Origin: a virus
Taxonomy: Duplodnaviria > Caudoviricetes
Strand: one strand, 5' to 3'
IMG/VR virus record: IMGVR_UViG_3300030095_001206
Location: 1-64,000 of that record
DNA: 64,000 bases
Shown: positions 1 through 64,000 of the stretch, one piece after another
How the letters are laid out: each line of letters starts with the position of its first letter
Numbering within the stretch: position 1 is the stretch's first letter
Notes under the pieces: model-generated
What the model was told of the DNA's origin: nothing
What the model saw: the letters and a program-made list of their open reading frames with translations, nothing else
Databases searched by the model: none
Made by a program: the position numbers and the translations under genes

Positions 1-62
1 GTGTTAACGTCTTCAGTATTAAAGACGGTCATTCCTTTAACATCAGATGGCACAGGATTCAC
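1..62 (-). CDS. nrdB: Ribonucleotide reductase beta subunit, N-terminal fragment (runs off window edge; start GTG 62 or ATG 32)
   Basis: Manual translation (M)NPVPSDVKGMTVFNTEDVN overlapping the nrdA stop; resembles cyanophage NrdB N-terminus; nrdA-nrdB adjacency. Confidence 0.6.
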   Translation of the reverse strand, partial: MNPVPSDVKGMTVFNTEDVN

Positions 63-2343
63 ACTCCTCTTCGTCAGCAGTACTTAGTTCTTCAAGTAAA
101 TTTTCAAGATTAGAACTCTCTCCAATTACTTCATCACTCTTTTGATCATTAGTATTTTGATAATAAGATGTCTTCCAACCATACTTATATGTTGTTAAAA
201 AGTCTTCTGCCATCACACTAGTGGGAACTTCATTATCAGGAAAATGTTCTGGATTATAAGACCAGTTTCCACTAATTGCTTGATCAAAGAACTTCTGCAT
301 CACTGCTACAATATTAATGTAACCAGTGTTGCTAGGCATATCCCACAACAAAGTATAACTATTCTTTAAAGACCCATAAGACGGAACAATCTGCTTAAGT
401 GGTCCTTGTTTTGATTTTTTAATGGACAAGTAGTCTCTAGGTGGTTCGATTCCGTTTGTGGCATTGCACACAACGGAACTGCTCTCCGATGGCATTTGTG
501 CAGACAATGTTGAGTGCCGTAAACCGAACTCATTGATAGATGCTCTAAGAGATTCCCAGTCATGTGCTAAAGGTTGAGAACAAATCTCATCTACGTCTTT
601 CTTATATGTATCTATAGGAAGGATTCCATCAGCATACTTAGTGCGTCCAAAGTTTTCACAGTGACCTTTCTCTTGTGCAACTTTATTTGATGCCTTTAGA
701 AGGTAATATTGGAATGACTCAGCAAGTCCATGTACTGCGTCCCATGCTTCCTGTGACTCATATTTGTATCCAAGTTTTGCCAAATAATGTGCAAGACCAA
801 TAAATCCTACCCCAAGTGATCTACGTGCCTTTGTAGCAACTTCTGCTGCCTTTACAGGATACTTCTGATAATCAATTAACTCTTCCAATCCTCTAACAGA
901 AAGTTCACATAAATCTTCCAATTCCTCATCAGATCTAATCTTACCAACGTTAACAGCACTTAAAATACAAAGAGCAATCTCTCCTAAGTCATCATCAATA
1001 TGTTGAATAGGATAAGTTGGTAAAGTAATCTCTTGACATAGATTACTCATTTCAATTTTATCTTTAAATGATGAGTGACTATTACAATGATCTAAATTCA
1101 TAATATAGATCCTACCTGTCTCTGCTCTCTCTTTTAATAAGTCGAGGATAAGTTCTTGTGCTCCAACTGTGGTTCTGGGGGTGGACTCATCATCCTCATA
1201 CTGGCAGTATAACCTATCAAAATCATCGGTCCCAAAACTCTCATACAACCCAGGACAATCATGAGGGGAAAATAACGAGATTTCTTTATTTTGGATAAAA
1301 CGTTCATAGAATAACTTACTTAACTGGATGCTGTAGTCGAGTTTTCTGACTCTGTTGTCTTCGGTTCCTTTGTTGTTTTTGAGGACGAGGATGTCTTGGA
1401 TTTCTTGATGCCAGATAGGAAAGTGGACAGTAGCTGATCCTCCTCTGATACCGTTTTGCGTACAGCACCTAACAGTTGACTCAAATTTTTTGAGGAAGGG
1501 GACCACACCTGTGTGTTGAACTTCTCCACCCCTGATTTTACTGTTGATGCCCCTGATTCTGCCCGCGTTAATACCGATACCAGCACGTTGTGCGACATAT
1601 TTGCCAATAGCCATATCAGAGCTAAAGATACTATCGAGGGTGTCATCAATATCAACCAGAACACAAGATGCAAATTGACGAATTGGTGTTCTGACCCCTG
1701 CCATGATGGGGGTTGGGATGTTGATTCTGTGTCTGGAGATTGCGTCGTAGTACTTTCTGACATAATTAAGCCTTGTTTCTTTAGGATAGTTTCTAAACAT
1801 CGTCAAAGCAATCATGATATACATGAATTGAGGAGTCTCGTAGACTTCTCCAGTGCTCCGATCTTGTACCAGATATTTATCAACAACTTGTCTCAAACCA
1901 GCATATGTAAACTTAAAGTCACGTTCGTGGTTAAGAAATGTATCTGCCTTCGCAATTTCTTCCTTAGTATACTGGTCAAAAATATCTTTATCATACAAAT
2001 CTTGATAAGCAAGTTTAGTAATATGATCTTCTAAAGATGGCAACTCCCTAGTTCTACCATATAAACTCTTTCTTAGTTGGAATAAAAGAAGTCTTGCTGC
2101 TACAAATTGATAATTAGGGTTCTCTAAGTCTATCAAATCACTAGCACTCTTAATTAATATCTCTTGTATCTCTCCCGTGGTTATACCATCATAGAATTGT
2201 ATTCCAGAATTGATTTCTACCAGACTAGCAGATACACCTGCAATACCACTACAAGCTTCTTCCACCATCTTATGCATCTTATCCAAATCAAGGGGTTCAG
2301 TCCCTCTACCATTACGCTTTTTAACTTTGATGCTGTCGCTCAT
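43..2343 (-). CDS. nrdA: Class Ia ribonucleotide reductase alpha subunit
   Basis: N-terminal ATP cone, TPIMAG, ASCVL, SNLCQEI catalytic motif, C-terminal ECESCAI; ATG 2343 overlaps primase stop (ATGA); track start 2355 is a TTG. Confidence 0.98.
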   Translation of the reverse strand: MSDSIKVKKRNGRGTEPLDLDKMHKMVEEACSGIAGVSASLVEINSGIQFYDGITTGEIQEILIKSASDLIDLENPNYQFVAARLLLFQLRKSLYGRTRELPSLEDHITKLAYQDLYDKDIFDQYTKEEIAKADTFLNHERDFKFTYAGLRQVVDKYLVQDRSTGEVYETPQFMYIMIALTMFRNYPKETRLNYVRKYYDAISRHRINIPTPIMAGVRTPIRQFASCVLVDIDDTLDSIFSSDMAIGKYVAQRAGIGINAGRIRGINSKIRGGEVQHTGVVPFLKKFESTVRCCTQNGIRGGSATVHFPIWHQEIQDILVLKNNKGTEDNRVRKLDYSIQLSKLFYERFIQNKEISLFSPHDCPGLYESFGTDDFDRLYCQYEDDESTPRTTVGAQELILDLLKERAETGRIYIMNLDHCNSHSSFKDKIEMSNLCQEITLPTYPIQHIDDDLGEIALCILSAVNVGKIRSDEELEDLCELSVRGLEELIDYQKYPVKAAEVATKARRSLGVGFIGLAHYLAKLGYKYESQEAWDAVHGLAESFQYYLLKASNKVAQEKGHCENFGRTKYADGILPIDTYKKDVDEICSQPLAHDWESLRASINEFGLRHSTLSAQMPSESSSVVCNATNGIEPPRDYLSIKKSKQGPLKQIVPSYGSLKNSYTLLWDMPSNTGYINIVAVMQKFFDQAISGNWSYNPEHFPDNEVPTSVMAEDFLTTYKYGWKTSYYQNTNDQKSDEVIGESSNLENLLEELSTADEEECESCAI

Positions 2344-3323
2344 GTTCGTTTCCAAGTGTTAAATTTTAGAGTTGCCTCTAGACCACGGTATGTATTTGAT
2401 TCTACCAGATTTTGCACATCATGTCCAGCCAAGACCATATCATTTATGTCCTTCTGCTGAATATTACTAGGCCATATTACAACAGTCTGCTTGGCTTCAA
2501 TAGCAGACTGTATCCTACTGGTGATCTCTTTGCTTCGTGGTTCGTTATCATAGACCCACACAGGATCGCTAACCCCCCACTTACTAACATCACCATCTGC
2601 ACCGCACATAGCAATCGAATTGCGTAGGAACGTACTGTCAAACGGTCCTTCGACAACAAAGACTGGAGTTCCTCCTCGGATTTTATCCAGTCCGTAGATC
2701 TTTGGTGCATCATCATCAAACATTACCGTGATATATTTAACAGAGTTCGGGCCGAGGGCTCTACCCTGTACCCCAACTATATCATCATTATAGCATAATG
2801 GTATAACTATGCGTTCTTCATCATAAGAAATGTTATCAAACGTTGGTTTTATTCCATTGACGAACCGTCTAAAGGTTTTGGCATAGTAAAAATCTCCTTG
2901 TACTTTTCTTCTATTGAGATATTCGGATGCTTTCTTCTCTTCATGTGCTCTTGGTAAGTCGAGCCTGACACGTCTTTTAAATCTGGGTTTGGATTCTTTT
3001 GCGACTTGGAGGACGTTTGGTTCGTTTGTTGTTGATCCTTTTCCTGTCTTTCCATCTTTAAACTTATCTAAAGAATATTGAGACTGTAACGTCGAGTCAA
3101 CCTTCTTCAAGAAGGAATTAAAAGTCATGGAAGCACCACAGTTGTGACACCTATAATTTACACTTGTCTTTATTGCGTACAGATAACCTCTAGCCTTGCT
3201 TTTATTTTTCTTCGAGTCCCCACACAGAGGACACCTGCAATTATAGAGGTTTGGTTTAATTCTTTTGAATCTCTCTAGTCTCGATGAGAGAAGACTTATA
3301 TATTTAGCATCTATGTGATCCAA
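2340..3323 (-). CDS. gp61: DNA primase (T4 gp61-like)
   Basis: Zn finger CPLCGDS...CHNC, TOPRIM VEGPFDS, VYDNEPR, KDINDM. Confidence 0.96.
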   Translation of the reverse strand: MDHIDAKYISLLSSRLERFKRIKPNLYNCRCPLCGDSKKNKSKARGYLYAIKTSVNYRCHNCGASMTFNSFLKKVDSTLQSQYSLDKFKDGKTGKGSTTNEPNVLQVAKESKPRFKRRVRLDLPRAHEEKKASEYLNRRKVQGDFYYAKTFRRFVNGIKPTFDNISYDEERIVIPLCYNDDIVGVQGRALGPNSVKYITVMFDDDAPKIYGLDKIRGGTPVFVVEGPFDSTFLRNSIAMCGADGDVSKWGVSDPVWVYDNEPRSKEITSRIQSAIEAKQTVVIWPSNIQQKDINDMVLAGHDVQNLVESNTYRGLEATLKFNTWKRT

Positions 3324-3707
3324 CTATGTCATTCGAGTTGAATCTAGTATAACAGACTGAGTGGTGGGTGTCAACAGTGGACGGATAACTTTCTGTCCCA
3401 TAGGTGATACAACAAAACTTATGATGGCAATAGCACCTGCAATAGACCACATCTTCATTTCTATCTTACGAAGTCTCTCATCTACCTTGCGAATATCTCT
3501 CTCACATCCTGCCTTAATTTCCTTAGTCGAACGGTTGACTTCTCTATGAACAGATTCCACTTTCTCAAACAAGACAGCATCTATTCTATCCTGCTTAGTT
3601 AGTTTCTCATCATGGACAGCAAGCATCTGTCCCATCTTAACGGAGTTATCTTGTAGTGTTTCTATTACTCTTTCAAGTCTTTCTACTACGGCCTCGTTAA
3701 CTCTCAT
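3324..3707 (-). CDS. Hypothetical coiled-coil protein with C-terminal hydrophobic helix
   Basis: Tightly packed ORF; WSIAGAIAIISFVVSP is a TM-like segment. Confidence 0.8.
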   Translation of the reverse strand: MRVNEAVVERLERVIETLQDNSVKMGQMLAVHDEKLTKQDRIDAVLFEKVESVHREVNRSTKEIKAGCERDIRKVDERLRKIEMKMWSIAGAIAIISFVVSPMGQKVIRPLLTPTTQSVILDSTRMT

Positions 3708-3912
3708 CCTTCTTCTTCCAGTTTTTTCTGATACCTTTTGTCCAAATATACCTTTTCCTTAAAGGTTTATTAGTCATGGGTTTATCATAACCTGCCACTG
3801 GTCCTTTAGCATCAGCACTACTGCTAAAACCACCTTGAGTTCCTGCAGCATTACCTACAGTCATTTCCTCTCGGAAATAATTTAAAATCTTATCAAGTTT
3901 TTTTGGATTCAT
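3697..3912 (-). CDS. Hypothetical small basic protein
   Basis: Overlaps both neighbours on the coding strand. Confidence 0.7.
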   Translation of the reverse strand: MNPKKLDKILNYFREEMTVGNAAGTQGGFSSSADAKGPVAGYDKPMTNKPLRKRYIWTKGIRKNWKKKDES

Positions 3913-4285
3913 TGTATGTCTGGTTTAATTGCTTAAGACATTCAATATCAACCTGTATATCATTGATGAATGATTTAGGGTGTTCAGGTAATTTACCAAG
4001 AAACATAACAAAAGTCTTCATTGGTTCCCACAATTCCTTTTCTATCTTGTAAAAAAGTAAAGGAGTTGTTGCATCTTGAAAAACATTATAAAGGACTATG
4101 AAATGATTTATAAGAAGATGGGACTTAAGATCACCACTCTTCTTATATCTCTTCAATAGTCTTTTAATATACTTGAATTTTTTCATATCATTCAAGAAAT
4201 CCTCATACGTCACCGCTTGAGGATTGTCATAATGTTTGATGGCAAAAATCAAATAGTTGTCATCATTTAGTTCATTAAAAATCAT
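3893..4285 (-). CDS. Conserved T4-like phage hypothetical protein
   Basis: FAIKHYDNP...KFKYIKRLL...HLLINH...LYNVF pattern recalled from marine T4-like phages. Confidence 0.85.
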   Translation of the reverse strand: MIFNELNDDNYLIFAIKHYDNPQAVTYEDFLNDMKKFKYIKRLLKRYKKSGDLKSHLLINHFIVLYNVFQDATTPLLFYKIEKELWEPMKTFVMFLGKLPEHPKSFINDIQVDIECLKQLNQTYNESKKT

Positions 4286-4301
4286 TTCAATTCATACAAT
4301 A

Positions 4302-4877
4302 TTAAGAAGGTGTAGGATACTGGATGCTGTGATCTCCTGTAGTAATACCAGACATGGCAACAAGAACTTCTTTCTTCACTCTAAGTTCTCCATTATCTTG
4401 TAAGTAAGTGGTAACACCAACCCAACCCTCAGCATCTACTCCATAAGAAGCAGATAGTCCACCATTGATGGCAGTTGTAGAAATACCATATACTAATGAA
4501 TCAGACTCAAAGTCAGAACCAGGGTTTCTATACCTGTCTCCCTGTAAATCAAAGAGAGTATACTTAGGTAACTGTGACACATAGAACGAAGTACCAGCAG
4601 CAGCAGTAACTGCAGATAAATCAGCAATACTTTCACTGACTAATGCATCAGTATGAGCGATAGCACATTCTTGAGTACCAGCAATACTAACGATAACCAC
4701 ATTACCGTAATATGTACCAGCATCAGAACGAACACCAACGCTAATTATGTCACCAACTGATGCTGACCCTGTTTCTCCAAAACTTGTACCAGCACCGAAA
4801 ACTATCTTGGTGTCATAACTGAATCCAGTTATAAGCCCAACATTGTCGATGTTATTGTTATTTCCCCAAAGAGCCAT
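4302..4877 (-). CDS. Probable virion structural protein
   Basis: MALWG start, Gly/Ser/Thr-rich, GWVGVTTY...RVKKEVLVAM C-terminus; late promoter motif upstream. Confidence 0.7.
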   Translation of the reverse strand: MALWGNNNNIDNVGLITGFSYDTKIVFGAGTSFGETGSASVGDIISVGVRSDAGTYYGNVVIVSIAGTQECAIAHTDALVSESIADLSAVTAAAGTSFYVSQLPKYTLFDLQGDRYRNPGSDFESDSLVYGISTTAINGGLSASYGVDAEGWVGVTTYLQDNGELRVKKEVLVAMSGITTGDHSIQYPTPS

Positions 4878-4909
4878 GTTCTTTTCCGTAGAATTTCTGT
4901 GCTATAAGA

Positions 4910-4916
4910 TATTTAT
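4910..4916 (-). promoter_or_regulatory. T4-type late promoter (ATAAATA)
   Basis: TAAATA core upstream of the 4877 start. Confidence 0.55.
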
Positions 4917-5119
4917 TAAAGATAGGCTTTCGATATATTAGTAGCAAATCCTATGACTGTAGTACCAGCTGCCAATACTGCTGCTGCTCCTATCACCCAT
5001 TTTTCTACTACTTTTAATCTTTCACGAAGCTCTTCTTGCTTCTCCTCTAACCTTTCTATTTTCAATTGCATCACAGTGATACGAGTCTCCTGTGTTGCAT
5101 CTAATCCTAAATCTGCCAT
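4916..5119 (-). CDS. Small coiled-coil protein with C-terminal TM helix (XhlA/holin-like architecture)
   Basis: KIERLEEKQEELRERLKVVEKW followed by VIGAAAVLAAGTTVIGFA. Confidence 0.7.
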   Translation of the reverse strand: MADLGLDATQETRITVMQLKIERLEEKQEELRERLKVVEKWVIGAAAVLAAGTTVIGFATNISKAYL

Positions 5120-5141
5120 TCACTTATTGCAAGTGAATTAT

Positions 5142-5618
5142 TTAGTCGTCTGGATCTAAGAAGTTTACAGTCTCGTGATCTTTCTTCTTCAACCTTTTCT
5201 TTGCCTCTGCTCCAGCATCTCTACCATAATCATGCTTAGGAGCATCTTTCTTCTTCATTACTTTCTTAATAGCTTCACCTGCTTTATCTTTCCATCCCTC
5301 AAATGCTAGTTTAGGTCCACCTGCTTTCTTCTCAGCAGCTGATTTTTCGTTTGGATTCATGTTACCTTTCGCAAGATTACGTAATTTTGCTTTCTTTTGT
5401 GCTGTTCTATGTGCTGACTTATCAATATCAAAACTTTCTTTCTCAACCTTTTTCTCAGGCAATCCTTTATGCTTTGTCTTAGCAAACTTCTTAGCATCTT
5501 TCATGCTAATGTCACCTGCTACATCAGAAACTTCTTTGGATGGATTCTTCATCTCACCCTTCTGGGCAGCACGAACCATTCCAAAGAAGCGTTGTTGTTT
5601 TTTAGATACTGCTGGCAT
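5142..5618 (-). CDS. Basic hypothetical protein (DUF3008-like N-terminus), candidate internal head protein
   Basis: MPAVSKKQQRFFGMV...AKTKHKGLPEK motif; Lys-rich. Confidence 0.75.
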   Translation of the reverse strand: MPAVSKKQQRFFGMVRAAQKGEMKNPSKEVSDVAGDISMKDAKKFAKTKHKGLPEKKVEKESFDIDKSAHRTAQKKAKLRNLAKGNMNPNEKSAAEKKAGGPKLAFEGWKDKAGEAIKKVMKKKDAPKHDYGRDAGAEAKKRLKKKDHETVNFLDPDD

Positions 5619-6001
5619 TATCCTTTGGGATAGCGACCCTGTGATGGATCCTTCTTACGTTCTGCTGCATTTTCTGCATCAACTTTTGATTGATGAGCAC
5701 GTACCTTTGCTTTATCAGCAGCACTTTGTGGTTTTCTGGGGTTGTCCTTACTTACATACCCACTTTTTCCAACTTCTTTTCTAATTTTGTTCTTTACAAA
5801 TTCAAAAGCAGCATCAGATTCTACCACAGCATTAGCAGGTATCTGTGGTTTCTTTTTAGAACCAATCTGCTTCTTCAAGTCATCATAATCCATCTGGGTT
5901 CTGATTTTACGTGCAGTATCTTGATCCTTTGGACTGCTACTTACACTTTTAGTGAAAGCGTATTCTCTACGCTTGTCACGAAAGTCTTCAAATGTCAGCA
6001 T
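5618..6001 (-). CDS. Basic hypothetical protein, candidate internal head protein
   Basis: Starts MLTFEDF; TAATG coupling to next gene. Confidence 0.75.
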   Translation of the reverse strand: MLTFEDFRDKRREYAFTKSVSSSPKDQDTARKIRTQMDYDDLKKQIGSKKKPQIPANAVVESDAAFEFVKNKIRKEVGKSGYVSKDNPRKPQSAADKAKVRAHQSKVDAENAAERKKDPSQGRYPKG

Positions 6002-6919
6002 TTAACCGTACCCGTTATCACGCATGAACTTTTTGAATGCAGGAGAGTTGATTCCCTTATCAGGAGAATCCATTCTCTTTTGTCTTGCACTTCTCTTGTC
6101 TTCCTTCTCAGCCTTCTCAGGTTCTCTCATAGCCTGATAGTTTTCATCAAATACATCCCAATTCAATTCAGTAATCTCTTCTTCAGTCATAGGACTAACC
6201 TTAAACTGAACATCATTCATCTCACCAAGTTCATCAAGAGCCTCAGCAACTCTATCCCAAAGAATCTCTTCCTTTATCTTAAGATTCTTATCTTCTTCAA
6301 TAGACTCAACCTTTCCACCAAGTGCTTGCTCCAGTTTAATTTCTGGATCAATAACCACTTTATTCTTTACATTACTTTCTTTTACTTTTTTTGCTGCTGT
6401 TGCTTCTGGTTCGTCTACAACCTCAGATAAATCATCTCTCCAATTAGAAAATGATTCTTTCACCTTTCTATTCTTAATATCTTTAGGATTCTTTGATCTT
6501 CCTTTAGAATCATAACCATATTCAGCATCCTCTTTCACCTTCTTACCCATTGCCTTTTTAATGGCCTTATCTTTAGAACCAAAATACTCTTCCTTACCAC
6601 TTTCTACTTTACCATCACCATCATAATCTTTATCTGCTTTCTTCTCATTCATAGTAGCATATAACTCTGCATACTCTTCATTCTTGAGATGATCAGCAGC
6701 AGCATATCCCTTAGCACCTGCTTTATAGTTTTGATATGCTTTAGTATTTGCCTTTTTGTCTGCTCTGGTAACTATCATCTTCTTAGGAGCACCAGCAGCA
6801 TTATCCTTATTCTCACGACTTGCTAATTCTTGTCCAGCAGACTTAGGCTTTCCATACACTGCCTCTGCATAGAGGGAATTTAAGTCCTTCATTGCTTTCT
6901 TCTCAGAATAAATGTCCAT
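6002..6919 (-). CDS. Modular Lys/Glu-rich hypothetical protein, candidate internal head protein
   Basis: 305 aa ORF, DKDYDGDGKVE loop, many (V/I/L)xE boundaries. Confidence 0.8.
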   Translation of the reverse strand: MDIYSEKKAMKDLNSLYAEAVYGKPKSAGQELASRENKDNAAGAPKKMIVTRADKKANTKAYQNYKAGAKGYAAADHLKNEEYAELYATMNEKKADKDYDGDGKVESGKEEYFGSKDKAIKKAMGKKVKEDAEYGYDSKGRSKNPKDIKNRKVKESFSNWRDDLSEVVDEPEATAAKKVKESNVKNKVVIDPEIKLEQALGGKVESIEEDKNLKIKEEILWDRVAEALDELGEMNDVQFKVSPMTEEEITELNWDVFDENYQAMREPEKAEKEDKRSARQKRMDSPDKGINSPAFKKFMRDNGYG

Positions 6920-6930
6920 TTTATCAAGAA

Positions 6931-8181
6931 CTAGTTTTTTCTATACTTATTTAGGAAATTTTTAAATGACTTGACTGTAGCACCAGGTGTTTTCTCTTCT
7001 GCGTTCTTCAAATACCCCTTTGTACCTACCAAAGTATTGGGATGAGTCTTATCTCTCATCTTACGATCCATTTTTACTTCACTATATGCTTCAGAGACAT
7101 CACCTATCCAAGATTTGAACATCATTTTGTCTTCTGTGACGCTAATAAGGTAATTTGTACCCCTACGAACGATACGACCTTTCAGTCCAGTGTTCAAATT
7201 CTCAACCAAATCACCTATGTTAAAGATCTTTTTAAGGAAGAAATTCTCACGTAGTCCTTCCCAATCAAGTTTAGGTGCAATCCTCCATAAACCTTCGTCT
7301 ATCTTAGTTGCTGCTTTAACTTTCTTCTCTGCTGCACGTTTTACTGAATTGAAGATGTTTTTTGCTAATTTTTCATCAACCTTGGATGGCATTCCACTCA
7401 ACCAAGACTTAAAATCATCCTCTGCTGCTGCCTTTCTTAGTTTAGACGCAGACATTCCCTCGATGCCCTCAGCATCGGGGTCTCTGTCCCCTGCTGAAAC
7501 AACGTTAATGTCCTCAAAATCATAGAGTTCTCCGTTGTATTTGAGTGCGAGTTTCTCAAATTCAGCTTGTCTGTCAGAACCAACCACGATGTTGATACTG
7601 GAGTATCCATCTTCATTTGCTTTCTTTAATACATTAAATATGGTCTTCATCTCACCGTCATTCACAATTCTTTCACCATGTGAAGGATATAACTGCCTCA
7701 TAAAGGCAATTTTTTCGTCTGGTGATAGTGGATTTTTATTATCGTCTTGTGTTCTTGATGGATAAATGCCATAATCCCCACCTTTTGATGCTGATTTTGC
7801 AGCATTCATTAGTTTTTCATGTCCAACCGTGGGTGGATTGAACCTTCCAAAGGCAACAGTAGCAGTTCCTTTGTCTTCTTTTTCTCCTTCACCACCATCA
7901 TCTGATGCTGGCATTCCAGTTGCACCACCTTGTGCTTGTGGTTGCTTAGTCTGTTGAGCAGGTTGAGCCTGTGCTGCTTTTTGTTTAGCAGGTGCGTCTT
8001 CTTTACCTCCTCCTCTCTTTTGAGCAAGTACTAATTCACCCTTTTCAGTATGTCCACGGTAATTTCCTTCCCTATCATACCAATTTCCATGCCCATCCGA
8101 CACAAATCCCAAGCGTCGAGCTTGCTCAACTGCACGGGATGTTCTAGGTGCTTCGGATAAAAACTGTTGAAAAGACTTCAT
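6931..8181 (-). CDS. HIGH-superfamily nucleotidyltransferase (annotated cytidyltransferase in cyanophages) with capsid-targeting-like N-terminus
   Basis: VAFGRFNPPTVGHEKL, VVGSDR, MSASKLR motifs; N-terminus MKSFQQFLSE. Confidence 0.88.
   Translation of the reverse strand: MKSFQQFLSEAPRTSRAVEQARRLGFVSDGHGNWYDREGNYRGHTEKGELVLAQKRGGGKEDAPAKQKAAQAQPAQQTKQPQAQGGATGMPASDDGGEGEKEDKGTATVAFGRFNPPTVGHEKLMNAAKSASKGGDYGIYPSRTQDDNKNPLSPDEKIAFMRQLYPSHGERIVNDGEMKTIFNVLKKANEDGYSSINIVVGSDRQAEFEKLALKYNGELYDFEDINVVSAGDRDPDAEGIEGMSASKLRKAAAEDDFKSWLSGMPSKVDEKLAKNIFNSVKRAAEKKVKAATKIDEGLWRIAPKLDWEGLRENFFLKKIFNIGDLVENLNTGLKGRIVRRGTNYLISVTEDKMMFKSWIGDVSEAYSEVKMDRKMRDKTHPNTLVGTKGYLKNAEEKTPGATVKSFKNFLNKYRKN
6948..6954 (-). 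promoter_or_regulatory. Late promoter (CTAAATA)
   Basis: TAAATA core upstream of the 6919 start. Confidence 0.55.
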
Positions 8182-8202
8182 ATTACTTACTTTCCATAAT
8201 CT

Positions 8203-8209
8203 TATTTAT
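8203..8209 (-). promoter_or_regulatory. Late promoter (ATAAATA)
   Basis: TAAATA core just upstream of the nucleotidyltransferase start at 8181. Confidence 0.6.
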
Positions 8210-9381
8210 TTCTTTTTATAATCACACATTATATGAGTGGGATATGTTCCTCCCTGCTTATTTCTAATGTTCCACATAAATTTATACAATGAACTTTCCA
8301 TATGTATATCAATACGTTTACCTGTACCTGAAGATCCACCATAATTAACAGTAATACCACCTGTGATGTTAGAGGCTTTCTTCATAAATGCTTTATCAAC
8401 TTGATACATTTGAACTTTTCCTACCCCACCATGAACCATCCAATAATTATATCCTATAGCATACTGTAACATTGTTTTTATCATATTAATATCTGCCTCT
8501 GAGGTAGTATCAACCTTTGAACCTTTATAACCTTTACCATACTTTTCAAAAACTGATGCAAATTCAACTGGATCGATACCAAACATTTTAAAAATACCTT
8601 TACCAATTGAATTAGTATAACCACTATAACCAGTTTGTTTAGTGAAATAATTTTTATAGTCATTTGGTAAAAATATTCTACCAACACCAGAATTGATAAA
8701 GGTTAAAGTATTTCCATGTTTAAGAGAGAGGTATACTTTTTGTTTATTTCTAAACTCTGTAGTAATATCAGTGATTGTGCTGCCAATATCTAAAGTATCT
8801 CTTCCACCAGCAGTGACATATAATTTACTAGTATTTCCTGCTATTGGTCGTGGTTGATTCCTTCCACCTACAGCTTCAACACCAATAAGTCCTCCAGGAA
8901 TTGCTATTTTCTCAAGCAATTCCTTTGCCTCTTTCTCATATGGAGTTGGTTTACATTGACAATTCAAATAACAATCAAGACTTTCATAGAAATCTTTTTC
9001 AAATTTAATACCCAGGTTTACCCTTTTACCAGTTTGTCCTCCAAATTCTTCTGTTTTTTCCAAGTCATTTAATTTAACTGTCTCTATTGTACCATCATCT
9101 ACATACTTTCCAGTAAATTTTAACGAACCTTTACCATTCAAAGCATTTTCCAAACGAGCATATGCTTCTTGATAATCAGACATCTGATCTGTCTCAAAAG
9201 CAACTATCTCCTCATTCCCTTCAGTAAAAACTAACGCTTCTGCATCAAACTGTCCTCCCTTTACTCCATTACCTGGTCTAACCAAAAATCTATTCATATA
9301 ACCAGGAAAATGAAAGAACTTCTTTAAAAGAATTTCTGCTCTATCTCCTTTCTTAATCTGAGTTTTATCTAACTTTGCCAT
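8206..9381 (-). CDS. Putative PD-(D/E)xK-fold endonuclease
   Basis: NLGIKFEKDF helix, TITDIT strand, YLSLK motif. Confidence 0.55.
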   Translation of the reverse strand: MAKLDKTQIKKGDRAEILLKKFFHFPGYMNRFLVRPGNGVKGGQFDAEALVFTEGNEEIVAFETDQMSDYQEAYARLENALNGKGSLKFTGKYVDDGTIETVKLNDLEKTEEFGGQTGKRVNLGIKFEKDFYESLDCYLNCQCKPTPYEKEAKELLEKIAIPGGLIGVEAVGGRNQPRPIAGNTSKLYVTAGGRDTLDIGSTITDITTEFRNKQKVYLSLKHGNTLTFINSGVGRIFLPNDYKNYFTKQTGYSGYTNSIGKGIFKMFGIDPVEFASVFEKYGKGYKGSKVDTTSEADINMIKTMLQYAIGYNYWMVHGGVGKVQMYQVDKAFMKKASNITGGITVNYGGSSGTGKRIDIHMESSLYKFMWNIRNKQGGTYPTHIMCDYKKK

Positions 9382-9394
9382 CAAACTTTCTAAG

Positions 9395-9401
9395 TATTTA
9401 G
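9395..9401 (-). promoter_or_regulatory. Late promoter (CTAAATA)
   Basis: TAAATA core just upstream of ATG 9381. Confidence 0.55.
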
Positions 9402-9404
9402 ATA

Positions 9405-9566
9405 CTAACCTCCGCCAAAATCATATTGATTTTCGCTTATAAACTCAAGGTAAGCATACCAATCGTGTTGTTCACACCCATTATTTAAAGCATCATACAT
9501 TAGATCAACAGTATTATGATGAGGAAATATAGGATGCTTACAGGTGTATTCGGGTACAACAAACAT
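9405..9566 (-). CDS. Small hypothetical protein (start revised to MFVVPEY)
   Basis: TAATG coupling with upstream stop at 9566. Confidence 0.65.
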   Translation of the reverse strand: MFVVPEYTCKHPIFPHHNTVDLMYDALNNGCEQHDWYAYLEFISENQYDFGGG

Positions 9567-9895
9567 TAGAAATGATCCTCCAGTCCTTCCTGTGGTACAG
9601 GTTTCCAATCCTTACCATAATACTTCTCTAGTATATTATGGTGTGGAGCACGATCAAGTTGTTCTTGTGTAAACTTATGAGACTTAGGTGGCTCTGGTGG
9701 GAACAACTCTGTCTGTATACCATGTGCTTCCCAAAACCATTCCTCTGGATCTTCACCCTTCATATGAGTGAACCCATAAAAAGAACCATCATCCCTTACA
9801 TACAAGAAATGATGGTCATGTGGATTGAGTAACCACATCTGACGAATCTTATCAGTAGTCTTATATCCTATCTCTTCCTTGGTTAACTTCTTCAT
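9566..9895 (-). CDS. Hypothetical protein
   Basis: TAATG coupling; starts MKKLTKEEIGY. Confidence 0.75.
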   Translation of the reverse strand: MKKLTKEEIGYKTTDKIRQMWLLNPHDHHFLYVRDDGSFYGFTHMKGEDPEEWFWEAHGIQTELFPPEPPKSHKFTQEQLDRAPHHNILEKYYGKDWKPVPQEGLEDHF

Positions 9896-10089
9896 TAACA
9901 ATCACACAAATCAGGGTATCCATTTTCACACCAATGTTGTGATGTACCAGCAGATTCTGTTACGGTACAATTCCATAGTTGATCTTCAGTAGGTGGTGTC
10001 CAATCAAAATTAGATGGAAGTGATATTCCTCCACCAATATTTGTTCCACATCCTACTAGTAATGGTACTAGAAATAATAATTTTTTCAT
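9895..10089 (-). CDS. Putative small lipoprotein
   Basis: MKKLLFLVPLLVGC signal peptide with lipobox; further Cys residues. Confidence 0.65.
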   Translation of the reverse strand: MKKLLFLVPLLVGCGTNIGGGISLPSNFDWTPPTEDQLWNCTVTESAGTSQHWCENGYPDLCDC

Positions 10090-10265
10090 TTTTTAGTAGT
10101 GTTGCTTCGTGTTCTGTTGTGAATTGCTATGAACTTATCACCAGCAAAGGTTCCACCAAGACACACATCAATCTCATCTCCATCTAACCAGTTCATATCA
10201 CCATTCATTTTGGTGTGTAACATGGCTTCCTGAATCTTATCGATTACTTCTTGGGTTAACTTCAT
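10086..10265 (-). CDS. Small conserved cyanophage hypothetical protein
   Basis: MKLTQEVIDKIQEAM...VCLGGTFAGDKFI; ATGA overlaps at both ends. Confidence 0.75.
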   Translation of the reverse strand: MKLTQEVIDKIQEAMLHTKMNGDMNWLDGDEIDVCLGGTFAGDKFIAIHNRTRSNTTKK

Positions 10266-10738
10266 TCTTCCTCCTCCATAGGTGTTGACCATTCACCTTG
10301 TATCTTACCATCTTTATAATGATACCTATCAGGAGATGATGCACCCATATCCTCTAAACACCACTCCTCACTATCATCATAAACTTCTTTCTTATAAATT
10401 GCATATCTTCTCCAATGTGCAATAAAATAAAACTCATCCTTTATCCACTCTTTATCCTCACAAAAAGCTAATAACCATTTCTCAATATCAATAGTATCAA
10501 TACCATTCATTCCTGGTGTGAACTCTTCATCTTCACAATCAACATACTTATAGTCATCATTCTTTTCTTTATAGAACTCTTGGAATACTTCCCAGTCATA
10601 CTGATAAGCATCAAATTCTTTGGGAGATGTCCACAACTCTACAGTTGCCATTTGATACTTATCAAAAGAAAATGTGGTGTCATTGTATTCACCAACTTCT
10701 TCACCCTCTACAATAAGGGGTTTAAAATCATCGCTCAT
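10262..10738 (-). CDS. Acidic hypothetical protein
   Basis: ATGA overlap with mazG stop; Asp/Glu/Trp-rich. Confidence 0.75.
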   Translation of the reverse strand: MSDDFKPLIVEGEEVGEYNDTTFSFDKYQMATVELWTSPKEFDAYQYDWEVFQEFYKEKNDDYKYVDCEDEEFTPGMNGIDTIDIEKWLLAFCEDKEWIKDEFYFIAHWRRYAIYKKEVYDDSEEWCLEDMGASSPDRYHYKDGKIQGEWSTPMEEEE

Positions 10739-11151
10739 AGGTCACCCTCCTTTCTGTTTTCTGAATAGTGGACATCAAACTCTCCACCAGGATATCGTGC
10801 CTTTAACTTCTCTACATTCATCTCAATGATTTCATTGAAGTCAGTATCAAGTGCCATACATGCCTGAGCAACATACCACATTATATCTCCAAGTTCTCTT
10901 TTCATATGAAAGATGTTCTCATCATTCACAGGCTTACCTTGGAATACCATCTTCTTTACTACTTCAGTAAACTCACCACCTTCAGCACAAATGCCAAGAG
11001 CAGCAGTTAGTAAACGATGAACAGGGATTCCATCAGGATCTTTCTGTATCTCAAAGCACCTAGAGTTGAATGAAATATAATCATTCGATTCTTTAGATGT
11101 TACTGCGTCTACAAACTCAGTATACTTTTGGGTATCAACTTGTTTTGTCAT
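10735..11151 (-). CDS. mazG: MazG-family nucleoside triphosphate pyrophosphohydrolase
   Basis: LGICAEGGEFTEVVKK and RELGDIMWYVAQAC motifs. Confidence 0.93.
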   Translation of the reverse strand: MTKQVDTQKYTEFVDAVTSKESNDYISFNSRCFEIQKDPDGIPVHRLLTAALGICAEGGEFTEVVKKMVFQGKPVNDENIFHMKRELGDIMWYVAQACMALDTDFNEIIEMNVEKLKARYPGGEFDVHYSENRKEGDL

Positions 11152-11167
11152 AGTTAAAATTCAATCA

Positions 11168-12565
11168 TTAGAATTTAAGTTTACTAAATTTTTCCCTAAG
11201 AGGTTTCTTATCAGAGAAAGCTTTCTCTGCTAGATCATCATACTCTTCTTCACTCCCATTGTCAAGAAGATCTTTTTGAGCACTTTGCTCACAGTCATAT
11301 AGTCTCATCTTAGCACGGTCAATACCAACCACAAACCTCTTATTAATGGTTGGATCATTGTATCTATTCTTTAATTGTTTAACTAATATCTGTCCCAGAG
11401 CTTCCAACTCTTCTGTAGAAATAAGGGCAAACATAAGGTCAGCAGTAGCAGGGAGTCCAAAAGATTCAGAGGTGTCAGTAAGGTCCACATCGCTACTAGC
11501 AAAGCCGCTACGAGTAGTTTGAGTGGCAGATACAATCGGAACGTTCGCCTCAACTGCGAGACCCCTAAGTTCTTCTGCGATTGCTTTGATGTACGAGTAG
11601 GAATTGACATTTGCATTACCACGATACCTACTAGAGGCACAAATATTGAGATAATCTATGAATATTATATCAGGTCTGAATGATTTCTTCAACGCAAGTT
11701 CATTTAATAGCGATTTAAAATGTCCTGAATGAGCAGATGCAGTAGGGTACTCTTTTATAATTAACGTTCCTTGCGTTTTCTTAGCAAGAGAAGTGACCTT
11801 ACTCTCAAACATTGGTTTAGGTAGGTCTGTAATCTCTTGAATATTAACATTTAAAAGATTTGCGTCAATGCGTTCAGCAATTTTCTCCTCTGCCATTTCC
11901 ATAGTAACATAGAGTACGTTACGTCCGTTAGTGAGACAGGAGCTAGCCATATGGCACATGAAGAGAGACTTTCCAACACCTGTACCAGCGAGAGCGATAT
12001 TAAGAGTCTTATTAGGAATACCACCTTTCGTAATTTTGTTAAAGTACTCCAAGTCGAACGGTATCGTATCCTCCTTTCTGTGGTACGATTCATACCTTTC
12101 TTCATAATCTTTGAGGTAGTCATGGCCAATGTTGTTATCAAATGATACTGCTAATGCATCTGAAAGAATACTTGGTATAGCACCCTTCTCCTTCTTAGCA
12201 TCTTGTCCGTCAGCAATTTTTATGGACTCCATAAGTGCAAGATAGATTGCTCTATCCCTACACCACTTCTCACTAGTATTAAGTAACCACTCTTCATCTG
12301 ATGGAGAATCATCGAGTACTCCAATCAACTCTGTAATCTGTTTGTATAATTCTTCTGTTACATCATTACGCTTTTCTACTTCAATATAAAGTGCTTCCTT
12401 AGATGGAAGTTCATCATAATCAGTAATAAAGGTAGCAATCTCTTCAAAGGTAATCTTCTGAGAAGGTTGCTCAAAATAATCACCTTGAATAAAAGGCACT
12501 ACCTTTCTGGCATAATCTTCATTGTAAAGGAGACTTCTTAGTATTAGAAGTTCAACGTTATCCAT
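11168..12565 (-). CDS. gp41: Replicative helicase (T4 gp41)
   Basis: Walker A AGTGVGKS, IFIDYLNI, SATQTTR, KQLKNRY. Confidence 0.97.
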   Translation of the reverse strand: MDNVELLILRSLLYNEDYARKVVPFIQGDYFEQPSQKITFEEIATFITDYDELPSKEALYIEVEKRNDVTEELYKQITELIGVLDDSPSDEEWLLNTSEKWCRDRAIYLALMESIKIADGQDAKKEKGAIPSILSDALAVSFDNNIGHDYLKDYEERYESYHRKEDTIPFDLEYFNKITKGGIPNKTLNIALAGTGVGKSLFMCHMASSCLTNGRNVLYVTMEMAEEKIAERIDANLLNVNIQEITDLPKPMFESKVTSLAKKTQGTLIIKEYPTASAHSGHFKSLLNELALKKSFRPDIIFIDYLNICASSRYRGNANVNSYSYIKAIAEELRGLAVEANVPIVSATQTTRSGFASSDVDLTDTSESFGLPATADLMFALISTEELEALGQILVKQLKNRYNDPTINKRFVVGIDRAKMRLYDCEQSAQKDLLDNGSEEEYDDLAEKAFSDKKPLREKFSKLKF

Positions 12566-13088
12566 AGTGAAGGTAAGTACTCATAATATACTTGGGGTTG
12601 CCTATAGGGGCTTGCCCTGAATGTGGGTATTCCCAAGTGGGTGGAAATAGTATAGCATACCCTGTGGTAGCTCTGAATGATAATCCCTGTTGAGGAAATA
12701 CAGTTTGTCCACCAACAGGAACAGAATTCAAATAGAACAACATAGAAAGACAACGTTTAGCACTAGCATAATCGCTGACATCTACATGCTCATCAAAACG
12801 ATCTTTACCACCAACATTATACTTCTTAATCCTAAACTCTTCAAAGAATCTAGCAGGTGGAAGGTATTCTGTTGCTGGTATGTCTTGCTTGTAGCGTTTT
12901 AAAGCATCTAAAGCATACCCAGATAGTGTTGATACTATCTTAGCATGATGTTGATTTAAATTCAACTGTGTGAAAGTAGGTCTAGCCTCATTGTCCACAC
13001 GTTCATGATGCTGTACATCTTCGTCAAATAGTTTTATCAGTGCATCACAGAGTTCATCTGGTAATGCACCATGATAATCACGCACCAT
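12558..13088 (-). CDS. 2OG-Fe(II) oxygenase (prolyl-hydroxylase-like)
   Basis: HVD...H iron ligands, LFYLN, KYIMSTY; start revised to MVRDY overlapping the uvsX stop. Confidence 0.88.
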
Positions 13089-14082
13089 AACTATATTCCT
13101 TCTTAGCACATTCGTCTAAAGCTTGCATCACTTCAGGCGTAAAATACTTTTCAGGATTTTCGTAAATATTCTTCGGATAAACTTTTGCCTCTCCAATCTG
13201 GAAGCGGTTTCCAGCTTTTGTAAAGACTCCATGTTTTTCTCCCAATCCGAGTAAACCATAATAGGGGTCGAGTCCTGATTTGTAGGAGAGTCTGAGTTCG
13301 ACACGTTTGTTTTCTTTACTTAACCTTGATTTATGAGTCTCCGCTTTGATAATATTTCCGACGACTTCCGTTCCATCCTTCTCCTTTTTCTTTCCGAGAT
13401 AAATGATCGTACTCGCTGCGTACTTGAGACCGCTACCTCCCCCCATTTCTTTAGTTGGTATGTAAGCTCCGACAACATCATAAGTGTGATTAGTGACTAA
13501 CATTGGTATTTTAAGCTTACCTAGCTTTAATGTCAAGATCCTAAAGATTGATTTAACAACTTGTGCTCGTGTCATATCACGAGTTTCTTTACCAGCACTG
13601 GCATCTTCAATTTCTTTAGTGGTACTCAACATACCTAAGGAGTCAAGAACAAACATCATTGGAGGACGTTTTTCTTCATTCCCTAACTTATCTAGTATTT
13701 TTATACTTTGTTCACGAAACTCCTGAACCGTTGTTACAGGAACAATGATCATACGAGAAGAATCTATACCCCTCTCTTCAACCATTTGTTTTGTTATCGC
13801 TGACTCAGATTCAAAATAGATAACACCAGATTCAGGATTATTGTCCAAGAAAGACTTGACAATGCTAAGAACAAAGAAAGTTTTACCCGTGCTTGACTCC
13901 CCCGCAATCGCTGTAATCTTGTTCGCAGCGATACCGCCACGTATCGAACCCGATACCAATGCATTAAAGAGGTAACAGCCAGTATCGATAAAAGAATCAC
14001 AGTCCCCTGCTGAAACACCGTCACTAACGATTGAAGCGTACTCATTGTCAATCTCCTTTACAATAGATTTCAAAAAATTCAT
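13078..14082 (-). CDS. uvsX: RecA-like recombinase
   Basis: [35 protein letters not shown]. Confidence 0.96.
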
Positions 14083-14083
14083 G

Positions 14084-14542
14084 TTAAATACCTAATAGTT
14101 TCTTTTGACGTTCAAAATAGCCATGGAGAATCCAGGAACTGCTGTTCATTTTGTCATCCCCACCGATACCCCAAGCAAACTCTACGTTTGGATGATCATC
14201 ATACTGATCAATTTCTGGCGTATTACTTTTTCCACGGTCACCTCCATTGGCAAAGACTACCGTTTGTGCTATCTCCAAGCATTTTGCGATTGCTCCACAC
14301 GCAGAATCATCTTCATCATTCCAGGAGATAACTGCATCTACCATATCAAGATGTCTGATGATCTCGGCTCTTTCCTTCCATGACTGGAAGTACTGCCCTT
14401 TCTTACGTGTCAACCACTCTTCAGTGTTGATGCCAACCACAAGATAATTAGAGAGATCTTTTGCTCTCTTAAAGTATGATATATGTCCACTGTGGATTGG
14501 ATCAAACCCACCAGTAACCAAACTCACTTTTTCAAAAAACAT
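14084..14542 (-). CDS. TagD/RfaE-like cytidylyl/adenylyltransferase
   Basis: [28 protein letters not shown] motifs. Confidence 0.88.
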
Positions 14543-14844
14543 TAATCCTCATGTTTGTGAGATAGTTTACCAGACATTTCATATGCCTCCTTGTTACCAC
14601 CATGACCATGTGCGATACCTAGTTCATGCATTTTAGCATGTTCGTCAATAGCGTCTCTAAGTCCTTTTTTACCTGGTCCTAATGTAAGATAAAGTCCATA
14701 AGCAACTAAACCTAGAACAACTAAACCAAAGAATAAAATAAATCCCTGATCAGGAGTAAGACTTAGGTGGGGTATGATAGCATCAGGTTGCTTCTCCCAT
14801 GTACCAGGTAAATTATATACTGATGGTGTTGATAAAAAAATCAT
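14542..14844 (-). CDS. psbN: PsbN-like single-TM protein with His-rich extension
   Basis: TM helix then AYGLYLTLGPGKKGLRDAIDEH, similar to the PsbN GYxLYxAFG...LRDPFEEH consensus. Confidence 0.6.
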   Translation of the reverse strand: MIFLSTPSVYNLPGTWEKQPDAIIPHLSLTPDQGFILFFGLVVLGLVAYGLYLTLGPGKKGLRDAIDEHAKMHELGIAHGHGGNKEAYEMSGKLSHKHED

Positions 14845-14978
14845 AATGCTACCTCTTGTTGTTTAAGTTTTCTGTCATTTTTTACCTCCTTTAATAAATG
14901 ATAAAGTCTAGTATCTCCACCCAATGCTAGTGCATTGACTATTGTATCCAGATCTTGGTCGTTGATAGGTAATTCCAT
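14841..14978 (-). CDS. 45-aa hypothetical protein missing from ORF track
   Basis: MELPINDQDLDTIVNALALGGDTRLYHLLKEVKNDRKLKQQEVAL; starts directly after gp43 stop, ATGA overlap downstream. Confidence 0.7.
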   Translation of the reverse strand: MELPINDQDLDTIVNALALGGDTRLYHLLKEVKNDRKLKQQEVAL

Positions 14979-17471
14979 CTAAGTAAAAAAGGATTCAAGA
15001 TTTACAGTTTTCTCACTACTCCACCCAATAGAGTCGAGAATGATTTTTAAAGGTTCCAAGAATGACTTATTGAATTGTAAGTCATAGTCGATATATTTGT
15101 CCAGCCCTAATTCCTTAGGGAAGTCCTGAATAAATGATATGACGTTTTCATGGATTGGATTAGGCTTAGAGAGATAGCAGAACTTAATCTTCTCACCATT
15201 TTGAATAAGAGAATACTTATGATCCAACTTATTCTGTTTGACATAATAATTATAAAGAAGTGAACCTCGGCAATGTATCGGAGTACCCTTCTCATATATC
15301 ATGTTGACACTTTTATACTTCTCCACATCAGAAACTGAACGTGGAAAAGCAATGTCTTCTGGTGGCATAGAACTGAATTTATTACGACAGTCATTAATAA
15401 ACTCAATGACATCATCTTCAGTCCCTGTCATGATCTTGTTAAATGCATCCTTCAACATTTGACGACAAGGTGCTGGAGTTGAAGACTTAACAGCCTCAAT
15501 CCCCATCACTTTCAGTTTAGGATTTTCATAACGAACTCCTTCACTATCCCAAACGTTAAGGATGTATCTTTTTTTAGCAGTCCAGATGCCTCTATCAGCG
15601 ATGTTCTCTCGCTTCATAAACATCTTCTGATCATATGCGTTTACATAAGACGCAAGTTCAGCATACGACTTTTCAATGAACGGTTCAAATTGCTCCTGAC
15701 ACGCTTTATCCAAAAAGTTAACAATTTTTGTCTTATCAACATCCTTGTCTTGACCAAAGATAGTCTGAACAAGATGTCCCAGATTGAGATATATGGAATC
15801 AGTATCAGAAGCGATGACATAATCTTTGTTATCAGTCTTAAGCAATTTATTTAGATACGCATTCATCTTACCTTCTATCCATCGGATAGAGAACTGCCCT
15901 GATAAAGTAATTGCTTCTGCGTTTTCTAGTTTATAATACCTGAAGTAATTATTACCGATAGCACCATAAGCAGAATTGAGTTGTATCTTCTTCGCCATCT
16001 GAATGTTATTACATCTAGCAATCTCCTTCTCCAACTTCTTGCTAGGGGCATTCTCATATTGCTGCCTAGCAGTAAGCATTCTCTTCTTAAAGATGACCCT
16101 TTCATTGTAGATCTTCTCCATAAGTTCAGGAAGGAACCCACGCACATCCTTCCTATATTGTGCTCCATTCGCACAAACTGCATAATCTCCATCAATAGTA
16201 CACTCCTTTTTTAAGAGCCTCTCAACGCTTGAACTGGGATGTCGAGTCTCCCTGAGGGTCTCTGGGGAAATGTTATATTGCATAATAAGGTGAGGATACA
16301 GACTATTGAGGTCAAAACTAACCACCCAATCATAGCTTCCTGTTTTCGGTTCCTTGACATAAGCACCTGCATATTTGTCAGTTTTTTCAACACTCTTCTT
16401 AGGAGGAATAACAATATCCCTCTTCTTCAAATAGTTATAAATTATTGAATCCCAAGTCCTAACCTGATAGAACACATCGGTGAAATTCACCTTAGCATCA
16501 TATGCCATAGTCAAGGCAAGTTCAATCAACTTCATCTTATCCTCAAGTCTGTCAACTAGTTCCACGTCAATGACGTTGTACTCAACAAACTTTTGCCAAT
16601 TCCCACTATAGAAATCTTTAAAGGTATCAAACTCAGAGTGATCTAATTTCTTTTGCCCTAGTTCTACTTCTGCAATGTGGTCAAGACGATAGGATTCTCT
16701 ATTAGTATAAGTAAATTTCTTATACAAGTCAAGATAATCTAATTGTGTCACGCCGCCAATATCAATTGATATGTGCTGCCTACCTTTAATATAAACCTCA
16801 CCCTCAGTCACAAGTCCCCAAGGTGACAAACGTTTCATTAACTTAAGACCTAAGACACGCTTAAGTCTTCCTGCAATATATGGTATATCAAATAACTGTA
16901 CGTTCCATCCAGTAACAACCTCTGGTGTATATTTCATCCACCAATCAATAAACTTATTAAGTAAATCAAACTCATCAGTACATTGAATGTACTTATGATT
17001 CTTCTGCTTAACCTGAAATGGTTTAACTCCCCAAGTTATAATTCCTTTTGTTGCATAATCCTGAAGACTAATAGTAAGAACTTCCTCTACACAAGAATGC
17101 ACATCAGGAAATCCCTGCTCAGTCGTAGTCTCAATATCAAGGGTGACTAATTGAATCTTGGATATGTCAAACTTAATCTCATCTTGAGGATACTTCTCTG
17201 AAATATACTGATAGATATACCTTTCATTACCGTAAATATTAAATCCTTCTACGTCCTGATACTTCTTATAAAACTCACGGCAATCACGAACATAACCTGG
17301 TTGGATAGGTTCAACATACTTACCCTCTAATGTTTGATACTTAGTTTTCTTCTTAGAATCAACAAAAAGAGTGGGTCGCCATTCTTCCCTATCAGTAAAC
17401 CTTTTCCCATTATCGTATCCACGAACAAGGAACTGGTTACCAACAAGTTGGACATTAGTATAAAAACGCAT
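14979..17471 (-). CDS. gp43: Family B DNA polymerase (T4 gp43)
   Basis: Exo DIET, GWNVQLFD; Pol SFDLNSLYP, KIQLNSAYG, ASDTDS; no intein-sized insert. Confidence 0.98.
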   Translation of the reverse strand: MRFYTNVQLVGNQFLVRGYDNGKRFTDREEWRPTLFVDSKKKTKYQTLEGKYVEPIQPGYVRDCREFYKKYQDVEGFNIYGNERYIYQYISEKYPQDEIKFDISKIQLVTLDIETTTEQGFPDVHSCVEEVLTISLQDYATKGIITWGVKPFQVKQKNHKYIQCTDEFDLLNKFIDWWMKYTPEVVTGWNVQLFDIPYIAGRLKRVLGLKLMKRLSPWGLVTEGEVYIKGRQHISIDIGGVTQLDYLDLYKKFTYTNRESYRLDHIAEVELGQKKLDHSEFDTFKDFYSGNWQKFVEYNVIDVELVDRLEDKMKLIELALTMAYDAKVNFTDVFYQVRTWDSIIYNYLKKRDIVIPPKKSVEKTDKYAGAYVKEPKTGSYDWVVSFDLNSLYPHLIMQYNISPETLRETRHPSSSVERLLKKECTIDGDYAVCANGAQYRKDVRGFLPELMEKIYNERVIFKKRMLTARQQYENAPSKKLEKEIARCNNIQMAKKIQLNSAYGAIGNNYFRYYKLENAEAITLSGQFSIRWIEGKMNAYLNKLLKTDNKDYVIASDTDSIYLNLGHLVQTIFGQDKDVDKTKIVNFLDKACQEQFEPFIEKSYAELASYVNAYDQKMFMKRENIADRGIWTAKKRYILNVWDSEGVRYENPKLKVMGIEAVKSSTPAPCRQMLKDAFNKIMTGTEDDVIEFINDCRNKFSSMPPEDIAFPRSVSDVEKYKSVNMIYEKGTPIHCRGSLLYNYYVKQNKLDHKYSLIQNGEKIKFCYLSKPNPIHENVISFIQDFPKELGLDKYIDYDLQFNKSFLEPLKIILDSIGWSSEKTVNLESFFT

Positions 17472-17737
17472 TAATCAAATACTGATTCGTATTTTGCTAG
17501 GAGACTAGTCTTGGGATCAACCAAGGTTAATATTTTATCAGATGATATCATCACTTCGTTCTGATTTGTAATATTAAGTAACCAAGGCTCTACAGTACCA
17601 TCAGGTGTAATCACATAAGGTTCAACCAATTTACAATCAGGTTCTCCTGGAACTGCAGCACCTACTTCTTCAACCGTTGCTATCAGTGTTAGTCCCGTTG
17701 TCAGAACTAAGATTTGTGCGTCTTTCTTTGATGACAT
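17471..17737 (-). CDS. Conserved hypothetical protein (possible Sm-like small beta fold)
   Basis: EPDCKLVEPY...ISSDKILTLVDP; TAATG coupling to gp43. Confidence 0.75.
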   Translation of the reverse strand: MSSKKDAQILVLTTGLTLIATVEEVGAAVPGEPDCKLVEPYVITPDGTVEPWLLNITNQNEVMISSDKILTLVDPKTSLLAKYESVFD

Positions 17738-18014
17738 TTACTTTTTCCTCATAGTTTGTTTTTACTTCATCAACTGGGTCTACTAATGTAACAACCCAAG
17801 TGGGGTCTACTGCTATTTCAGTATCCTTTGATAGGGGCATCCAAGGATAATATGAAAGAGCAAGCTTTGATGAATCTTCCCCGTCCTTAATCTTCACACT
17901 ATAAGGATAGCAAGCAAGATATGCTGCAACTTTGTCTCCATCTTCAAGAACAATCTCACGCCAATCGGCAATGACATCTTCTCCTGACTTTAGTAGTGCT
18001 AGTTTAATTGTCAT
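17670..18014 (-). CDS. Conserved hypothetical protein (possible Sm-like small beta fold)
   Basis: MTIKLALLKSGEDVIAD...PWMPLSKD...WVVTLVDP. Confidence 0.78.
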   Translation of the reverse strand: MTIKLALLKSGEDVIADWREIVLEDGDKVAAYLACYPYSVKIKDGEDSSKLALSYYPWMPLSKDTEIAVDPTWVVTLVDPVDEVKTNYEEKVNVIKERRTNLSSDNGTNTDSNG

Positions 18015-18030
18015 AGAAATATTCTACCAT

Positions 18031-18058
18031 AAAAAAGGAGGGGATGCAACCCCTCCTA
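18031..18058 (-). terminator. Rho-independent terminator after hsp20
   Basis: GGAGGGG-TTGCAT-CCCCTCC followed by T run on the minus strand. Confidence 0.9.
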
Positions 18059-18062
18059 TGTA

Positions 18063-18497
18063 TTAAAGATCAAACTCTTTTCGAGCATGTTTCTCTGGAA
18101 CAATTTTTGCTAAGTCCACGGTGAGGAGTCCGTCGGTAAAGCTGACGGATCTAACCTCCGTATCGTCTGCGAGCGTCCATTGTCGTTCAAAGGAACGTTG
18201 GGCCAATCCCCTGTGGATAAATTCTCCATCTGTTTCCTTAGTTTCTTTTTTGCCTTCCACAAATAATTTTCCATACTCCGTATAGACTTGGATGTCATCT
18301 TTCTTGAACCCTGCGAGGGCAACTTCCAATTTCGATTCGACATTATTTACTTGGATTAAATTAAATGGTGGGTAGTTTGAAGTGTGTGATACGTTAAAAA
18401 ATTTGTCTAGGTAATCATCATTGATTCCTATACTGTTCGTCATGATCTTATCCATCAATTCTGGAAGATCAGCAGAACGATATCTTGCTAAATTCAT
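18063..18497 (-). CDS. hsp20: Small heat shock protein (Hsp20/IbpA family)
   Basis: YPPFNL, EVALAGF, HRGLAQRSFER, DGLLTV; AGGAGGAG SD places the start at 18497. Confidence 0.95.
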   Translation of the reverse strand: MNLARYRSADLPELMDKIMTNSIGINDDYLDKFFNVSHTSNYPPFNLIQVNNVESKLEVALAGFKKDDIQVYTEYGKLFVEGKKETKETDGEFIHRGLAQRSFERQWTLADDTEVRSVSFTDGLLTVDLAKIVPEKHARKEFDL

Positions 18498-18502
18498 GAT
18501 AG

Positions 18503-18545
18503 CTCCTCCTATGAGCGAGTGTGTTTTTGTCCCCGAAGGCGACAC
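18503..18545 (-). promoter_or_regulatory. Structured hsp20 5' UTR: UUCG hairpin plus SD-occluding ROSE-like hairpin
   Basis: UGUC(G)CC-UUCG-GGGACA and CUC(G)CUC-AUAG-GAGGAG stems. Confidence 0.55.
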
Positions 18546-18550
18546 TACTA

Positions 18551-18559
18551 ATTATAACA
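18551..18559 (-). promoter_or_regulatory. Extended -10 sigma70-type promoter of hsp20
   Basis: TGTTATAAT (TGn-TATAAT). Confidence 0.65.
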
Positions 18560-18595
18560 CTTTATCTGTATTTTAGTGTTCGGTTTACCTGTATC

Positions 18596-19171
18596 TTAAT
18601 GTTCAGAATTAAAACTCACTACTATTCTCTCATCCATCTCGTTAATATAATCATGCTTACCATGCCTTAACCAACTAGGAAATAAAATCAATTCACAATT
18701 ATGAACTGGGATCCAGCTATATTCATAAGTAAAAGGAGTACTCTCACGACGACCAGTAGAGTATACATATGGGTTGGGATTATGAAAATATAATCTACTC
18801 TCTTCTCCAACATTTATATACAATGCACCAGAAACTAAAGATTGTGGATGAGAATGCTCTAACAATGCACTTCCTGAGTTCTGAATATTAGACCATATGT
18901 TACTTAATTTAGAAAATTTATACCCACATTCAGTATTATATTCATCCAAGGCAGTTTGTATACGTTTTTTAATACCTTTATCCAAGAAATTAGAAGATTG
19001 TCCATCCTCGTAGTGACTAGAAAGACCATCTCCACCAATAGAATCATGGGGATGATGGGAAATATTTTTAATAGATTTAATTAATTGTAAACGTTCATTA
19101 GAAGTTATACAATTAGGAATAGATGCTATAGGAGTAGGAAATAAAGGTCTAAAATTCATAAATTTAGTCAT
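18596..19171 (-). CDS. 2OG-Fe(II) oxygenase (TIGR02466-like)
   Basis: LFPTPI start, HSHPQSLVSGALY, LILFPSWLRH, RIVVSFN. Confidence 0.88.
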   Translation of the reverse strand: MTKFMNFRPLFPTPIASIPNCITSNERLQLIKSIKNISHHPHDSIGGDGLSSHYEDGQSSNFLDKGIKKRIQTALDEYNTECGYKFSKLSNIWSNIQNSGSALLEHSHPQSLVSGALYINVGEESRLYFHNPNPYVYSTGRRESTPFTYEYSWIPVHNCELILFPSWLRHGKHDYINEMDERIVVSFNSEH

Positions 19172-19877
19172 GTGGGAAACCCTCTAATATGGTTCTGGTT
19201 TCCGTATAATCTTTAACATTATAAGCAACTCCCATCATATTTTCTGCTATTTTCATTGCTAAGGTGTGGTCATTACCACCTTTTTCTATCCTATCACCAA
19301 AGAAATGCAACTCATCATCTTTACTAAAGTCTCTCAGGATTTGACTTTTATCACTACCCAGAGGCCCTATGTCAAGACCTGTTTGTCCTCCAAGTGCTAC
19401 TGATAAATCAGGAAAATTTTTCCTAAGTCTCTCTGCTATATCATGTCTTTCTAATCTTTCCGTGTCCCACTTAACATACTCTTCTCTTTCTACAAAGCAA
19501 GTAGACTTTCTACCCAGAATACTAAAGTTAACACCACCAAACCTCCTTTCAATATGCAATCCATTACGAACAGGAAAGCAACTGTTTGCCAATTCTTCCA
19601 TTAAAAAATTTTCTACATCTTTTGGCAACTCCCATTCATCTCTATAAACATTTTTATCTTTCTCATATACATCACTACCAGAGCAATTATATACCCGTTT
19701 AGCTGTGTAGCATATATCAAGACCTAACTGTTCTACAGTCTTGGCATGATCACTACCAGTGACAAGATAAACATCATTGTTACGACAGAATATAAGAAAG
19801 GGAGCCCAGAATTCGTGCTCAATCTTTTTGCGACTGGGAGTGAGAGTCCCATCCACATCAAAAATAAATTTTTTCAA
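19164..19877 (-). CDS. HAD-IIB hydrolase, eukaryote-type phosphomannomutase-like
   Basis: FDVDGTLTPSR, LVTGSD, GGQTGLDI, FFGDRIEKGGNDH. Confidence 0.88.
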   Translation of the reverse strand: MKKFIFDVDGTLTPSRKKIEHEFWAPFLIFCRNNDVYLVTGSDHAKTVEQLGLDICYTAKRVYNCSGSDVYEKDKNVYRDEWELPKDVENFLMEELANSCFPVRNGLHIERRFGGVNFSILGRKSTCFVEREEYVKWDTERLERHDIAERLRKNFPDLSVALGGQTGLDIGPLGSDKSQILRDFSKDDELHFFGDRIEKGGNDHTLAMKIAENMMGVAYNVKDYTETRTILEGFPHD

Positions 19878-20312
19878 TTACTTGGTTTCAGTGGTTTTCT
19901 TTTTACCTATATTATACTTAGTTTCCAATGTCCACTCATCTTTCTCTTTAAAAGAAAGAACTTTGATTTGATTTAATGGTGCAATATCACCAATAGATTC
20001 TGCATTAACAACCTCTATGAGACCCCAATCAGAAAGCAACTGAGTAATACGGTTGCGACGCTGAACGTCGTTAGAAGTAAGGTTAGCGTGTTTCCCATCT
20101 AATGCAAATAGTTCTTTAAAATGAACTATGTAATATCTTCCCTGCTTATGTAGGATGTGACAAGATTGATATAGCTTCTTTTCTTTACGGGATGCCACAC
20201 CTATTCTAGTAAGTGTCTCTCTTACTTTAAGAAAATCATCAGGTTCACTTAGTTGAACCTCTACCATCATTTCCTGATTCCAATTAACCTCAGGCTCTTT
20301 CACAGTGCTCAT
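19878..20312 (-). CDS. regA: Translational repressor RegA
   Basis: FLKVRETLTRIGVAS, LYQSCHILHKQGRYYIVHFKELF. Confidence 0.96.
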   Translation of the reverse strand: MSTVKEPEVNWNQEMMVEVQLSEPDDFLKVRETLTRIGVASRKEKKLYQSCHILHKQGRYYIVHFKELFALDGKHANLTSNDVQRRNRITQLLSDWGLIEVVNAESIGDIAPLNQIKVLSFKEKDEWTLETKYNIGKKKTTETK

Positions 20313-20692
20313 CTCATTCCTCCAGTGTCAAGTCGCTTTTTAATGTAATCCAGTTGTTGTTGAGTCAGAAGTCTTAAAGCCTGTAATGCCTTTTCGTTGC
20401 TATAACCATAATATTTTTTAATAATATTAAGGTTATCAACTTTATCCTTTCTTAGCCAGGGTGAGAATCTCTTCCGTTTCCTCAGACTATTTAGAAAAAA
20501 CTGATATTGCATGTCCTTATCAAGGTTAGGATGCAGGTTCATTTCATTGGCATAGAGGATAGTATCAAGATGTCCACTAAGACATCTGTTAACAATATAA
20601 GAAGGATATTCCTTGATACAATCTGGATCTTCGGAAGTTAAATCATCCTTATTGAAGTTGATAGAGTTCAACCAATCTTTGAGTTCAGTCAT
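20309..20692 (-). CDS. gp62: Clamp loader small subunit (gp62)
   Basis: WLNSIN, YPSYIVNRCLS, LRKRKRFSPW, YYGYSNEKA; start revised to MTELKDW. Confidence 0.93.
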   Translation of the reverse strand: MTELKDWLNSINFNKDDLTSEDPDCIKEYPSYIVNRCLSGHLDTILYANEMNLHPNLDKDMQYQFFLNSLRKRKRFSPWLRKDKVDNLNIIKKYYGYSNEKALQALRLLTQQQLDYIKKRLDTGGMR

Positions 20693-21740
20693 CTTCATAA
20701 ACAAATTCATCTTTTGGCCACCAAAGGCCTTCACCAGTCATTTCGTATCCAGCATCAATCATTTCTTGATGGGACATTTCCTTTTCTGGTTCCGTTGCTA
20801 CTATCTCAAGATACTCTTGAGGAATATGTTGAGTATCTTGATACTCATGATAAGGATCAATGTCCTTACCCAATGCAACATGATCTCTTAAAAGATTAGC
20901 ATACTTTGGATCAGAACGTGCAAACTTTTGTTCATTCAATGTTGTGTAATGTAGTACTACAGGATTAAATGTTTCTTGATGCTTGTGCTCCAAATAACCT
21001 TGAGTCACATCCTGCAGACCAAACAATCCATTTGATAACTCAAGACGACTGAATATAATCCACACTGCATACTCATCAACTATCCTTCTATTGGGAAGAG
21101 GCATCAAGACTTGATTCTTCTTAAACTTCTCCATCAATTCTGATAGGTCATCTAATGACTCCACTATCTTATGATGAACATTGTTCAACAGAACCACACC
21201 AAGGCAATACTTATAAATCTCTACCTTACCACCTAATTCATAAATGCAAACATCAACCAAATCCAACTGCTCTCTTATTCTCTTTCCACCACTAACCTTG
21301 GGATCATTCTTAAATCCAAACTCCTCTCTTCCATAAACATCATGAATACAATACGTATCAAAAAGATACTTAGGATCATGGTTAAAGATAGTATCTGAAT
21401 CAACGTATAGTATATTAGCTTCTTGTTCAAAATACTTTAAGTTATACCATCTATGAATCGACCACGCATTAAGCATATCATGATCATAACCTTCTTGGAA
21501 TGGTTCAACTCTTACTGAGTACTCAAGAGAGAAATAAAGGGGAATAATAGAAGTGTCGTCACAAAAAAGATAAACAGGTATTTCATTGTTAAACTCCCTA
21601 ATAGATTTAATACTGTGTTCAAGTCTGTGTAGTTCATGAGTGTTGATGTGATCAATCTTACTCTTCTTAAATGAATAGAAGATAATATCTTCATGGTTAT
21701 TTCTACCACGAAACTTGTTTAGTTTTTCACGTTGGTTCAT
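20685..21740 (-). CDS. GT-A fold (GT8-like) glycosyltransferase
   Basis: ILYVDSDT DxD motif, GVVLLN, VDEYAV, VVLHYT. Confidence 0.7.
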   Translation of the reverse strand: MNQREKLNKFRGRNNHEDIIFYSFKKSKIDHINTHELHRLEHSIKSIREFNNEIPVYLFCDDTSIIPLYFSLEYSVRVEPFQEGYDHDMLNAWSIHRWYNLKYFEQEANILYVDSDTIFNHDPKYLFDTYCIHDVYGREEFGFKNDPKVSGGKRIREQLDLVDVCIYELGGKVEIYKYCLGVVLLNNVHHKIVESLDDLSELMEKFKKNQVLMPLPNRRIVDEYAVWIIFSRLELSNGLFGLQDVTQGYLEHKHQETFNPVVLHYTTLNEQKFARSDPKYANLLRDHVALGKDIDPYHEYQDTQHIPQEYLEIVATEPEKEMSHQEMIDAGYEMTGEGLWWPKDEFVYEDD

Positions 21741-22795
21741 CGAATAATCTCCAAATTAGCATCTGGTCTCCATACTTCTAATTCAGTTCTGACTCTAGCC
21801 TCACGAGTTAATTTATCATACCTCTTGGATGCTTTCTTCTTCCACCAATCAATTGCTTGTTGAGCAGTGTGTCTAAAGTCACCAAGATAATATCTCTTCT
21901 TCTCTGTAAGAGACATAGCATGTTTAATACATGCATTAAACTCTTCTAACTTCTCATTATCTTTAAGAGAATTTTTAATAATAGATATCATCTTACTCTG
22001 TATCTTAATCTTCTTAGAAGACTTATCTGCAGAAATAAGACGTTCATTATTATTTCTAACATTAAACCATTTAAAGAATTCACGGAATTCATCATCATGG
22101 AATAATGGAAGAAACTTACTCTCAGTGTCCCCTATATGCCTCAGGAAGGGTTTCAATCCATCATACATGGACATTCCCTTGGTCGTGCCATATAAGGACG
22201 TGGTTTCAAAATACTTTAGATCAGTTCCATACTTATGATCAAACTGACTTTTTAATTCGCAAGATGATGCCAAAAGAGCAAGCAACTTACCACCAAGATA
22301 ATTGAATCCAAAAGGCTGAGTAGGAACAATGTTAAAACCCATAACAAAATAAGGATTAATTTCTTTAAGAGGAACTACCCTATCAAAGTAATTATTACGA
22401 GGTTTGCTATTAATCGTAGGGGAACCAAACCTAACAACCCCAACTATCTTTTTAGTATTAACTTCTTCTACTATCCACTTATGTGTACGTCCTGGTATTG
22501 CTTCCTCTACAGGATTAGATGCTGTTAAATTAAGTGTCTCAGAATACAACCACTGGTTATACCTAGATGCAGTTTTAGGATCTGTATCAACTACATGAAT
22601 CTTAAACTCCATCTTATTAGGATGCATATCAAATACATCAAAGAACTCAGCATCAGCACCAAAAAGTGATCCAGAACGGTTATCCATCCTGTCCTTCTTT
22701 ACATGCCTGAGATAGTCATCAATACGATTGAAGTTGGAATAGTAATTGATAAACCTATCAGCAGCATAAACTGCATCTGATTCACTGAGTAACAT
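21737..22795 (-). CDS. DUF4338 / Druantia DruA-like (Mom/GNAT-related) protein
   Basis: IVGVVRFGSP, VPTQPFGFNYLGGKLLALL, FETTSLYG...SMYDG. Confidence 0.6.
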   Translation of the reverse strand: MLLSESDAVYAADRFINYYSNFNRIDDYLRHVKKDRMDNRSGSLFGADAEFFDVFDMHPNKMEFKIHVVDTDPKTASRYNQWLYSETLNLTASNPVEEAIPGRTHKWIVEEVNTKKIVGVVRFGSPTINSKPRNNYFDRVVPLKEINPYFVMGFNIVPTQPFGFNYLGGKLLALLASSCELKSQFDHKYGTDLKYFETTSLYGTTKGMSMYDGLKPFLRHIGDTESKFLPLFHDDEFREFFKWFNVRNNNERLISADKSSKKIKIQSKMISIIKNSLKDNEKLEEFNACIKHAMSLTEKKRYYLGDFRHTAQQAIDWWKKKASKRYDKLTREARVRTELEVWRPDANLEIIR

Positions 22796-23031
22796 TAATA
22801 ATATCTATTATATTCTCTACCAACCTCTACTTCAACGGTATCAAAGATTCTATTTAAAGAACGAGCAAATCCTCTGTATCCAGATCCAACATATAGTTGA
22901 CCTAATACTACAGATGCTGTTGCAATACCCCAGAATAGATAATAAAATCTACTCTTTACTTGAGCACGTACTTTTGTAACCTTATCATTCTTACCCCATT
23001 GAGGTAATGGTGGCAATTGTGGTGATGTCAT
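22795..23031 (-). CDS. Small membrane protein
   Basis: FYYLFWGIATASVVLGQLYVG hydrophobic segment. Confidence 0.7.
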   Translation of the reverse strand: MTSPQLPPLPQWGKNDKVTKVRAQVKSRFYYLFWGIATASVVLGQLYVGSGYRGFARSLNRIFDTVEVEVGREYNRYY

Positions 23032-23032
23032 T

Positions 23033-23278
23033 TTAAGTTGCCCTCCAAGCGACATAGTAAATAAAACCTAATCCTAATAGTATTGCAAAAGGAATAGGAA
23101 AGAATGGTAATACTAGCATAGCATGAATAACTTGCACAAGTACGATACCGTAGAAAATGTACATAATAGTCATACCAATTTTATTGTGCCTACTACCACG
23201 TTTGTATGGATGGCAACCAATAGGGCCACTATCCCATCCATCTTGCATGTATTCTTTTGTAGGAATTTCTCTACTCAT
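23033..23278 (-). CDS. Small membrane protein (2 TM)
   Basis: ATGA overlap with gp44 stop; two hydrophobic segments. Confidence 0.7.
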   Translation of the reverse strand: MSREIPTKEYMQDGWDSGPIGCHPYKRGSRHNKIGMTIMYIFYGIVLVQVIHAMLVLPFFPIPFAILLGLGFIYYVAWRAT

Positions 23279-24219
23279 TTGAATTCACACTCGCACATGA
23301 TTTCAGTGAGTGCAGCCAAGAGGTTAATTTCTTGGTCAGCAACGAAAGCAATCTGATACTGGTACTTGGCAATGATAAGAACAGCAGCAGGGATACTAGG
23401 AGAAACCACTGCATCAGTGAGAGACTCATAGACACGGCGTAAGATAACACTAGGATCGTTGTCAAGGTTACTAACAACCCATTTACGAACGTCAGTGAAG
23501 TTCTTCTCTTTAAGTTTCTTGATAAGTTCAGATGTCTTGACATCACTAAACTCCGCTAATATAGAGGAATCAATTGTACCGCTACTACTATAGCGTTGGC
23601 ACTCATTTAAAACTCTTCTCCAGTCTGGGAAGTGTTTGTTGATGAGTTCTGCGAGGACTTTCTTATCAGCTTCAATCCGTTCACCGTCCAAGATATTGTT
23701 AAGTCGTTGGAAGAAAGCAGCAGCGATTGCGGGTTTCTGTTTTCCTGTGATAGAAAACTCAACGACGGCACATCTGGAGTGTAAGGGTTCAATGATTTTG
23801 TTCTTATAGTTGCAGGTAAATATGAACCTGCAGTTGTTGTAGAACGCTTCAATATTGGCCCTAAGTAAGAGTTGTACGTCATGAGTAGTGTTGTCTGCCT
23901 CATCTATAATTATAACCTTATGCGTTCCAGTGGCAGCAAGTGAGACAGTAGAAGCAAAGTTCTTTGCTTGATTTCTTACTGTGTCTAAAAACCTACCCTC
24001 ATCAGATCCATTAATGACAATGTAATCTGATCCTAACTGTTCACATAAGGCACGTGCAATAGTTGTCTTACCACAACCAGCAGGCCCAGCAAGGAGAAGA
24101 TTAGGTATCTCTCCTTTCTTTACAAACTCCTGAAAGGTATTCTTAATATTATCAGGAAGAATACAATCCTGAACCGTCTTAGGTCGATACTTTTCTACCC
24201 ATAAAAAATCACTCTTCAT
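23275..24219 (-). CDS. gp44: Clamp loader large subunit (gp44)
   Basis: LWVEKYRP, GPAGCGKTT, IIDEAD, PLHSRC. Confidence 0.97.
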   Translation of the reverse strand: MKSDFLWVEKYRPKTVQDCILPDNIKNTFQEFVKKGEIPNLLLAGPAGCGKTTIARALCEQLGSDYIVINGSDEGRFLDTVRNQAKNFASTVSLAATGTHKVIIIDEADNTTHDVQLLLRANIEAFYNNCRFIFTCNYKNKIIEPLHSRCAVVEFSITGKQKPAIAAAFFQRLNNILDGERIEADKKVLAELINKHFPDWRRVLNECQRYSSSGTIDSSILAEFSDVKTSELIKKLKEKNFTDVRKWVVSNLDNDPSVILRRVYESLTDAVVSPSIPAAVLIIAKYQYQIAFVADQEINLLAALTEIMCECEFK

Positions 24220-24898
24220 AAGTAGAATCTGGTTCTAGGGCAATGTAGTAAGTTAAGTCATGCTCACGACATGTAAACTTTGATAAAAGTTTTTGTGAAA
24301 CTACTACATCATAAGAACCAGGAATTAATTTGATATTCTCAACCTTGAAGTTGAAAACAAAGTTACCTTCAGTTTCTCCTACAACAACAGCATAGTCATT
24401 AGAAGTATCATTCTTCTTGTCACGAACAACAAGTTTAACAACACCATTCTCACCAATAACTGCCAAATCAGGAAGTTGATAGATACCTGCTGCTTTAAGC
24501 AATTTGTCTAATTGCTCAGTCTTTAATTCAAAAGAAACATCATCACTAGGAAGTTCAATTGATTTATCTGGAGGAGTAACAATTACATTTGGATCAGCAA
24601 AGAAATACTTAGATCTAGATCTACCCTCTTTAATGACAACAAAGTTATCATTCTCAAAATCCAATTCAGGATTATTATGTAAGGACAATCCATTCAGAAA
24701 CTGATTCAAATCATAGATGCCAAAATCTTTTGGCAACTCTTCATTGATAGTAGCCTCAGCAAGGATGTTCTTCATTACAGAGATTGTACGAAGAGATTTA
24801 CCTTGCTTAAACAGAATAGACTGATTAATATTACTGAAGTTCTTCAGTAATGTCAAAGTTGAATCAGAAAGTTTCATAACCACGGGTCGGAGTTTCAT
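24209..24898 (-). CDS. gp45: Sliding clamp (gp45); start 24898 or 24877
   Basis: MKLSDSTLTLLKNFSNINQS, FGIYDLNQFL, YYIALE. Confidence 0.95.
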   Translation of the reverse strand: MKLRPVVMKLSDSTLTLLKNFSNINQSILFKQGKSLRTISVMKNILAEATINEELPKDFGIYDLNQFLNGLSLHNNPELDFENDNFVVIKEGRSRSKYFFADPNVIVTPPDKSIELPSDDVSFELKTEQLDKLLKAAGIYQLPDLAVIGENGVVKLVVRDKKNDTSNDYAVVVGETEGNFVFNFKVENIKLIPGSYDVVVSQKLLSKFTCREHDLTYYIALEPDSTYEE

Positions 24899-25526
24899 TA
24901 GTTTGGCCACTGAAGTAATACAACAGTAAGCAATAGTGCATTGCTTTTAATATATCTTGTTTTGCTTGTCCCTTCTTATCATACCGTGCAAGATACTTAA
25001 TAGCATTAGAACGGCAGAAAGATTCTGCATCACCCACAGACTGAATCAAATCCAATGTCTGTGTATTGTTTTGATCTGAAGTATAATGTCCAGAGTATGT
25101 TGAAGAAACATAATTCTTAAGTGCCTCAATAGACTTATCTTCCTCATACTTACGAGGATTATACTTTAGATTAGGTTCTGGTTTCTTAGAGTTCATAAAA
25201 TCATTGAATGCTGATTCAGTCTTAACTTCAGTTACCTCACTAGAGGTATAATAATCACCATGAATGACTTCTTTATCTAAAGAACCTGCTTTCCTCCTAG
25301 TTACAGTCTTACCACCATCGGGTGATTCATAAACATAAGGAGGATAATTCCTTGGATCATTATGATCATTTGGGTCTGGTTTACTAATGGAGGTATATTC
25401 ATAACCTCCATTCTTTTTGACCCATTCTGCTCCTTCTTCTGCAGTAGAGAAACTGTTCATAGGCGGAAAATTTTCATCAAGGGTTCCATTAAGTACATCA
25501 TATGCGAGACTCCATGCGTTTATCAT
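24864..25526 (-). CDS. Hypothetical protein with C-terminal DUF3310-like domain
   Basis: STYSGHY...FCRSNAIKYLARYDKKG...DILKAMHY. Confidence 0.78.
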   Translation of the reverse strand: MINAWSLAYDVLNGTLDENFPPMNSFSTAEEGAEWVKKNGGYEYTSISKPDPNDHNDPRNYPPYVYESPDGGKTVTRRKAGSLDKEVIHGDYYTSSEVTEVKTESAFNDFMNSKKPEPNLKYNPRKYEEDKSIEALKNYVSSTYSGHYTSDQNNTQTLDLIQSVGDAESFCRSNAIKYLARYDKKGQAKQDILKAMHYCLLLYYFSGQTNETPTRGYETF

Positions 25527-26599
25527 AACACCTCTTCCTGTGTAATGTCAACATCATTATCAACCTTGTCATAAAGATCCAAGAATGCTTGCTTAGTTTC
25601 ATCATCGAAACGGTTTAAGCAAAGTTGAATTGCTTTGACTTTATCACCAAAGATCTTGTAGGCCTGAATGATGTGAACCAATCTACGAGTACTAATGATC
25701 TCATCAATACCACCATCATAGAATGTCTTTCTAATGATGTCTGCCCAGTCAGCAAGACGAGCACAGAACTTATCATCAGAACACAACTTCTTAAGGATGT
25801 TAGTCTCTGTAGCAGAACTAGGATACTCTTGCTCAAAGGTCAAAGCAAATCTTTCAAGGAATGCTTCATTAAGTACATTAGTACCAATGAACCTACCGTC
25901 CTCAGATCCTTTACCTTTTGTGTTTGCAGTTGCAATAACATTGAATCCAGCAGCAGGTTTTACTACCCTACCAATCTTCTTAAGATAAACTCCTTTACCT
26001 TCAAGGATAGACTGTAAGCAAAGAATCTTATTGGACGCTAAATCGATTTCATCTAGAAGGAGGATAGCTCCCCTTTCCAATGCTTCGATAACTGGTCCAT
26101 TATGCCATACAGTGTCACCATTAACAAGGCGAAAGCCACCAACCAAGTCGTCTTCATCTGTCTCAACCGTAATGTTTACACGAACTAACTCTCTATTTAA
26201 TTGAGCACATGCTTGCTCCACACCAAAGGTCTTACCATTACCAGAGAGTCCAGTAATGAATGATGGATAAAAGATACCAGACTTGATAATTCTTTTAAGT
26301 AAAGTAAAGTTACCAAAGGGAACAAACTTATCATCTTTATCTGGTACTAACTGCACTGCAGCAGGAGCATCATATGCTTTCTCAATCTGCTTTACAACTT
26401 CTTTCTTTACTTTGAGCTCTAAGTTGTACCGCCCTTTACCAACACGAAACTTACCAATGCGTTTCATTACAGTTGATTCAGAAACTTTATGAGATCTGCA
26501 ATATCCTTTAACGTCAGCAAAAGTGAACTCTTTACCAAAAAGGTTCTTCAAATCGTTGACGATCTTGTCTTCAGTCATGTTAGGGTCAGCAACGAACAT
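25523..26599 (-). CDS. cobS: MoxR-type AAA+ ATPase (cyanophage CobS-like)
   Basis: GLSGNGKT, LLLDEID, ATANTKG, LNEAFLERF. Confidence 0.9.
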   Translation of the reverse strand: MFVADPNMTEDKIVNDLKNLFGKEFTFADVKGYCRSHKVSESTVMKRIGKFRVGKGRYNLELKVKKEVVKQIEKAYDAPAAVQLVPDKDDKFVPFGNFTLLKRIIKSGIFYPSFITGLSGNGKTFGVEQACAQLNRELVRVNITVETDEDDLVGGFRLVNGDTVWHNGPVIEALERGAILLLDEIDLASNKILCLQSILEGKGVYLKKIGRVVKPAAGFNVIATANTKGKGSEDGRFIGTNVLNEAFLERFALTFEQEYPSSATETNILKKLCSDDKFCARLADWADIIRKTFYDGGIDEIISTRRLVHIIQAYKIFGDKVKAIQLCLNRFDDETKQAFLDLYDKVDNDVDITQEEVL

Positions 26600-26623
26600 A
26601 ATGTAATTTGTTTTGATACTCTT

Positions 26624-26680
26624 ATTATAAGGGTAAATGCCACTCAGTGGTGTTAGGAGTGGACACTATCTAAACTGGTT
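26624..26680 (-). promoter_or_regulatory. Promoter with upstream dyad box: AACCAGTT-TAGA-TAGTGTCCAC, N29, TATAAT
   Basis: Same architecture and spacing as 29701-29757. Confidence 0.65.
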
Positions 26681-26908
26681 GTCTGGGTGAGTCACGTATT
26701 CTAAAACTGCCTTATCAATCATACTATACAAACTCTCCCATGACAATGTATCTCTTAGTTTAGATGCTATCTTACTTATATCATCCCCATCAAGATACTC
26801 ACCCTTTACTATCTTTTCAGAATAATCCCCATATTGGGTTTGAAGTTTTGCTCTTGCCTCTACCAACTTGTTGAGGTTGATAGTGATCTTCACGTCAGTA
26901 TCAATCAT
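26666..26908 (-). CDS. Hypothetical protein
   Basis: ATGA overlap with upstream stop. Confidence 0.7.
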   Translation of the reverse strand: MIDTDVKITINLNKLVEARAKLQTQYGDYSEKIVKGEYLDGDDISKIASKLRDTLSWESLYSMIDKAVLEYVTHPDNQFR

Positions 26909-27402
26909 AACCAATCGGGTTTTCTGGACTCGTCACGTAAATAATTAGATGCAACCCAAGGTTTGCTGCTAATGTAATTTTTGTAAGCAGTAAAAGTGTC
27001 AATGCTTGTGTCATGTTTATACTCATCTGGCATAGCACGAGTGAATGATTTAGGTGGTGAGCAGTCAGGGAATATACTATCTGCATGTTCTATAGTACGC
27101 TGACAACTGTGAACTTTGTTATAACGATGTGTGTACTCAGCACATAGTGCCAGACCATGCTGTATCAACCAACGAAAATTAGTCTGGGCCCAGATAGTGC
27201 AAGGATGATTACGAAATGCACCATGCTCAGTCTTATATGGTGTGCCGTCAAGTTTGGGTAATGTGCCATAACCATGACCCCACTTGGATGATGCAACAAT
27301 AGATAACATTTGACATGTTTCTAAAGGCATCTTGACGATGTGCTTGTCAGGTAAACACTGTGCTGATACTACAGGGTCAGAGTCAGTAACAAAAATGTTC
27401 AT
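26905..27402 (-). CDS. Pyrimidine-dimer DNA glycosylase / endonuclease V family protein
   Basis: MNIFVT...DKHIVKMPLETCQML, HPCTIW, EYTHRY, AMPDEYK. Confidence 0.8.
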   Translation of the reverse strand: MNIFVTDSDPVVSAQCLPDKHIVKMPLETCQMLSIVASSKWGHGYGTLPKLDGTPYKTEHGAFRNHPCTIWAQTNFRWLIQHGLALCAEYTHRYNKVHSCQRTIEHADSIFPDCSPPKSFTRAMPDEYKHDTSIDTFTAYKNYISSKPWVASNYLRDESRKPDWL

Positions 27403-27530
27403 ATATCACAAATGGGATGTTGAGTGGTTTCTTCCTCTTCCTCAATTATAAGGCCTTCTTTCTTAAGTTTCTCATAATTGTAACAACTCTTAAAACTTAT
27501 CTTGACCTTTGGTTCCTTTTGCTCTGTCAT
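27399..27530 (-). CDS. 43-aa hypothetical protein missing from ORF track
   Basis: MTEQKEPKVKISFKSCYNYEKLKKEGLIIEEEEETTQHPICDI; ATGA overlaps at both ends. Confidence 0.72.
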   Translation of the reverse strand: MTEQKEPKVKISFKSCYNYEKLKKEGLIIEEEEETTQHPICDI

Positions 27531-29698
27531 GCTACTAACTCCACAAATTCTGAAAGAATTTTACGATTGAACTTCGACTTATTTAACGATTTTTTAAAGG
27601 CACTTCTAATCTGTGCTTTAGTTGCATTCGCATCAGGATCAAACTCAACTTCCTTATTCATTTCATTGGTAGAAAGAGCAAAGAACTTAGTATAGTTACC
27701 GATAGGAAGAGAAACTGCTTTTTCTTTTTTCCACTTAGCACTAATCTTCTCATCATAAATTCCATTCATACGGAATAATCTTTGAATTGTTGAATTACCT
27801 GCTAGACGAATTCCAATAAAATTAACCTCAGGGAAACTATCTTGAAGATGTTGCATTAATGCAGCAGTACCTTCAGTCCACTCTGAAAGACGATAAGTAG
27901 TTCCCAATTTACGATCTCTAAGATAGGTGCAGGTGCTTCTTACTGGTCTGCAAAAGAGTTTCCTATCAAAAGTATAAGGGTTCTCAGTCTCAGCACTATA
28001 AGAAAGTGGTTCTGATTCACCATCAGTCAAGATAATAGCTTGAACTTTTTGTAAGTCATACTTCTTCTTGAACTGAGGAATGATGTTGTGTAGAACTACC
28101 AAAGAAGTATCCAATGGAGTACCACTCAAATGGAATCTTTGAGGAGCATCAATCCAATGTGAAATGTCACGAGCCATTGCACATGTCAAACGCCAGAAAT
28201 TTTTGATTTGACGATCAAACTCTTTGATACTACCCTCACTAGATAAGAATTCTAAGAGACGGTAAGAGTCAGGAATGAAAACTTCATTTCTCTTATGTTC
28301 TTTAATAAGAGAGTCATTACTAGGGTTATAATATCTTCCATCATCCTCATTGTTAACAAAGTAACAGTTAGTAAATCCATATACCCTGAATGGGATGTTT
28401 ACTTTCTTACAGAACCATACAAGATTAAGTAACTGCTTAACAGTTGCACCTAAGCATTCATGCATTGAACCACTCCAATCCAATAAGAAAAGTAATCCAT
28501 GATTCTTACCATCAGGTAGAACTGTTACCTTCTTAAAAATATCATCATTGTATTTGTAAGTGTGAAGCTTTGTGGTATCCAGCACTCCAGTTCTAGCAGT
28601 AGCAGCACGTGCATAAGCATCTGCAGACTTTCTACATTCAAATTCTTTAACAAGATAATTAACTTCTTTTTCTGCCTCCTTTTTAATTTTTAATAATTCT
28701 TCGTCTATTGGTTGTGTATATGTTTTTTTATTAAGTGGTTGTGAATAAATTCTATCCCAGTACTCTTCACAAAAATCACTTATCTCTTCATTTCTAACGA
28801 TAACCTCATCAGGTATCATATGTGGTTTTTCAATATAAGTATTGTTTCTAACTGGTTTCTGAGCAATCTTCTGTAAGTTACCACCAAGACTCTTAGCAGT
28901 TTCTACATCTAGAGAAGGGGCATTATCCTCATCTAAAGGAGAGCCATTATCATCCATCCCAGTATCAGAAGAATCGCTATCACTCCCACCTTCCACATCA
29001 TCACTGCTATCAGAGCTAGAAACGGGAGACTCATCAGAACCACTGCTGTCGTCAGTACTATCCCCACTATCCTCAATGCCACCCATAGGAAGTTGAGCAC
29101 CTTCTGTTCCTTCTTGATCCTGATCAGTGGGTTGGTTTGCTTTGCAGAAATTATATAACGCTTCTGCAGCTGCGAGGGTGTCCTCAAACGTTTTAGCGTT
29201 TTCAACGACATTTACAATCTCCTGTTCTTGTGGGGTAAATTTAACTCCTAGAAATGCACCAATCTTAGCATGAAGATTTATCTTGTCTGCTAGATTGAAA
29301 CTATTCACATCTTGATCTCCAACTTCAAAAAAATCTTTAGCATGAAGTTCACTATAACCACGATAGAATGTTTTGGCAATACCTAAGTACTTATCTTTCA
29401 TCAACTTCTCTACTCTAACATCTTCACATACATTCACAAACTGTTGAGGTGCTTTACACTTCTGTGTCCAGTCCTCATTAGGTGTGAAGAGAGCATGAGA
29501 AACCTCATGTCCAACCAACATATCAAACACGTAATTACTAGCGTCCCAGATAGGAAGGGTAAGAACTCTATTCTCCACATCAAACTGAGCCGTCTCAACT
29601 TCACGATGCTCTACTACAATGTCCTCTGTTGCTAAGAGTTTAGCAAGAGTACCTTTGACTTCTAGATTAACTGACATGTGTTGTTTGCTCGTATGCAC
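27527..29698 (-). CDS. Zincin-motif plus VWA/MIDAS domain protein (CobT-like partner of MoxR ATPase)
   Basis: GHEVSHALFT (HExxH), acidic linker, LLDWSGSM, SGTPL, ILTDGE. Confidence 0.85.
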   Translation of the reverse strand: MHTSKQHMSVNLEVKGTLAKLLATEDIVVEHREVETAQFDVENRVLTLPIWDASNYVFDMLVGHEVSHALFTPNEDWTQKCKAPQQFVNVCEDVRVEKLMKDKYLGIAKTFYRGYSELHAKDFFEVGDQDVNSFNLADKINLHAKIGAFLGVKFTPQEQEIVNVVENAKTFEDTLAAAEALYNFCKANQPTDQDQEGTEGAQLPMGGIEDSGDSTDDSSGSDESPVSSSDSSDDVEGGSDSDSSDTGMDDNGSPLDEDNAPSLDVETAKSLGGNLQKIAQKPVRNNTYIEKPHMIPDEVIVRNEEISDFCEEYWDRIYSQPLNKKTYTQPIDEELLKIKKEAEKEVNYLVKEFECRKSADAYARAATARTGVLDTTKLHTYKYNDDIFKKVTVLPDGKNHGLLFLLDWSGSMHECLGATVKQLLNLVWFCKKVNIPFRVYGFTNCYFVNNEDDGRYYNPSNDSLIKEHKRNEVFIPDSYRLLEFLSSEGSIKEFDRQIKNFWRLTCAMARDISHWIDAPQRFHLSGTPLDTSLVVLHNIIPQFKKKYDLQKVQAIILTDGESEPLSYSAETENPYTFDRKLFCRPVRSTCTYLRDRKLGTTYRLSEWTEGTAALMQHLQDSFPEVNFIGIRLAGNSTIQRLFRMNGIYDEKISAKWKKEKAVSLPIGNYTKFFALSTNEMNKEVEFDPDANATKAQIRSAFKKSLNKSKFNRKILSEFVELVA

Positions 29699-29847
29699 CT
29701 ATTATAAACGCCCCCAGAGCGTTTGGGAGCGTGTAGTAGACAGTTTATCAACTGTCTGCGTTTGGCACGTGCTTGACGCAATGCCTGTGGTTTGAGATGG
29801 CGTTTCTTTTCCTTCTTAGAATGATGCTGCCAATTAGGTACTTTCAT
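29662..29847 (-). CDS. Small basic hypothetical protein (C-terminus uncertain, runs across a promoter)
   Basis: MKVPNWQHHSKKEKKRHLKPQALRQAR. Confidence 0.6.
   Translation of the reverse strand: MKVPNWQHHSKKEKKRHLKPQALRQARAKRRQLINCLLHAPKRSGGVYNRCIRANNTCQLI
29701..29757 (-). promoter_or_regulatory. Promoter with palindromic box AGACAGTT-GATA-AACTGTCT(AC), N29, TATAAT
   Basis: Perfect 8-bp inverted repeat at 29738-29757; -10 at 29701-29706. Confidence 0.7.
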
Positions 29848-29974
29848 CATCCTCACCCCATGCTTCTAAGTCACCACTAGTCATGCCACCACAAACAGTG
29901 TACTTGTCCTCTCCATCAGGTTCATTTAGATCTGCTGGATTGGATCCAACCTGAACGCATTTTTCTTTTGTCAT
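29834..29974 (-). CDS. 46-aa acidic hypothetical protein missing from ORF track
   Basis: MTKEKCVQVGSNPADLNEPDGEDKYTVCGGMTSGDLEAWGEDDEST; ATGA overlap with gp46 stop. Confidence 0.65.
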   Translation of the reverse strand: MTKEKCVQVGSNPADLNEPDGEDKYTVCGGMTSGDLEAWGEDDEST

Positions 29975-31704
29975 AGTTCTTGTGCAACGGTACTAGGCAT
30001 TATACGGGAAAATCCCTTGACTTTCTCAAATCTTATCACATTGTCAAATTTGTCAAACATACCCTCCTTATGGGATATTACAAAGATGTTAGCACCTTTG
30101 ATGACATAACGGATAATCTTAAGGAAATCTTCATTACCAGATCCATCAAGTGAACTGTCAAACACCTCATCCATAATAAGGAGATTGGTGTTAGTGGAAT
30201 TTTTATATGCAGCGATCTCACGCCAAGTAAAGAGTAACGCAAGATCTATCCGCATCTTTTCTCCCTCAGAAAAACTTGCATATGAGAAGTCTTCATGAAT
30301 AGGTGATTCAATACTTTCATTAAACTCCTCATCAAGAGTAAAGTTAATATAGAAGTCCATCATCTGAAGGTATCTGTTAACTTGTTGATTAATCAGTGGA
30401 AGATACTTCTTAATGATCGTCTTCTTTACTCCACTATCCTTGAGTAAACCAAATGCAAAGTCATGTTCTGAGATCAGTTCTTTTTGCTCTGCAACCTTTT
30501 CGTATGTTGTTGAAAGGCTGTGTTGGTATTCAGCTAATTTCTCATGCTCAGTATTTCTATTTTCAAGTTGTTCGGTAATTCTTTGAATCTCCGATTCCAA
30601 ATCCCTTGACTGACGTTGTAGTCCAGAAACGAGCGTATTGTTTTGAGAAATGCCATGTGTTAGAGAAGTAACCTCCTGTGTGATATTGGTGAAACGAACC
30701 TCTCTTAACTCCTCTGCTTGTATCTTGGACTCTAATTCTTCGAGACCTGTTTGGAGTTTGTTTATAGAGTTATTGAGATCCGTAATTTTATTTACCCTGA
30801 AAGATTCTTCTATGGATTGTGTACATGTAGGGCATGATACATTTTCATTGAAAAAGTTACATTCACTACCAACTCTTTCTTTCTTTGTCTGTATCTTAGC
30901 ACGTAGATTACTTAATTTTTTTAATGATCCACCAACATCACTTAATCCCAAAAGTCTACTATCAAGAGTTTCAAGTTCCTTGGAAAGTTTGTCATTCTTA
31001 TCAATGTATCCTTTAGCTTCCTTTGCTATTTCATTAATCTGATTTTGTTTTTTCTTTATATCTTCATGACTAGTTGCTTCAATAGTCTTGATAAAATTCT
31101 CTTGCATTTCTACTTTATCAATTAAACTATCTTTCTTCAACTCTAATGTTCTAACCTCATCCCTCTTAGATCTGAGTTTTGCTTTTACAACTTCACTCAT
31201 AGCAGAGAATATTTTGATATCCAATAGATCTTCAATCACTTCTCTACGATTAACAGCAGTTAATTGCATGAAGGGAACAAATGTACTAGATCCTAATATA
31301 ACAATCTGAGTAAATGATTTAAAGTTTAACTTAAGAATACTTTGCTCAAAATACTTTTGTTGCTCAACTGCATTAGCAAACTGGTCTTGTACCTTTCCAT
31401 CAATCCATATCTCAAACTTATTTGGTTTCAATCCACGTACAACTTTATAATCTCTATTCTTTACATGAAACTCAACCTCAACTAAACCTTCTCTTTCATT
31501 CGTAGTATTAATAAGTTGTGACTTAGTAATCTTTCTAAAAGGTTTATTGAATAAAGCAAAACACAAAGCATCTAGAATGGTGGACTTACCAGCACCATTT
31601 GTACCTACAATAATATTTGTGTCATATGCAGTTAAATGAACTTCAGTAAACTGATTACCAGTACTTAAAAAGTTTTTCCATCTAACCTTCTGAAAGGAGA
31701 TCAT
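29971..31704 (-). CDS. gp46: Recombination endonuclease ATPase subunit (gp46, Rad50/SbcC-like)
   Basis: GTNGAGKST, CPTC zinc hook, FSEGEK, LIMDEVFD, ISH. Confidence 0.96.
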   Translation of the reverse strand: MISFQKVRWKNFLSTGNQFTEVHLTAYDTNIIVGTNGAGKSTILDALCFALFNKPFRKITKSQLINTTNEREGLVEVEFHVKNRDYKVVRGLKPNKFEIWIDGKVQDQFANAVEQQKYFEQSILKLNFKSFTQIVILGSSTFVPFMQLTAVNRREVIEDLLDIKIFSAMSEVVKAKLRSKRDEVRTLELKKDSLIDKVEMQENFIKTIEATSHEDIKKKQNQINEIAKEAKGYIDKNDKLSKELETLDSRLLGLSDVGGSLKKLSNLRAKIQTKKERVGSECNFFNENVSCPTCTQSIEESFRVNKITDLNNSINKLQTGLEELESKIQAEELREVRFTNITQEVTSLTHGISQNNTLVSGLQRQSRDLESEIQRITEQLENRNTEHEKLAEYQHSLSTTYEKVAEQKELISEHDFAFGLLKDSGVKKTIIKKYLPLINQQVNRYLQMMDFYINFTLDEEFNESIESPIHEDFSYASFSEGEKMRIDLALLFTWREIAAYKNSTNTNLLIMDEVFDSSLDGSGNEDFLKIIRYVIKGANIFVISHKEGMFDKFDNVIRFEKVKGFSRIMPSTVAQEL

Positions 31705-31966
31705 AATCTGGTTCTTCAGGGGGAATTACAATGTCATCTTTGGTGATAATGGAATAGCGGTATCCATTATGTTCACAGATTTGAACAGCAGAACGGTCTT
31801 CCACTTCTATGATAGTCATCTCTGGATAACCCCTCTCTTCTAACATCATAGCAAACCGTTCAGCATCATCTTCCTCTACAAAGAGGTATAATACTTTTTG
31901 GCCAAATCTATCGTTAGCAGCATAGGCTCCACTATCTTCTTTTCCAGAGACAGCAAGTAAGTGCAT
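31682..31966 (-). CDS. Conserved hypothetical protein between gp47 and gp46
   Basis: LYLFVEEDDAERFAMMLE...ITKDDIVIPP. Confidence 0.8.
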   Translation of the reverse strand: MHLLAVSGKEDSGAYAANDRFGQKVLYLFVEEDDAERFAMMLEERGYPEMTIIEVEDRSAVQICEHNGYRYSIITKDDIVIPPEEPDYDLLSEG

Positions 31967-33015
31967 TATGTCACCTCACATGCCTCTTTGTAAACATTCT
32001 CTAGTATCTTCTTAACCTTAGACTTGTCAATAGAAGTTTCAACCTCATCAACATACTGACTCAATAGACTCAATGTATCTTCGCTTTCTTGTCCTTGATA
32101 TTCATGAGTTACAAATCCAGTACCATAATCAAATGATTCAATAGTCTTTAACTCTGCAACTCCTGCTTGATATAACTTATCAATAAATTTATCTAACTTA
32201 GTTCCTTTACCTTTATCCTGTACGATTACTTTAACAATCTTATCTTTATAAGATGTAGCATTAAAAGTTTGATAGTTAGTATCATTATAATATATCTTCT
32301 CAAAAATATTAAAAGGATTATTGACTGGAGTATGCTCTAAAGTTTCAGTATCAAAAATATGAAATCCTCTTACATCTCCACAATCATTCCAATAGATCTC
32401 ATATGGATTACCTAAGTAATGAATATTCTCTTGAGAATTTCTATGATGATAATGTCCAGAGTATACCTTTTCAAAATCTTTATATATTCCTTTATCCTGT
32501 CCATGCTCCATTACATGATAAGCATTAGCTAAGAAACCATTAAGTTCTAAATGTCCCATAACAACAGGGCATTTAGACTTCTTAAGATGATTATATGTAC
32601 TATCTTGATTATCTGTATTAACCCAAGGAACAAATGCTATATTCAAACCACCAAATTTTAACTCCTCATATTCAGTGATAACACGGATATTATCGTACTC
32701 TCGTAATAATAATTCGCAAGCATTGATCGTATTAGTATTTTTGTAGTAGGCGGTGTGATTACCAACAATAGTCGTAAGATTAATTTTCCTATCTCGTAGA
32801 CGGTCAAAATAGTTTGCTTTGGCCCACTGGAGAGCACTAAAATTAATCCCTGTACGATTATCGAAAGTATCCCCCATATCAATAACGGTATCGATGCTAT
32901 TGTCTTCAAGATATGGAAAAAAGACTTCATCGTAAAACTTCCGAAAGAAGTCATGAAATAACTTTGAGTTTTTACGAGCACCAAAATGCTGATCGGTTAT
33001 GATCGCAACCTTCAT
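31966..33015 (-). CDS. gp47: Recombination endonuclease nuclease subunit (gp47, Mre11/SbcD-like)
   Basis: ITDQHFG, MGDTFD, VGNH, GHLE, SGHYH. Confidence 0.96.
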   Translation of the reverse strand: MKVAIITDQHFGARKNSKLFHDFFRKFYDEVFFPYLEDNSIDTVIDMGDTFDNRTGINFSALQWAKANYFDRLRDRKINLTTIVGNHTAYYKNTNTINACELLLREYDNIRVITEYEELKFGGLNIAFVPWVNTDNQDSTYNHLKKSKCPVVMGHLELNGFLANAYHVMEHGQDKGIYKDFEKVYSGHYHHRNSQENIHYLGNPYEIYWNDCGDVRGFHIFDTETLEHTPVNNPFNIFEKIYYNDTNYQTFNATSYKDKIVKVIVQDKGKGTKLDKFIDKLYQAGVAELKTIESFDYGTGFVTHEYQGQESEDTLSLLSQYVDEVETSIDKSKVKKILENVYKEACEVT

Positions 33016-33503
33016 TGATTACCGCTACGTAATTTAGCATGGATATTATCCTTGATGCTATTATAATCCGAATAGTTCCCTCCGTCAAGTGTGTTGTCAT
33101 CAACCATCACTTGTTCAAATCCAGAACGTTCTAAAATTTTATTCTTAACTTCTAATTGTCTTTTCTCTCTCTGAATACGTCTAAGAAAAGCGTAATGTAT
33201 GATCTGGGTAAAATAAGCGAAAGGATTACTAGATTTAGCAGGATCAAAATTATTGATATACTGCACACAGTTTTCAATTCCATCACATACCATGTCATCC
33301 TTAAACATGTAATTTACAAAATTTGGTTTGTAAGATAAGTGTGTTGCAATCTTTAAGAAACACTCTCCCAAATAATTTGTAATTCTAGGCTTAGGTTTTT
33401 CCAATTCTACTGCATCTGCCACTGATTGTTTGTACGCAACAATTGCAGCTAAAAACTCTTTATTGTTTACGTAATGCTCCGATCTGGCCCTGCGTCTAGG
33501 CAT
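33012..33503 (-). CDS. gp55: Late-transcription sigma factor (gp55)
   Basis: HYVNNKEF, CFLKIATHLS, DGIENC, NPFAYFTQI. Confidence 0.95.
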   Translation of the reverse strand: MPRRRARSEHYVNNKEFLAAIVAYKQSVADAVELEKPKPRITNYLGECFLKIATHLSYKPNFVNYMFKDDMVCDGIENCVQYINNFDPAKSSNPFAYFTQIIHYAFLRRIQREKRQLEVKNKILERSGFEQVMVDDNTLDGGNYSDYNSIKDNIHAKLRSGNQ

Positions 33504-33540
33504 AGTTGTAAATGACATAAGTATCTCTCACCTGTACATA

Positions 33541-33569
33541 ATTATATCAGGGGCTTGACAAGATGTCAA
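33541..33569 (-). promoter_or_regulatory. Consensus sigma70 promoter for gp55: TTGACA-N17-TATAAT
   Basis: -35 at 33569-33564, -10 at 33546-33541. Confidence 0.85.
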
Positions 33570-33583
33570 ATGTTCAATAGAAT
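33555..33583 (+). promoter_or_regulatory. Antisense-facing sigma70 promoter: TTGACA-N17-TAGAAT
   Basis: -35 at 33555-33560, -10 at 33578-33583. Confidence 0.65.
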
Positions 33584-33611
33584 AACTCTGTTAAGGGTTC
33601 AGGGACAAGCT

Positions 33612-34019
33612 TTAGCTTTCTTTTTGTATATCTTTCTTATAGAGTTGTTCTAACATTCTTTTAGCGTCTTTAACACTAGATATGTATCCCATACGTCTAT
33701 CTATGCGAGATAAATTGCCTTCATGAGAAGACTCTTCAACGTACCTTTGATGAATCATAATCATTTCTGCATCTTTACATTCTACCATAGTCATTATATT
33801 TTTTAAATCTATTACCATCATATCTTCATCATTAGTCTTTAACCAAGGTTCTACTTTATATCCAGCAACTACATTAGCACCAGGCATTTTGACATTCTGA
33901 ACTAACACTGGATGATGTAATAATAAAAGAGTTCTATTATCTTCATCACAAGCCGCTATACGAGCGAAGATTTCTTCTCCCGATATTAATTTTAGTGATG
34001 CATAAAAATCTTCTTCCAT
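33612..34019 (-). CDS. Conserved hypothetical protein between uvsW and gp55
   Basis: YASLKLISGEEIFA...KVEPWL pattern. Confidence 0.82.
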   Translation of the reverse strand: MEEDFYASLKLISGEEIFARIAACDEDNRTLLLLHHPVLVQNVKMPGANVVAGYKVEPWLKTNDEDMMVIDLKNIMTMVECKDAEMIMIHQRYVEESSHEGNLSRIDRRMGYISSVKDAKRMLEQLYKKDIQKES

Positions 34020-35482
34020 TATCTTTTGAGTTTGATTGAGATTATTTCATAGTTGAATTGTTCTTCGTTATAAGTTTTGATACGTTCAATTAAATGATTT
34101 AAAGTATAATTCTTGCGGGACTGATGTGTACAGTCATCCGCAATATCATACAACATTGCTTTTACTTTATCTTTCCCTTTTCTAAGAACCCTTCCAATGG
34201 ACTGGAGATTTCTAACTCTGGACTTGGAGGGACTGGCGAAGATGACGTTGTGCAACCGCTTAATGTTAATCCCAGTACTGAAAGTACCATAACTGGCAAC
34301 AATAATCGCATTTGATTGATCCTCTGTGATTTCACGAACTTTTTCTCTTTCGTCAGCAGCTACTCCACCATGTATAAAGAATACTTTACGATTTGCTGAC
34401 TTATTATTATTTATTAAATCGTATAATACTTGTCCATGTGACTCTACTCTACTATAAAGTAAGAGTGTATTTCCCTTTTGATCTAGTGCTAAGTTCTTTA
34501 AGAAATTATTTCTTTGTTCATGTTGAATAAGGTATTGTATCTCATCTTCATATGTTTCAAACTTAATAGGCGGATGCCTTAAAACGAGACATGTAATGTC
34601 GAGTTTTGCTAATTGACCTTTCTCCATCAACTCTTTAGTCCTTGTCACCTTATATGCTGGACCAAACAATCCTTCCAATACCCACTTATGAGTTTGTGTA
34701 CCATCAAGAGTACCAGTAAAACCAAACCGATACTTTGCAGTATGCAACTTAGTCATGATTTGAACTAGTGATTTAGATTTAAATTGATGTGCTTCATCAC
34801 CTACTACAACATTAAACTCTTCAAAATACTTTCGTGGTAACTTATAGATAGATTGCCACGTTGTAATGGTGACTGGACATGTTGTCTCCTTCTCTCGGCC
34901 TGCGTATATTTTGTGACAGTATGTCGCAGCATCCCAACCGTAGTCTTCAAAATCTTTATACATCTGCTCTACGAGAGATGTCGTTGGGACAACTACAAGA
35001 CTTTTTTGCCCTTTACCTGTATAGTACCTCACTAGAGCGTAGATCATCAAAGATTTACCAGAAGCAGTTGGTGATATCAATAATCTTCTATGATGTCTTA
35101 AAGCGTCGTACACTCCCTCTATCTGGTATTCACGTGGAGTATGACGAGATATAGCTGTCATATAATCCTTAACACCTTCCATCGACACCATCTCATCAAC
35201 TTGGAATGGTGTACCAAAAAATTTGTTATCTAAAAACTTATACTCGTAATTATAATTCTTACAGAAAGAAGTTATCTTATCTAATAGACCAACGTATATC
35301 TCCCCTGTGTGGGTTGAGAAAAGACGAATCTTCCCATCCCAGTGCTTATTGCGATACTGTGGCATGAACTTTGCCCCAGGTACTTCAAATGTAAAATGAT
35401 CTGAGAGTTCTTGGTATATGTGGGGCTCTGCTCTAACCCGAAGAAAGACTTCATTTTTCTTTTCAATTTCAAGATCAACCAT
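34019..35482 (-). CDS. uvsW: SF2 helicase UvsW
   Basis: SPTASGKS, VGDEAH, GFTGT, QSIGRVLR; start revised to MVDLEI. Confidence 0.95.
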   Translation of the reverse strand: MVDLEIEKKNEVFLRVRAEPHIYQELSDHFTFEVPGAKFMPQYRNKHWDGKIRLFSTHTGEIYVGLLDKITSFCKNYNYEYKFLDNKFFGTPFQVDEMVSMEGVKDYMTAISRHTPREYQIEGVYDALRHHRRLLISPTASGKSLMIYALVRYYTGKGQKSLVVVPTTSLVEQMYKDFEDYGWDAATYCHKIYAGREKETTCPVTITTWQSIYKLPRKYFEEFNVVVGDEAHQFKSKSLVQIMTKLHTAKYRFGFTGTLDGTQTHKWVLEGLFGPAYKVTRTKELMEKGQLAKLDITCLVLRHPPIKFETYEDEIQYLIQHEQRNNFLKNLALDQKGNTLLLYSRVESHGQVLYDLINNNKSANRKVFFIHGGVAADEREKVREITEDQSNAIIVASYGTFSTGINIKRLHNVIFASPSKSRVRNLQSIGRVLRKGKDKVKAMLYDIADDCTHQSRKNYTLNHLIERIKTYNEEQFNYEIISIKLKR

Positions 35483-35906
35483 AACCAGCAATGAATTTCT
35501 GCCACTCGATTGCATTCTTAATTTGATAAGTCCTATTGTTTATCTGTTTAAGGATGCTCTCAATATAATTTAGGAGAGTTTCGTAGTAGTCAATTTTAAG
35601 ATTTATTTCTTTTAATTTATCATCTGCATCAAGATACTTAGTCATAGTATCCTTATCTCTTATCTTTTTTCCAAAAGGATTCTTCTCATACACCTCTGGG
35701 TCTGCTTTACCAGAGTAGTATTCATATCGTTCATGTCTAATATTCTTTCTTTGTTGTTCTGCTTTCTTTCTTAACAGCAAAAAATTATTAAACATATCAT
35801 GGTACTTAGCATGTAGCGACGGTACTTTTAATGATTCTGTGTGTAGATTGTCTGGATCAATCTGTGAGTCTTTCTCCCACATACTTTGCAAAGTTTCTAA
35901 ATTCAA
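35475..35906 (-). CDS. uvsY: Recombination mediator UvsY
   Basis: LHAKY, YYSGKA, RTYQIKNAIEW; position before uvsW. Confidence 0.9.
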   Translation of the reverse strand: MNLETLQSMWEKDSQIDPDNLHTESLKVPSLHAKYHDMFNNFLLLRKKAEQQRKNIRHERYEYYSGKADPEVYEKNPFGKKIRDKDTMTKYLDADDKLKEINLKIDYYETLLNYIESILKQINNRTYQIKNAIEWQKFIAGYG

Positions 35907-36469
35907 ATTGGTATTCCTTGGTTGTTAACAATTTCATAGATGGTGTATTTGAATGTTACTTCTGCTGTGAAGTAATCAATATCACCAGGTGTGGCATCAA
36001 ACTGTAATGATGTTAATTCAGTTGGCCATAGATCACTATATTTTACCATAAATTGGGGATTATTGGTAGAGTCTAATACCATTAATGTTCCATCACTTAC
36101 TAGGTTATCTGGATTTTTTGGATCAGAATCTGCAAAGTCTGTATTACCACTCCACAATCTATAAATTTCATTTAAACTCTCTGGAAATGCTATTCCACGC
36201 ATCCAGTTTTGTATCTGCATATAGTTTTCTAAATTCTCATCGACTAAAAACCTTAAGGTAAAGTCTTGGAATTCCATCTTATCACCAGGTCTTGGAATAT
36301 CCTTAAGATAAGTTGGTTGTTCAGCAGGTTGTATATTAAGTCCTGGTATCTGTGCCGTATTAGCAAAGAAACTTACCTTAGGACATTTGACCAATGTGAA
36401 TTTAAATCCAATTGGTGAAAGGAAATTTCTATTCTGTATCTGTTTCTCAAAAGGATTACTTGTTGCCAT
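35903..36469 (-). CDS. gp3: Tail completion / sheath stabiliser (gp3)
   Basis: NRNFLSPIGFKF, FLVDENLENY, SDGTL, PTELTSLQFD. Confidence 0.85.
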   Translation of the reverse strand: MATSNPFEKQIQNRNFLSPIGFKFTLVKCPKVSFFANTAQIPGLNIQPAEQPTYLKDIPRPGDKMEFQDFTLRFLVDENLENYMQIQNWMRGIAFPESLNEIYRLWSGNTDFADSDPKNPDNLVSDGTLMVLDSTNNPQFMVKYSDLWPTELTSLQFDATPGDIDYFTAEVTFKYTIYEIVNNQGIPI

Positions 36470-36494
36470 CAGTTCACGCAGGTCTCCATTTGGC

Positions 36495-36501
36495 TATTTA
36501 G
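36495..36501 (-). promoter_or_regulatory. Late promoter (CTAAATA) for gp3
   Basis: Directly after the gp23 terminator. Confidence 0.65.
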
Positions 36502-36503
36502 AC

Positions 36504-36535
36504 AAAAAAAAGACCCTTCCGAAGAAGAGTCTTTT
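36504..36535 (-). terminator. Rho-independent terminator after gp23
   Basis: GACTCTTC-TTCG-GAAGGGTC followed by T run. Confidence 0.9.
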
Positions 36536-36555
36536 GAGAAATATAAGCATCTCGC

Positions 36556-37995
36556 TTACATAAGGTTCTTAACAGAAACACGTCTGTAGTAACGGTTAGC
36601 ATTAACACGTAGACGGCCAAGTCCCTGAGTAACTCCCTCAGCGAATGGGTTTGAAACCATACCGTAACGAGTCTTAAACCCGATTTTTGGTTGGAATGTG
36701 TTCTCTCCAACTGCACGAACCATCTGTAGAGGAACGTATGGGCAGTAGAACAGACCAGCATCATAAGGAGATGAACCCTTATAACCAACAACATAGTACT
36801 GGTTACCACCTGTTGCGTTAGCAGCAGTTAGGTTAGCAGAATATGGGTCGATGTATACTCTGTACTTACCATTGATTGTACCAGCAAATGTGTTACCAGT
36901 GTCATCAACGTTAAGGTTAGCATTAAGTGCTGGAGTGTAATCAAGTACACCTGCCATTGTTAATGCAGAAGCAACGTCAGCAGAAGTAAGGATGATGTTA
37001 CCCTTTCCACGACGAGTTCTTTGTGCGATTGCGTTAGCATCTCTCTCTATCTGGAACAGAAGTCCTTTGAACTTCTCAACAGACCATCTTCCGTTTGAGT
37101 CGATGTCAAGGTCGAATACACCAGCAGTAGATGTGTTAGAAACAGCACCCTGTTCTGCAACCTTGTAGATTGTTCTAATAACTTCTCTGTTGATTTCCGC
37201 AAGGATCTCAGTAGAAAGGATATTAGCAAGTTCTGCTTCAGCGTTAAGGCCATGAATTGCCTTAAGGTCTTGAGCAAGCTCAAGTGAGTACTCAGCTTTA
37301 AGTGCTCTGGACTTCGCAGTCACAGTAACTTTCTCAATGCTGAACGCCATTTCAGCGAACTGGTTGTTCGTGCCGTTACCTAAGTTCTCGGCATCACCAG
37401 CAACCATACCCTGACCAACGTTATAGTCGGTTGAAGTTGCAGTACCAACTGGGTTTAGTACAGCAGGGTTACTACCATTTTGACTGATAGTACCAATACC
37501 AGCAGGTACATCAGAGAATGCACTGTTGATACCAGCAGATCCATCTCCACCGAAGTCGTTGGAAGACTGACCTGAGAAAGCAGTGTTTGCTTCGTTGTAG
37601 AATGCTTCAGTTCCACTTTGATTAGTGTAACGTGAACGCATTGCGAAGATAAGTCCAGTAGGACCACTCATTGGTTGTACACCAGCAAGGTCGTAAGCGA
37701 CCAAGTTTGGCATAGAGCGTCTGATTAGACTTATTAATACTGGGTCGAAACCAGCAACAGGACCAGCAGCAGCAGAGTTACCGCCGAAGCCGCCTTGATG
37801 GGCAGCAGCGTTTGCTGAGTTTGTTGGTGATTCCATCAAGGATGTACCTTGACTGAATGCTTGCTCCTCTTTGAGGAATTTTTCTTGGTTTTCTAGTAGA
37901 ACTGCGGTTACCGCTTTACGATGTGGATCGGTGATACCACCATCGTGATCCAAAAGGGGCTTCCACTTCTCGACTAGATGTTCTGATTGGAACAT
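36556..37995 (-). CDS. gp23: Major capsid protein (gp23)
   Basis: AVLLENQ, GVQPMSGPTGLIFAMR, YSLELAQDLKAIHG, FYCPYVPL, GFKTRYG. Confidence 0.99.
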   Translation of the reverse strand: MFQSEHLVEKWKPLLDHDGGITDPHRKAVTAVLLENQEKFLKEEQAFSQGTSLMESPTNSANAAAHQGGFGGNSAAAGPVAGFDPVLISLIRRSMPNLVAYDLAGVQPMSGPTGLIFAMRSRYTNQSGTEAFYNEANTAFSGQSSNDFGGDGSAGINSAFSDVPAGIGTISQNGSNPAVLNPVGTATSTDYNVGQGMVAGDAENLGNGTNNQFAEMAFSIEKVTVTAKSRALKAEYSLELAQDLKAIHGLNAEAELANILSTEILAEINREVIRTIYKVAEQGAVSNTSTAGVFDLDIDSNGRWSVEKFKGLLFQIERDANAIAQRTRRGKGNIILTSADVASALTMAGVLDYTPALNANLNVDDTGNTFAGTINGKYRVYIDPYSANLTAANATGGNQYYVVGYKGSSPYDAGLFYCPYVPLQMVRAVGENTFQPKIGFKTRYGMVSNPFAEGVTQGLGRLRVNANRYYRRVSVKNLM

Positions 37996-38030
37996 CTTCT
38001 TTAAGTGTGTAGTTTGATTTAATGTTTAAT

Positions 38031-39119
38031 TCAAGGATTCATCTTGCCTAATGCACTCATGTATTTCTCCATTGTGCCAGAAACTTGCTCGGCAAGTGTT
38101 CCGTCAGTGGCTTCCATCAGTGTATCTGCGGCGGATGATTGAGGTGCAACCTTTTTATCAGAGAAATAAGATTCTCTCAGGGTGGTTAGCTTCTCAGTGT
38201 ACGACTCTTCACTTTCAAACTCAACACCTTCAGCAAGTGTAGCGAGCTTCTCTTTCTGTGTAGCAGCAAGACCTTCAGAAACACCTGAAAGTATTACATC
38301 TGAAGCAGACTCAGAGAGTCTTTTGTTCAGTTCTACATTCTTTTGGAGTTGCTCATTGAGTTTAGTCTCCATGTCATCTAACTTCTCTACCATAGTAGAG
38401 ACAACATCATATTTTTCGTCAGGGATTGATACATAATGATCTTCAAAAAGACTCTTCATTCCACCAAGGAATGATTCAGTCATTTCTGTTTTAAGTCCGT
38501 GCTCAACTGCGAGTTGGTTTTCCTTCAACCACTCTGCAGCAACGTACTCAAGATATGAGTCAGTACGTTCTGTGAGCTCAGCTTTGTGTTCTGCTACTGC
38601 TTCATTAATTGCAGTAGTCTTTTCTTCATCAAGTTTTGACTTGATTTCAGAAACCTTTGAGTTAATGGCAGCTTCAAAGATTGTTTTTGCTTTCTCTCTG
38701 AATTCTTCAGAAAGTTCTTCGCCACCTAATAGAGCATTGACATCATCTTCCATGTCATATGTCTCTACAACTTCTTCTTCAACAGGTGTTTCAGCAACAA
38801 CTTCTTGCTCATCAGTAAGTTCGGCCTCATCGCCTTGCTTAAGATTAGATGCGCTTTGTGCTCCCATTGCTCCTGTTTTACCTTTGCGGTTGGTAACCAC
38901 ATCAGAAACTTGCTTTATAGTTCCACCAGGTGTCTTAACTTTATTAGAGTCGTCGTCTGGTTTAGAATTTTGTGGAGTTGGTCCACCTAAATCCTCCCAA
39001 CTAACGGCAGTTCCGCCAGTAGTGAGTTTAGGCATAGCCTTATCACCAGGATTAGCATTTGCTGTTACGGCATTAGCTTCTGATACCTTTTCCATTTCTT
39101 GTAGTTTGCTACTCGCCAT
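38031..39119 (-). CDS. gp22: Prohead core scaffold protein (gp22)
   Basis: LSEEFREKAKTIFEAA, YLEYVAAEW, acidic; between gp21 and gp23. Confidence 0.92.
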   Translation of the reverse strand: MASSKLQEMEKVSEANAVTANANPGDKAMPKLTTGGTAVSWEDLGGPTPQNSKPDDDSNKVKTPGGTIKQVSDVVTNRKGKTGAMGAQSASNLKQGDEAELTDEQEVVAETPVEEEVVETYDMEDDVNALLGGEELSEEFREKAKTIFEAAINSKVSEIKSKLDEEKTTAINEAVAEHKAELTERTDSYLEYVAAEWLKENQLAVEHGLKTEMTESFLGGMKSLFEDHYVSIPDEKYDVVSTMVEKLDDMETKLNEQLQKNVELNKRLSESASDVILSGVSEGLAATQKEKLATLAEGVEFESEESYTEKLTTLRESYFSDKKVAPQSSAADTLMEATDGTLAEQVSGTMEKYMSALGKMNP

Positions 39120-39156
39120 TGAAGTTTCCTCGAATTACCTTGTTGTAATCTAAATT

Positions 39157-39163
39157 TATTTAT
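39157..39163 (-). promoter_or_regulatory. Late promoter (ATAAATA) for gp22-gp23
   Basis: TAAATA core in the gp21-gp22 intergenic region. Confidence 0.7.
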
Positions 39164-39168
39164 TAAAG

Positions 39169-39819
39169 TTAGAGATTTGATAAGAAATCATTAAACAGAT
39201 TCAACTTGTTCTCATCAAGTTTTTTCTGATCAACTAAAGTGTTGATGGTCTTGTATGTTTTGTGAGCCATTCTTTCACGAAGAATTCCTCCATCCCATAC
39301 CCAATCTTTTCCTTCCATGATTCCTTCAACAAAGGCATCTGGGGCAGAAGGATCGGCAACTATGTCAGCAGCAGTTGCTAACATAAAGTCGTCTCCTACG
39401 ACATTAATACCCTCACGTGTTGCTTTAAGAGATCCAATACCTCTTGAAGAAACACCGAGTTTTACTCCTTCCTCTACTAAGTTAGCAGCAATCTTACCCA
39501 TTGGAGTGCCAAGAATCTTAGCCTTACCAATGTAGTTAGAACCACTTTCCTTTAGAGAAACTATCTTATGTGAAACTCTATCGAGATTCACGGTTGGTCC
39601 TTCTGGATGTCCAAGTTCACCGAGAGCACGTCCTGATTGGATATGATTCTCGTTGTATCGAGAAACTTCTTTGCGAAGAACCTCTGCAGGATACATCCTA
39701 CCATTACGATTAGTAATGTTTCCTTGTAAGAAAACACCCTCGATATACATAGACTTCTTGCCGTTCTTTTGTTCGACTAGAAATTCTACTGATTCAATTT
39801 CTTCCGTAATGAGTTTCAT
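39169..39819 (-). CDS. gp21: Prohead protease (gp21)
   Basis: MKLITE, NRNGRMYP, GELGHP, GVSSRGIGS, DPSAPDAFV. Confidence 0.96.
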   Translation of the reverse strand: MKLITEEIESVEFLVEQKNGKKSMYIEGVFLQGNITNRNGRMYPAEVLRKEVSRYNENHIQSGRALGELGHPEGPTVNLDRVSHKIVSLKESGSNYIGKAKILGTPMGKIAANLVEEGVKLGVSSRGIGSLKATREGINVVGDDFMLATAADIVADPSAPDAFVEGIMEGKDWVWDGGILRERMAHKTYKTINTLVDQKKLDENKLNLFNDFLSNL

Positions 39820-40418
39820 TATGCGTCACCGCTTACTTGAACTTGTTGTGCATATAATGTACCAGTACTGCTATCAGTTCTAGCAGCAACCTTAAAGGAT
39901 TTTCTCAATGTACCATCATTACCAGCACCTGAATCAGAGTCGGCCCATGTGCCACTCCAACCATTTGATGAATAATCAACAACTACATTTACACTTTGTG
40001 CATTGTCACCAGTAGAACTACTGAATGATGGATAGTTAATTGATTGAATTGGATGATGTTCAAACGACCAACCAGAAAGGTTGCTTGATAATGAAACAGT
40101 ATCTCCAACTTCAAATGGAGCACCAATTACACCCTGTGGGAAAAATATAGTTGTAACCCCACTTGCTGCAGGACTCTTTATCACATTAACCACTCTTTGA
40201 GAACTTGGTTGCCCTATGTTAATTAAGGCAGTTCCTCCCGCAGGTACATAATAATTTGCTTCAGTTGATACTGGTGTTGAACCATATCCAACATGAGCAC
40301 CTTGTGTTAAAGCTACTACTCTCAAAGTATCACTCTTTTGATCAAATTGAATTGATTGAGCACTGGTAGTGCCTGTTGCAAAAGATGTACTATTACCGAC
40401 TGGTTGATGTGCAGCCAT
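39819..40418 (-). CDS. Probable virion structural protein
   Basis: Ser/Thr/Gly-rich beta-type sequence in the head operon. Confidence 0.75.
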   Translation of the reverse strand: MAAHQPVGNSTSFATGTTSAQSIQFDQKSDTLRVVALTQGAHVGYGSTPVSTEANYYVPAGGTALINIGQPSSQRVVNVIKSPAASGVTTIFFPQGVIGAPFEVGDTVSLSSNLSGWSFEHHPIQSINYPSFSSSTGDNAQSVNVVVDYSSNGWSGTWADSDSGAGNDGTLRKSFKVAARTDSSTGTLYAQQVQVSGDA

Positions 40419-40660
40419 TACTCTTCTTCCTCAGTTGTTTCTGGTTCTGTTGCGTCTGCAACTGGTTGATCATCTACTTCAACTTCACCTTCTACTTCAG
40501 GGATCTGATCTCCAAAGAGACTATTTGCAATTTCAGGCTTTAAGTTATCAACTTTATCAGCCGTCTTTGCATATAGAAGATCCTTAATAGCATCACTCAC
40601 CTTTGAAGGCGAATCATTTGCCACAATAGCATCCATTAAATCGTCCATACTAATGGTCAT
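40418..40660 (-). CDS. Small acidic prohead core protein (gp67/68-like position)
   Basis: Directly after portal; very acidic C-terminus. Confidence 0.72.
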   Translation of the reverse strand: MTISMDDLMDAIVANDSPSKVSDAIKDLLYAKTADKVDNLKPEIANSLFGDQIPEVEGEVEVDDQPVADATEPETTEEEE

Positions 40661-40676
40661 AACATTTCCTATAGGT

Positions 40677-40684
40677 TATTTATA
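40677..40684 (-). promoter_or_regulatory. Perfect T4 late promoter TATAAATA
   Basis: Exact consensus at the gp20 stop, upstream of ATG 40660. Confidence 0.8.
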
Positions 40685-42386
40685 TCTCTCCGCCCTTAGG
40701 TAATTTTGTCATACCTGCATCTTTCGCTCCTTCGAGGTTTGGTTCCATAATTGGAGCACCTAAATCACCACCGCCAGCAGCTGCTTCTTCTCCTACACCT
40801 GGAGCCATACCATTAAATCCATCAACTGCCATTGCTGCTTCTGCTGGATCTTGAATTACTCCTTCTGCAATTTCTTTTTCAATGAGTTCATCTTGTTCTA
40901 AGATATCCTCATCAGATTGGCGAAGAACAGTACGACGTACCCAATCTTGAGAGTAGTACTTACCAATGTAAGGTTCTGCTTCCATAGCAAGAGAGAATCT
41001 TTCTCTTTGCAACTCAGCATCTTTGAGTTCTGAGAAATGATTATCATATACAAAGTCAAACTGAATGTTTTCAGCCATGACATCCCAGTCTTCTGGGGTG
41101 CAAATATTCTTAAGAAGACATTGAGTTCTTAGAATATCTAAGAATAGATTACTAAATCTCTTACGCAATCTACCAACAAACTTGGTAAACTTAAGTTCAT
41201 CTCTTAAGATTTCAGAGGATCTACCTAAGTTAAATCCACCATCTCCTTCAATTCTGGAGATAGGAACATTAAGTGACTTATAAAGTTTCTTCTTAAAGTA
41301 TTCAATATCTGTAATCTCTCCAAGGTTTTGTCCACCTGGTAATGTAGATATTTCAGTACCTCTTCCACCTTCACGTCTAGGTAACCAGAAGTCCTCCATC
41401 ATAGACATGAACTTCTTGTCATCACGGATTTCTCCAGTGTTTGCATCGTAAACTAACTTGTTACGATACCTCATCATGACATCACGAAGGTATTGTTCAG
41501 CCTTCATCTTAGGAAGGTTACCAACATCAATGTAGAATATTCTTCTTTCTGGAGCACGAGACAAGCGATAGATCACTAGACTATCCTCAATCATTCTAAG
41601 TTGATTGAGTGATTTAATTGCCTTATGAAGGTATGAAAGAACAGAACCTTTGTTTCTGTCTACAAGACCTGAAGTACAATATGCAATAGAGTCTTTCGAG
41701 AAACGGACACCTTTAGTGTCTGTAAGGTTACTAGATGGGTTTAAAGCACCACCAGTAGTATCTTTAGTACTATAGATGAAGTATTCTTCTATCTCTGGGA
41801 ATGCTTGATGAATACTATTAACTTCTTTTTGACTTTGAATAGCAGCTATTCTACCTGCTTCACCTGCTTTATCCTTAACAGCATGACGCACAAAACGCAT
41901 TTTCATTGCGTCAATATAACGCAATTCTTGTATTCCTTCTTGAGGTTTCTTTAAATCAATTACTTTATGATAATATAATCTACCATCTACATACCAGTTA
42001 CGGTATATTTCATGTGATTTTTTATCAAAATCTAAAAGTTCTTTGACAAATTTAAATTCTTCTCTAATCTTTTTCTTAATACCATCACTGGCATTTAACT
42101 TTGAAAGTTCAATCTCTACAGGACTTTGATTTGTATCAGATACGATAGATTCTTGTATAACATCTTCTACTGCACCATCCACTTCTGGATGTAATGCCAT
42201 CTCTCTATATCTACGAATTAATTGAAATTCGTTTTTAAATACACCTTCTAAGTCAACATAGTTGCCAAAAAACCCCGAAGTCATATAATGATCACTTTGA
42301 TCCTCGTTGGAATCGGGGACTGGTGATACTACTGACTTCGGAGTTTCTTCATTATTCTCTATTGAGAATCCAAATAATTTAGCCAT
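40680..42386 (-). CDS. gp20: Portal protein (gp20)
   Basis: WYVDGRLYYH, LRMIEDSLVIYR, APERRIFYIDVGN, FWLPRREGGRGTEI. Confidence 0.98.
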   Translation of the reverse strand: MAKLFGFSIENNEETPKSVVSPVPDSNEDQSDHYMTSGFFGNYVDLEGVFKNEFQLIRRYREMALHPEVDGAVEDVIQESIVSDTNQSPVEIELSKLNASDGIKKKIREEFKFVKELLDFDKKSHEIYRNWYVDGRLYYHKVIDLKKPQEGIQELRYIDAMKMRFVRHAVKDKAGEAGRIAAIQSQKEVNSIHQAFPEIEEYFIYSTKDTTGGALNPSSNLTDTKGVRFSKDSIAYCTSGLVDRNKGSVLSYLHKAIKSLNQLRMIEDSLVIYRLSRAPERRIFYIDVGNLPKMKAEQYLRDVMMRYRNKLVYDANTGEIRDDKKFMSMMEDFWLPRREGGRGTEISTLPGGQNLGEITDIEYFKKKLYKSLNVPISRIEGDGGFNLGRSSEILRDELKFTKFVGRLRKRFSNLFLDILRTQCLLKNICTPEDWDVMAENIQFDFVYDNHFSELKDAELQRERFSLAMEAEPYIGKYYSQDWVRRTVLRQSDEDILEQDELIEKEIAEGVIQDPAEAAMAVDGFNGMAPGVGEEAAAGGGDLGAPIMEPNLEGAKDAGMTKLPKGGEI

Positions 42387-42416
42387 TTATACTATGGTGG
42401 ACTATACCGTTCATAG

Positions 42417-42423
42417 TATTTAG
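42417..42423 (-). promoter_or_regulatory. Late promoter (CTAAATA) for gp20
   Basis: TAAATA core in the gp19-gp20 intergenic region. Confidence 0.65.
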
Positions 42424-42436
42424 TATAGCACAAATA

Positions 42437-43081
42437 TTACCTTATGTCTGCTGCTTCTGCTGATCCAAATGACTCAAAGTATTGAACTTGGAATTCAACA
42501 GTAAAGTCTTCGATGCTGTCACCTGTATCATAAGATAATGCTATCTCAGAAATGTTAGTTGGGAAGATATCAAGGAACTTGTATGCTCTCAATACATTTG
42601 CTGATTCTGTAGGGCCTGCTCCACTTATGTCATTAGAAGGAGCTTCGGATGCAATAGTTGCTCCTCTACCCAACTGATAAACAAATGCATCTTGCATATA
42701 AGAAGTAGGTGCAGTTGCTCCAGTGTTGTTATCCAACTTGGAGATTCCGTTCATCCATCCTTCAAAAGCAGTTCTAAGACGGAAATCTTCGTCGTTGATA
42801 ACTGTGATTGTCCAAGGATCGAAAGTTCTGTCTCCAGCAACTTTTAAAATACGACCTCTGAAAGGAACGTCTATTGGTGCGACGTTGGATGCAGGAAGGT
42901 TAGCAGCCTTACACATGAAGCGTAGGTTGCTCTTGTCATCATTGTTGTAAGATGCAGCGACATAATCTGGGAAGTTAGGAATTGCTACTTCAAACAGATT
43001 AGGACGTGCTCCACCACCTCTCAGTTTACTTTTAAACTGAGAGATATTTCTTACTGATGGGGGGTTTGGTGCGGTTGCCAT
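42437..43081 (-). CDS. gp19: Tail tube protein (gp19)
   Basis: GGARPNLFEV, VPFRGRILKVAGDRTF, FTVEFQVQY. Confidence 0.95.
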   Translation of the reverse strand: MATAPNPPSVRNISQFKSKLRGGGARPNLFEVAIPNFPDYVAASYNNDDKSNLRFMCKAANLPASNVAPIDVPFRGRILKVAGDRTFDPWTITVINDEDFRLRTAFEGWMNGISKLDNNTGATAPTSYMQDAFVYQLGRGATIASEAPSNDISGAGPTESANVLRAYKFLDIFPTNISEIALSYDTGDSIEDFTVEFQVQYFESFGSAEAADIR

Positions 43082-43098
43082 TTACATTTGCTCCTTAA

Positions 43099-45294
43099 TT
43101 ATACTCTACCAGCAACTTCTTCAAAACTAACACCTGTGCGAGTAGCAACAAAGGTTAGTGAAACGAAGTTGATAGATTTGCTAGGCTTGAGGAAGATGTC
43201 TGCACGGAATTCATTGTTATCGATGACATCTGGTGTGTTGTTTGTCTCGTCGCAAATTACTAGGAAGTCATAAAGACCACGCTTGCTTTGTACGTCACGT
43301 AGATATGGTTCTACGATGTTAACAAAGTTAGCACGAGTAATTTCGTCGTTGAACTCAAAGAGTTGAGCTTGTGCAGCTCTCTCCAGTGCCTGTTCGACTG
43401 TAAGGAACAATCTTCTAACGTTAATTCTGTCAAACGCTGAGGCATAACCTAAGGCAGTCTTGTCTCCGAAGAGCATGATGCCGATACCAGGACGGAATAT
43501 AATCGGGTTAATCCGCTTGGTGTACAGAGAATCTCTCTGTGCTTGAGTTGGGTTGTAAGCCAACTTAGTAGCGTTGTTAAGAACACCACGCTGCTGTCCA
43601 GCAGGAGAGAACCAAGGATAGAACTCTCTGTTAGTTCTAACCATGAGTCCAGCAATGTCTCCGTTACATGGAACCCAACGGAATTCATTGTTGAATCTAT
43701 CAAACATATACTTATAACCACTGTCTATGATTAGATATGAAGATGAATTTGCTCCATCTAAAGTGGCAATAACGTTTGATGTTTGTGTTGCAGCGTTGGT
43801 GATGTTAACAACGTCTCCACGTTGAGGACCAGCAACAGCAACGCAATCTTTTCTTGTTTCGGCAATGTCTGCCAACTTGTTAATCTTGGCCTGTGATTCT
43901 GCTCTAGTATCACAACCAGGACCACCAATTAAGTAGTCAACAGCAATCTCGTCTTTGGTTTGGAACTTATTGTAAGAAGTAATCAAAGCACCGAGTGTTG
44001 CCTTAAATCCATTTGCAGCAGTGTAATCATTACCACCTTTAAGTGCATAAGTGGTAGCACCAATACCTGCAAAGTATGACACATCTCCAGCATTCTGTCC
44101 CCACTGTGCATCAGCATTACTGATAGTAGAGAATTCAGTTCCACCAAATCCAGTGTTAACGGGACCAGTGAGACGCATTGCGTCAAATGCTATAGATGGA
44201 TTGTATCCTGCATATGTCTTCTCAGAGAAGTCTGCAAGATAAGACTTGTACCAGATCTTTTGTCCAGCATTTCCTGATGACTCACAGTCAACAGCCTTAG
44301 AGAGAGAAATATGCTTCTCAAGGATGTTACCTTTAATTCCAGTTATATTTCCAGTATCATCAACAACAACTACATGTAAAGCATCATTGTAAGCACCTCT
44401 TTCTGTAGCATACTGATTAGTTACTGGTTTCTGTGCGATTGACTTCCAGTAAACAGTTGCATTGTCTAACTGTAGAGTCTGAGCATCATACCAATCAGCA
44501 ACTGCAGTAGGAGTTAATGCAGCACTACCAACTGTACCAGCAGGAAGGTTAGTGAATAAACCATCTGAAGTACCAAATGCGTAGATACCACCTTCAGTGT
44601 AACTAACTTTAGTTTCAGTTGAACCACCACCAACTGTTTCTACACGAGAAACAATCTTAACATCAACAGTTGACTTACCACCAACAGCATCAGTAGAAAC
44701 ACCAGTAACAATACCTTTGAGGAATCCTACAAAACTTGAAGTAGTTCCTGCACCAGGTAGAACTGTGCTTAAAGGAGCAGTTATACCATAACCAACAGTT
44801 ACACCAGAACCAGCAAGACTAGTAGAGGTAAAAGTAAGTGTTTGATCAGCAAAGTCATCAACGAAGCAGACTTTTAGATCCTTACCCCAAGTACCAGGGT
44901 TCTTAGCGGCGTAATAGAAATCGGTAGCAGAAGTGTAGTTAGACTGATAATCGTCGTAACTCTTAATCTTCAGGGTTGTTGTATTAGCAATACCAACACC
45001 AGCGTTAGCATTCTTGAGGTCATCATCGTCAGTTCTGGCAACCTTAAGGATACCACCGTATGAGAGGAATGACGCTGCACTCATCCAATACTCGTACTGA
45101 CTATCGGTGCTCAATGGCTTTCCGAATGTGTTGATTAAATCCTGTTCTGTTTCCACAGTGATTGGATCATCAACAGGTCCAATTTCAAAAGGGCCTGCGA
45201 TTGCACCGATATTATCGAGTACATTATCCGCCCTTCCTACTGTTAGATCTACTTCCCTGATTAATACACCAGGTGATACTAACTGAATAGCCAT
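43099..45294 (-). CDS. gp18: Tail sheath protein (gp18)
   Basis: SPGVLIREVD, PWFSPAG, DRINVRRLF, FVATRTG. Confidence 0.97.
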   Translation of the reverse strand: MAIQLVSPGVLIREVDLTVGRADNVLDNIGAIAGPFEIGPVDDPITVETEQDLINTFGKPLSTDSQYEYWMSAASFLSYGGILKVARTDDDDLKNANAGVGIANTTTLKIKSYDDYQSNYTSATDFYYAAKNPGTWGKDLKVCFVDDFADQTLTFTSTSLAGSGVTVGYGITAPLSTVLPGAGTTSSFVGFLKGIVTGVSTDAVGGKSTVDVKIVSRVETVGGGSTETKVSYTEGGIYAFGTSDGLFTNLPAGTVGSAALTPTAVADWYDAQTLQLDNATVYWKSIAQKPVTNQYATERGAYNDALHVVVVDDTGNITGIKGNILEKHISLSKAVDCESSGNAGQKIWYKSYLADFSEKTYAGYNPSIAFDAMRLTGPVNTGFGGTEFSTISNADAQWGQNAGDVSYFAGIGATTYALKGGNDYTAANGFKATLGALITSYNKFQTKDEIAVDYLIGGPGCDTRAESQAKINKLADIAETRKDCVAVAGPQRGDVVNITNAATQTSNVIATLDGANSSSYLIIDSGYKYMFDRFNNEFRWVPCNGDIAGLMVRTNREFYPWFSPAGQQRGVLNNATKLAYNPTQAQRDSLYTKRINPIIFRPGIGIMLFGDKTALGYASAFDRINVRRLFLTVEQALERAAQAQLFEFNDEITRANFVNIVEPYLRDVQSKRGLYDFLVICDETNNTPDVIDNNEFRADIFLKPSKSINFVSLTFVATRTGVSFEEVAGRV

Positions 45295-45332
45295 GCTTGC
45301 GTCCCTCTAAGAGTTCCCAATTTCCTACAAAT

Positions 45333-45339
45333 TATTTAT
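45333..45339 (-). promoter_or_regulatory. Late promoter (ATAAATA) for gp18
   Basis: TAAATA core in the gp17-gp18 intergenic region. Confidence 0.7.
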
Positions 45340-45376
45340 TGAAAGATACATTTTCAGAGGGGAAACCGTGCGTGAA

Positions 45377-47047
45377 CTATGAACGATACTCCCACATATA
45401 ACTCATATCACCATAAGTTGACTGTACATCATCCCTATCTGTCTTGGTCCATCTTTGTCCATCATCATCAACAATATAGTCATCTTCCAATCCATCAAGC
45501 ATGAAACCAAATGGAGCCATGTCTTGTTCTATTTGATTTTTATTATCTTCATACAATCTTTTACGAACATCTTGATCAGTTAACTCTTTAAAGTAATCCT
45601 GTGCTACCAACCATGCATATATTACAAGACACATTGCTAAGTCATCATTACAACCATCATCTGCCTCAAATGAATTACTCTTTGAAATAAATGTAGTTAA
45701 TTCTGATATAATCTCATAATCATTAAATAAAACTTTATCAGCCTCAATCATTGTCTTCAAATTTAATGCACCAACCTTCTTAACAGTCTTGGACATCTTA
45801 ACTCCAAGTTGTACCTTAGTACCAGAGAATCCTTGTCCTATAACCTGTCCTGCTCTTCCTCTCATAGATGACATAAGAAGATTAGGATATTCAAAATCAT
45901 AGTTAAGAATAGATGCAACCTGATCTCCAATATCATTTACTTCTACTAGTATAAAGGCATCATTGTATCCTTTACAAGTTTCGTGTATAATATTAGGAAA
46001 TAACATAGGTTTAATTTCATTATTCCTATACTTTGCTACAACTCTATGGGGGAATTCTGTTATATCAACAATTATAAATGTAGAATAATCCTCTCCCACA
46101 CCACGAGCAACGTCTACTGTACAAACATAATCATGTTTCTCAATAGGTTGTTCATATAAATCTAATCCTTCATTAGACATTTTTGGTTTATCATAAACCA
46201 AAGATTTTAATTTTGCTGGTGATATTAAGGTATCAACAGAACCTAAGAAATTACATTCAAACTCAACTTTGAATTGTGACTCTGAAGTATTAGCAATCGT
46301 TTGTGCTCTCCAAGCCTCATCTCTACCAGGAACTTCACTCCAATGGACTACAGTAGGTACATATTCATTATCTCCGTTCTCAGCATCGTGCCACATGCGA
46401 TAGAAGTGGTTCATACCCTTGGGGGTAGAGACGATGATAATCTTAGTTGATTTACCAGATGAAATTGTAGGATATACTGAACTAAAGAAGTCGTCAGCAA
46501 TATGATTAGGAACGAACGCAAATTCGTCTAGGAATATGATGTTAAAGGTCATACCCCGAACTGCAGCAGCAGATGTAGATGCTGCCATAATCTTGGAACC
46601 GTTCTCCAGTTCTAAACTACCTTTGTTCCATACAAGAATACCCTGTTGCATCCATTTGGGTAAGTTCTCATAAGCAGTCTGGAGTCTTGCTAACAAGTCT
46701 CTGGCAGTTGCTGCTTTGTTTGCAAGAATACCAATATTAACATTATCATTAAAGATAGCATAATGAAGTAGATAAGATACAGACGTAGTAGACTTACCAG
46801 TCTGTCTAGGCATCATGCATATATTAAATCTATTATCATGAAATCTTTCTATTAATTTCTCTTGGAATGGCCACATATCAAAGCCAACCAATCCTTCATC
46901 AACGTTTACAATCTTAATGTATTGACGAGCAAAATAAACAGGATCAAGTTTACATTTAATAAACTCTTGAACCTGATCATGACTAAATTCAATCTCAGTA
47001 TTTGCTTTCTTGAGATTGGGATTACCAAGGTATATTTCTTGAGGCAT
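45377..47047 (-). CDS. gp17: Terminase large subunit (gp17)
   Basis: PRQTGKST, FLDEFAF, IVSTP, DVARG, DDLAM; no intein-sized insert. Confidence 0.97.
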   Translation of the reverse strand: MPQEIYLGNPNLKKANTEIEFSHDQVQEFIKCKLDPVYFARQYIKIVNVDEGLVGFDMWPFQEKLIERFHDNRFNICMMPRQTGKSTTSVSYLLHYAIFNDNVNIGILANKAATARDLLARLQTAYENLPKWMQQGILVWNKGSLELENGSKIMAASTSAAAVRGMTFNIIFLDEFAFVPNHIADDFFSSVYPTISSGKSTKIIIVSTPKGMNHFYRMWHDAENGDNEYVPTVVHWSEVPGRDEAWRAQTIANTSESQFKVEFECNFLGSVDTLISPAKLKSLVYDKPKMSNEGLDLYEQPIEKHDYVCTVDVARGVGEDYSTFIIVDITEFPHRVVAKYRNNEIKPMLFPNIIHETCKGYNDAFILVEVNDIGDQVASILNYDFEYPNLLMSSMRGRAGQVIGQGFSGTKVQLGVKMSKTVKKVGALNLKTMIEADKVLFNDYEIISELTTFISKSNSFEADDGCNDDLAMCLVIYAWLVAQDYFKELTDQDVRKRLYEDNKNQIEQDMAPFGFMLDGLEDDYIVDDDGQRWTKTDRDDVQSTYGDMSYMWEYRS

Positions 47048-47049
47048 AA

Positions 47050-47421
47050 TTAAGTTTGGCGATAACCACTAACAATAAAAGTACAAGTTGCACCAGCACT
47101 AGTAGTTCCAAAATTACCAGTACCAACGAACAAAGCATCTCCACTATTTTCAAGAACTAAAGGAGATGCATAGACATCAAATCTATAGTTTCCTCTATCA
47201 GCAATGTCTTCATCAACAATTCTAAAATCAGGAGAATCAGTTGTTCCACCATTAGGAACAAAATAGATTTGAGCACTTGTAGATGCACCATATCCAGCAT
47301 GTGCATACACACCGTCTATGTAAATCTTTTTATTATCAACACAAGTAATGACTCCTACTGTGCTTCCATATGCAACCTTTATAGGATTACATAACTTACC
47401 ATATACAATTGGATTTGCCAT
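47050..47421 (-). CDS. Probable virion structural protein
   Basis: Small beta-rich protein in the late operon. Confidence 0.7.
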   Translation of the reverse strand: MANPIVYGKLCNPIKVAYGSTVGVITCVDNKKIYIDGVYAHAGYGASTSAQIYFVPNGGTTDSPDFRIVDEDIADRGNYRFDVYASPLVLENSGDALFVGTGNFGTTSAGATCTFIVSGYRQT

Positions 47422-47423
47422 AA

Positions 47424-48335
47424 TTAAGTAACGATGTCAGCACCAGCACCAGCTCTTACTGCCATTAATTTTTTAAGTAGAACTTGTCTTTTCAATCTCA
47501 TTACCCTCTTCTCCTTAGATTTCAACTCTTGATTTTCACGACCTTTCTTTTGTACTGCTAATTGCTTACCCTGCACATCATCAACTGATGGAGTTTTAGA
47601 TCCATTAGAAGGCATAGGTGCAGTATCCTCAGGCAATTGTAAAATTGGTTTAGTAGGATCTCTCATAACAACATCATAATCCATAACTCTTGAGCTAGGA
47701 TAGACTTTAACAATAGCATCTTGTACTTCTTTCTTAGATGGCATCTTTAGTTCTGGGAAGAACATCTGAAGAGACATATACTTACCACGCCACAAGAATG
47801 TAACATAAAGTGTTTGTCCATTTACTCTTGGAAGAGTTGTTGCTTCATAAGTATAAGTCTTCTTACCGACTTTGGTATGTCCATACTCACCAGTTTTACC
47901 TGGACGTACTTGACCTAACTTACTACCTTTCCTAGAAGGACCAGTTGAAGTGTTACGCCCTCTCTTAGTAGTAGGGTGTATTGTTGCTTTGTCCTTTCCT
48001 TTCTTTGTGATTACAGCATCTTGGTCATACTTTTTACCAAGACGTTTCATCTGCTTTTTAAATTTCCTAAACTTTTTCTTAGGAGCATTGACAGCAATAG
48101 ATGGTTCACTAACTGTCTTCTTTTCACCAGTCTTACTATCTGTTTCAGGATACTCACCTTTTACTTTCTTATAACCGTAACCCATACTACGAACTTTCTT
48201 TCCCAGTTCTTTGTTACGTGCTTTATTTTCCTTACTAGATTTGTCACCTCTATTAGCAGTTAGGACTGCGGTGCTGCGTTTCTTAGAGTGCTGCACCTGA
48301 CGTGACATACCACCTTCATCTATTTGATTCAACAT
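47424..48335 (-). CDS. Modular basic hypothetical protein, candidate internal head protein
   Basis: LNQIDE/GGMSR; AVLTANR...KENKARN module; second module after YTYE. Confidence 0.78.
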   Translation of the reverse strand: MLNQIDEGGMSRQVQHSKKRSTAVLTANRGDKSSKENKARNKELGKKVRSMGYGYKKVKGEYPETDSKTGEKKTVSEPSIAVNAPKKKFRKFKKQMKRLGKKYDQDAVITKKGKDKATIHPTTKRGRNTSTGPSRKGSKLGQVRPGKTGEYGHTKVGKKTYTYEATTLPRVNGQTLYVTFLWRGKYMSLQMFFPELKMPSKKEVQDAIVKVYPSSRVMDYDVVMRDPTKPILQLPEDTAPMPSNGSKTPSVDDVQGKQLAVQKKGRENQELKSKEKRVMRLKRQVLLKKLMAVRAGAGADIVT

Positions 48336-49048
48336 TTCCACTTCCTCAATGCTAGTGCCTTACGAGTAGGTCTTCCCTTCTCATCTTTCATTGGTCCTTT
48401 CATACCACCCATGCGAGCACAGAATGATCTCTTTCTAGGACCACCTTCAGGTTGTGGTGCTTTTAAATCAGAACCAGGATTCTCACGCTCGTAAGACTTC
48501 CTGCCTTTCTCATTTAATCCACCAGTTTTATTCTTTCCTTCTTTACGTTGCCAAGCACTTTCTACATTAAGGGTTTTTGGATAATCTTTATCACCAGGTT
48601 TTGCTGGTTTCTCACCACGCTTTCTCTTAGCATGAATATTATCCCAAAGTCCTTTTTTCTTACCTTCCTTCACACAATTAGGAACTTCCTTACCACCTTT
48701 CTTCTTAGTTCCCTTTGCCTTATATCCGTCCCAACATTTATCAGCACCTACATTTTTACGTGCTTGTTTTAAAGATTCTTTAAAATCTTCAAAACTTTTA
48801 GAAGTTGATTCGCTCATGCCCCCTCCATTGGAACCGTTCCCATTGCCATTGCCGTTGCTAGAACTAGACCCATTAGTTCCTGAATGTCCATTGCCATTCT
48901 TGTTGCCGTTTTTCTTAGATTTTCGTCCATTGTTATCATCGGGGTCAGGTCTTAACCATCCATGAGCTCCCACATATTTACCCTTTGGTATGGGCATACA
49001 CTTTTTTTCTTTAGTGCAATAGTATTTGCCAGGAGGACAGTCCTTCAT
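48329..49048 (-). CDS. Modular basic protein with NG-rich tract and DUF6321-like C-terminus
   Basis: GGLNEKGRKSY...RKRSFCARM...ALRKWKC; KCWDGY...VPNCV module. Confidence 0.8.
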   Translation of the reverse strand: MKDCPPGKYYCTKEKKCMPIPKGKYVGAHGWLRPDPDDNNGRKSKKNGNKNGNGHSGTNGSSSSNGNGNGNGSNGGGMSESTSKSFEDFKESLKQARKNVGADKCWDGYKAKGTKKKGGKEVPNCVKEGKKKGLWDNIHAKRKRGEKPAKPGDKDYPKTLNVESAWQRKEGKNKTGGLNEKGRKSYERENPGSDLKAPQPEGGPRKRSFCARMGGMKGPMKDEKGRPTRKALALRKWKC

Positions 49049-49073
49049 AAAAAAATCAGAAGTCTCCTTTTAT

Positions 49074-49205
49074 TTATTCTTGTTCTTCTTCCAATACTTG
49101 TTCATAGTATTTTATCTTCCTACGAAGAAACAGAACCTCTTTCTGAAGTTCTGCTTTCTCCTCTTCCAAAAGTTCGATCTCTTCTTGGTAGATAATAACA
49201 CTCAT
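49074..49205 (-). CDS. 43-aa coiled-coil hypothetical protein missing from ORF track
   Basis: MSVIIYQEEIELLEEEKAELQKEVLFLRRKIKYYEQVLEEEQE; TAAATA immediately upstream. Confidence 0.68.
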   Translation of the reverse strand: MSVIIYQEEIELLEEEKAELQKEVLFLRRKIKYYEQVLEEEQE

Positions 49206-49273
49206 GCAACTATTTAATCATTTAATATCTTCTTCATTTTTGAAAAAGACCTTATTCATAATAATCTTCTATA

Positions 49274-49534
49274 TCAGAGTCCAGGTATCCCCGTCGCTTG
49301 TGCTGAAGGAGCCATACTAGGGGTGGTATCAATACTAGGAGCAAGATCATTGGTCCCAAGAGGAAGTGCTCCGCCACCAAGTCCACCAAGTGATCCAGTA
49401 ACTGCTTCAATAGCTTGTTGCTTAACTGAATCAATAATAGAATCTCTGTTGACATATACAAATAAGCCACTGCCAATAATGGCAATAGATACAGCACCAG
49501 ACGCAATAGCAACGACATTTATAATTTTTTGCAT
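49274..49534 (-). CDS. Small membrane protein
   Basis: MQKIINVVAIASGAVSIAIIGSGLFVYV signal/TM segment. Confidence 0.72.
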   Translation of the reverse strand: MQKIINVVAIASGAVSIAIIGSGLFVYVNRDSIIDSVKQQAIEAVTGSLGGLGGGALPLGTNDLAPSIDTTPSMAPSAQATGIPGL

Positions 49535-49538
49535 TACT

Positions 49539-50006
49539 TTAAAGTTCGTAAGTTTCCTTAGTATCTTCTGAAACACCAACTATTTTTAGAGGTGCTTGCT
49601 CAATACGAATTGTTTGTGTAGGACCAGCTTTAGCAATGATTGCTTCAATGTCCTTTGCAGTAACAGGAGGTGTTCCATTACCATTAACAGCGTTACCATT
49701 CTTGTCCATCTTCATAGTACCGTCACCCTTTTTAGATGCGGTCTGAATTCCGAAGCTAGCTAGGACTCCTGTAAATACCGAAGCAATAAATGTTGGATCA
49801 ATTTTCTGTTGTGGTACACCTGGTATAGCCACATAATTTAATGTTAATATTCCACCGCTCCAGGCAAGAACAGTAATACGAACAAATGTACTAATGATTG
49901 CTGCTTGTTCATCAGCATCTGGAAGAATAGCATCCTTTGCTTTTTGAAATAACCCTTTCTTTTCTTCTTTGGGTTCTTCTACTACTTCTTTTACTTCGTC
50001 AGCCAT
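49539..50006 (-). CDS. Conserved two-TM membrane protein
   Basis: VRITVLAWSGGILTLNY and DPTFIASVFTGVLASFG. Confidence 0.8.
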   Translation of the reverse strand: MADEVKEVVEEPKEEKKGLFQKAKDAILPDADEQAAIISTFVRITVLAWSGGILTLNYVAIPGVPQQKIDPTFIASVFTGVLASFGIQTASKKGDGTMKMDKNGNAVNGNGTPPVTAKDIEAIIAKAGPTQTIRIEQAPLKIVGVSEDTKETYEL

Positions 50007-50039
50007 TCACTTTTTGCAGGGTTTAATATATATACGAAT

Positions 50040-50384
50040 TTAGTCTCTAACACCCATTGACCATCTCTTAACTTGATTTAACCTTACAATACTATTGTGA
50101 TCATCTATCTTATTAACATACTCTTTTGAGGCATCTACCATACCATCAATAGAATCATTCCCATCAAGTCTAGTTTGTAGAGTCATCTTCTCTACAGGAA
50201 CCACTCCAAAGAATCTATTATACCTATCTTGTCCTGTCTCACCTGGTCCTTGGAAACCTTGATCTAAGGGAGTTGTATCATGTGGAAACAGTTTTGGTAC
50301 ATATCCAGACATAGAAGGGTTGTTTGGTCCAACTGGGCCAGACATATTAGGACTTTCCGACATGAACTGTTTAAATGTCTTCAT
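50040..50384 (-). CDS. Hypothetical protein with capsid-targeting-like N-terminus
   Basis: Starts MKTFKQFMSE. Confidence 0.78.
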   Translation of the reverse strand: MKTFKQFMSESPNMSGPVGPNNPSMSGYVPKLFPHDTTPLDQGFQGPGETGQDRYNRFFGVVPVEKMTLQTRLDGNDSIDGMVDASKEYVNKIDDHNSIVRLNQVKRWSMGVRD

Positions 50385-52027
50385 CCTAGTGCTAGTACCA
50401 GTCCTATAGATGCCTTACCTGTCAAATTAGAACCATCACCATAGTAAGTTACTGCTGCACCTGCAACTGCAGTAACGACACCAGAAACATTTATACCACT
50501 ATTTGCTGTTACTATACCAATAGAATCAACATTAGTTACATCTTCATATGTGATAGTACCTGCTGCTGATATGTTACCCTTAACATGCAAACTCTTTGCA
50601 ATACCAACACCACCACTGAATAATACAGCACCATTATTCCAAGCATGTGATTCAGTAGTATTACTGAAAGTAGTAATACCACTAACATCCATACCCATTG
50701 TAGATGTATTACCCTGCTTTAGTGTTTGATCTAAAGTCTCTGCAGCAGGAGCAAGAGCAGTACTAGCAATACCTACCCATTTAGTATTTGCTTTATCGAA
50801 TATTAATAACTTATTATCACCAGTAGTCTGATCAAAATCAACATCATCCAAATCCTTTATGGCTCCAGCACCACCGCCACCCATAGTTGACAGTTGGGTC
50901 TGGATTCTATTGATGAAAATTCTATAATGTTCTGCTAAATCTTGTAAAGTAGCAAACTTCTGATCCATTGGTGTTAATGGATCTTGACCACTACCAATAT
51001 TCTCTGCAGTGTCTGGTGGTTCATTTAATATACCTTCTTGAATCATTGAAAGATCTTTCTGCTTCAACTGTATATCATATACCAGAGCTTTCAACTCAGT
51101 TAAATTTTTAATTTCCTTTCTAATATTTTTTAAATCTTCTTCATAATACTTTGGTTTAGGTAAACTCTTTATTCTTTCTTGAAGAGACTTAACCTCACCA
51201 TCCATATGCTTGGCAAGATTATCTGTAGACTCTACAAAAGACTCTTGTAAGTTGTCTACAGTTTTCTTTGTTACTTCACTAAAAGCATCAAATCTTTCAC
51301 CTACTTTTTCATTAAAAGTTATCTCAAACTCTTTCTGATTACTCTTTAGTTTCTTCTGAAGATTCCAAATAACAGTAGATTGTTCTTTAAGTTCTTTAAA
51401 GATATCTTTTCTTACAACATCAACTCTTTCATGAATAGTCGTAAAATCAGTCTTTGTCTCAAATGTCTTAGTATCACTTTCTTCATGTATTTTCTCTAGT
51501 TCAGCAGTTACTCTGGTTGCCAGTGTTGAGATGGTATCTCTAACCCCTCTAAAGTCTTCATCAATAACATTGAATCCTTTTCCAACCCAAGCAAAATCAG
51601 GGACTTCTGTGACTTTATGAATCCAATTAGGTAAAGTTGGTATAGAGTTTTCAACTTTATCAATTGATTCTTTTAATGCTTCTAACTCGTTTTCATAATA
51701 TCTAATTTCAGGTACTACTGGTATCTCATCCTTTACCTGTTGAATACTAGCAGATAACTCTTCTAATTCTGGTGCGTAATCTTTTATTTCTGGTATCTCT
51801 GGTATGTCATTACGGACATCATTAACCATCCTTACCAACTCACCCCATTCAGGTGCTTTGATAACATCCTCTACTTCTAAAAAGGAGTTCCCATCAGCAT
51901 CCTCAATGGTTTGAACTTCTTCTACAAGTTCTTCTTTTGGTAAGAAATCATCTACCGACGGTAATGTAGGCTCGACAATAAACTCGTCTATTGACGGAAG
52001 ATCAGCAAGAGGAGTTTTGTTTACCAT
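50381..52027 (-). CDS. Coiled-coil protein with C-terminal fibre-like module
   Basis: IPEIPEIK repeats, long helical core, TYEDVTNVDSIGIVTA...YYGDGSNLTG. Confidence 0.8.
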   Translation of the reverse strand: MVNKTPLADLPSIDEFIVEPTLPSVDDFLPKEELVEEVQTIEDADGNSFLEVEDVIKAPEWGELVRMVNDVRNDIPEIPEIKDYAPELEELSASIQQVKDEIPVVPEIRYYENELEALKESIDKVENSIPTLPNWIHKVTEVPDFAWVGKGFNVIDEDFRGVRDTISTLATRVTAELEKIHEESDTKTFETKTDFTTIHERVDVVRKDIFKELKEQSTVIWNLQKKLKSNQKEFEITFNEKVGERFDAFSEVTKKTVDNLQESFVESTDNLAKHMDGEVKSLQERIKSLPKPKYYEEDLKNIRKEIKNLTELKALVYDIQLKQKDLSMIQEGILNEPPDTAENIGSGQDPLTPMDQKFATLQDLAEHYRIFINRIQTQLSTMGGGGAGAIKDLDDVDFDQTTGDNKLLIFDKANTKWVGIASTALAPAAETLDQTLKQGNTSTMGMDVSGITTFSNTTESHAWNNGAVLFSGGVGIAKSLHVKGNISAAGTITYEDVTNVDSIGIVTANSGINVSGVVTAVAGAAVTYYGDGSNLTGKASIGLVLALG

Positions 52028-52031
52028 ATTT

Positions 52032-52454
52032 CTATTTATTTTGGGCCTTAGTAGCCTCTTTTAGCATCTTTGCCAAATCAGCAGTTGATCCAACAAAAAG
52101 AGAATTGTTAACAGTGGATGGTCCTTTCTGTACGGATTCCTCTTCAACATCTTTAAGTTTCTTCTGCAGATCCATTAATTTGTCTGTGGCATCTGAAACT
52201 GATTTAACTAATTGTCCAGCAACTTCGTATGCTCTTGGCATGTCACTCTCTTGAGCAAGTTCAAGAATTCCATTAATTGCTTCTTGTCCTTTTTCAATGA
52301 TAGAGTATAAATTGCCTCTTGTGTATTCGTAATCATTTCTGATATCGGTTTTATCCCGATCTTTAGGTGGTTTTTGAATACCAACCTTCTTAGTATCTGC
52401 TACAATTTCACTTGCAACATCAAACGTTTTTTCCAATTCTGTAAAGTCTGCCAT
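52032..52454 (-). CDS. gp16: Terminase small subunit (gp16)
   Basis: DYEYTRGNLY, PRAYEVAGQL, FVGSTADL. Confidence 0.93.
   Translation of the reverse strand: MADFTELEKTFDVASEIVADTKKVGIQKPPKDRDKTDIRNDYEYTRGNLYSIIEKGQEAINGILELAQESDMPRAYEVAGQLVKSVSDATDKLMDLQKKLKDVEEESVQKGPSTVNNSLFVGSTADLAKMLKEATKAQNK
52033..52039 (-). promoter_or_regulatory. Late promoter (ATAAATA)
   Basis: Overlaps the gp16 stop, just before ATG 52027. Confidence 0.55.
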
Positions 52455-52456
52455 AA

Positions 52457-53503
52457 TTATACATCCTTATTCTGAGATGGACTATACTGTTTAAAGTCTT
52501 GGAAGAATGAAGTTGTTTCATTGAATCCAAAATCATCACCTATATCAATAAGTGCATCATCAGCAGCAGTAATAAGATCTACTGTAGCACCATTGACATG
52601 TTCTGCAGCACTGGTTCCCTCTTGTCCACGAAGAACAACGAGATTATTGCCATCAATCTCTTTGATCTTCATATTCTCAGTGCCAACGTAAATGTGATTA
52701 TCTACACTAAGTGCAGAAGAATCTGCTACGGTAACAAGAGTCTCTTTAAGATCTAGAGTCTCTGCCAAATATGTAGTTCCATCATTAGTATAATCTTTAA
52801 CTGCCTGAGGTGTAACACTGTAGCGAACTTCTCTTCTAAAGTCCTTACCTTTTCTAGTGCTGTAATCAATGGTTGCTTTTTTAATTAAACCACTTGATGA
52901 TTCTGGTATAGGTCCGAATAGATATGTCTTAGCAGTAAATGTCATTGTGTAGATTAAAGCTCTACGTTCCGAAAAATCTCCCTCATAATCATCGGTAAAC
53001 GTAACGCTATCTAAAACTATAGGTACATCTCTTTTCTCTCCTATAGTAGAGAGCATATTAATTGTTAGGTTGTAAGAAGGTTGGAAGTATGGTAATATTT
53101 GTTCAACAATTTGCAAAGCATCATCATTTAGTTTTGCAATCATATTAAGTTCAAAAGTCATATTATATGGAACTGGCATATAGACTTTCTTTGCTTTAGT
53201 CTTATCAGATGTAGGAGCAGATAAGAAAGTTTGAGTCTGAGTTACCTTTCTAGAAGGATCGTAACTTAAACCAGTAAACTCAAATGATAGTCGAGGTAAA
53301 GTTAAAGTTTGTGCGTTCTTTAGATCTGGTGCTTGCTCAATCCTTGCTAAAAACTTCTGGATTGGACCATATGCCAATGGCACTTTCATCACACTGACAG
53401 CTTTTTTATCACCGTCTAAATGCTTGATCTGTATGTTATTGAAGAGGGATCCAAAACCAATTACGGTCTTTCGCAGAATCTCATTATAGAAATATTCAAA
53501 CAC
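52457..53503 (-). CDS. gp15: Tail sheath stabiliser (gp15) with C-terminal insertion
   Basis: VPLAYGP, LPRLSFE, QIVEQILPYFQP, FTAKTYLFGP. Confidence 0.94.
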   Translation of the reverse strand: MFEYFYNEILRKTVIGFGSLFNNIQIKHLDGDKKAVSVMKVPLAYGPIQKFLARIEQAPDLKNAQTLTLPRLSFEFTGLSYDPSRKVTQTQTFLSAPTSDKTKAKKVYMPVPYNMTFELNMIAKLNDDALQIVEQILPYFQPSYNLTINMLSTIGEKRDVPIVLDSVTFTDDYEGDFSERRALIYTMTFTAKTYLFGPIPESSSGLIKKATIDYSTRKGKDFRREVRYSVTPQAVKDYTNDGTTYLAETLDLKETLVTVADSSALSVDNHIYVGTENMKIKEIDGNNLVVLRGQEGTSAAEHVNGATVDLITAADDALIDIGDDFGFNETTSFFQDFKQYSPSQNKDV

Positions 53504-53524
53504 AGATAATAATTCGACTACTTA

Positions 53525-53782
53525 CTATTTAACAAGTTCTGAGCCACCACCTAAATCTTTAATGTTTTCAGACCCTCCTACAGCAAAAGGATTATATTTT
53601 GCAGTGGCAATTTTATACATCTTTTCATGTATAGTTTTATCTTCTTCTTGATCTACACCAGGTGGTTGAATTTCTGATGGTGATGTATCGATAGGTTCGT
53701 TTGTTGCTATTGGCATGGAATCTAAAGGATTGTATGGTTCATCATGGAACCACGCATCATAAGGAATTTCAGGAAGTGGCAT
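53525..53782 (-). CDS. Small hypothetical protein between gp14 and gp15
   Basis: TAATG coupling with the gp14 stop; Pro-rich. Confidence 0.7.
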   Translation of the reverse strand: MPLPEIPYDAWFHDEPYNPLDSMPIATNEPIDTSPSEIQPPGVDQEEDKTIHEKMYKIATAKYNPFAVGGSENIKDLGGGSELVK

Positions 53783-55155
53783 TAGGCATCTCCAAATGGA
53801 TTTTTACGTGTCCAATCTAGTATATCATCTCCTTCTGATTGAATAGTTTGATTATCTGCATATGGGGTTACTATATCATCAGTAGTATCAACTGCAAGAG
53901 TATAAACTGCTGAGGATTCGTCACCAGTAATAGATTCTCCTTGGAGGAATGTTCCTGTTGCAATACCAACCACAAGGGTCTTAGTTGTTGCATCCCAAGA
54001 CTTGACTCTAGCCTTAGTTCCTGTAGTTCCGCCTGTAACTTCTTCATTAAAGTAGAAATCACCAGAACCAAGTAATCCAGGATTACTAATAGTTGCAGTA
54101 GGTACTGCAGTGTATCCAGCACCTGCGTTAGAGAGTCTAGCAGACTGTATAGTGCCTCCAACAGCAATTACCTCACCAATTGCCGTTGTACCTGTTCCAG
54201 GTGCAGTAAAGGTGATTGTAGGGGTAGTTCCATAATATCCTGAACCACCGTCTGTAATAGTAACCACACCAACTGTTCCAGTTGTTGCTATACCAACCGT
54301 TACAGCAATACCTGTTCCACCACCTCCAGTAAAGGTTACTGTTGGTATCTCTGTATATCCTGCACCAGGATCAGTTATACGTACACTTTCAATGGCATAT
54401 GATGTAGTAAGACCAACCACACTAGTTGTTATTGCTACAGCAGTAGCTGTAATGCCGCCACCTGGAGCAGAAGAAATGGCAACTGTAGGGGTAGCTCTGT
54501 ATCCACTTCCAGAGTTAAGGAGATCAATGAACTGTACACCGCCGTTTCTAAATGTGGTGACAGCAGTAGCTGTTGTTCCGACACCAGTAAGTGTGAGAGT
54601 TTGGTTATATCCAAGTTCTTCTGTTTCGTCATCAATAGAACCAATTCCAGTGTCAACTGTTTCGTCTTCATAACGGAATACTTCACACTGTAATTCATAG
54701 ACATAAAGTTCTTTTAATTGATAGAAGGGTTTTGCATGTTCAACGAATTTGATTTCGTATAGTCTATCATCAAGCGGGAACCAGATGAGATCTCCTTCTT
54801 TTGGTCTGGTGGATAATTTAATTCCCGTCTCATTTCTGATAAGAGGGGTGATATAATTCTCGAACCTGTCTTTGGATATGGTAAGGTTAATATCTTGCTG
54901 AACCTCAATACCAAACTTTGACAATACTGTACCATTTCCTTGATAGACATCGTAGTTATTGACATATGCTTCTAGTGGATAAGCATCATCAAACTTAGAC
55001 TGAACTACTTCTCTGATAACAGTATTAGTTGTTAAGTATTTACGAGGAAGATAATAGCACTCAACACCATACATCTTCAACTGTTCGTTGATTAAATCCT
55101 GAACTAAATTCTGCTCGTTTTTAGTTCCCTGTGTGAAAAATGGATTTAATGCCAT
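53782..55155 (-). CDS. gp14: Neck protein (gp14) with Gly/Thr-rich insertion
   Basis: YGVECYYLPR, PKEGDLIWFP, PFYQL, NPFG. Confidence 0.93.
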   Translation of the reverse strand: MALNPFFTQGTKNEQNLVQDLINEQLKMYGVECYYLPRKYLTTNTVIREVVQSKFDDAYPLEAYVNNYDVYQGNGTVLSKFGIEVQQDINLTISKDRFENYITPLIRNETGIKLSTRPKEGDLIWFPLDDRLYEIKFVEHAKPFYQLKELYVYELQCEVFRYEDETVDTGIGSIDDETEELGYNQTLTLTGVGTTATAVTTFRNGGVQFIDLLNSGSGYRATPTVAISSAPGGGITATAVAITTSVVGLTTSYAIESVRITDPGAGYTEIPTVTFTGGGGTGIAVTVGIATTGTVGVVTITDGGSGYYGTTPTITFTAPGTGTTAIGEVIAVGGTIQSARLSNAGAGYTAVPTATISNPGLLGSGDFYFNEEVTGGTTGTKARVKSWDATTKTLVVGIATGTFLQGESITGDESSAVYTLAVDTTDDIVTPYADNQTIQSEGDDILDWTRKNPFGDA

Positions 55156-56006
55156 TAGCCTATCATGTCAAGTGGTAATTCTTCATAATCCCAAGTCATT
55201 CTCTCTTGAATCTTATCTAATTCAAGTTGAGCGTCATCATACATTTGACGACCATTTAATTCAATTCCACCAGGAAGTTTAACTCCTTGGAATTTAATAA
55301 GGTTCTGACCCCACTGTTTCTTAAGAAGAGCAGTGAAGTATCTTTTTAAGAACCTATCATTATAAACCTTAGTTGAATCTGATGGATCAAGAATCCTCCA
55401 GCAATCAATAATAATATAACTGTTCTTAGTTACCTCCCCCCAGTCAATATCAAGATATAATCTATCTTGTCTAATATTATATCTAATCTGCTTCTCAGTA
55501 TTTAATAAGAAATCAATATCTTCTAACTTCGTCTTTGTCATTGCATATGTCAACAATTCAAGAGAATCAAAGTAGTAAACATCATTTAAGAATAACTGAT
55601 ATTTAACACTGAACATATTATTGGTCATGGTATTAGAACCATCAAACCTGTATATCTTATTAACACCTATGATACTATCAGGCATCTTAATATAATTACT
55701 ATTCTCAGTAAACTTAAAGGTAGCATCAGCACCAGCAGTAGTTCCTATACCTGAGCTTGCTGGTTGTGTGACAGTTGTTGTGACAATTCCTACTGTACCA
55801 TTACCTCTATTAATATCATCCTCAGTAAATTGATATTTCATAGGCATCTTCACGACACCATCATAATGCCTTTCATTCCAAAATTGGAATGCATCATCTA
55901 ACAGATCACTGATCTGTTCATCAGCAACATTTATTTCGAGAACGGGAGCACCAAGTTGCCTCTTAGCGTAATCGATTAATTCAGTTCTCGAAGCTGGCTT
56001 TGACAT
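55155..56006 (-). CDS. gp13: Neck protein (gp13)
   Basis: RQLGAPVLEINV, KKQWGQNL, LPGGIELNG. Confidence 0.94.
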   Translation of the reverse strand: MSKPASRTELIDYAKRQLGAPVLEINVADEQISDLLDDAFQFWNERHYDGVVKMPMKYQFTEDDINRGNGTVGIVTTTVTQPASSGIGTTAGADATFKFTENSNYIKMPDSIIGVNKIYRFDGSNTMTNNMFSVKYQLFLNDVYYFDSLELLTYAMTKTKLEDIDFLLNTEKQIRYNIRQDRLYLDIDWGEVTKNSYIIIDCWRILDPSDSTKVYNDRFLKRYFTALLKKQWGQNLIKFQGVKLPGGIELNGRQMYDDAQLELDKIQERMTWDYEELPLDMIG

Positions 56007-56023
56007 ATTCCCAGTTTTCTAAG

Positions 56024-56030
56024 TATTTAT
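56024..56030 (-). promoter_or_regulatory. Late promoter (ATAAATA) for gp13
   Basis: TAAATA core upstream of ATG 56006. Confidence 0.65.
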
Positions 56031-56407
56031 CAAAGAGTGGATGATATACCACCCCTAACCATTATTTGACCCTCAACTATCCTATAAACCGTATCTCCTG
56101 TCTTAACATTAACATCATATACATGTCTTCCTTCTTTCAATTCTGATGTCTGAGTTGTTGTTAACCCAATAAACATTTTGCCATCATAAGCACTGGAAAA
56201 TCCAACTGAAAATGTTGCAGTTACACCAGCTCCAACATACTTTGCCATCTGAGAAGACTCTGCAGTATAGTTGGTAAAATCTATCGCAGTACCAGATGTA
56301 TCATTAACTGTAAAAGTACAAGTAAATGATGCACCAACATTGACTACCAAATCAGAAACTGATGGGTAGTCAGAAGTTGAATCAAATGTGAAGGTTCTAG
56401 TTGCCAT
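56030..56407 (-). CDS. Ig-like virion structural protein (BppU-like N-domain)
   Basis: SQMAK...LTTTQTSELKEGRHVYDV...RIVEG pattern. Confidence 0.7.
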   Translation of the reverse strand: MATRTFTFDSTSDYPSVSDLVVNVGASFTCTFTVNDTSGTAIDFTNYTAESSQMAKYVGAGVTATFSVGFSSAYDGKMFIGLTTTQTSELKEGRHVYDVNVKTGDTVYRIVEGQIMVRGGISSTL

Positions 56408-56594
56408 TTACAATACTCCTTAACATTTCCTTAATTTCTTTGAGTTCACCTTTAAGTTCATCTATTTCTGCTCTCTCACTTTTTTTATGATTTCGAGCAT
56501 TAACATAATTTTTGTAAGCAGTCATGTCAGTTGAAACAATTGCGTTTGAGTTTTCATCTCTGTAAAGAGAATGGTTATCTTTTACAGGGATCAT
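56397..56594 (-). CDS. Small conserved hypothetical protein
   Basis: LYRDENSNAIV then coiled coil; ATGA overlap with the giant gene. Confidence 0.78.
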   Translation of the reverse strand: MIPVKDNHSLYRDENSNAIVSTDMTAYKNYVNARNHKKSERAEIDELKGELKEIKEMLRSIVNGN

Positions 56595-59500
56595 GATAAT
56601 GCAATCGCTCTGAATTCAGATATCCTTGGAGGACGTGCCTGATTTGTTGCGGTCATCATAATCTTAATCTTAAATCCATCAAATTCTTTAAGAGAATCTA
56701 TTGTGAATTCATATTCACGGAAGATGTCCTTCTGCATTGAAGGAGCAACAAATGTATCAGGAAGACCTGAATTATTCCTTGGATTAATAATTTGACCACT
56801 TTCATCACGATTATCATAACCTGGGAATAACTGATAACGGAATTCATTCTCAGCATCATCCTTTCTAAAGAGTGCATATGCAACTCTAATATCAGCAGTA
56901 GAAGCTCTATTAGCAGAGAACATAACTTTAAGTCCTGTAGAAGGAACTTCAAGTCCTACGTTTTTAGTAACATAAGTTGCTGATGTTGGATCCTCACCAG
57001 GAATTTTCACTCTAGGATCATTTGCAAAAATTCCAACAGTGTCATCAACTCTATTAGTTGTAAGAATTGCACTTACTCTATCAATATCAATAACTGGTGA
57101 TATATCACTGTTATTACTATTTAAATCGCATTGTATGTTGAGTGATTTGTTACCAGGTAAAGAACTTAACTTGCTATTTTCATTTACTTTGGAAGCGATC
57201 ATACGAGGATCGTCAAAGTAATTAGATTCATTAAGAGTTATGGTTTCAAATCCTTGATCATCAAATGAAGTCTCAGTACCACTAACACTTCTAGCACTAA
57301 TAGTTCTGACTCTACTATTGATAGAAGTACCTTTAGGTATTATAGTCTGTACATTTGGTGTTAGGACTTCAAATTGAATGTTTTGTGAAGCCGTAATCCT
57401 AGACTCTCCACCACTCTTTGTATCACTAAAGTATAGACTTGGGAATCCATTAGCACTTGCAGTTCTACTAACTCCTATTCCAACACCATCAGAGGATGAT
57501 GCATCACTATCGATAGCAACATAATAAGTGTCCATTGTAATTGGATGAGATCCTTGATTAGCAACCTCAGACATATTATGTGTCTTATTAATTCTTCTTA
57601 AGGATACTCCATTAAATTCATACTTATAAACAAGTTGATTTACTGGATGTGTAAACGCAAGAGTTGAATCTTGTGCTCTTGTTATACCACTAAGAGTATT
57701 AGTATTGACTGAAGTATATTGGATGATTTCATTTCCTATCTTCGCATATCCAGGATTTGTTGTACCAACACCAACACCTTCAAAATCAGTAAATGCAGCA
57801 CCAGCACTTACAACCAAATCTCCAGTATTGTCTCTACCATAAGCACCAGTCAATGAAGTTGGAGCAATGTCACTTACAATTCCTTCAATCTTAACAAGGT
57901 TGTTAGATTCATGCATACCATGATTTTTCTGAATAACCTTGATCGATTTTCCATCATAGAAAGGATCTGTAATTGCTTGACCATTCAAGATAGTTACATT
58001 AGATCCAGAACCATTAATCTCAGATCTTATACCAGTATTTGTAACATAATTCATACTGGATCCAGCAGCAACAAAGTCACCTTGAACTTGATCTAAGAAT
58101 AAAGTATTAGTAAATCCAATAGAAACGACGGATAGTTGAGCTCCTGTTCCTATTCCATTCATAGAAGCAGTTGGAATACCAACTACATCACCAATCTTAT
58201 ATCCTCTACCACCATCAGTTACACTAACAAGACCAACTAAACCAGCCTTATTATTAGGATCCTGATAGACAGAACCAGCAGTAGATACCTGAACAGTAAC
58301 TACCATTCCAGAACCAGCACCAGTAATCGTAAATGGTTGAATGCTTTCTGTAGTTGCAACAGTATATCCAGCACCAGGATTAACTGCTAATAGTCCATCA
58401 GTAGAACCACTACTTACAACAGAACCACCAATAGCAATTATATTTCCAACACCACCTGATAACCCAGATCCAGTCTGAGCAATAGAAACACCAGTGGTAA
58501 TTCCTAAAGTATCGATAGAATCAGCAATTGAAGAAGTTAAACCAAGTGTAACTTTCTTAGATAATGTATTAATTGGGTTTGGATTTAGTTCTACGATTTC
58601 ATTATTACCAACACCTAACTCAGGGTTGTAGAAATTAACTGTTCCTGTAGTACCAGAAGTAAACTCTGCTTTATAAAGAGTAAACTTCATATCCTCTAAC
58701 TGAGAAGGTGTCCAAGTAGAAGCGTTTTGTGACTTAAACAACGAACCCAAGTATGGTTGTTGTGTAATTAATACCTTCTGAGATTCACCCAATCCAGTCG
58801 TTGATACATCTTCTTCACCCAATCTAGAAATCCAAATATTATACTCTGTAGAAGGAGAAACAACAACTAATGCATACTCATTACCACCTTCCAAATATAT
58901 TGGAGAATCAAATGTAAATCTAGTAGCTACTGATGCATCTGTTGATACATTAATATTTGCTGGTAGAAGTTCTTTTTTACTTAGAGGTATAATAGTAGTT
59001 GTTGGTGTTCCTAGTTCACAAGTTCTAATTTCTACACTACATGGCAATTCTTCATCTTTGGTTGAGAAATACAAATCACAAGACGTGATGAATACACCGT
59101 TAGGATTTCCAACATCAAATGATTGAGCAAGAGGGTCATACCATTGAGTTAAAATTGTTTGTTGGAATGTAGTAGTTCTTTCTCTAATAACCCCAACATC
59201 TCTTCTTTGATTAACTCTTCTTTGAACATCGGTAAGAACTCTATTATCAGTTAGGTTCTCAGTAACAATTTCAGCATTTCTTGTGTTAATAATACTTTCT
59301 TGAAGAGTTTCAATAACACCAGATGATTCGTAATTTTTCTCAACAGCTGTTGTTACAACTCCTGGAATTAAAGAATTGACTGCAGATGAACTTAAACGAA
59401 GTGTCTTTGTACCAGAAGCAAACTCTGGGTTTTCGTTAATAGTAGAATCAGGAACAAAGAATGATCCAATTAATGTACCAACATTATCTGTTATTAGACG

Positions 59501-62500
59501 AGTGGTTGTAATTGTTGCTTGAGCACCAGTTGTTTGCCCCCTAAGAGTCATAGTTCCATTAAGGAATCCATAATACTGTCCCTCAGGTTGTAACTGTAGG
59601 CTGAATGTATCAACGTTTAATATAGTCGCTGTTGAAGTATAAACTTCAGGTATTCCCTGATCATCTAGATATGGATTTACTGAATACGTATCAGTTGGAG
59701 CGTTATAAGGACCATACTTATGATTTGGTACTGCTGCTCTAAACTGAATATAAGGTGTAGTTGAGGTTCTTGCTCCCTCGTCTAAAATTGACGGAGTAGC
59801 AATAATTGTTTCACCAACTTGGAATGTGCCATTATTCATGGTTACTTCCAAAAGTTTAGGGAAGCAGAACTTAGCTACAGATTCTCCATCAAAGAATGGG
59901 AATAATTGAGTTCTTGGTTTTGCTTTTGTTATTATAAATTCAATATTCCTAGAACGCATTGTAGGAATATTCTGACGATTAACAACTCTATCTCCTAGAG
60001 ATTCAGAATCAATTCTCTCTACAACTCTTGTTGCAAGTCCAGTTCTAGACTGATTAGTTGTTGTAGTAGTGGTAGTATTATCTACTCTAACTCTAATATC
60101 TCTAGCTCTTGCAGTAACTGTTCTGGTTTGTCTCGTAGTTCTATTTCCAGGAACTCTTCTTTGTCTTATAACTCTTGGAGGATTATTAATAAATTCAGTT
60201 CTTACTTCTGTAGTAACTTGTCCTTGTACATCAACACCAATCCAATCAGTTTGCCATGAATTCCATTGAGTAGAGATTAATCCTGTATTAGGATCAGCCC
60301 CATTCTCTTCTATCATGTCTTCAAAATTACCTTCAATATTAACAACCTGTGCATCAATTCTTCTAGTATCAACCCAAACATCAGATGATGGGTTTAATTC
60401 CATGTCTCCATTCCAGAAAACAACAGCAAAAGGCTGAACATTTTCTGTTCTAGATGCATATGTATTTGCTACAGCAGCAACTTCAGTGTAATCAAGAGTA
60501 ATTAAATCACCAGTTCTACGACATCCAGTTCCAACAAGATCATTTGCAAAAGCAAAATCTTGAGATGGATCTGCAGTTTGTCCAATTCCAATTATTGAGT
60601 TTGTACCCAATAACATATCAACAGCAGTTGTGTAATGAGATGGACGGCACTCACCAAGATCTTGATCTATTGAAGCATTAAAATCTGGATCACTATTTGC
60701 TTGAGCAGTTGAATGCTTAAAGTTATCTACTAAGAATCCACACTTAAATCTATCTAATCCATCAGCATCTTTGATGGACATATTTTTAGTATCACTTTCG
60801 AGTAATGTAAGTGCAGTATGATATTCAAGATTTCTAACTCTATTATCAAGTCTAGTGATATCCTTCATTTGATATCTCTTATACTGTTTTAGCAGAGACT
60901 TAACTTGCTGTGCTTCAAATGTATAAGGTGGGATAAAGAGTGTACCAACATCTAGAGCCCCACTTATAGTTTCTGGAGGAGTTGGATTATCGGCAGGAGC
61001 TCCAGTTTGAACTTGGAAAGAACCATTGGTTGTTAAGAACAATCTATCAATTCTTCCTTGATAATAATTATATGTTAAATTTAAAGTTTCATCATCAGAA
61101 AGAATATTTGGAGGTGTTTGTCCAGTTCCAGTAAATGTTCTTGAATCAAATTCAAATGGAGATTTTGTTGCACTAGATGGATCATAAGTAGAAACTCTAG
61201 GACGGATATCAATATAGTCAGTTAATCTTTCTGTGAAGTTTGGGGGATCAAGATATGTGATATCATCACTAAACCTATCTGCACCATAACTATTAACACT
61301 AAAGATATCTCCTTCATCAGTGGATGGAACCACATAATGATAATATGCAATTTTTAATCTACGAGTTGGTTCTGCTTCATTTCCCAATCTAATAATTCTA
61401 GAATAATCATAGAAAGAATTTCGTTGGCCATTATCAACTTCATACTTAGAAGAAATTAATCTATCACCTATTGTAAACGCAGTTACGGTTGCTTGTATTC
61501 CAGAAGATTGGAAGTTTGCTACATCACCAATATTGAATTTAGTATCATTAACATATGCAATACCAAGTTGAGTAGAACTTGTTATTTCAACAACTACTGC
61601 AACAGCTCCATCACTAGATATAATTTCTTCACCTACAGTCAAATCTGCAGTTGTTCCATTAGGACCAGATAAAGAAGATAAGGTAATTGATGGCAGATCA
61701 GGATCTGTCATATCATTTGATTCATATATTCCTAATACATTTACTACATCAGGAACATTTAAAGAAATATCTGTATCCTCAACACGAGTTCCATAAAGAT
61801 TACTATATGTCAATCCATTTTGAAGACTTTGACTTGTAGTACCAGACCCTACTTTGTTAGATCTAGTAATAACTGTAGTTCCTGCAGTCCATCTTTTTTC
61901 TTTTGATGATGGATTCTTTTTCTTCAAAGTTACATCAACTCTAGTTTGAGCATCTGCAGCAACCGAAAGATTAACAAAATTAAGAGTTTTACTATCAGTA
62001 CTAATGTCAATTTGATCAGCAGTAAGCGGTTCATGAGAACCATCTCCATAAGAGATTACATATCTCTGTGGAGTAAATGGCATATATGTAAAGTCTGCAC
62101 TTATACTAAACTGTGAATCGGCAATTTGACTACCAGATACAGTTACATTCTTAAATTGTTTTTTAACAATGATATCAGAATCAAGTATATTAATATCGCT
62201 TATATTACTGTTAGGTAATTTTGTAACAAAACTATTATCATCTTTTAAACTAGAGTCAAGAAAACGAAGTTGTAAATTAGTAGTTACAACATCATTAACA
62301 CCTGGAAGTTGTCCATTGAATATACCAGATACAGATGTTGCAGCTGCAACGGTTATATTGGAACCATCATCAGCAATAGCTGTTATTCTATTAAGACTAG
62401 TATCAGTAGTAGTTCCGCCATATGAAACATAATCACCAGTTGTTACAATACCTGCAAAATTATTACCAGGACTAGTTACTGTAGAAATACCTTGATTTCC

Positions 62501-64000
62501 TGGTGTAATTGTAAATGTTGGTACATTACCAATAAATGTTTTATTTCTAGGTGTAAGAGCGTGAGTTAATTTAAAGTCAGCATTAAATGTCTGACCTACT
62601 CCAGGATTTGAGTAAACAGAGAAGATATCATTCAATCCATAATCAGTAACAGTCTTAACAATTGGACCAACAACATTTCCATTAACAGAGAATGACTCAT
62701 CTCTAACAAAATTGCCACTATTTCCATAAAGAGTTAATTCTGTGCCACCCGCCACAGCACTCACCAGGAACCCCTCAGCACCGCTAGAATCGCCTGTAAT
62801 ACGTGCTGGTAGGGAAATATCAATGTCAGTACTAATTCCTAGTTTTGTATAAGTTTGTACGTCAAATAAACGTAAGTCCCATTCATTCTGATCTTGATCT
62901 GATGACTTAAGATTTACTGATTCTGCAGTAAAATTATATACCTTTGCTTTACCAATTTCTGTTCCTGCAGCAGTAGCACTAGTTACACCTATTCTTTCAC
63001 TTCTTAACGAAACAAAAGCAGTAGTTCCTAATCCAACATTTGGAGTTCCAAATGCTCTGTTAACAATAAACTGAGTACCAGTATTAAAATCTAACCCAAT
63101 ATCTTTTACTTCTTTTGTAGTTCTTGCCTTGGGTACATCTAGATTAGTATTACTAATTGTTTGAATATCATACCCACGAACATAAGCTTTACCAGGTGAT
63201 ATCTGGTAAATCATCAAGTCATTTGATGGTGTACCTCCATCTTGGGTTGTTTGACCTGGTAAATATACACCTTTATTTCCTTTTCTATTGTTTAAAGATT
63301 CTTTAACCTTAACATTAAACGGTTTTACATAATAATTACCAGATTCATCAAAAGTTCTCTTAGCTAAAGCATCTCTAATAATAGAATTAAGAGAATCATC
63401 TTCAAAAAACTGTTTTTCACCGTCAACCAGACGCATGATTTCAACAAAGTTTTCATCATTAAGTTCATCAACTTCTTTCTTTGCTAAAACAGCAGATATT
63501 TTAAGTCTGTCAGCACCAGGTGCTGCAAAGTTAGAAAATCCTTTAGCATTGTCATATAAAGATGGATCTGCACCAGCAGTTACAATTTCCTCTTGTACAC
63601 TTAACCCAACACGATATGATGGAGTATTTGTGTATTGATCAAGAATAAGAGTTTGTTTTGCAACTCTTACAAAATTACCTCTAAGAAAATAAACACCTTC
63701 TGTAATTTGAACAGCACAACCAGTGGCTGTAGCACCTGTAGGAATAGCATTTGCAAATCCTTCATTTCCAGCAATTACAGTATTTGCATATGTAATTGAT
63801 GCTAATGTTAAAAGAGTTTCTCCATCTTGGAATGTTTGTCCACTAAAAGATGTAGAAGATTTTTCATACTGAAGATAAAAAGTTAAATTTCCATTATCTG
63901 ATTCTCCTTCTGTTATATAATCAACAACTTTTGCAGTTACACCTGAAACTTCACCCTTAATTCTTTTACCAATTAACTTTTCAGCGTAAAAAGATACAGG
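56591..64000 (-). CDS. Giant baseplate/virion structural protein (DUF4815 / VrlC-like), 5'-truncated
   Basis: Frame read manually stays open from 63436 to the window edge (188 more codons: PVSFYAEK...NAKGFSNFAAPGADRLKI); RTFDESGNY, DRFKCGFLVDNF, PLAQSF motifs. Confidence 0.9.
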   Translation of the reverse strand, partial: PVSFYAEKLIGKRIKGEVSGVTAKVVDYITEGESDNGNLTFYLQYEKSSTSFSGQTFQDGETLLTLASITYANTVIAGNEGFANAIPTGATATGCAVQITEGVYFLRGNFVRVAKQTLILDQYTNTPSYRVGLSVQEEIVTAGADPSLYDNAKGFSNFAAPGADRLKISAVLAKKEVDELNDENFVEIMRLVDGEKQFFEDDSLNSIIRDALAKRTFDESGNYYVKPFNVKVKESLNNRKGNKGVYLPGQTTQDGGTPSNDLMIYQISPGKAYVRGYDIQTISNTNLDVPKARTTKEVKDIGLDFNTGTQFIVNRAFGTPNVGLGTTAFVSLRSERIGVTSATAAGTEIGKAKVYNFTAESVNLKSSDQDQNEWDLRLFDVQTYTKLGISTDIDISLPARITGDSSGAEGFLVSAVAGGTELTLYGNSGNFVRDESFSVNGNVVGPIVKTVTDYGLNDIFSVYSNPGVGQTFNADFKLTHALTPRNKTFIGNVPTFTITPGNQGISTVTSPGNNFAGIVTTGDYVSYGGTTTDTSLNRITAIADDGSNITVAAATSVSGIFNGQLPGVNDVVTTNLQLRFLDSSLKDDNSFVTKLPNSNISDINILDSDIIVKKQFKNVTVSGSQIADSQFSISADFTYMPFTPQRYVISYGDGSHEPLTADQIDISTDSKTLNFVNLSVAADAQTRVDVTLKKKNPSSKEKRWTAGTTVITRSNKVGSGTTSQSLQNGLTYSNLYGTRVEDTDISLNVPDVVNVLGIYESNDMTDPDLPSITLSSLSGPNGTTADLTVGEEIISSDGAVAVVVEITSSTQLGIAYVNDTKFNIGDVANFQSSGIQATVTAFTIGDRLISSKYEVDNGQRNSFYDYSRIIRLGNEAEPTRRLKIAYYHYVVPSTDEGDIFSVNSYGADRFSDDITYLDPPNFTERLTDYIDIRPRVSTYDPSSATKSPFEFDSRTFTGTGQTPPNILSDDETLNLTYNYYQGRIDRLFLTTNGSFQVQTGAPADNPTPPETISGALDVGTLFIPPYTFEAQQVKSLLKQYKRYQMKDITRLDNRVRNLEYHTALTLLESDTKNMSIKDADGLDRFKCGFLVDNFKHSTAQANSDPDFNASIDQDLGECRPSHYTTAVDMLLGTNSIIGIGQTADPSQDFAFANDLVGTGCRRTGDLITLDYTEVAAVANTYASRTENVQPFAVVFWNGDMELNPSSDVWVDTRRIDAQVVNIEGNFEDMIEENGADPNTGLISTQWNSWQTDWIGVDVQGQVTTEVRTEFINNPPRVIRQRRVPGNRTTRQTRTVTARARDIRVRVDNTTTTTTTNQSRTGLATRVVERIDSESLGDRVVNRQNIPTMRSRNIEFIITKAKPRTQLFPFFDGESVAKFCFPKLLEVTMNNGTFQVGETIIATPSILDEGARTSTTPYIQFRAAVPNHKYGPYNAPTDTYSVNPYLDDQGIPEVYTSTATILNVDTFSLQLQPEGQYYGFLNGTMTLRGQTTGAQATITTTRLITDNVGTLIGSFFVPDSTINENPEFASGTKTLRLSSSAVNSLIPGVVTTAVEKNYESSGVIETLQESIINTRNAEIVTENLTDNRVLTDVQRRVNQRRDVGVIRERTTTFQQTILTQWYDPLAQSFDVGNPNGVFITSCDLYFSTKDEELPCSVEIRTCELGTPTTTIIPLSKKELLPANINVSTDASVATRFTFDSPIYLEGGNEYALVVVSPSTEYNIWISRLGEEDVSTTGLGESQKVLITQQPYLGSLFKSQNASTWTPSQLEDMKFTLYKAEFTSGTTGTVNFYNPELGVGNNEIVELNPNPINTLSKKVTLGLTSSIADSIDTLGITTGVSIAQTGSGLSGGVGNIIAIGGSVVSSGSTDGLLAVNPGAGYTVATTESIQPFTITGAGSGMVVTVQVSTAGSVYQDPNNKAGLVGLVSVTDGGRGYKIGDVVGIPTASMNGIGTGAQLSVVSIGFTNTLFLDQVQGDFVAAGSSMNYVTNTGIRSEINGSGSNVTILNGQAITDPFYDGKSIKVIQKNHGMHESNNLVKIEGIVSDIAPTSLTGAYGRDNTGDLVVSAGAAFTDFEGVGVGTTNPGYAKIGNEIIQYTSVNTNTLSGITRAQDSTLAFTHPVNQLVYKYEFNGVSLRRINKTHNMSEVANQGSHPITMDTYYVAIDSDASSSDGVGIGVSRTASANGFPSLYFSDTKSGGESRITASQNIQFEVLTPNVQTIIPKGTSINSRVRTISARSVSGTETSFDDQGFETITLNESNYFDDPRMIASKVNENSKLSSLPGNKSLNIQCDLNSNNSDISPVIDIDRVSAILTTNRVDDTVGIFANDPRVKIPGEDPTSATYVTKNVGLEVPSTGLKVMFSANRASTADIRVAYALFRKDDAENEFRYQLFPGYDNRDESGQIINPRNNSGLPDTFVAPSMQKDIFREYEFTIDSLKEFDGFKIKIMMTATNQARPPRISEFRAIALS

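Follow-up and report, generated by a model that had tools for sequence, protein, structure and literature searches.

A late gene cluster of a T4-like cyanomyovirus with a T4-type capsid-targeting tag and probable virion cargo

Four consecutive genes of a T4-like cyanomyovirus, here called ORFs A to D, most likely encode cargo of the virus particle, because the product of A begins with a T4-type tag and the products of the later genes match virion proteins of relatives. We consider it probable that the cluster is a late-transcribed set of virion-cargo genes equivalent to those for Alt and the internal proteins of T4, with docking, cutting, ejection and function as the inferred parts of this reading. 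The genes lie in a stretch of 64,000 nucleotides, all of which was analysed (the window). An earlier note on this DNA had proposed that the four products are loaded into the prohead, cut by gp21 into several peptides and ejected with the DNA, possibly to counter host defences or take over the host. The tag on A and the virion homologues of A, B and D agree with that proposal, but B-D bear no tag and C and D do not resemble polyproteins.

Layout and transcription of the cluster

The four ORFs are real and tightly packed, and consecutive as the earlier note had described them. They and their surroundings are as follows.

8181-6931, minus strand: ORF A, 416 aa
6919-6002, minus strand: ORF B, 305 aa, an acidic-plus-Lys-rich mosaic with 11 [ILV]xE sites, all in residues 128-251
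6001-5618, minus strand: ORF C, 127 aa, basic and poorly conserved, its start abutting the stop of B
5618-5142, minus strand: ORF D, 158 aa, a DUF3008-type N-terminal module and a C-terminal module
5448-5618, minus strand: DUF3008-type module of D, residues 1-57
8203..8208, minus strand: TAAATA, T4-type late promoter core of ORF A, about 22 nt upstream of it
6948..6953, minus strand: TAAATA, late promoter core of the B-C-D unit, within the 3' end of A
4302..4877, minus strand: late gene downstream of the cluster, 191 aa, with its own TAAATA at 4910-4915

The products are rich in Lys as claimed (11, 16, 16.5 and 23% in A, B, C and D, against about 7-8% typical of the genome), while their description as basic holds for C (pI 9.9) and not for B, which is acidic (pI 5.7). 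Both quoted N-termini, MKSFQQFLSE (8181) and MLTFEDF (6001), are present, and so are all of the quoted (V/I/L)xE junctions. Late promoters had been proposed for all four genes. We found late (TATAAATA-type) promoters with TAAATA 22-34 nt upstream of A and B, but none belonging to C or D, both of which abut or overlap the preceding stop and rely on the promoter of B. B, C and D would be translationally coupled and share a single late promoter, the one within the end of A. TAAATA at 20-30 nt upstream of the A start was kept in nearly all of 69 homologous loci. Across the window, 15 of 93 ORFs had TAAATA within 60 nt upstream, namely structural genes and this cluster. The cluster itself is located in the replication module, between mazG and primase.

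Among isolate phages no close DNA relatives were detected, short matches only. Compared with the nearest relative, the 3' part of B together with C was 75-90% identical with indels, whereas the flanks were 96-97.5% identical. Module shuffling was confirmed: pieces of B and D are reordered and placed in different ORFs in Bellamy, P-TIM68, S-SCSM1 and IMG/VR contigs.

The capsid-targeting tag and the tagged nucleotidyltransferase

ORF A encodes the "cytidyltransferase" that is conserved in cyanomyoviruses. This protein is a nucleotidyltransferase of the HIGH-motif type and bears a head-targeting tag at its N-terminus. Its parts, its proposed partners and a second tagged ORF are listed here.

8152..8181, minus strand: codons for the capsid-targeting sequence of A (residues 1-10), which gp21 is predicted to cut off behind Glu10
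8026..8124, minus strand: a small, conserved beta domain at residues about 20-52 of A, with invariant D-G-H-G-x-W-Y-D
7312..7869, minus strand: nucleotidyltransferase domain of A, residues about 105-290, with motifs G-R-F-N-P-P-T-x-G-H and S-A-S-K-x-R
7090..7098, minus strand: [ILV]-x-Glu364, a candidate site for gp21 behind the C-terminal beta barrel of A
39169..39819, minus strand: gp21 prohead protease, proposed cutter of the cargo
38031..39119, minus strand: gp22 scaffold, adjoining gp21, a known protease substrate (phrog_237, E 1e-109)
50040..50384, minus strand: second tagged ORF of the genome, 114 aa, starting MKTFKQFMSE, in the structural module

T4 IPII and IPIII, read from NC_000866, begin MKTYQEFIAE followed by Ala, and IPI begins M-K-T-F-K-E-F. 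In the T4 capsid-targeting sequence, residues 4 and 7 serve targeting, and residues 8 and 10 serve processing (PMC9026906). The start of A, MKSFQQFLSE with Ala next, equals the T4 sequence at every position found important by T4 genetics. Among 52 unique homologues of A, which are only 40-60% identical overall, F4, F7 and a hydrophobic residue 8 were conserved in 100%, Glu10 in 51 and Ala11 in 48. Searched for as M-K-x-[FY]-x-x-F-[LIVMF]-x-E, usually with Ala next, the tag was found on A and on the 114-aa ORF. The starts of B and D are unrelated to it; that of C, M-L-T-F-E-D-F, has both aromatic targeting positions (F4 and F7) without the hydrophobic-8 and Glu-10 processing positions. In 72 loci, neither B-D nor any neighbouring ORF carried the tag besides the cytidyltransferase. 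The earlier claim of a T4-like capsid-targeting sequence is strongly supported for A; for C, with its half-tag, a full tag is not supported. None of the papers that we could search linked a capsid-targeting sequence to cyanophages.

As a 30-nt pattern, the tag matched 1-2 genuine gene starts per cyanophage genome, besides which Bellamy and G000 gave stray matches; the reversed pattern, run on cyanophage genomes as a control, gave zero matches. In 80 IMG/VR loci of uncultured phages, the exact start M-K-T-F-K-Q-F-M-x-E was found on at least 24 unrelated mature proteins. Two observations on the 114-aa ORF speak against the reading as cargo: its homologues in other phages lacked the tag, and S-SCSM1 ORF30, with a tag identical to that of the 114-aa ORF, had no virion-protein flag.

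ORF A matched phrog_395 at E 8e-100. Its score against Pfam CTP_transf_like was 24.5 bits (E 3e-5; cut-off 21), and homologues of A are present in 564 phage records. T-V-G-H and S-A-S-K-x-R were invariant in the alignment, and the domain has a Rossmann fold. In the AF2 model, the tag forms a separate low-confidence helix preceding the folded domains, pLDDT is about 80 for residues 20-50 and below 35 for residues 55-100, the disordered Gln/Pro/Glu-rich linker that follows the beta domain, and the variable, basic C-terminal tail is disordered. The modelled Rossmann domain matched PPAT and NMNAT folds at E about 1e-5 (Foldseek: PPAT 1tfu, 8e-6; NaMNAT and NMNAT, about 1e-4) at a sequence identity of only 15-18%, and an alignment-profile search of the PDB gave no match by sequence. 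The name NMNAT, used in some cyanophage records, was not adopted, as the fold search, in which PPAT ranks above NMNAT (identity 11-19%), does not separate the two. Literature searches for 'cytitidyltransferase' and 'DUF3008' returned no papers.

The [ILV]-x-Glu364 site was present in all 52 homologues, and the tails behind it measured 16-126 aa and differed by large indels. The overall excess of [ILV]xE in A was not significant (7 against 4.8 expected). The earlier identification of gp21 at 39169-39819 was correct (head maturation protease, phrog_207, E 3e-83), and the same phage encodes both a gp21-type protease and the gp22 scaffolding core. During prohead building, the tag would dock A on the gp22 core, and gp21 would cut A after Glu10 and probably also after [ILV]-x-Glu364, removing the variable basic tail as in T4 Alt. 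Mature A would then stay in the head with the DNA and enter the cell at infection.

Motif statistics of ORF B and the nature of ORFs C and D

Multi-site cutting of B by gp21 is a prediction with statistical support, drawn from motif enrichment, a preference for Glu over Asp, the position of the sites in disorder and the [ILV]xE that precedes a fused DUF3008. The scaffold gp22, taken as positive control, contained 21 [ILV]xE against 9.2 expected (z 4.7), and B came second in the genome with 11 against 4.8 (p = 0.005); C and D had one each, at chance level. For 29 non-redundant B-position proteins, sequences that are not independent and whose statistics are inflated by shared ancestry, the ratio was 1.72 for [ILV]xE, 0.80 for its Asp version and 1.52 for the reverse pattern, Glu-x-[ILV]. 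The AF2 model of B (pLDDT 51) was folded at residues 46-85 only, and all [ILV]xE sites fell in predicted disorder. The C-terminal ends of shared modules adjoined [ILV]xE in 47% against 23% by chance, a signal dominated by one acidic motif after L-G-G, and module starts had no excess (23.7% against 23.5%). In two in-frame B-D fusions, L-D-E or I-E-E stood directly before the DUF3008 module. The idea of gp21-cut polyproteins has statistical support for B and is not supported for C and D.

B is, by prediction, a disordered Lys/Glu-rich chain of short shuffled motifs and, because many of its [ILV]-x-Glu sites are exposed, a likely multi-site substrate of gp21 like gp22. Cassette indels in B were seen among near-identical phages; 1746 metagenomic relatives were found, none of them named. 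C, with homologues in only 4 close loci, sits in a hypervariable island. The N-terminal module of D scored 21.0 bits against Pfam DUF3008 (PF11450), under the 24-bit gathering cut-off (E 4e-4, over the whole 57-position profile), but several PHROG families with this module matched at E 1e-18 to 1e-20. On these scores, D is a divergent relative of DUF3008 and not a curated member. Its C-terminal module matched P-TIM68 gp160, a separate 60-aa gene there, and a PDB sequence search with D gave no useful match. In other phages, a module of the D type is fused in frame to B-type proteins, with an [ILV]-x-Glu site directly in front of it.

It is possible, though rather unlikely, that only A is internal head cargo, brought in by its tag. 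B, C and D would then be normal structural or accessory components of the virion (neck, tail, fibre or decoration), or else assembly factors like a scaffold, which disappear by degradation, and the excess of [ILV]xE in B would stem from a conserved acidic strand-like motif and not from protease sites. The lack of a tag on B-D fits this, as do the enrichment of Glu-x-[ILV], the single motif behind the module-end signal and the lack of enrichment in C and D. Moreover, the product of 4302-4877 is 43% identical to S-SCSM1 ORF95, a mass-spectrometry virion protein annotated as 'tail fiber protein (virion protein)', and some cluster products may likewise be structural. But an almost wholly disordered protein, as predicted for B, would be unusual in a structural part, the enrichment favours Glu over Asp as gp21 does, the site lies exactly at the joint in the DUF3008 fusions, and the locus is hypervariable like the T4 internal-protein loci.

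Virion proteomes of relatives and comparison with known systems

Homologues of A were repeatedly found in purified cyanophage virions, and S-CREM2 gp154 and S-SCSM1 ORF91, 92 and 93 are mass-spectrometry virion proteins (PMC10665884, PMC9602691). In the syntenic phage S-SCSM1, virion proteins correspond to A (ORF91), B (ORF92 and ORF89, which share modules with it), D (ORF93, 67% identical over 57 aa) and 4302-4877 (ORF95). Homology thus supports an association of B-type and D-type proteins with virions in this relative; their location in the head and route of entry in our phage, untagged as B and D are, we only infer. In S-CREM2, a six-frame search showed the tag on three ORFs, namely gp154 (cytidylyltransferase), gp6 (SAM hydrolase) and gp13, and near-matches on gp14 (kinase) and gp136. 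All five belong to the virion set of 52 detected among 221 ORFs (chance about 7e-4).

It is very unlikely that A is a cytoplasmic metabolic enzyme (for example, of late NAD or coenzyme salvage) that was carried over into virion preparations and whose N-terminus is conserved for folding, regulation or translation. The authors of the proteomes acknowledge that abundant proteins may have persisted through the CsCl purification (PMC10665884, PMC9602691), the S-CREM2 homologue had a low peptide count (3 peptides, 11% coverage), and the gene is placed among replication genes. Against this, the same tag is found on many unrelated proteins, every tagged S-CREM2 protein is in the virion set, the tag is modelled apart from the folded domains, the late promoter is conserved, and the T4 sequence is matched at each position, Ala at P1' included. 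That B, C and D are non-functional remnants of one larger gene (as P-TIM68 gp159, 1006 aa), broken by mutation or assembly error, is highly improbable: relatives have a single ORF of 240-1006 aa at this position and some phages fuse DUF3008 in frame to a B-type protein, but we reject this reading because four independent contigs (L003, L004, L007, L008/L010) show the same split into three ORFs whose stop and start codons abut. In addition, the free-standing DUF3008 ORF starting M-P-A is the commonest form, and it is a detected virion protein in S-SCSM1.

The reading of the cluster as virion cargo has its closest model in T4 IPI, IPII and IPIII and their capsid-targeting sequence (Mullaney and Black 1996; reviewed in PMC9026906). 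As in these, A has ten tag residues with aromatic 4 and 7, hydrophobic 8, Glu10 and usually Ala next, a late promoter, and gp21 and gp22 as partners in the genome; the conserved tag precedes unrelated, fast-changing mature parts, and the products are basic and Lys-rich. Unlike the small basic T4 proteins, the tagged cargo is a 400-aa multidomain enzyme, B-D lack the tag, and the genes lie in the replication module. T4 IPI* blocks the GmrSD system. A also recalls T4 Alt, a head-packaged and injected ADP-ribosyltransferase, in being an enzyme for which carriage in the head is predicted. Alt is processed by gp21 at the N-terminus and also at the C-terminus (PMC9026906), and A has an invariant candidate site before its variable C-terminal tail; however, A is a HIGH nucleotidyltransferase and not of the ART fold and chemistry, and its processing and injection are predicted. 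On the whole the earlier proposal is partly supported, and the cluster probably represents the internal-protein/Alt system of T4 in a cyanophage form that carries new cargo.

In the giant phages SPN3US and phiKZ, many head-internal ejection proteins are processed at several sites that end in Glu, by a prohead protease related to gp21 (PMC5694885, PMC7411985), but their propeptides exceed 100 residues, their motif differs and their cuts were seen by mass spectrometry, whereas those proposed for our phage are predicted. The polyvalent proteins found in phages and conjugative elements also consist of shuffled modules in series, which are thought to travel with the DNA and to be cut apart (PMC5512222). 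These proteins are large and built of enzyme domains that can be recognised, and they often include a protease; in contrast, proteins of the B type are disordered series of motifs of 20-60 residues and contain no known domain. The polyvalent-protein and NAD-network papers make no mention of proteins of the A-D types.

Enzymes that look non-structural recur in cyanophage virion proteomes, namely an NMNAT-like cytidyltransferase, a SAM hydrolase and an APH-like kinase, and the authors could not say whether they are truly packaged (PMC10665884, PMC9602691). A conserved T4-type tag on exactly these enzymes suggests a mechanism of packaging, and the tag-based protein delivery of T4 may work in cyanophages. 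Used as a predictive rule, the tag could list the injected proteins of marine T4-like phages, and the hypervariable, disordered B-type proteins are testable protease substrates. Marine T4-like phages are among the most abundant ocean viruses.

More speculatively, and in our view improbably, one portable ten-residue head-targeting tag would serve T4-like cyanophages and many uncultured T4-like phages alike. If the tag is shared in this way, a genome sequence would suffice to list every protein that a phage injects. The tagged nucleotidyltransferase would then be a core injected enzyme of the first moments of infection, for example remaking a nucleotide cofactor destroyed by host defences. The hypervariable chains of the B type, which have no tag, would be cut up by the head protease to give many small charged peptides acting as DNA counter-ions or fast-evolving counter-defence effectors.

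Layout and late promoters of the cluster

The window comes from a T4-like cyanomyovirus contig of 85 kb, in which all genes are on the minus strand. Four consecutive ORFs, candidates for head cargo, are tightly packed between mazG/helicase on one side and primase/nrdA on the other, where the cyanophages Bellamy, P-TIM68 and S-SCSM1 likewise have the "cytidyltransferase" with variable genes next to it:

8181-6931, minus strand, ORF A, 416 aa
6919-6002, minus strand, ORF B, 305 aa
6001-5618, minus strand, ORF C, 127 aa
5618-5142, minus strand, ORF D, 158 aa

An earlier note had described them as Lys-rich, basic proteins behind TAAATA late promoters, an observation that was largely right but was corrected on promoters, charge and motif statistics. 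Lys accounts for 11-23% of residues across the four. B is acidic (pI 5.7), whereas the other three have a basic pI of 9.2-9.9. TAAATA was rarer than expected in the window (43 sites vs about 81), with 33 of the 43 on the coding strand, and 15 of the 93 ORFs, namely structural genes and four cluster genes (starts at 9381, 8181, 6919 and 4877), have it in the 60 nt upstream. These include A and B, but no TAAATA occurred within 60 nt upstream of C or D, which are coupled to B through abutting or overlapping stop/start codons. Immediately upstream of A lies a 392-aa late gene (8206-9384, minus strand; TAAATA at 9395-9400) assigned to phrog_8438 and to no Pfam family; S-SCSM1 ORF90, at the same position, is a virion protein with no detectable similarity to it.

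A capsid-targeting tag on a nucleotidyltransferase

According to the T4 record, the internal proteins IPII and IPIII start with MKTYQEFIAE followed by Ala, and IPI with M-K-T-F-K-E-F. ORF A starts with MKSFQQFLSE, then Ala. The 52 unique IMG/VR homologues of A share only 40-60% identity overall, yet all have Phe4, Phe7 and a hydrophobic residue at position 8; Glu10 and Ala11 were kept in 51 and 48, respectively. Residues 4 and 7 of the T4 tag serve targeting, and 8 and 10 processing (review PMC9026906); judged from the alignment, the positions conserved in A coincide with these functional ones, which bears out the T4-type tag proposed for A. None of B, C and D carries the tag, and the likeness claimed for the start of C (MLTFEDF) is limited to Phe4 and Phe7. 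The annotated cytidyltransferase start in the Bellamy locus (L001, NC_047838, 5001-5048) is probably 16 codons too late; from the in-frame upstream Met, the protein has the tag-like start M-K-S-L-F-Q-F-L-N-E.

In each cyanophage genome, a 30-nt degenerate tag pattern picked out one or two genuine gene starts, and G000 and Bellamy gave stray matches as well; the reversed pattern, used as control, had no match in these genomes. One more ORF of the window genome is tagged:

50384-50040, minus strand, ORF in the structural module, starting MKTFKQFMSE

Its tag is identical in S-SCSM1 ORF30 and in an RlpA-like protein, on unrelated mature sequences. The exact start recurred at 80 IMG/VR loci, whose mature parts formed at least 24 unrelated clusters, with GNAT-like, kinase-like and P-loop proteins among them; chance would give about 0.003 matches by our own estimate from pattern degeneracy and an assumed IMG/VR size. 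The tag is thus both rare and portable. In other phages, homologues of the mature part of 50040-50384 are untagged and are encoded in the cytidyltransferase cluster. In the searchable literature (older subscription papers being beyond reach), no link of the capsid-targeting sequence to cyanophages was found.

ORF A is a conserved cyanophage cytidyltransferase (phrog_395, E 8e-100) that matches Pfam CTP_transf_like above cut-off and has homologues in 564 phage records.

Domain layout of ORF A in an AlphaFold model built from 17 sequences (mean pLDDT 64)
Residues 4-10: low-confidence helix
Residues 20-52: small beta domain
Residues 55-100: disordered linker
Residues 105-290: Rossmann nucleotidyltransferase
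After residue 290: long helix
Residues 310-360: small beta barrel
Residues 360-416: disordered tail

The best fold matches of the enzyme domain were phosphopantetheine adenylyltransferases (E 8e-6), followed by nicotinate/nicotinamide mononucleotide adenylyltransferases (about 1e-4), all at 11-19% identity, and the alignment profile of A matched no solved structure by sequence. The name NMNAT was not adopted, because these fold matches do not tell NMNAT and PPAT apart. A second small HIGH-motif nucleotidyltransferase (14084-14542, minus strand, 152 aa), unrelated to A and untagged, lies beside the DNA polymerase region.

Tagged proteins and their neighbours in virions

The S-CREM2 virion proteome comprises 52 of 221 ORFs (PMC10665884, Table 3). 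A six-frame search of the whole S-CREM2 genome gave exactly three tag matches, cytidylyltransferase gp154, SAM hydrolase gp6 and gp13, and near-matches in kinase gp14 (GTG start) and gp136. Each of the five belongs to the virion set (chance about 7e-4), and among them are all three "regulatory" enzymes whose virion presence the authors left unexplained (PMC10665884). In the S-CREM2 record (OR473000.1), gp13 is a 78-aa protein and gp14 an APH-like kinase; a similar motif occurs further in, at residues 17-26, in the Cas9-like gp12. In S-SCSM1, which is syntenic with the window, ORF91, a homologue of A (49% identical), was detected in virions, where enzymes of this sort recur (PMC9602691). The tagged S-SCSM1 ORF30 (106 aa), which carries no virion flag, stands as a counter-example, although its small size may explain it. 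The cargo reading is well supported for A.

For the untagged proteins, S-SCSM1 ORF92 occupies the position of B and has its central modules (E 7e-10), ORF89 contains another B module, ORF93 is 67% identical to the DUF3008-type module of D, and ORF95 is a homologue of 4302-4877; all four are annotated as mass-spectrometry virion proteins. The two ORFs that follow the S-CREM2 cytidylyltransferase are likewise in its virion set. Through these homologues, virion association of B and D is supported.

Pieces of B and D recur elsewhere in other orders and other ORFs, and P-TIM68 has the C-terminal module of D as a separate 60-aa gene. PHROG families also connect D and A with two Lys-rich proteins (47424-49048, minus strand; 303 and 239 aa, pI about 10) upstream of the large terminase gene, with a 123-aa ORF in between: phrog_10538 and phrog_26015 are common with D, and phrog_22379 with the C-terminal barrel of A, so one module pool serves two clusters. 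The flanks share 96-97.5% identity with L003, the nearest relative, as against 75-90%, with cassette insertions, for C and the 3' part of B. B variants of near-identical phages (L003 4170-5309, L007 1925-3073) have extra cassettes, a His/Cys-containing insert of about 75 aa and a short Cys-rich C-x-C-x4-C piece; B of the window instead has a 25-aa insert with V-K-E at either border. B is predicted to be almost wholly disordered (pLDDT 51), with only residues 46-85 folding.

Among known systems, the T4 internal proteins and Alt come closest, having the tag, protease and scaffold partners, late expression and a conserved tag on diverse cargo as here, together with the ejection proteins of giant phages, which are cut at several sites, and the polyvalent proteins described by Iyer and colleagues. 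In contrast to these, the cargo here is a multidomain HIGH nucleotidyltransferase, the genes are placed in the replication module, and the B-type proteins are untagged, disordered and hypervariable.

Candidate prohead protease sites

Counts of [ILV]-x-Glu, the candidate site of the prohead protease gp21, were compared with composition-preserving shuffles for all 93 ORFs.

Top-ranked ORFs for [ILV]-x-Glu enrichment
gp22 scaffold: observed 21, expected 9.2, z 4.7
ORF B: observed 11, expected 4.8, z 3.2 (p 0.005)
gp21: observed 9, expected 4.6, z 2.5

The gp22 scaffold is a known gp21 substrate. A, C and D showed no enrichment in this test. The claim of gp21-cut polyproteins is suggested only statistically for B and is without support for C and D. 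The 11 sites of B all fall within residues 128-251, predicted to be disordered. Across 29 non-redundant B-position proteins, the ratio was 1.72, against 0.80 for the Asp version and 0.92 for the Lys version; the pooled z-scores are inflated because these sequences share ancestry, and the reverse pattern Glu-x-[ILV] is enriched too (1.52). The expected density at module borders held for C-terminal ends, which adjoin a site in 47% of cases vs 23% of random positions, a signal dominated by one acidic motif, but not for starts of shared modules, where no excess was found. L-D-E or I-E-E directly precedes the DUF3008 module in both loci with an in-frame B-type fusion. Weighing the enrichment against shared ancestry, the single motif and the reverse pattern, we therefore rate multi-site cutting of B by gp21 as plausible but somewhat less likely than not.

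In A, an [ILV]-x-Glu (Glu364) directly follows the beta barrel in 52 of 52 homologues; the tail beyond it varies from 16 to 126 residues, with large indels. Another site lies ahead of the barrel in 39 of 52 (hand tally from sequence contexts). Since gp21 processes T4 Alt at its N- and C-termini (PMC9026906), a C-terminal gp21 cut of A is plausible.

The major capsid protein gp23 (36556-37995, minus strand) has an L-M-E|S site at residues 55-57, with the putative cut after 57. It probably corresponds to the site where T4 gp23 is cut during maturation. The gp21 of the window starts M-K-L-I-T-E, comparable to L-I-E, the site noted in T4 gp21.
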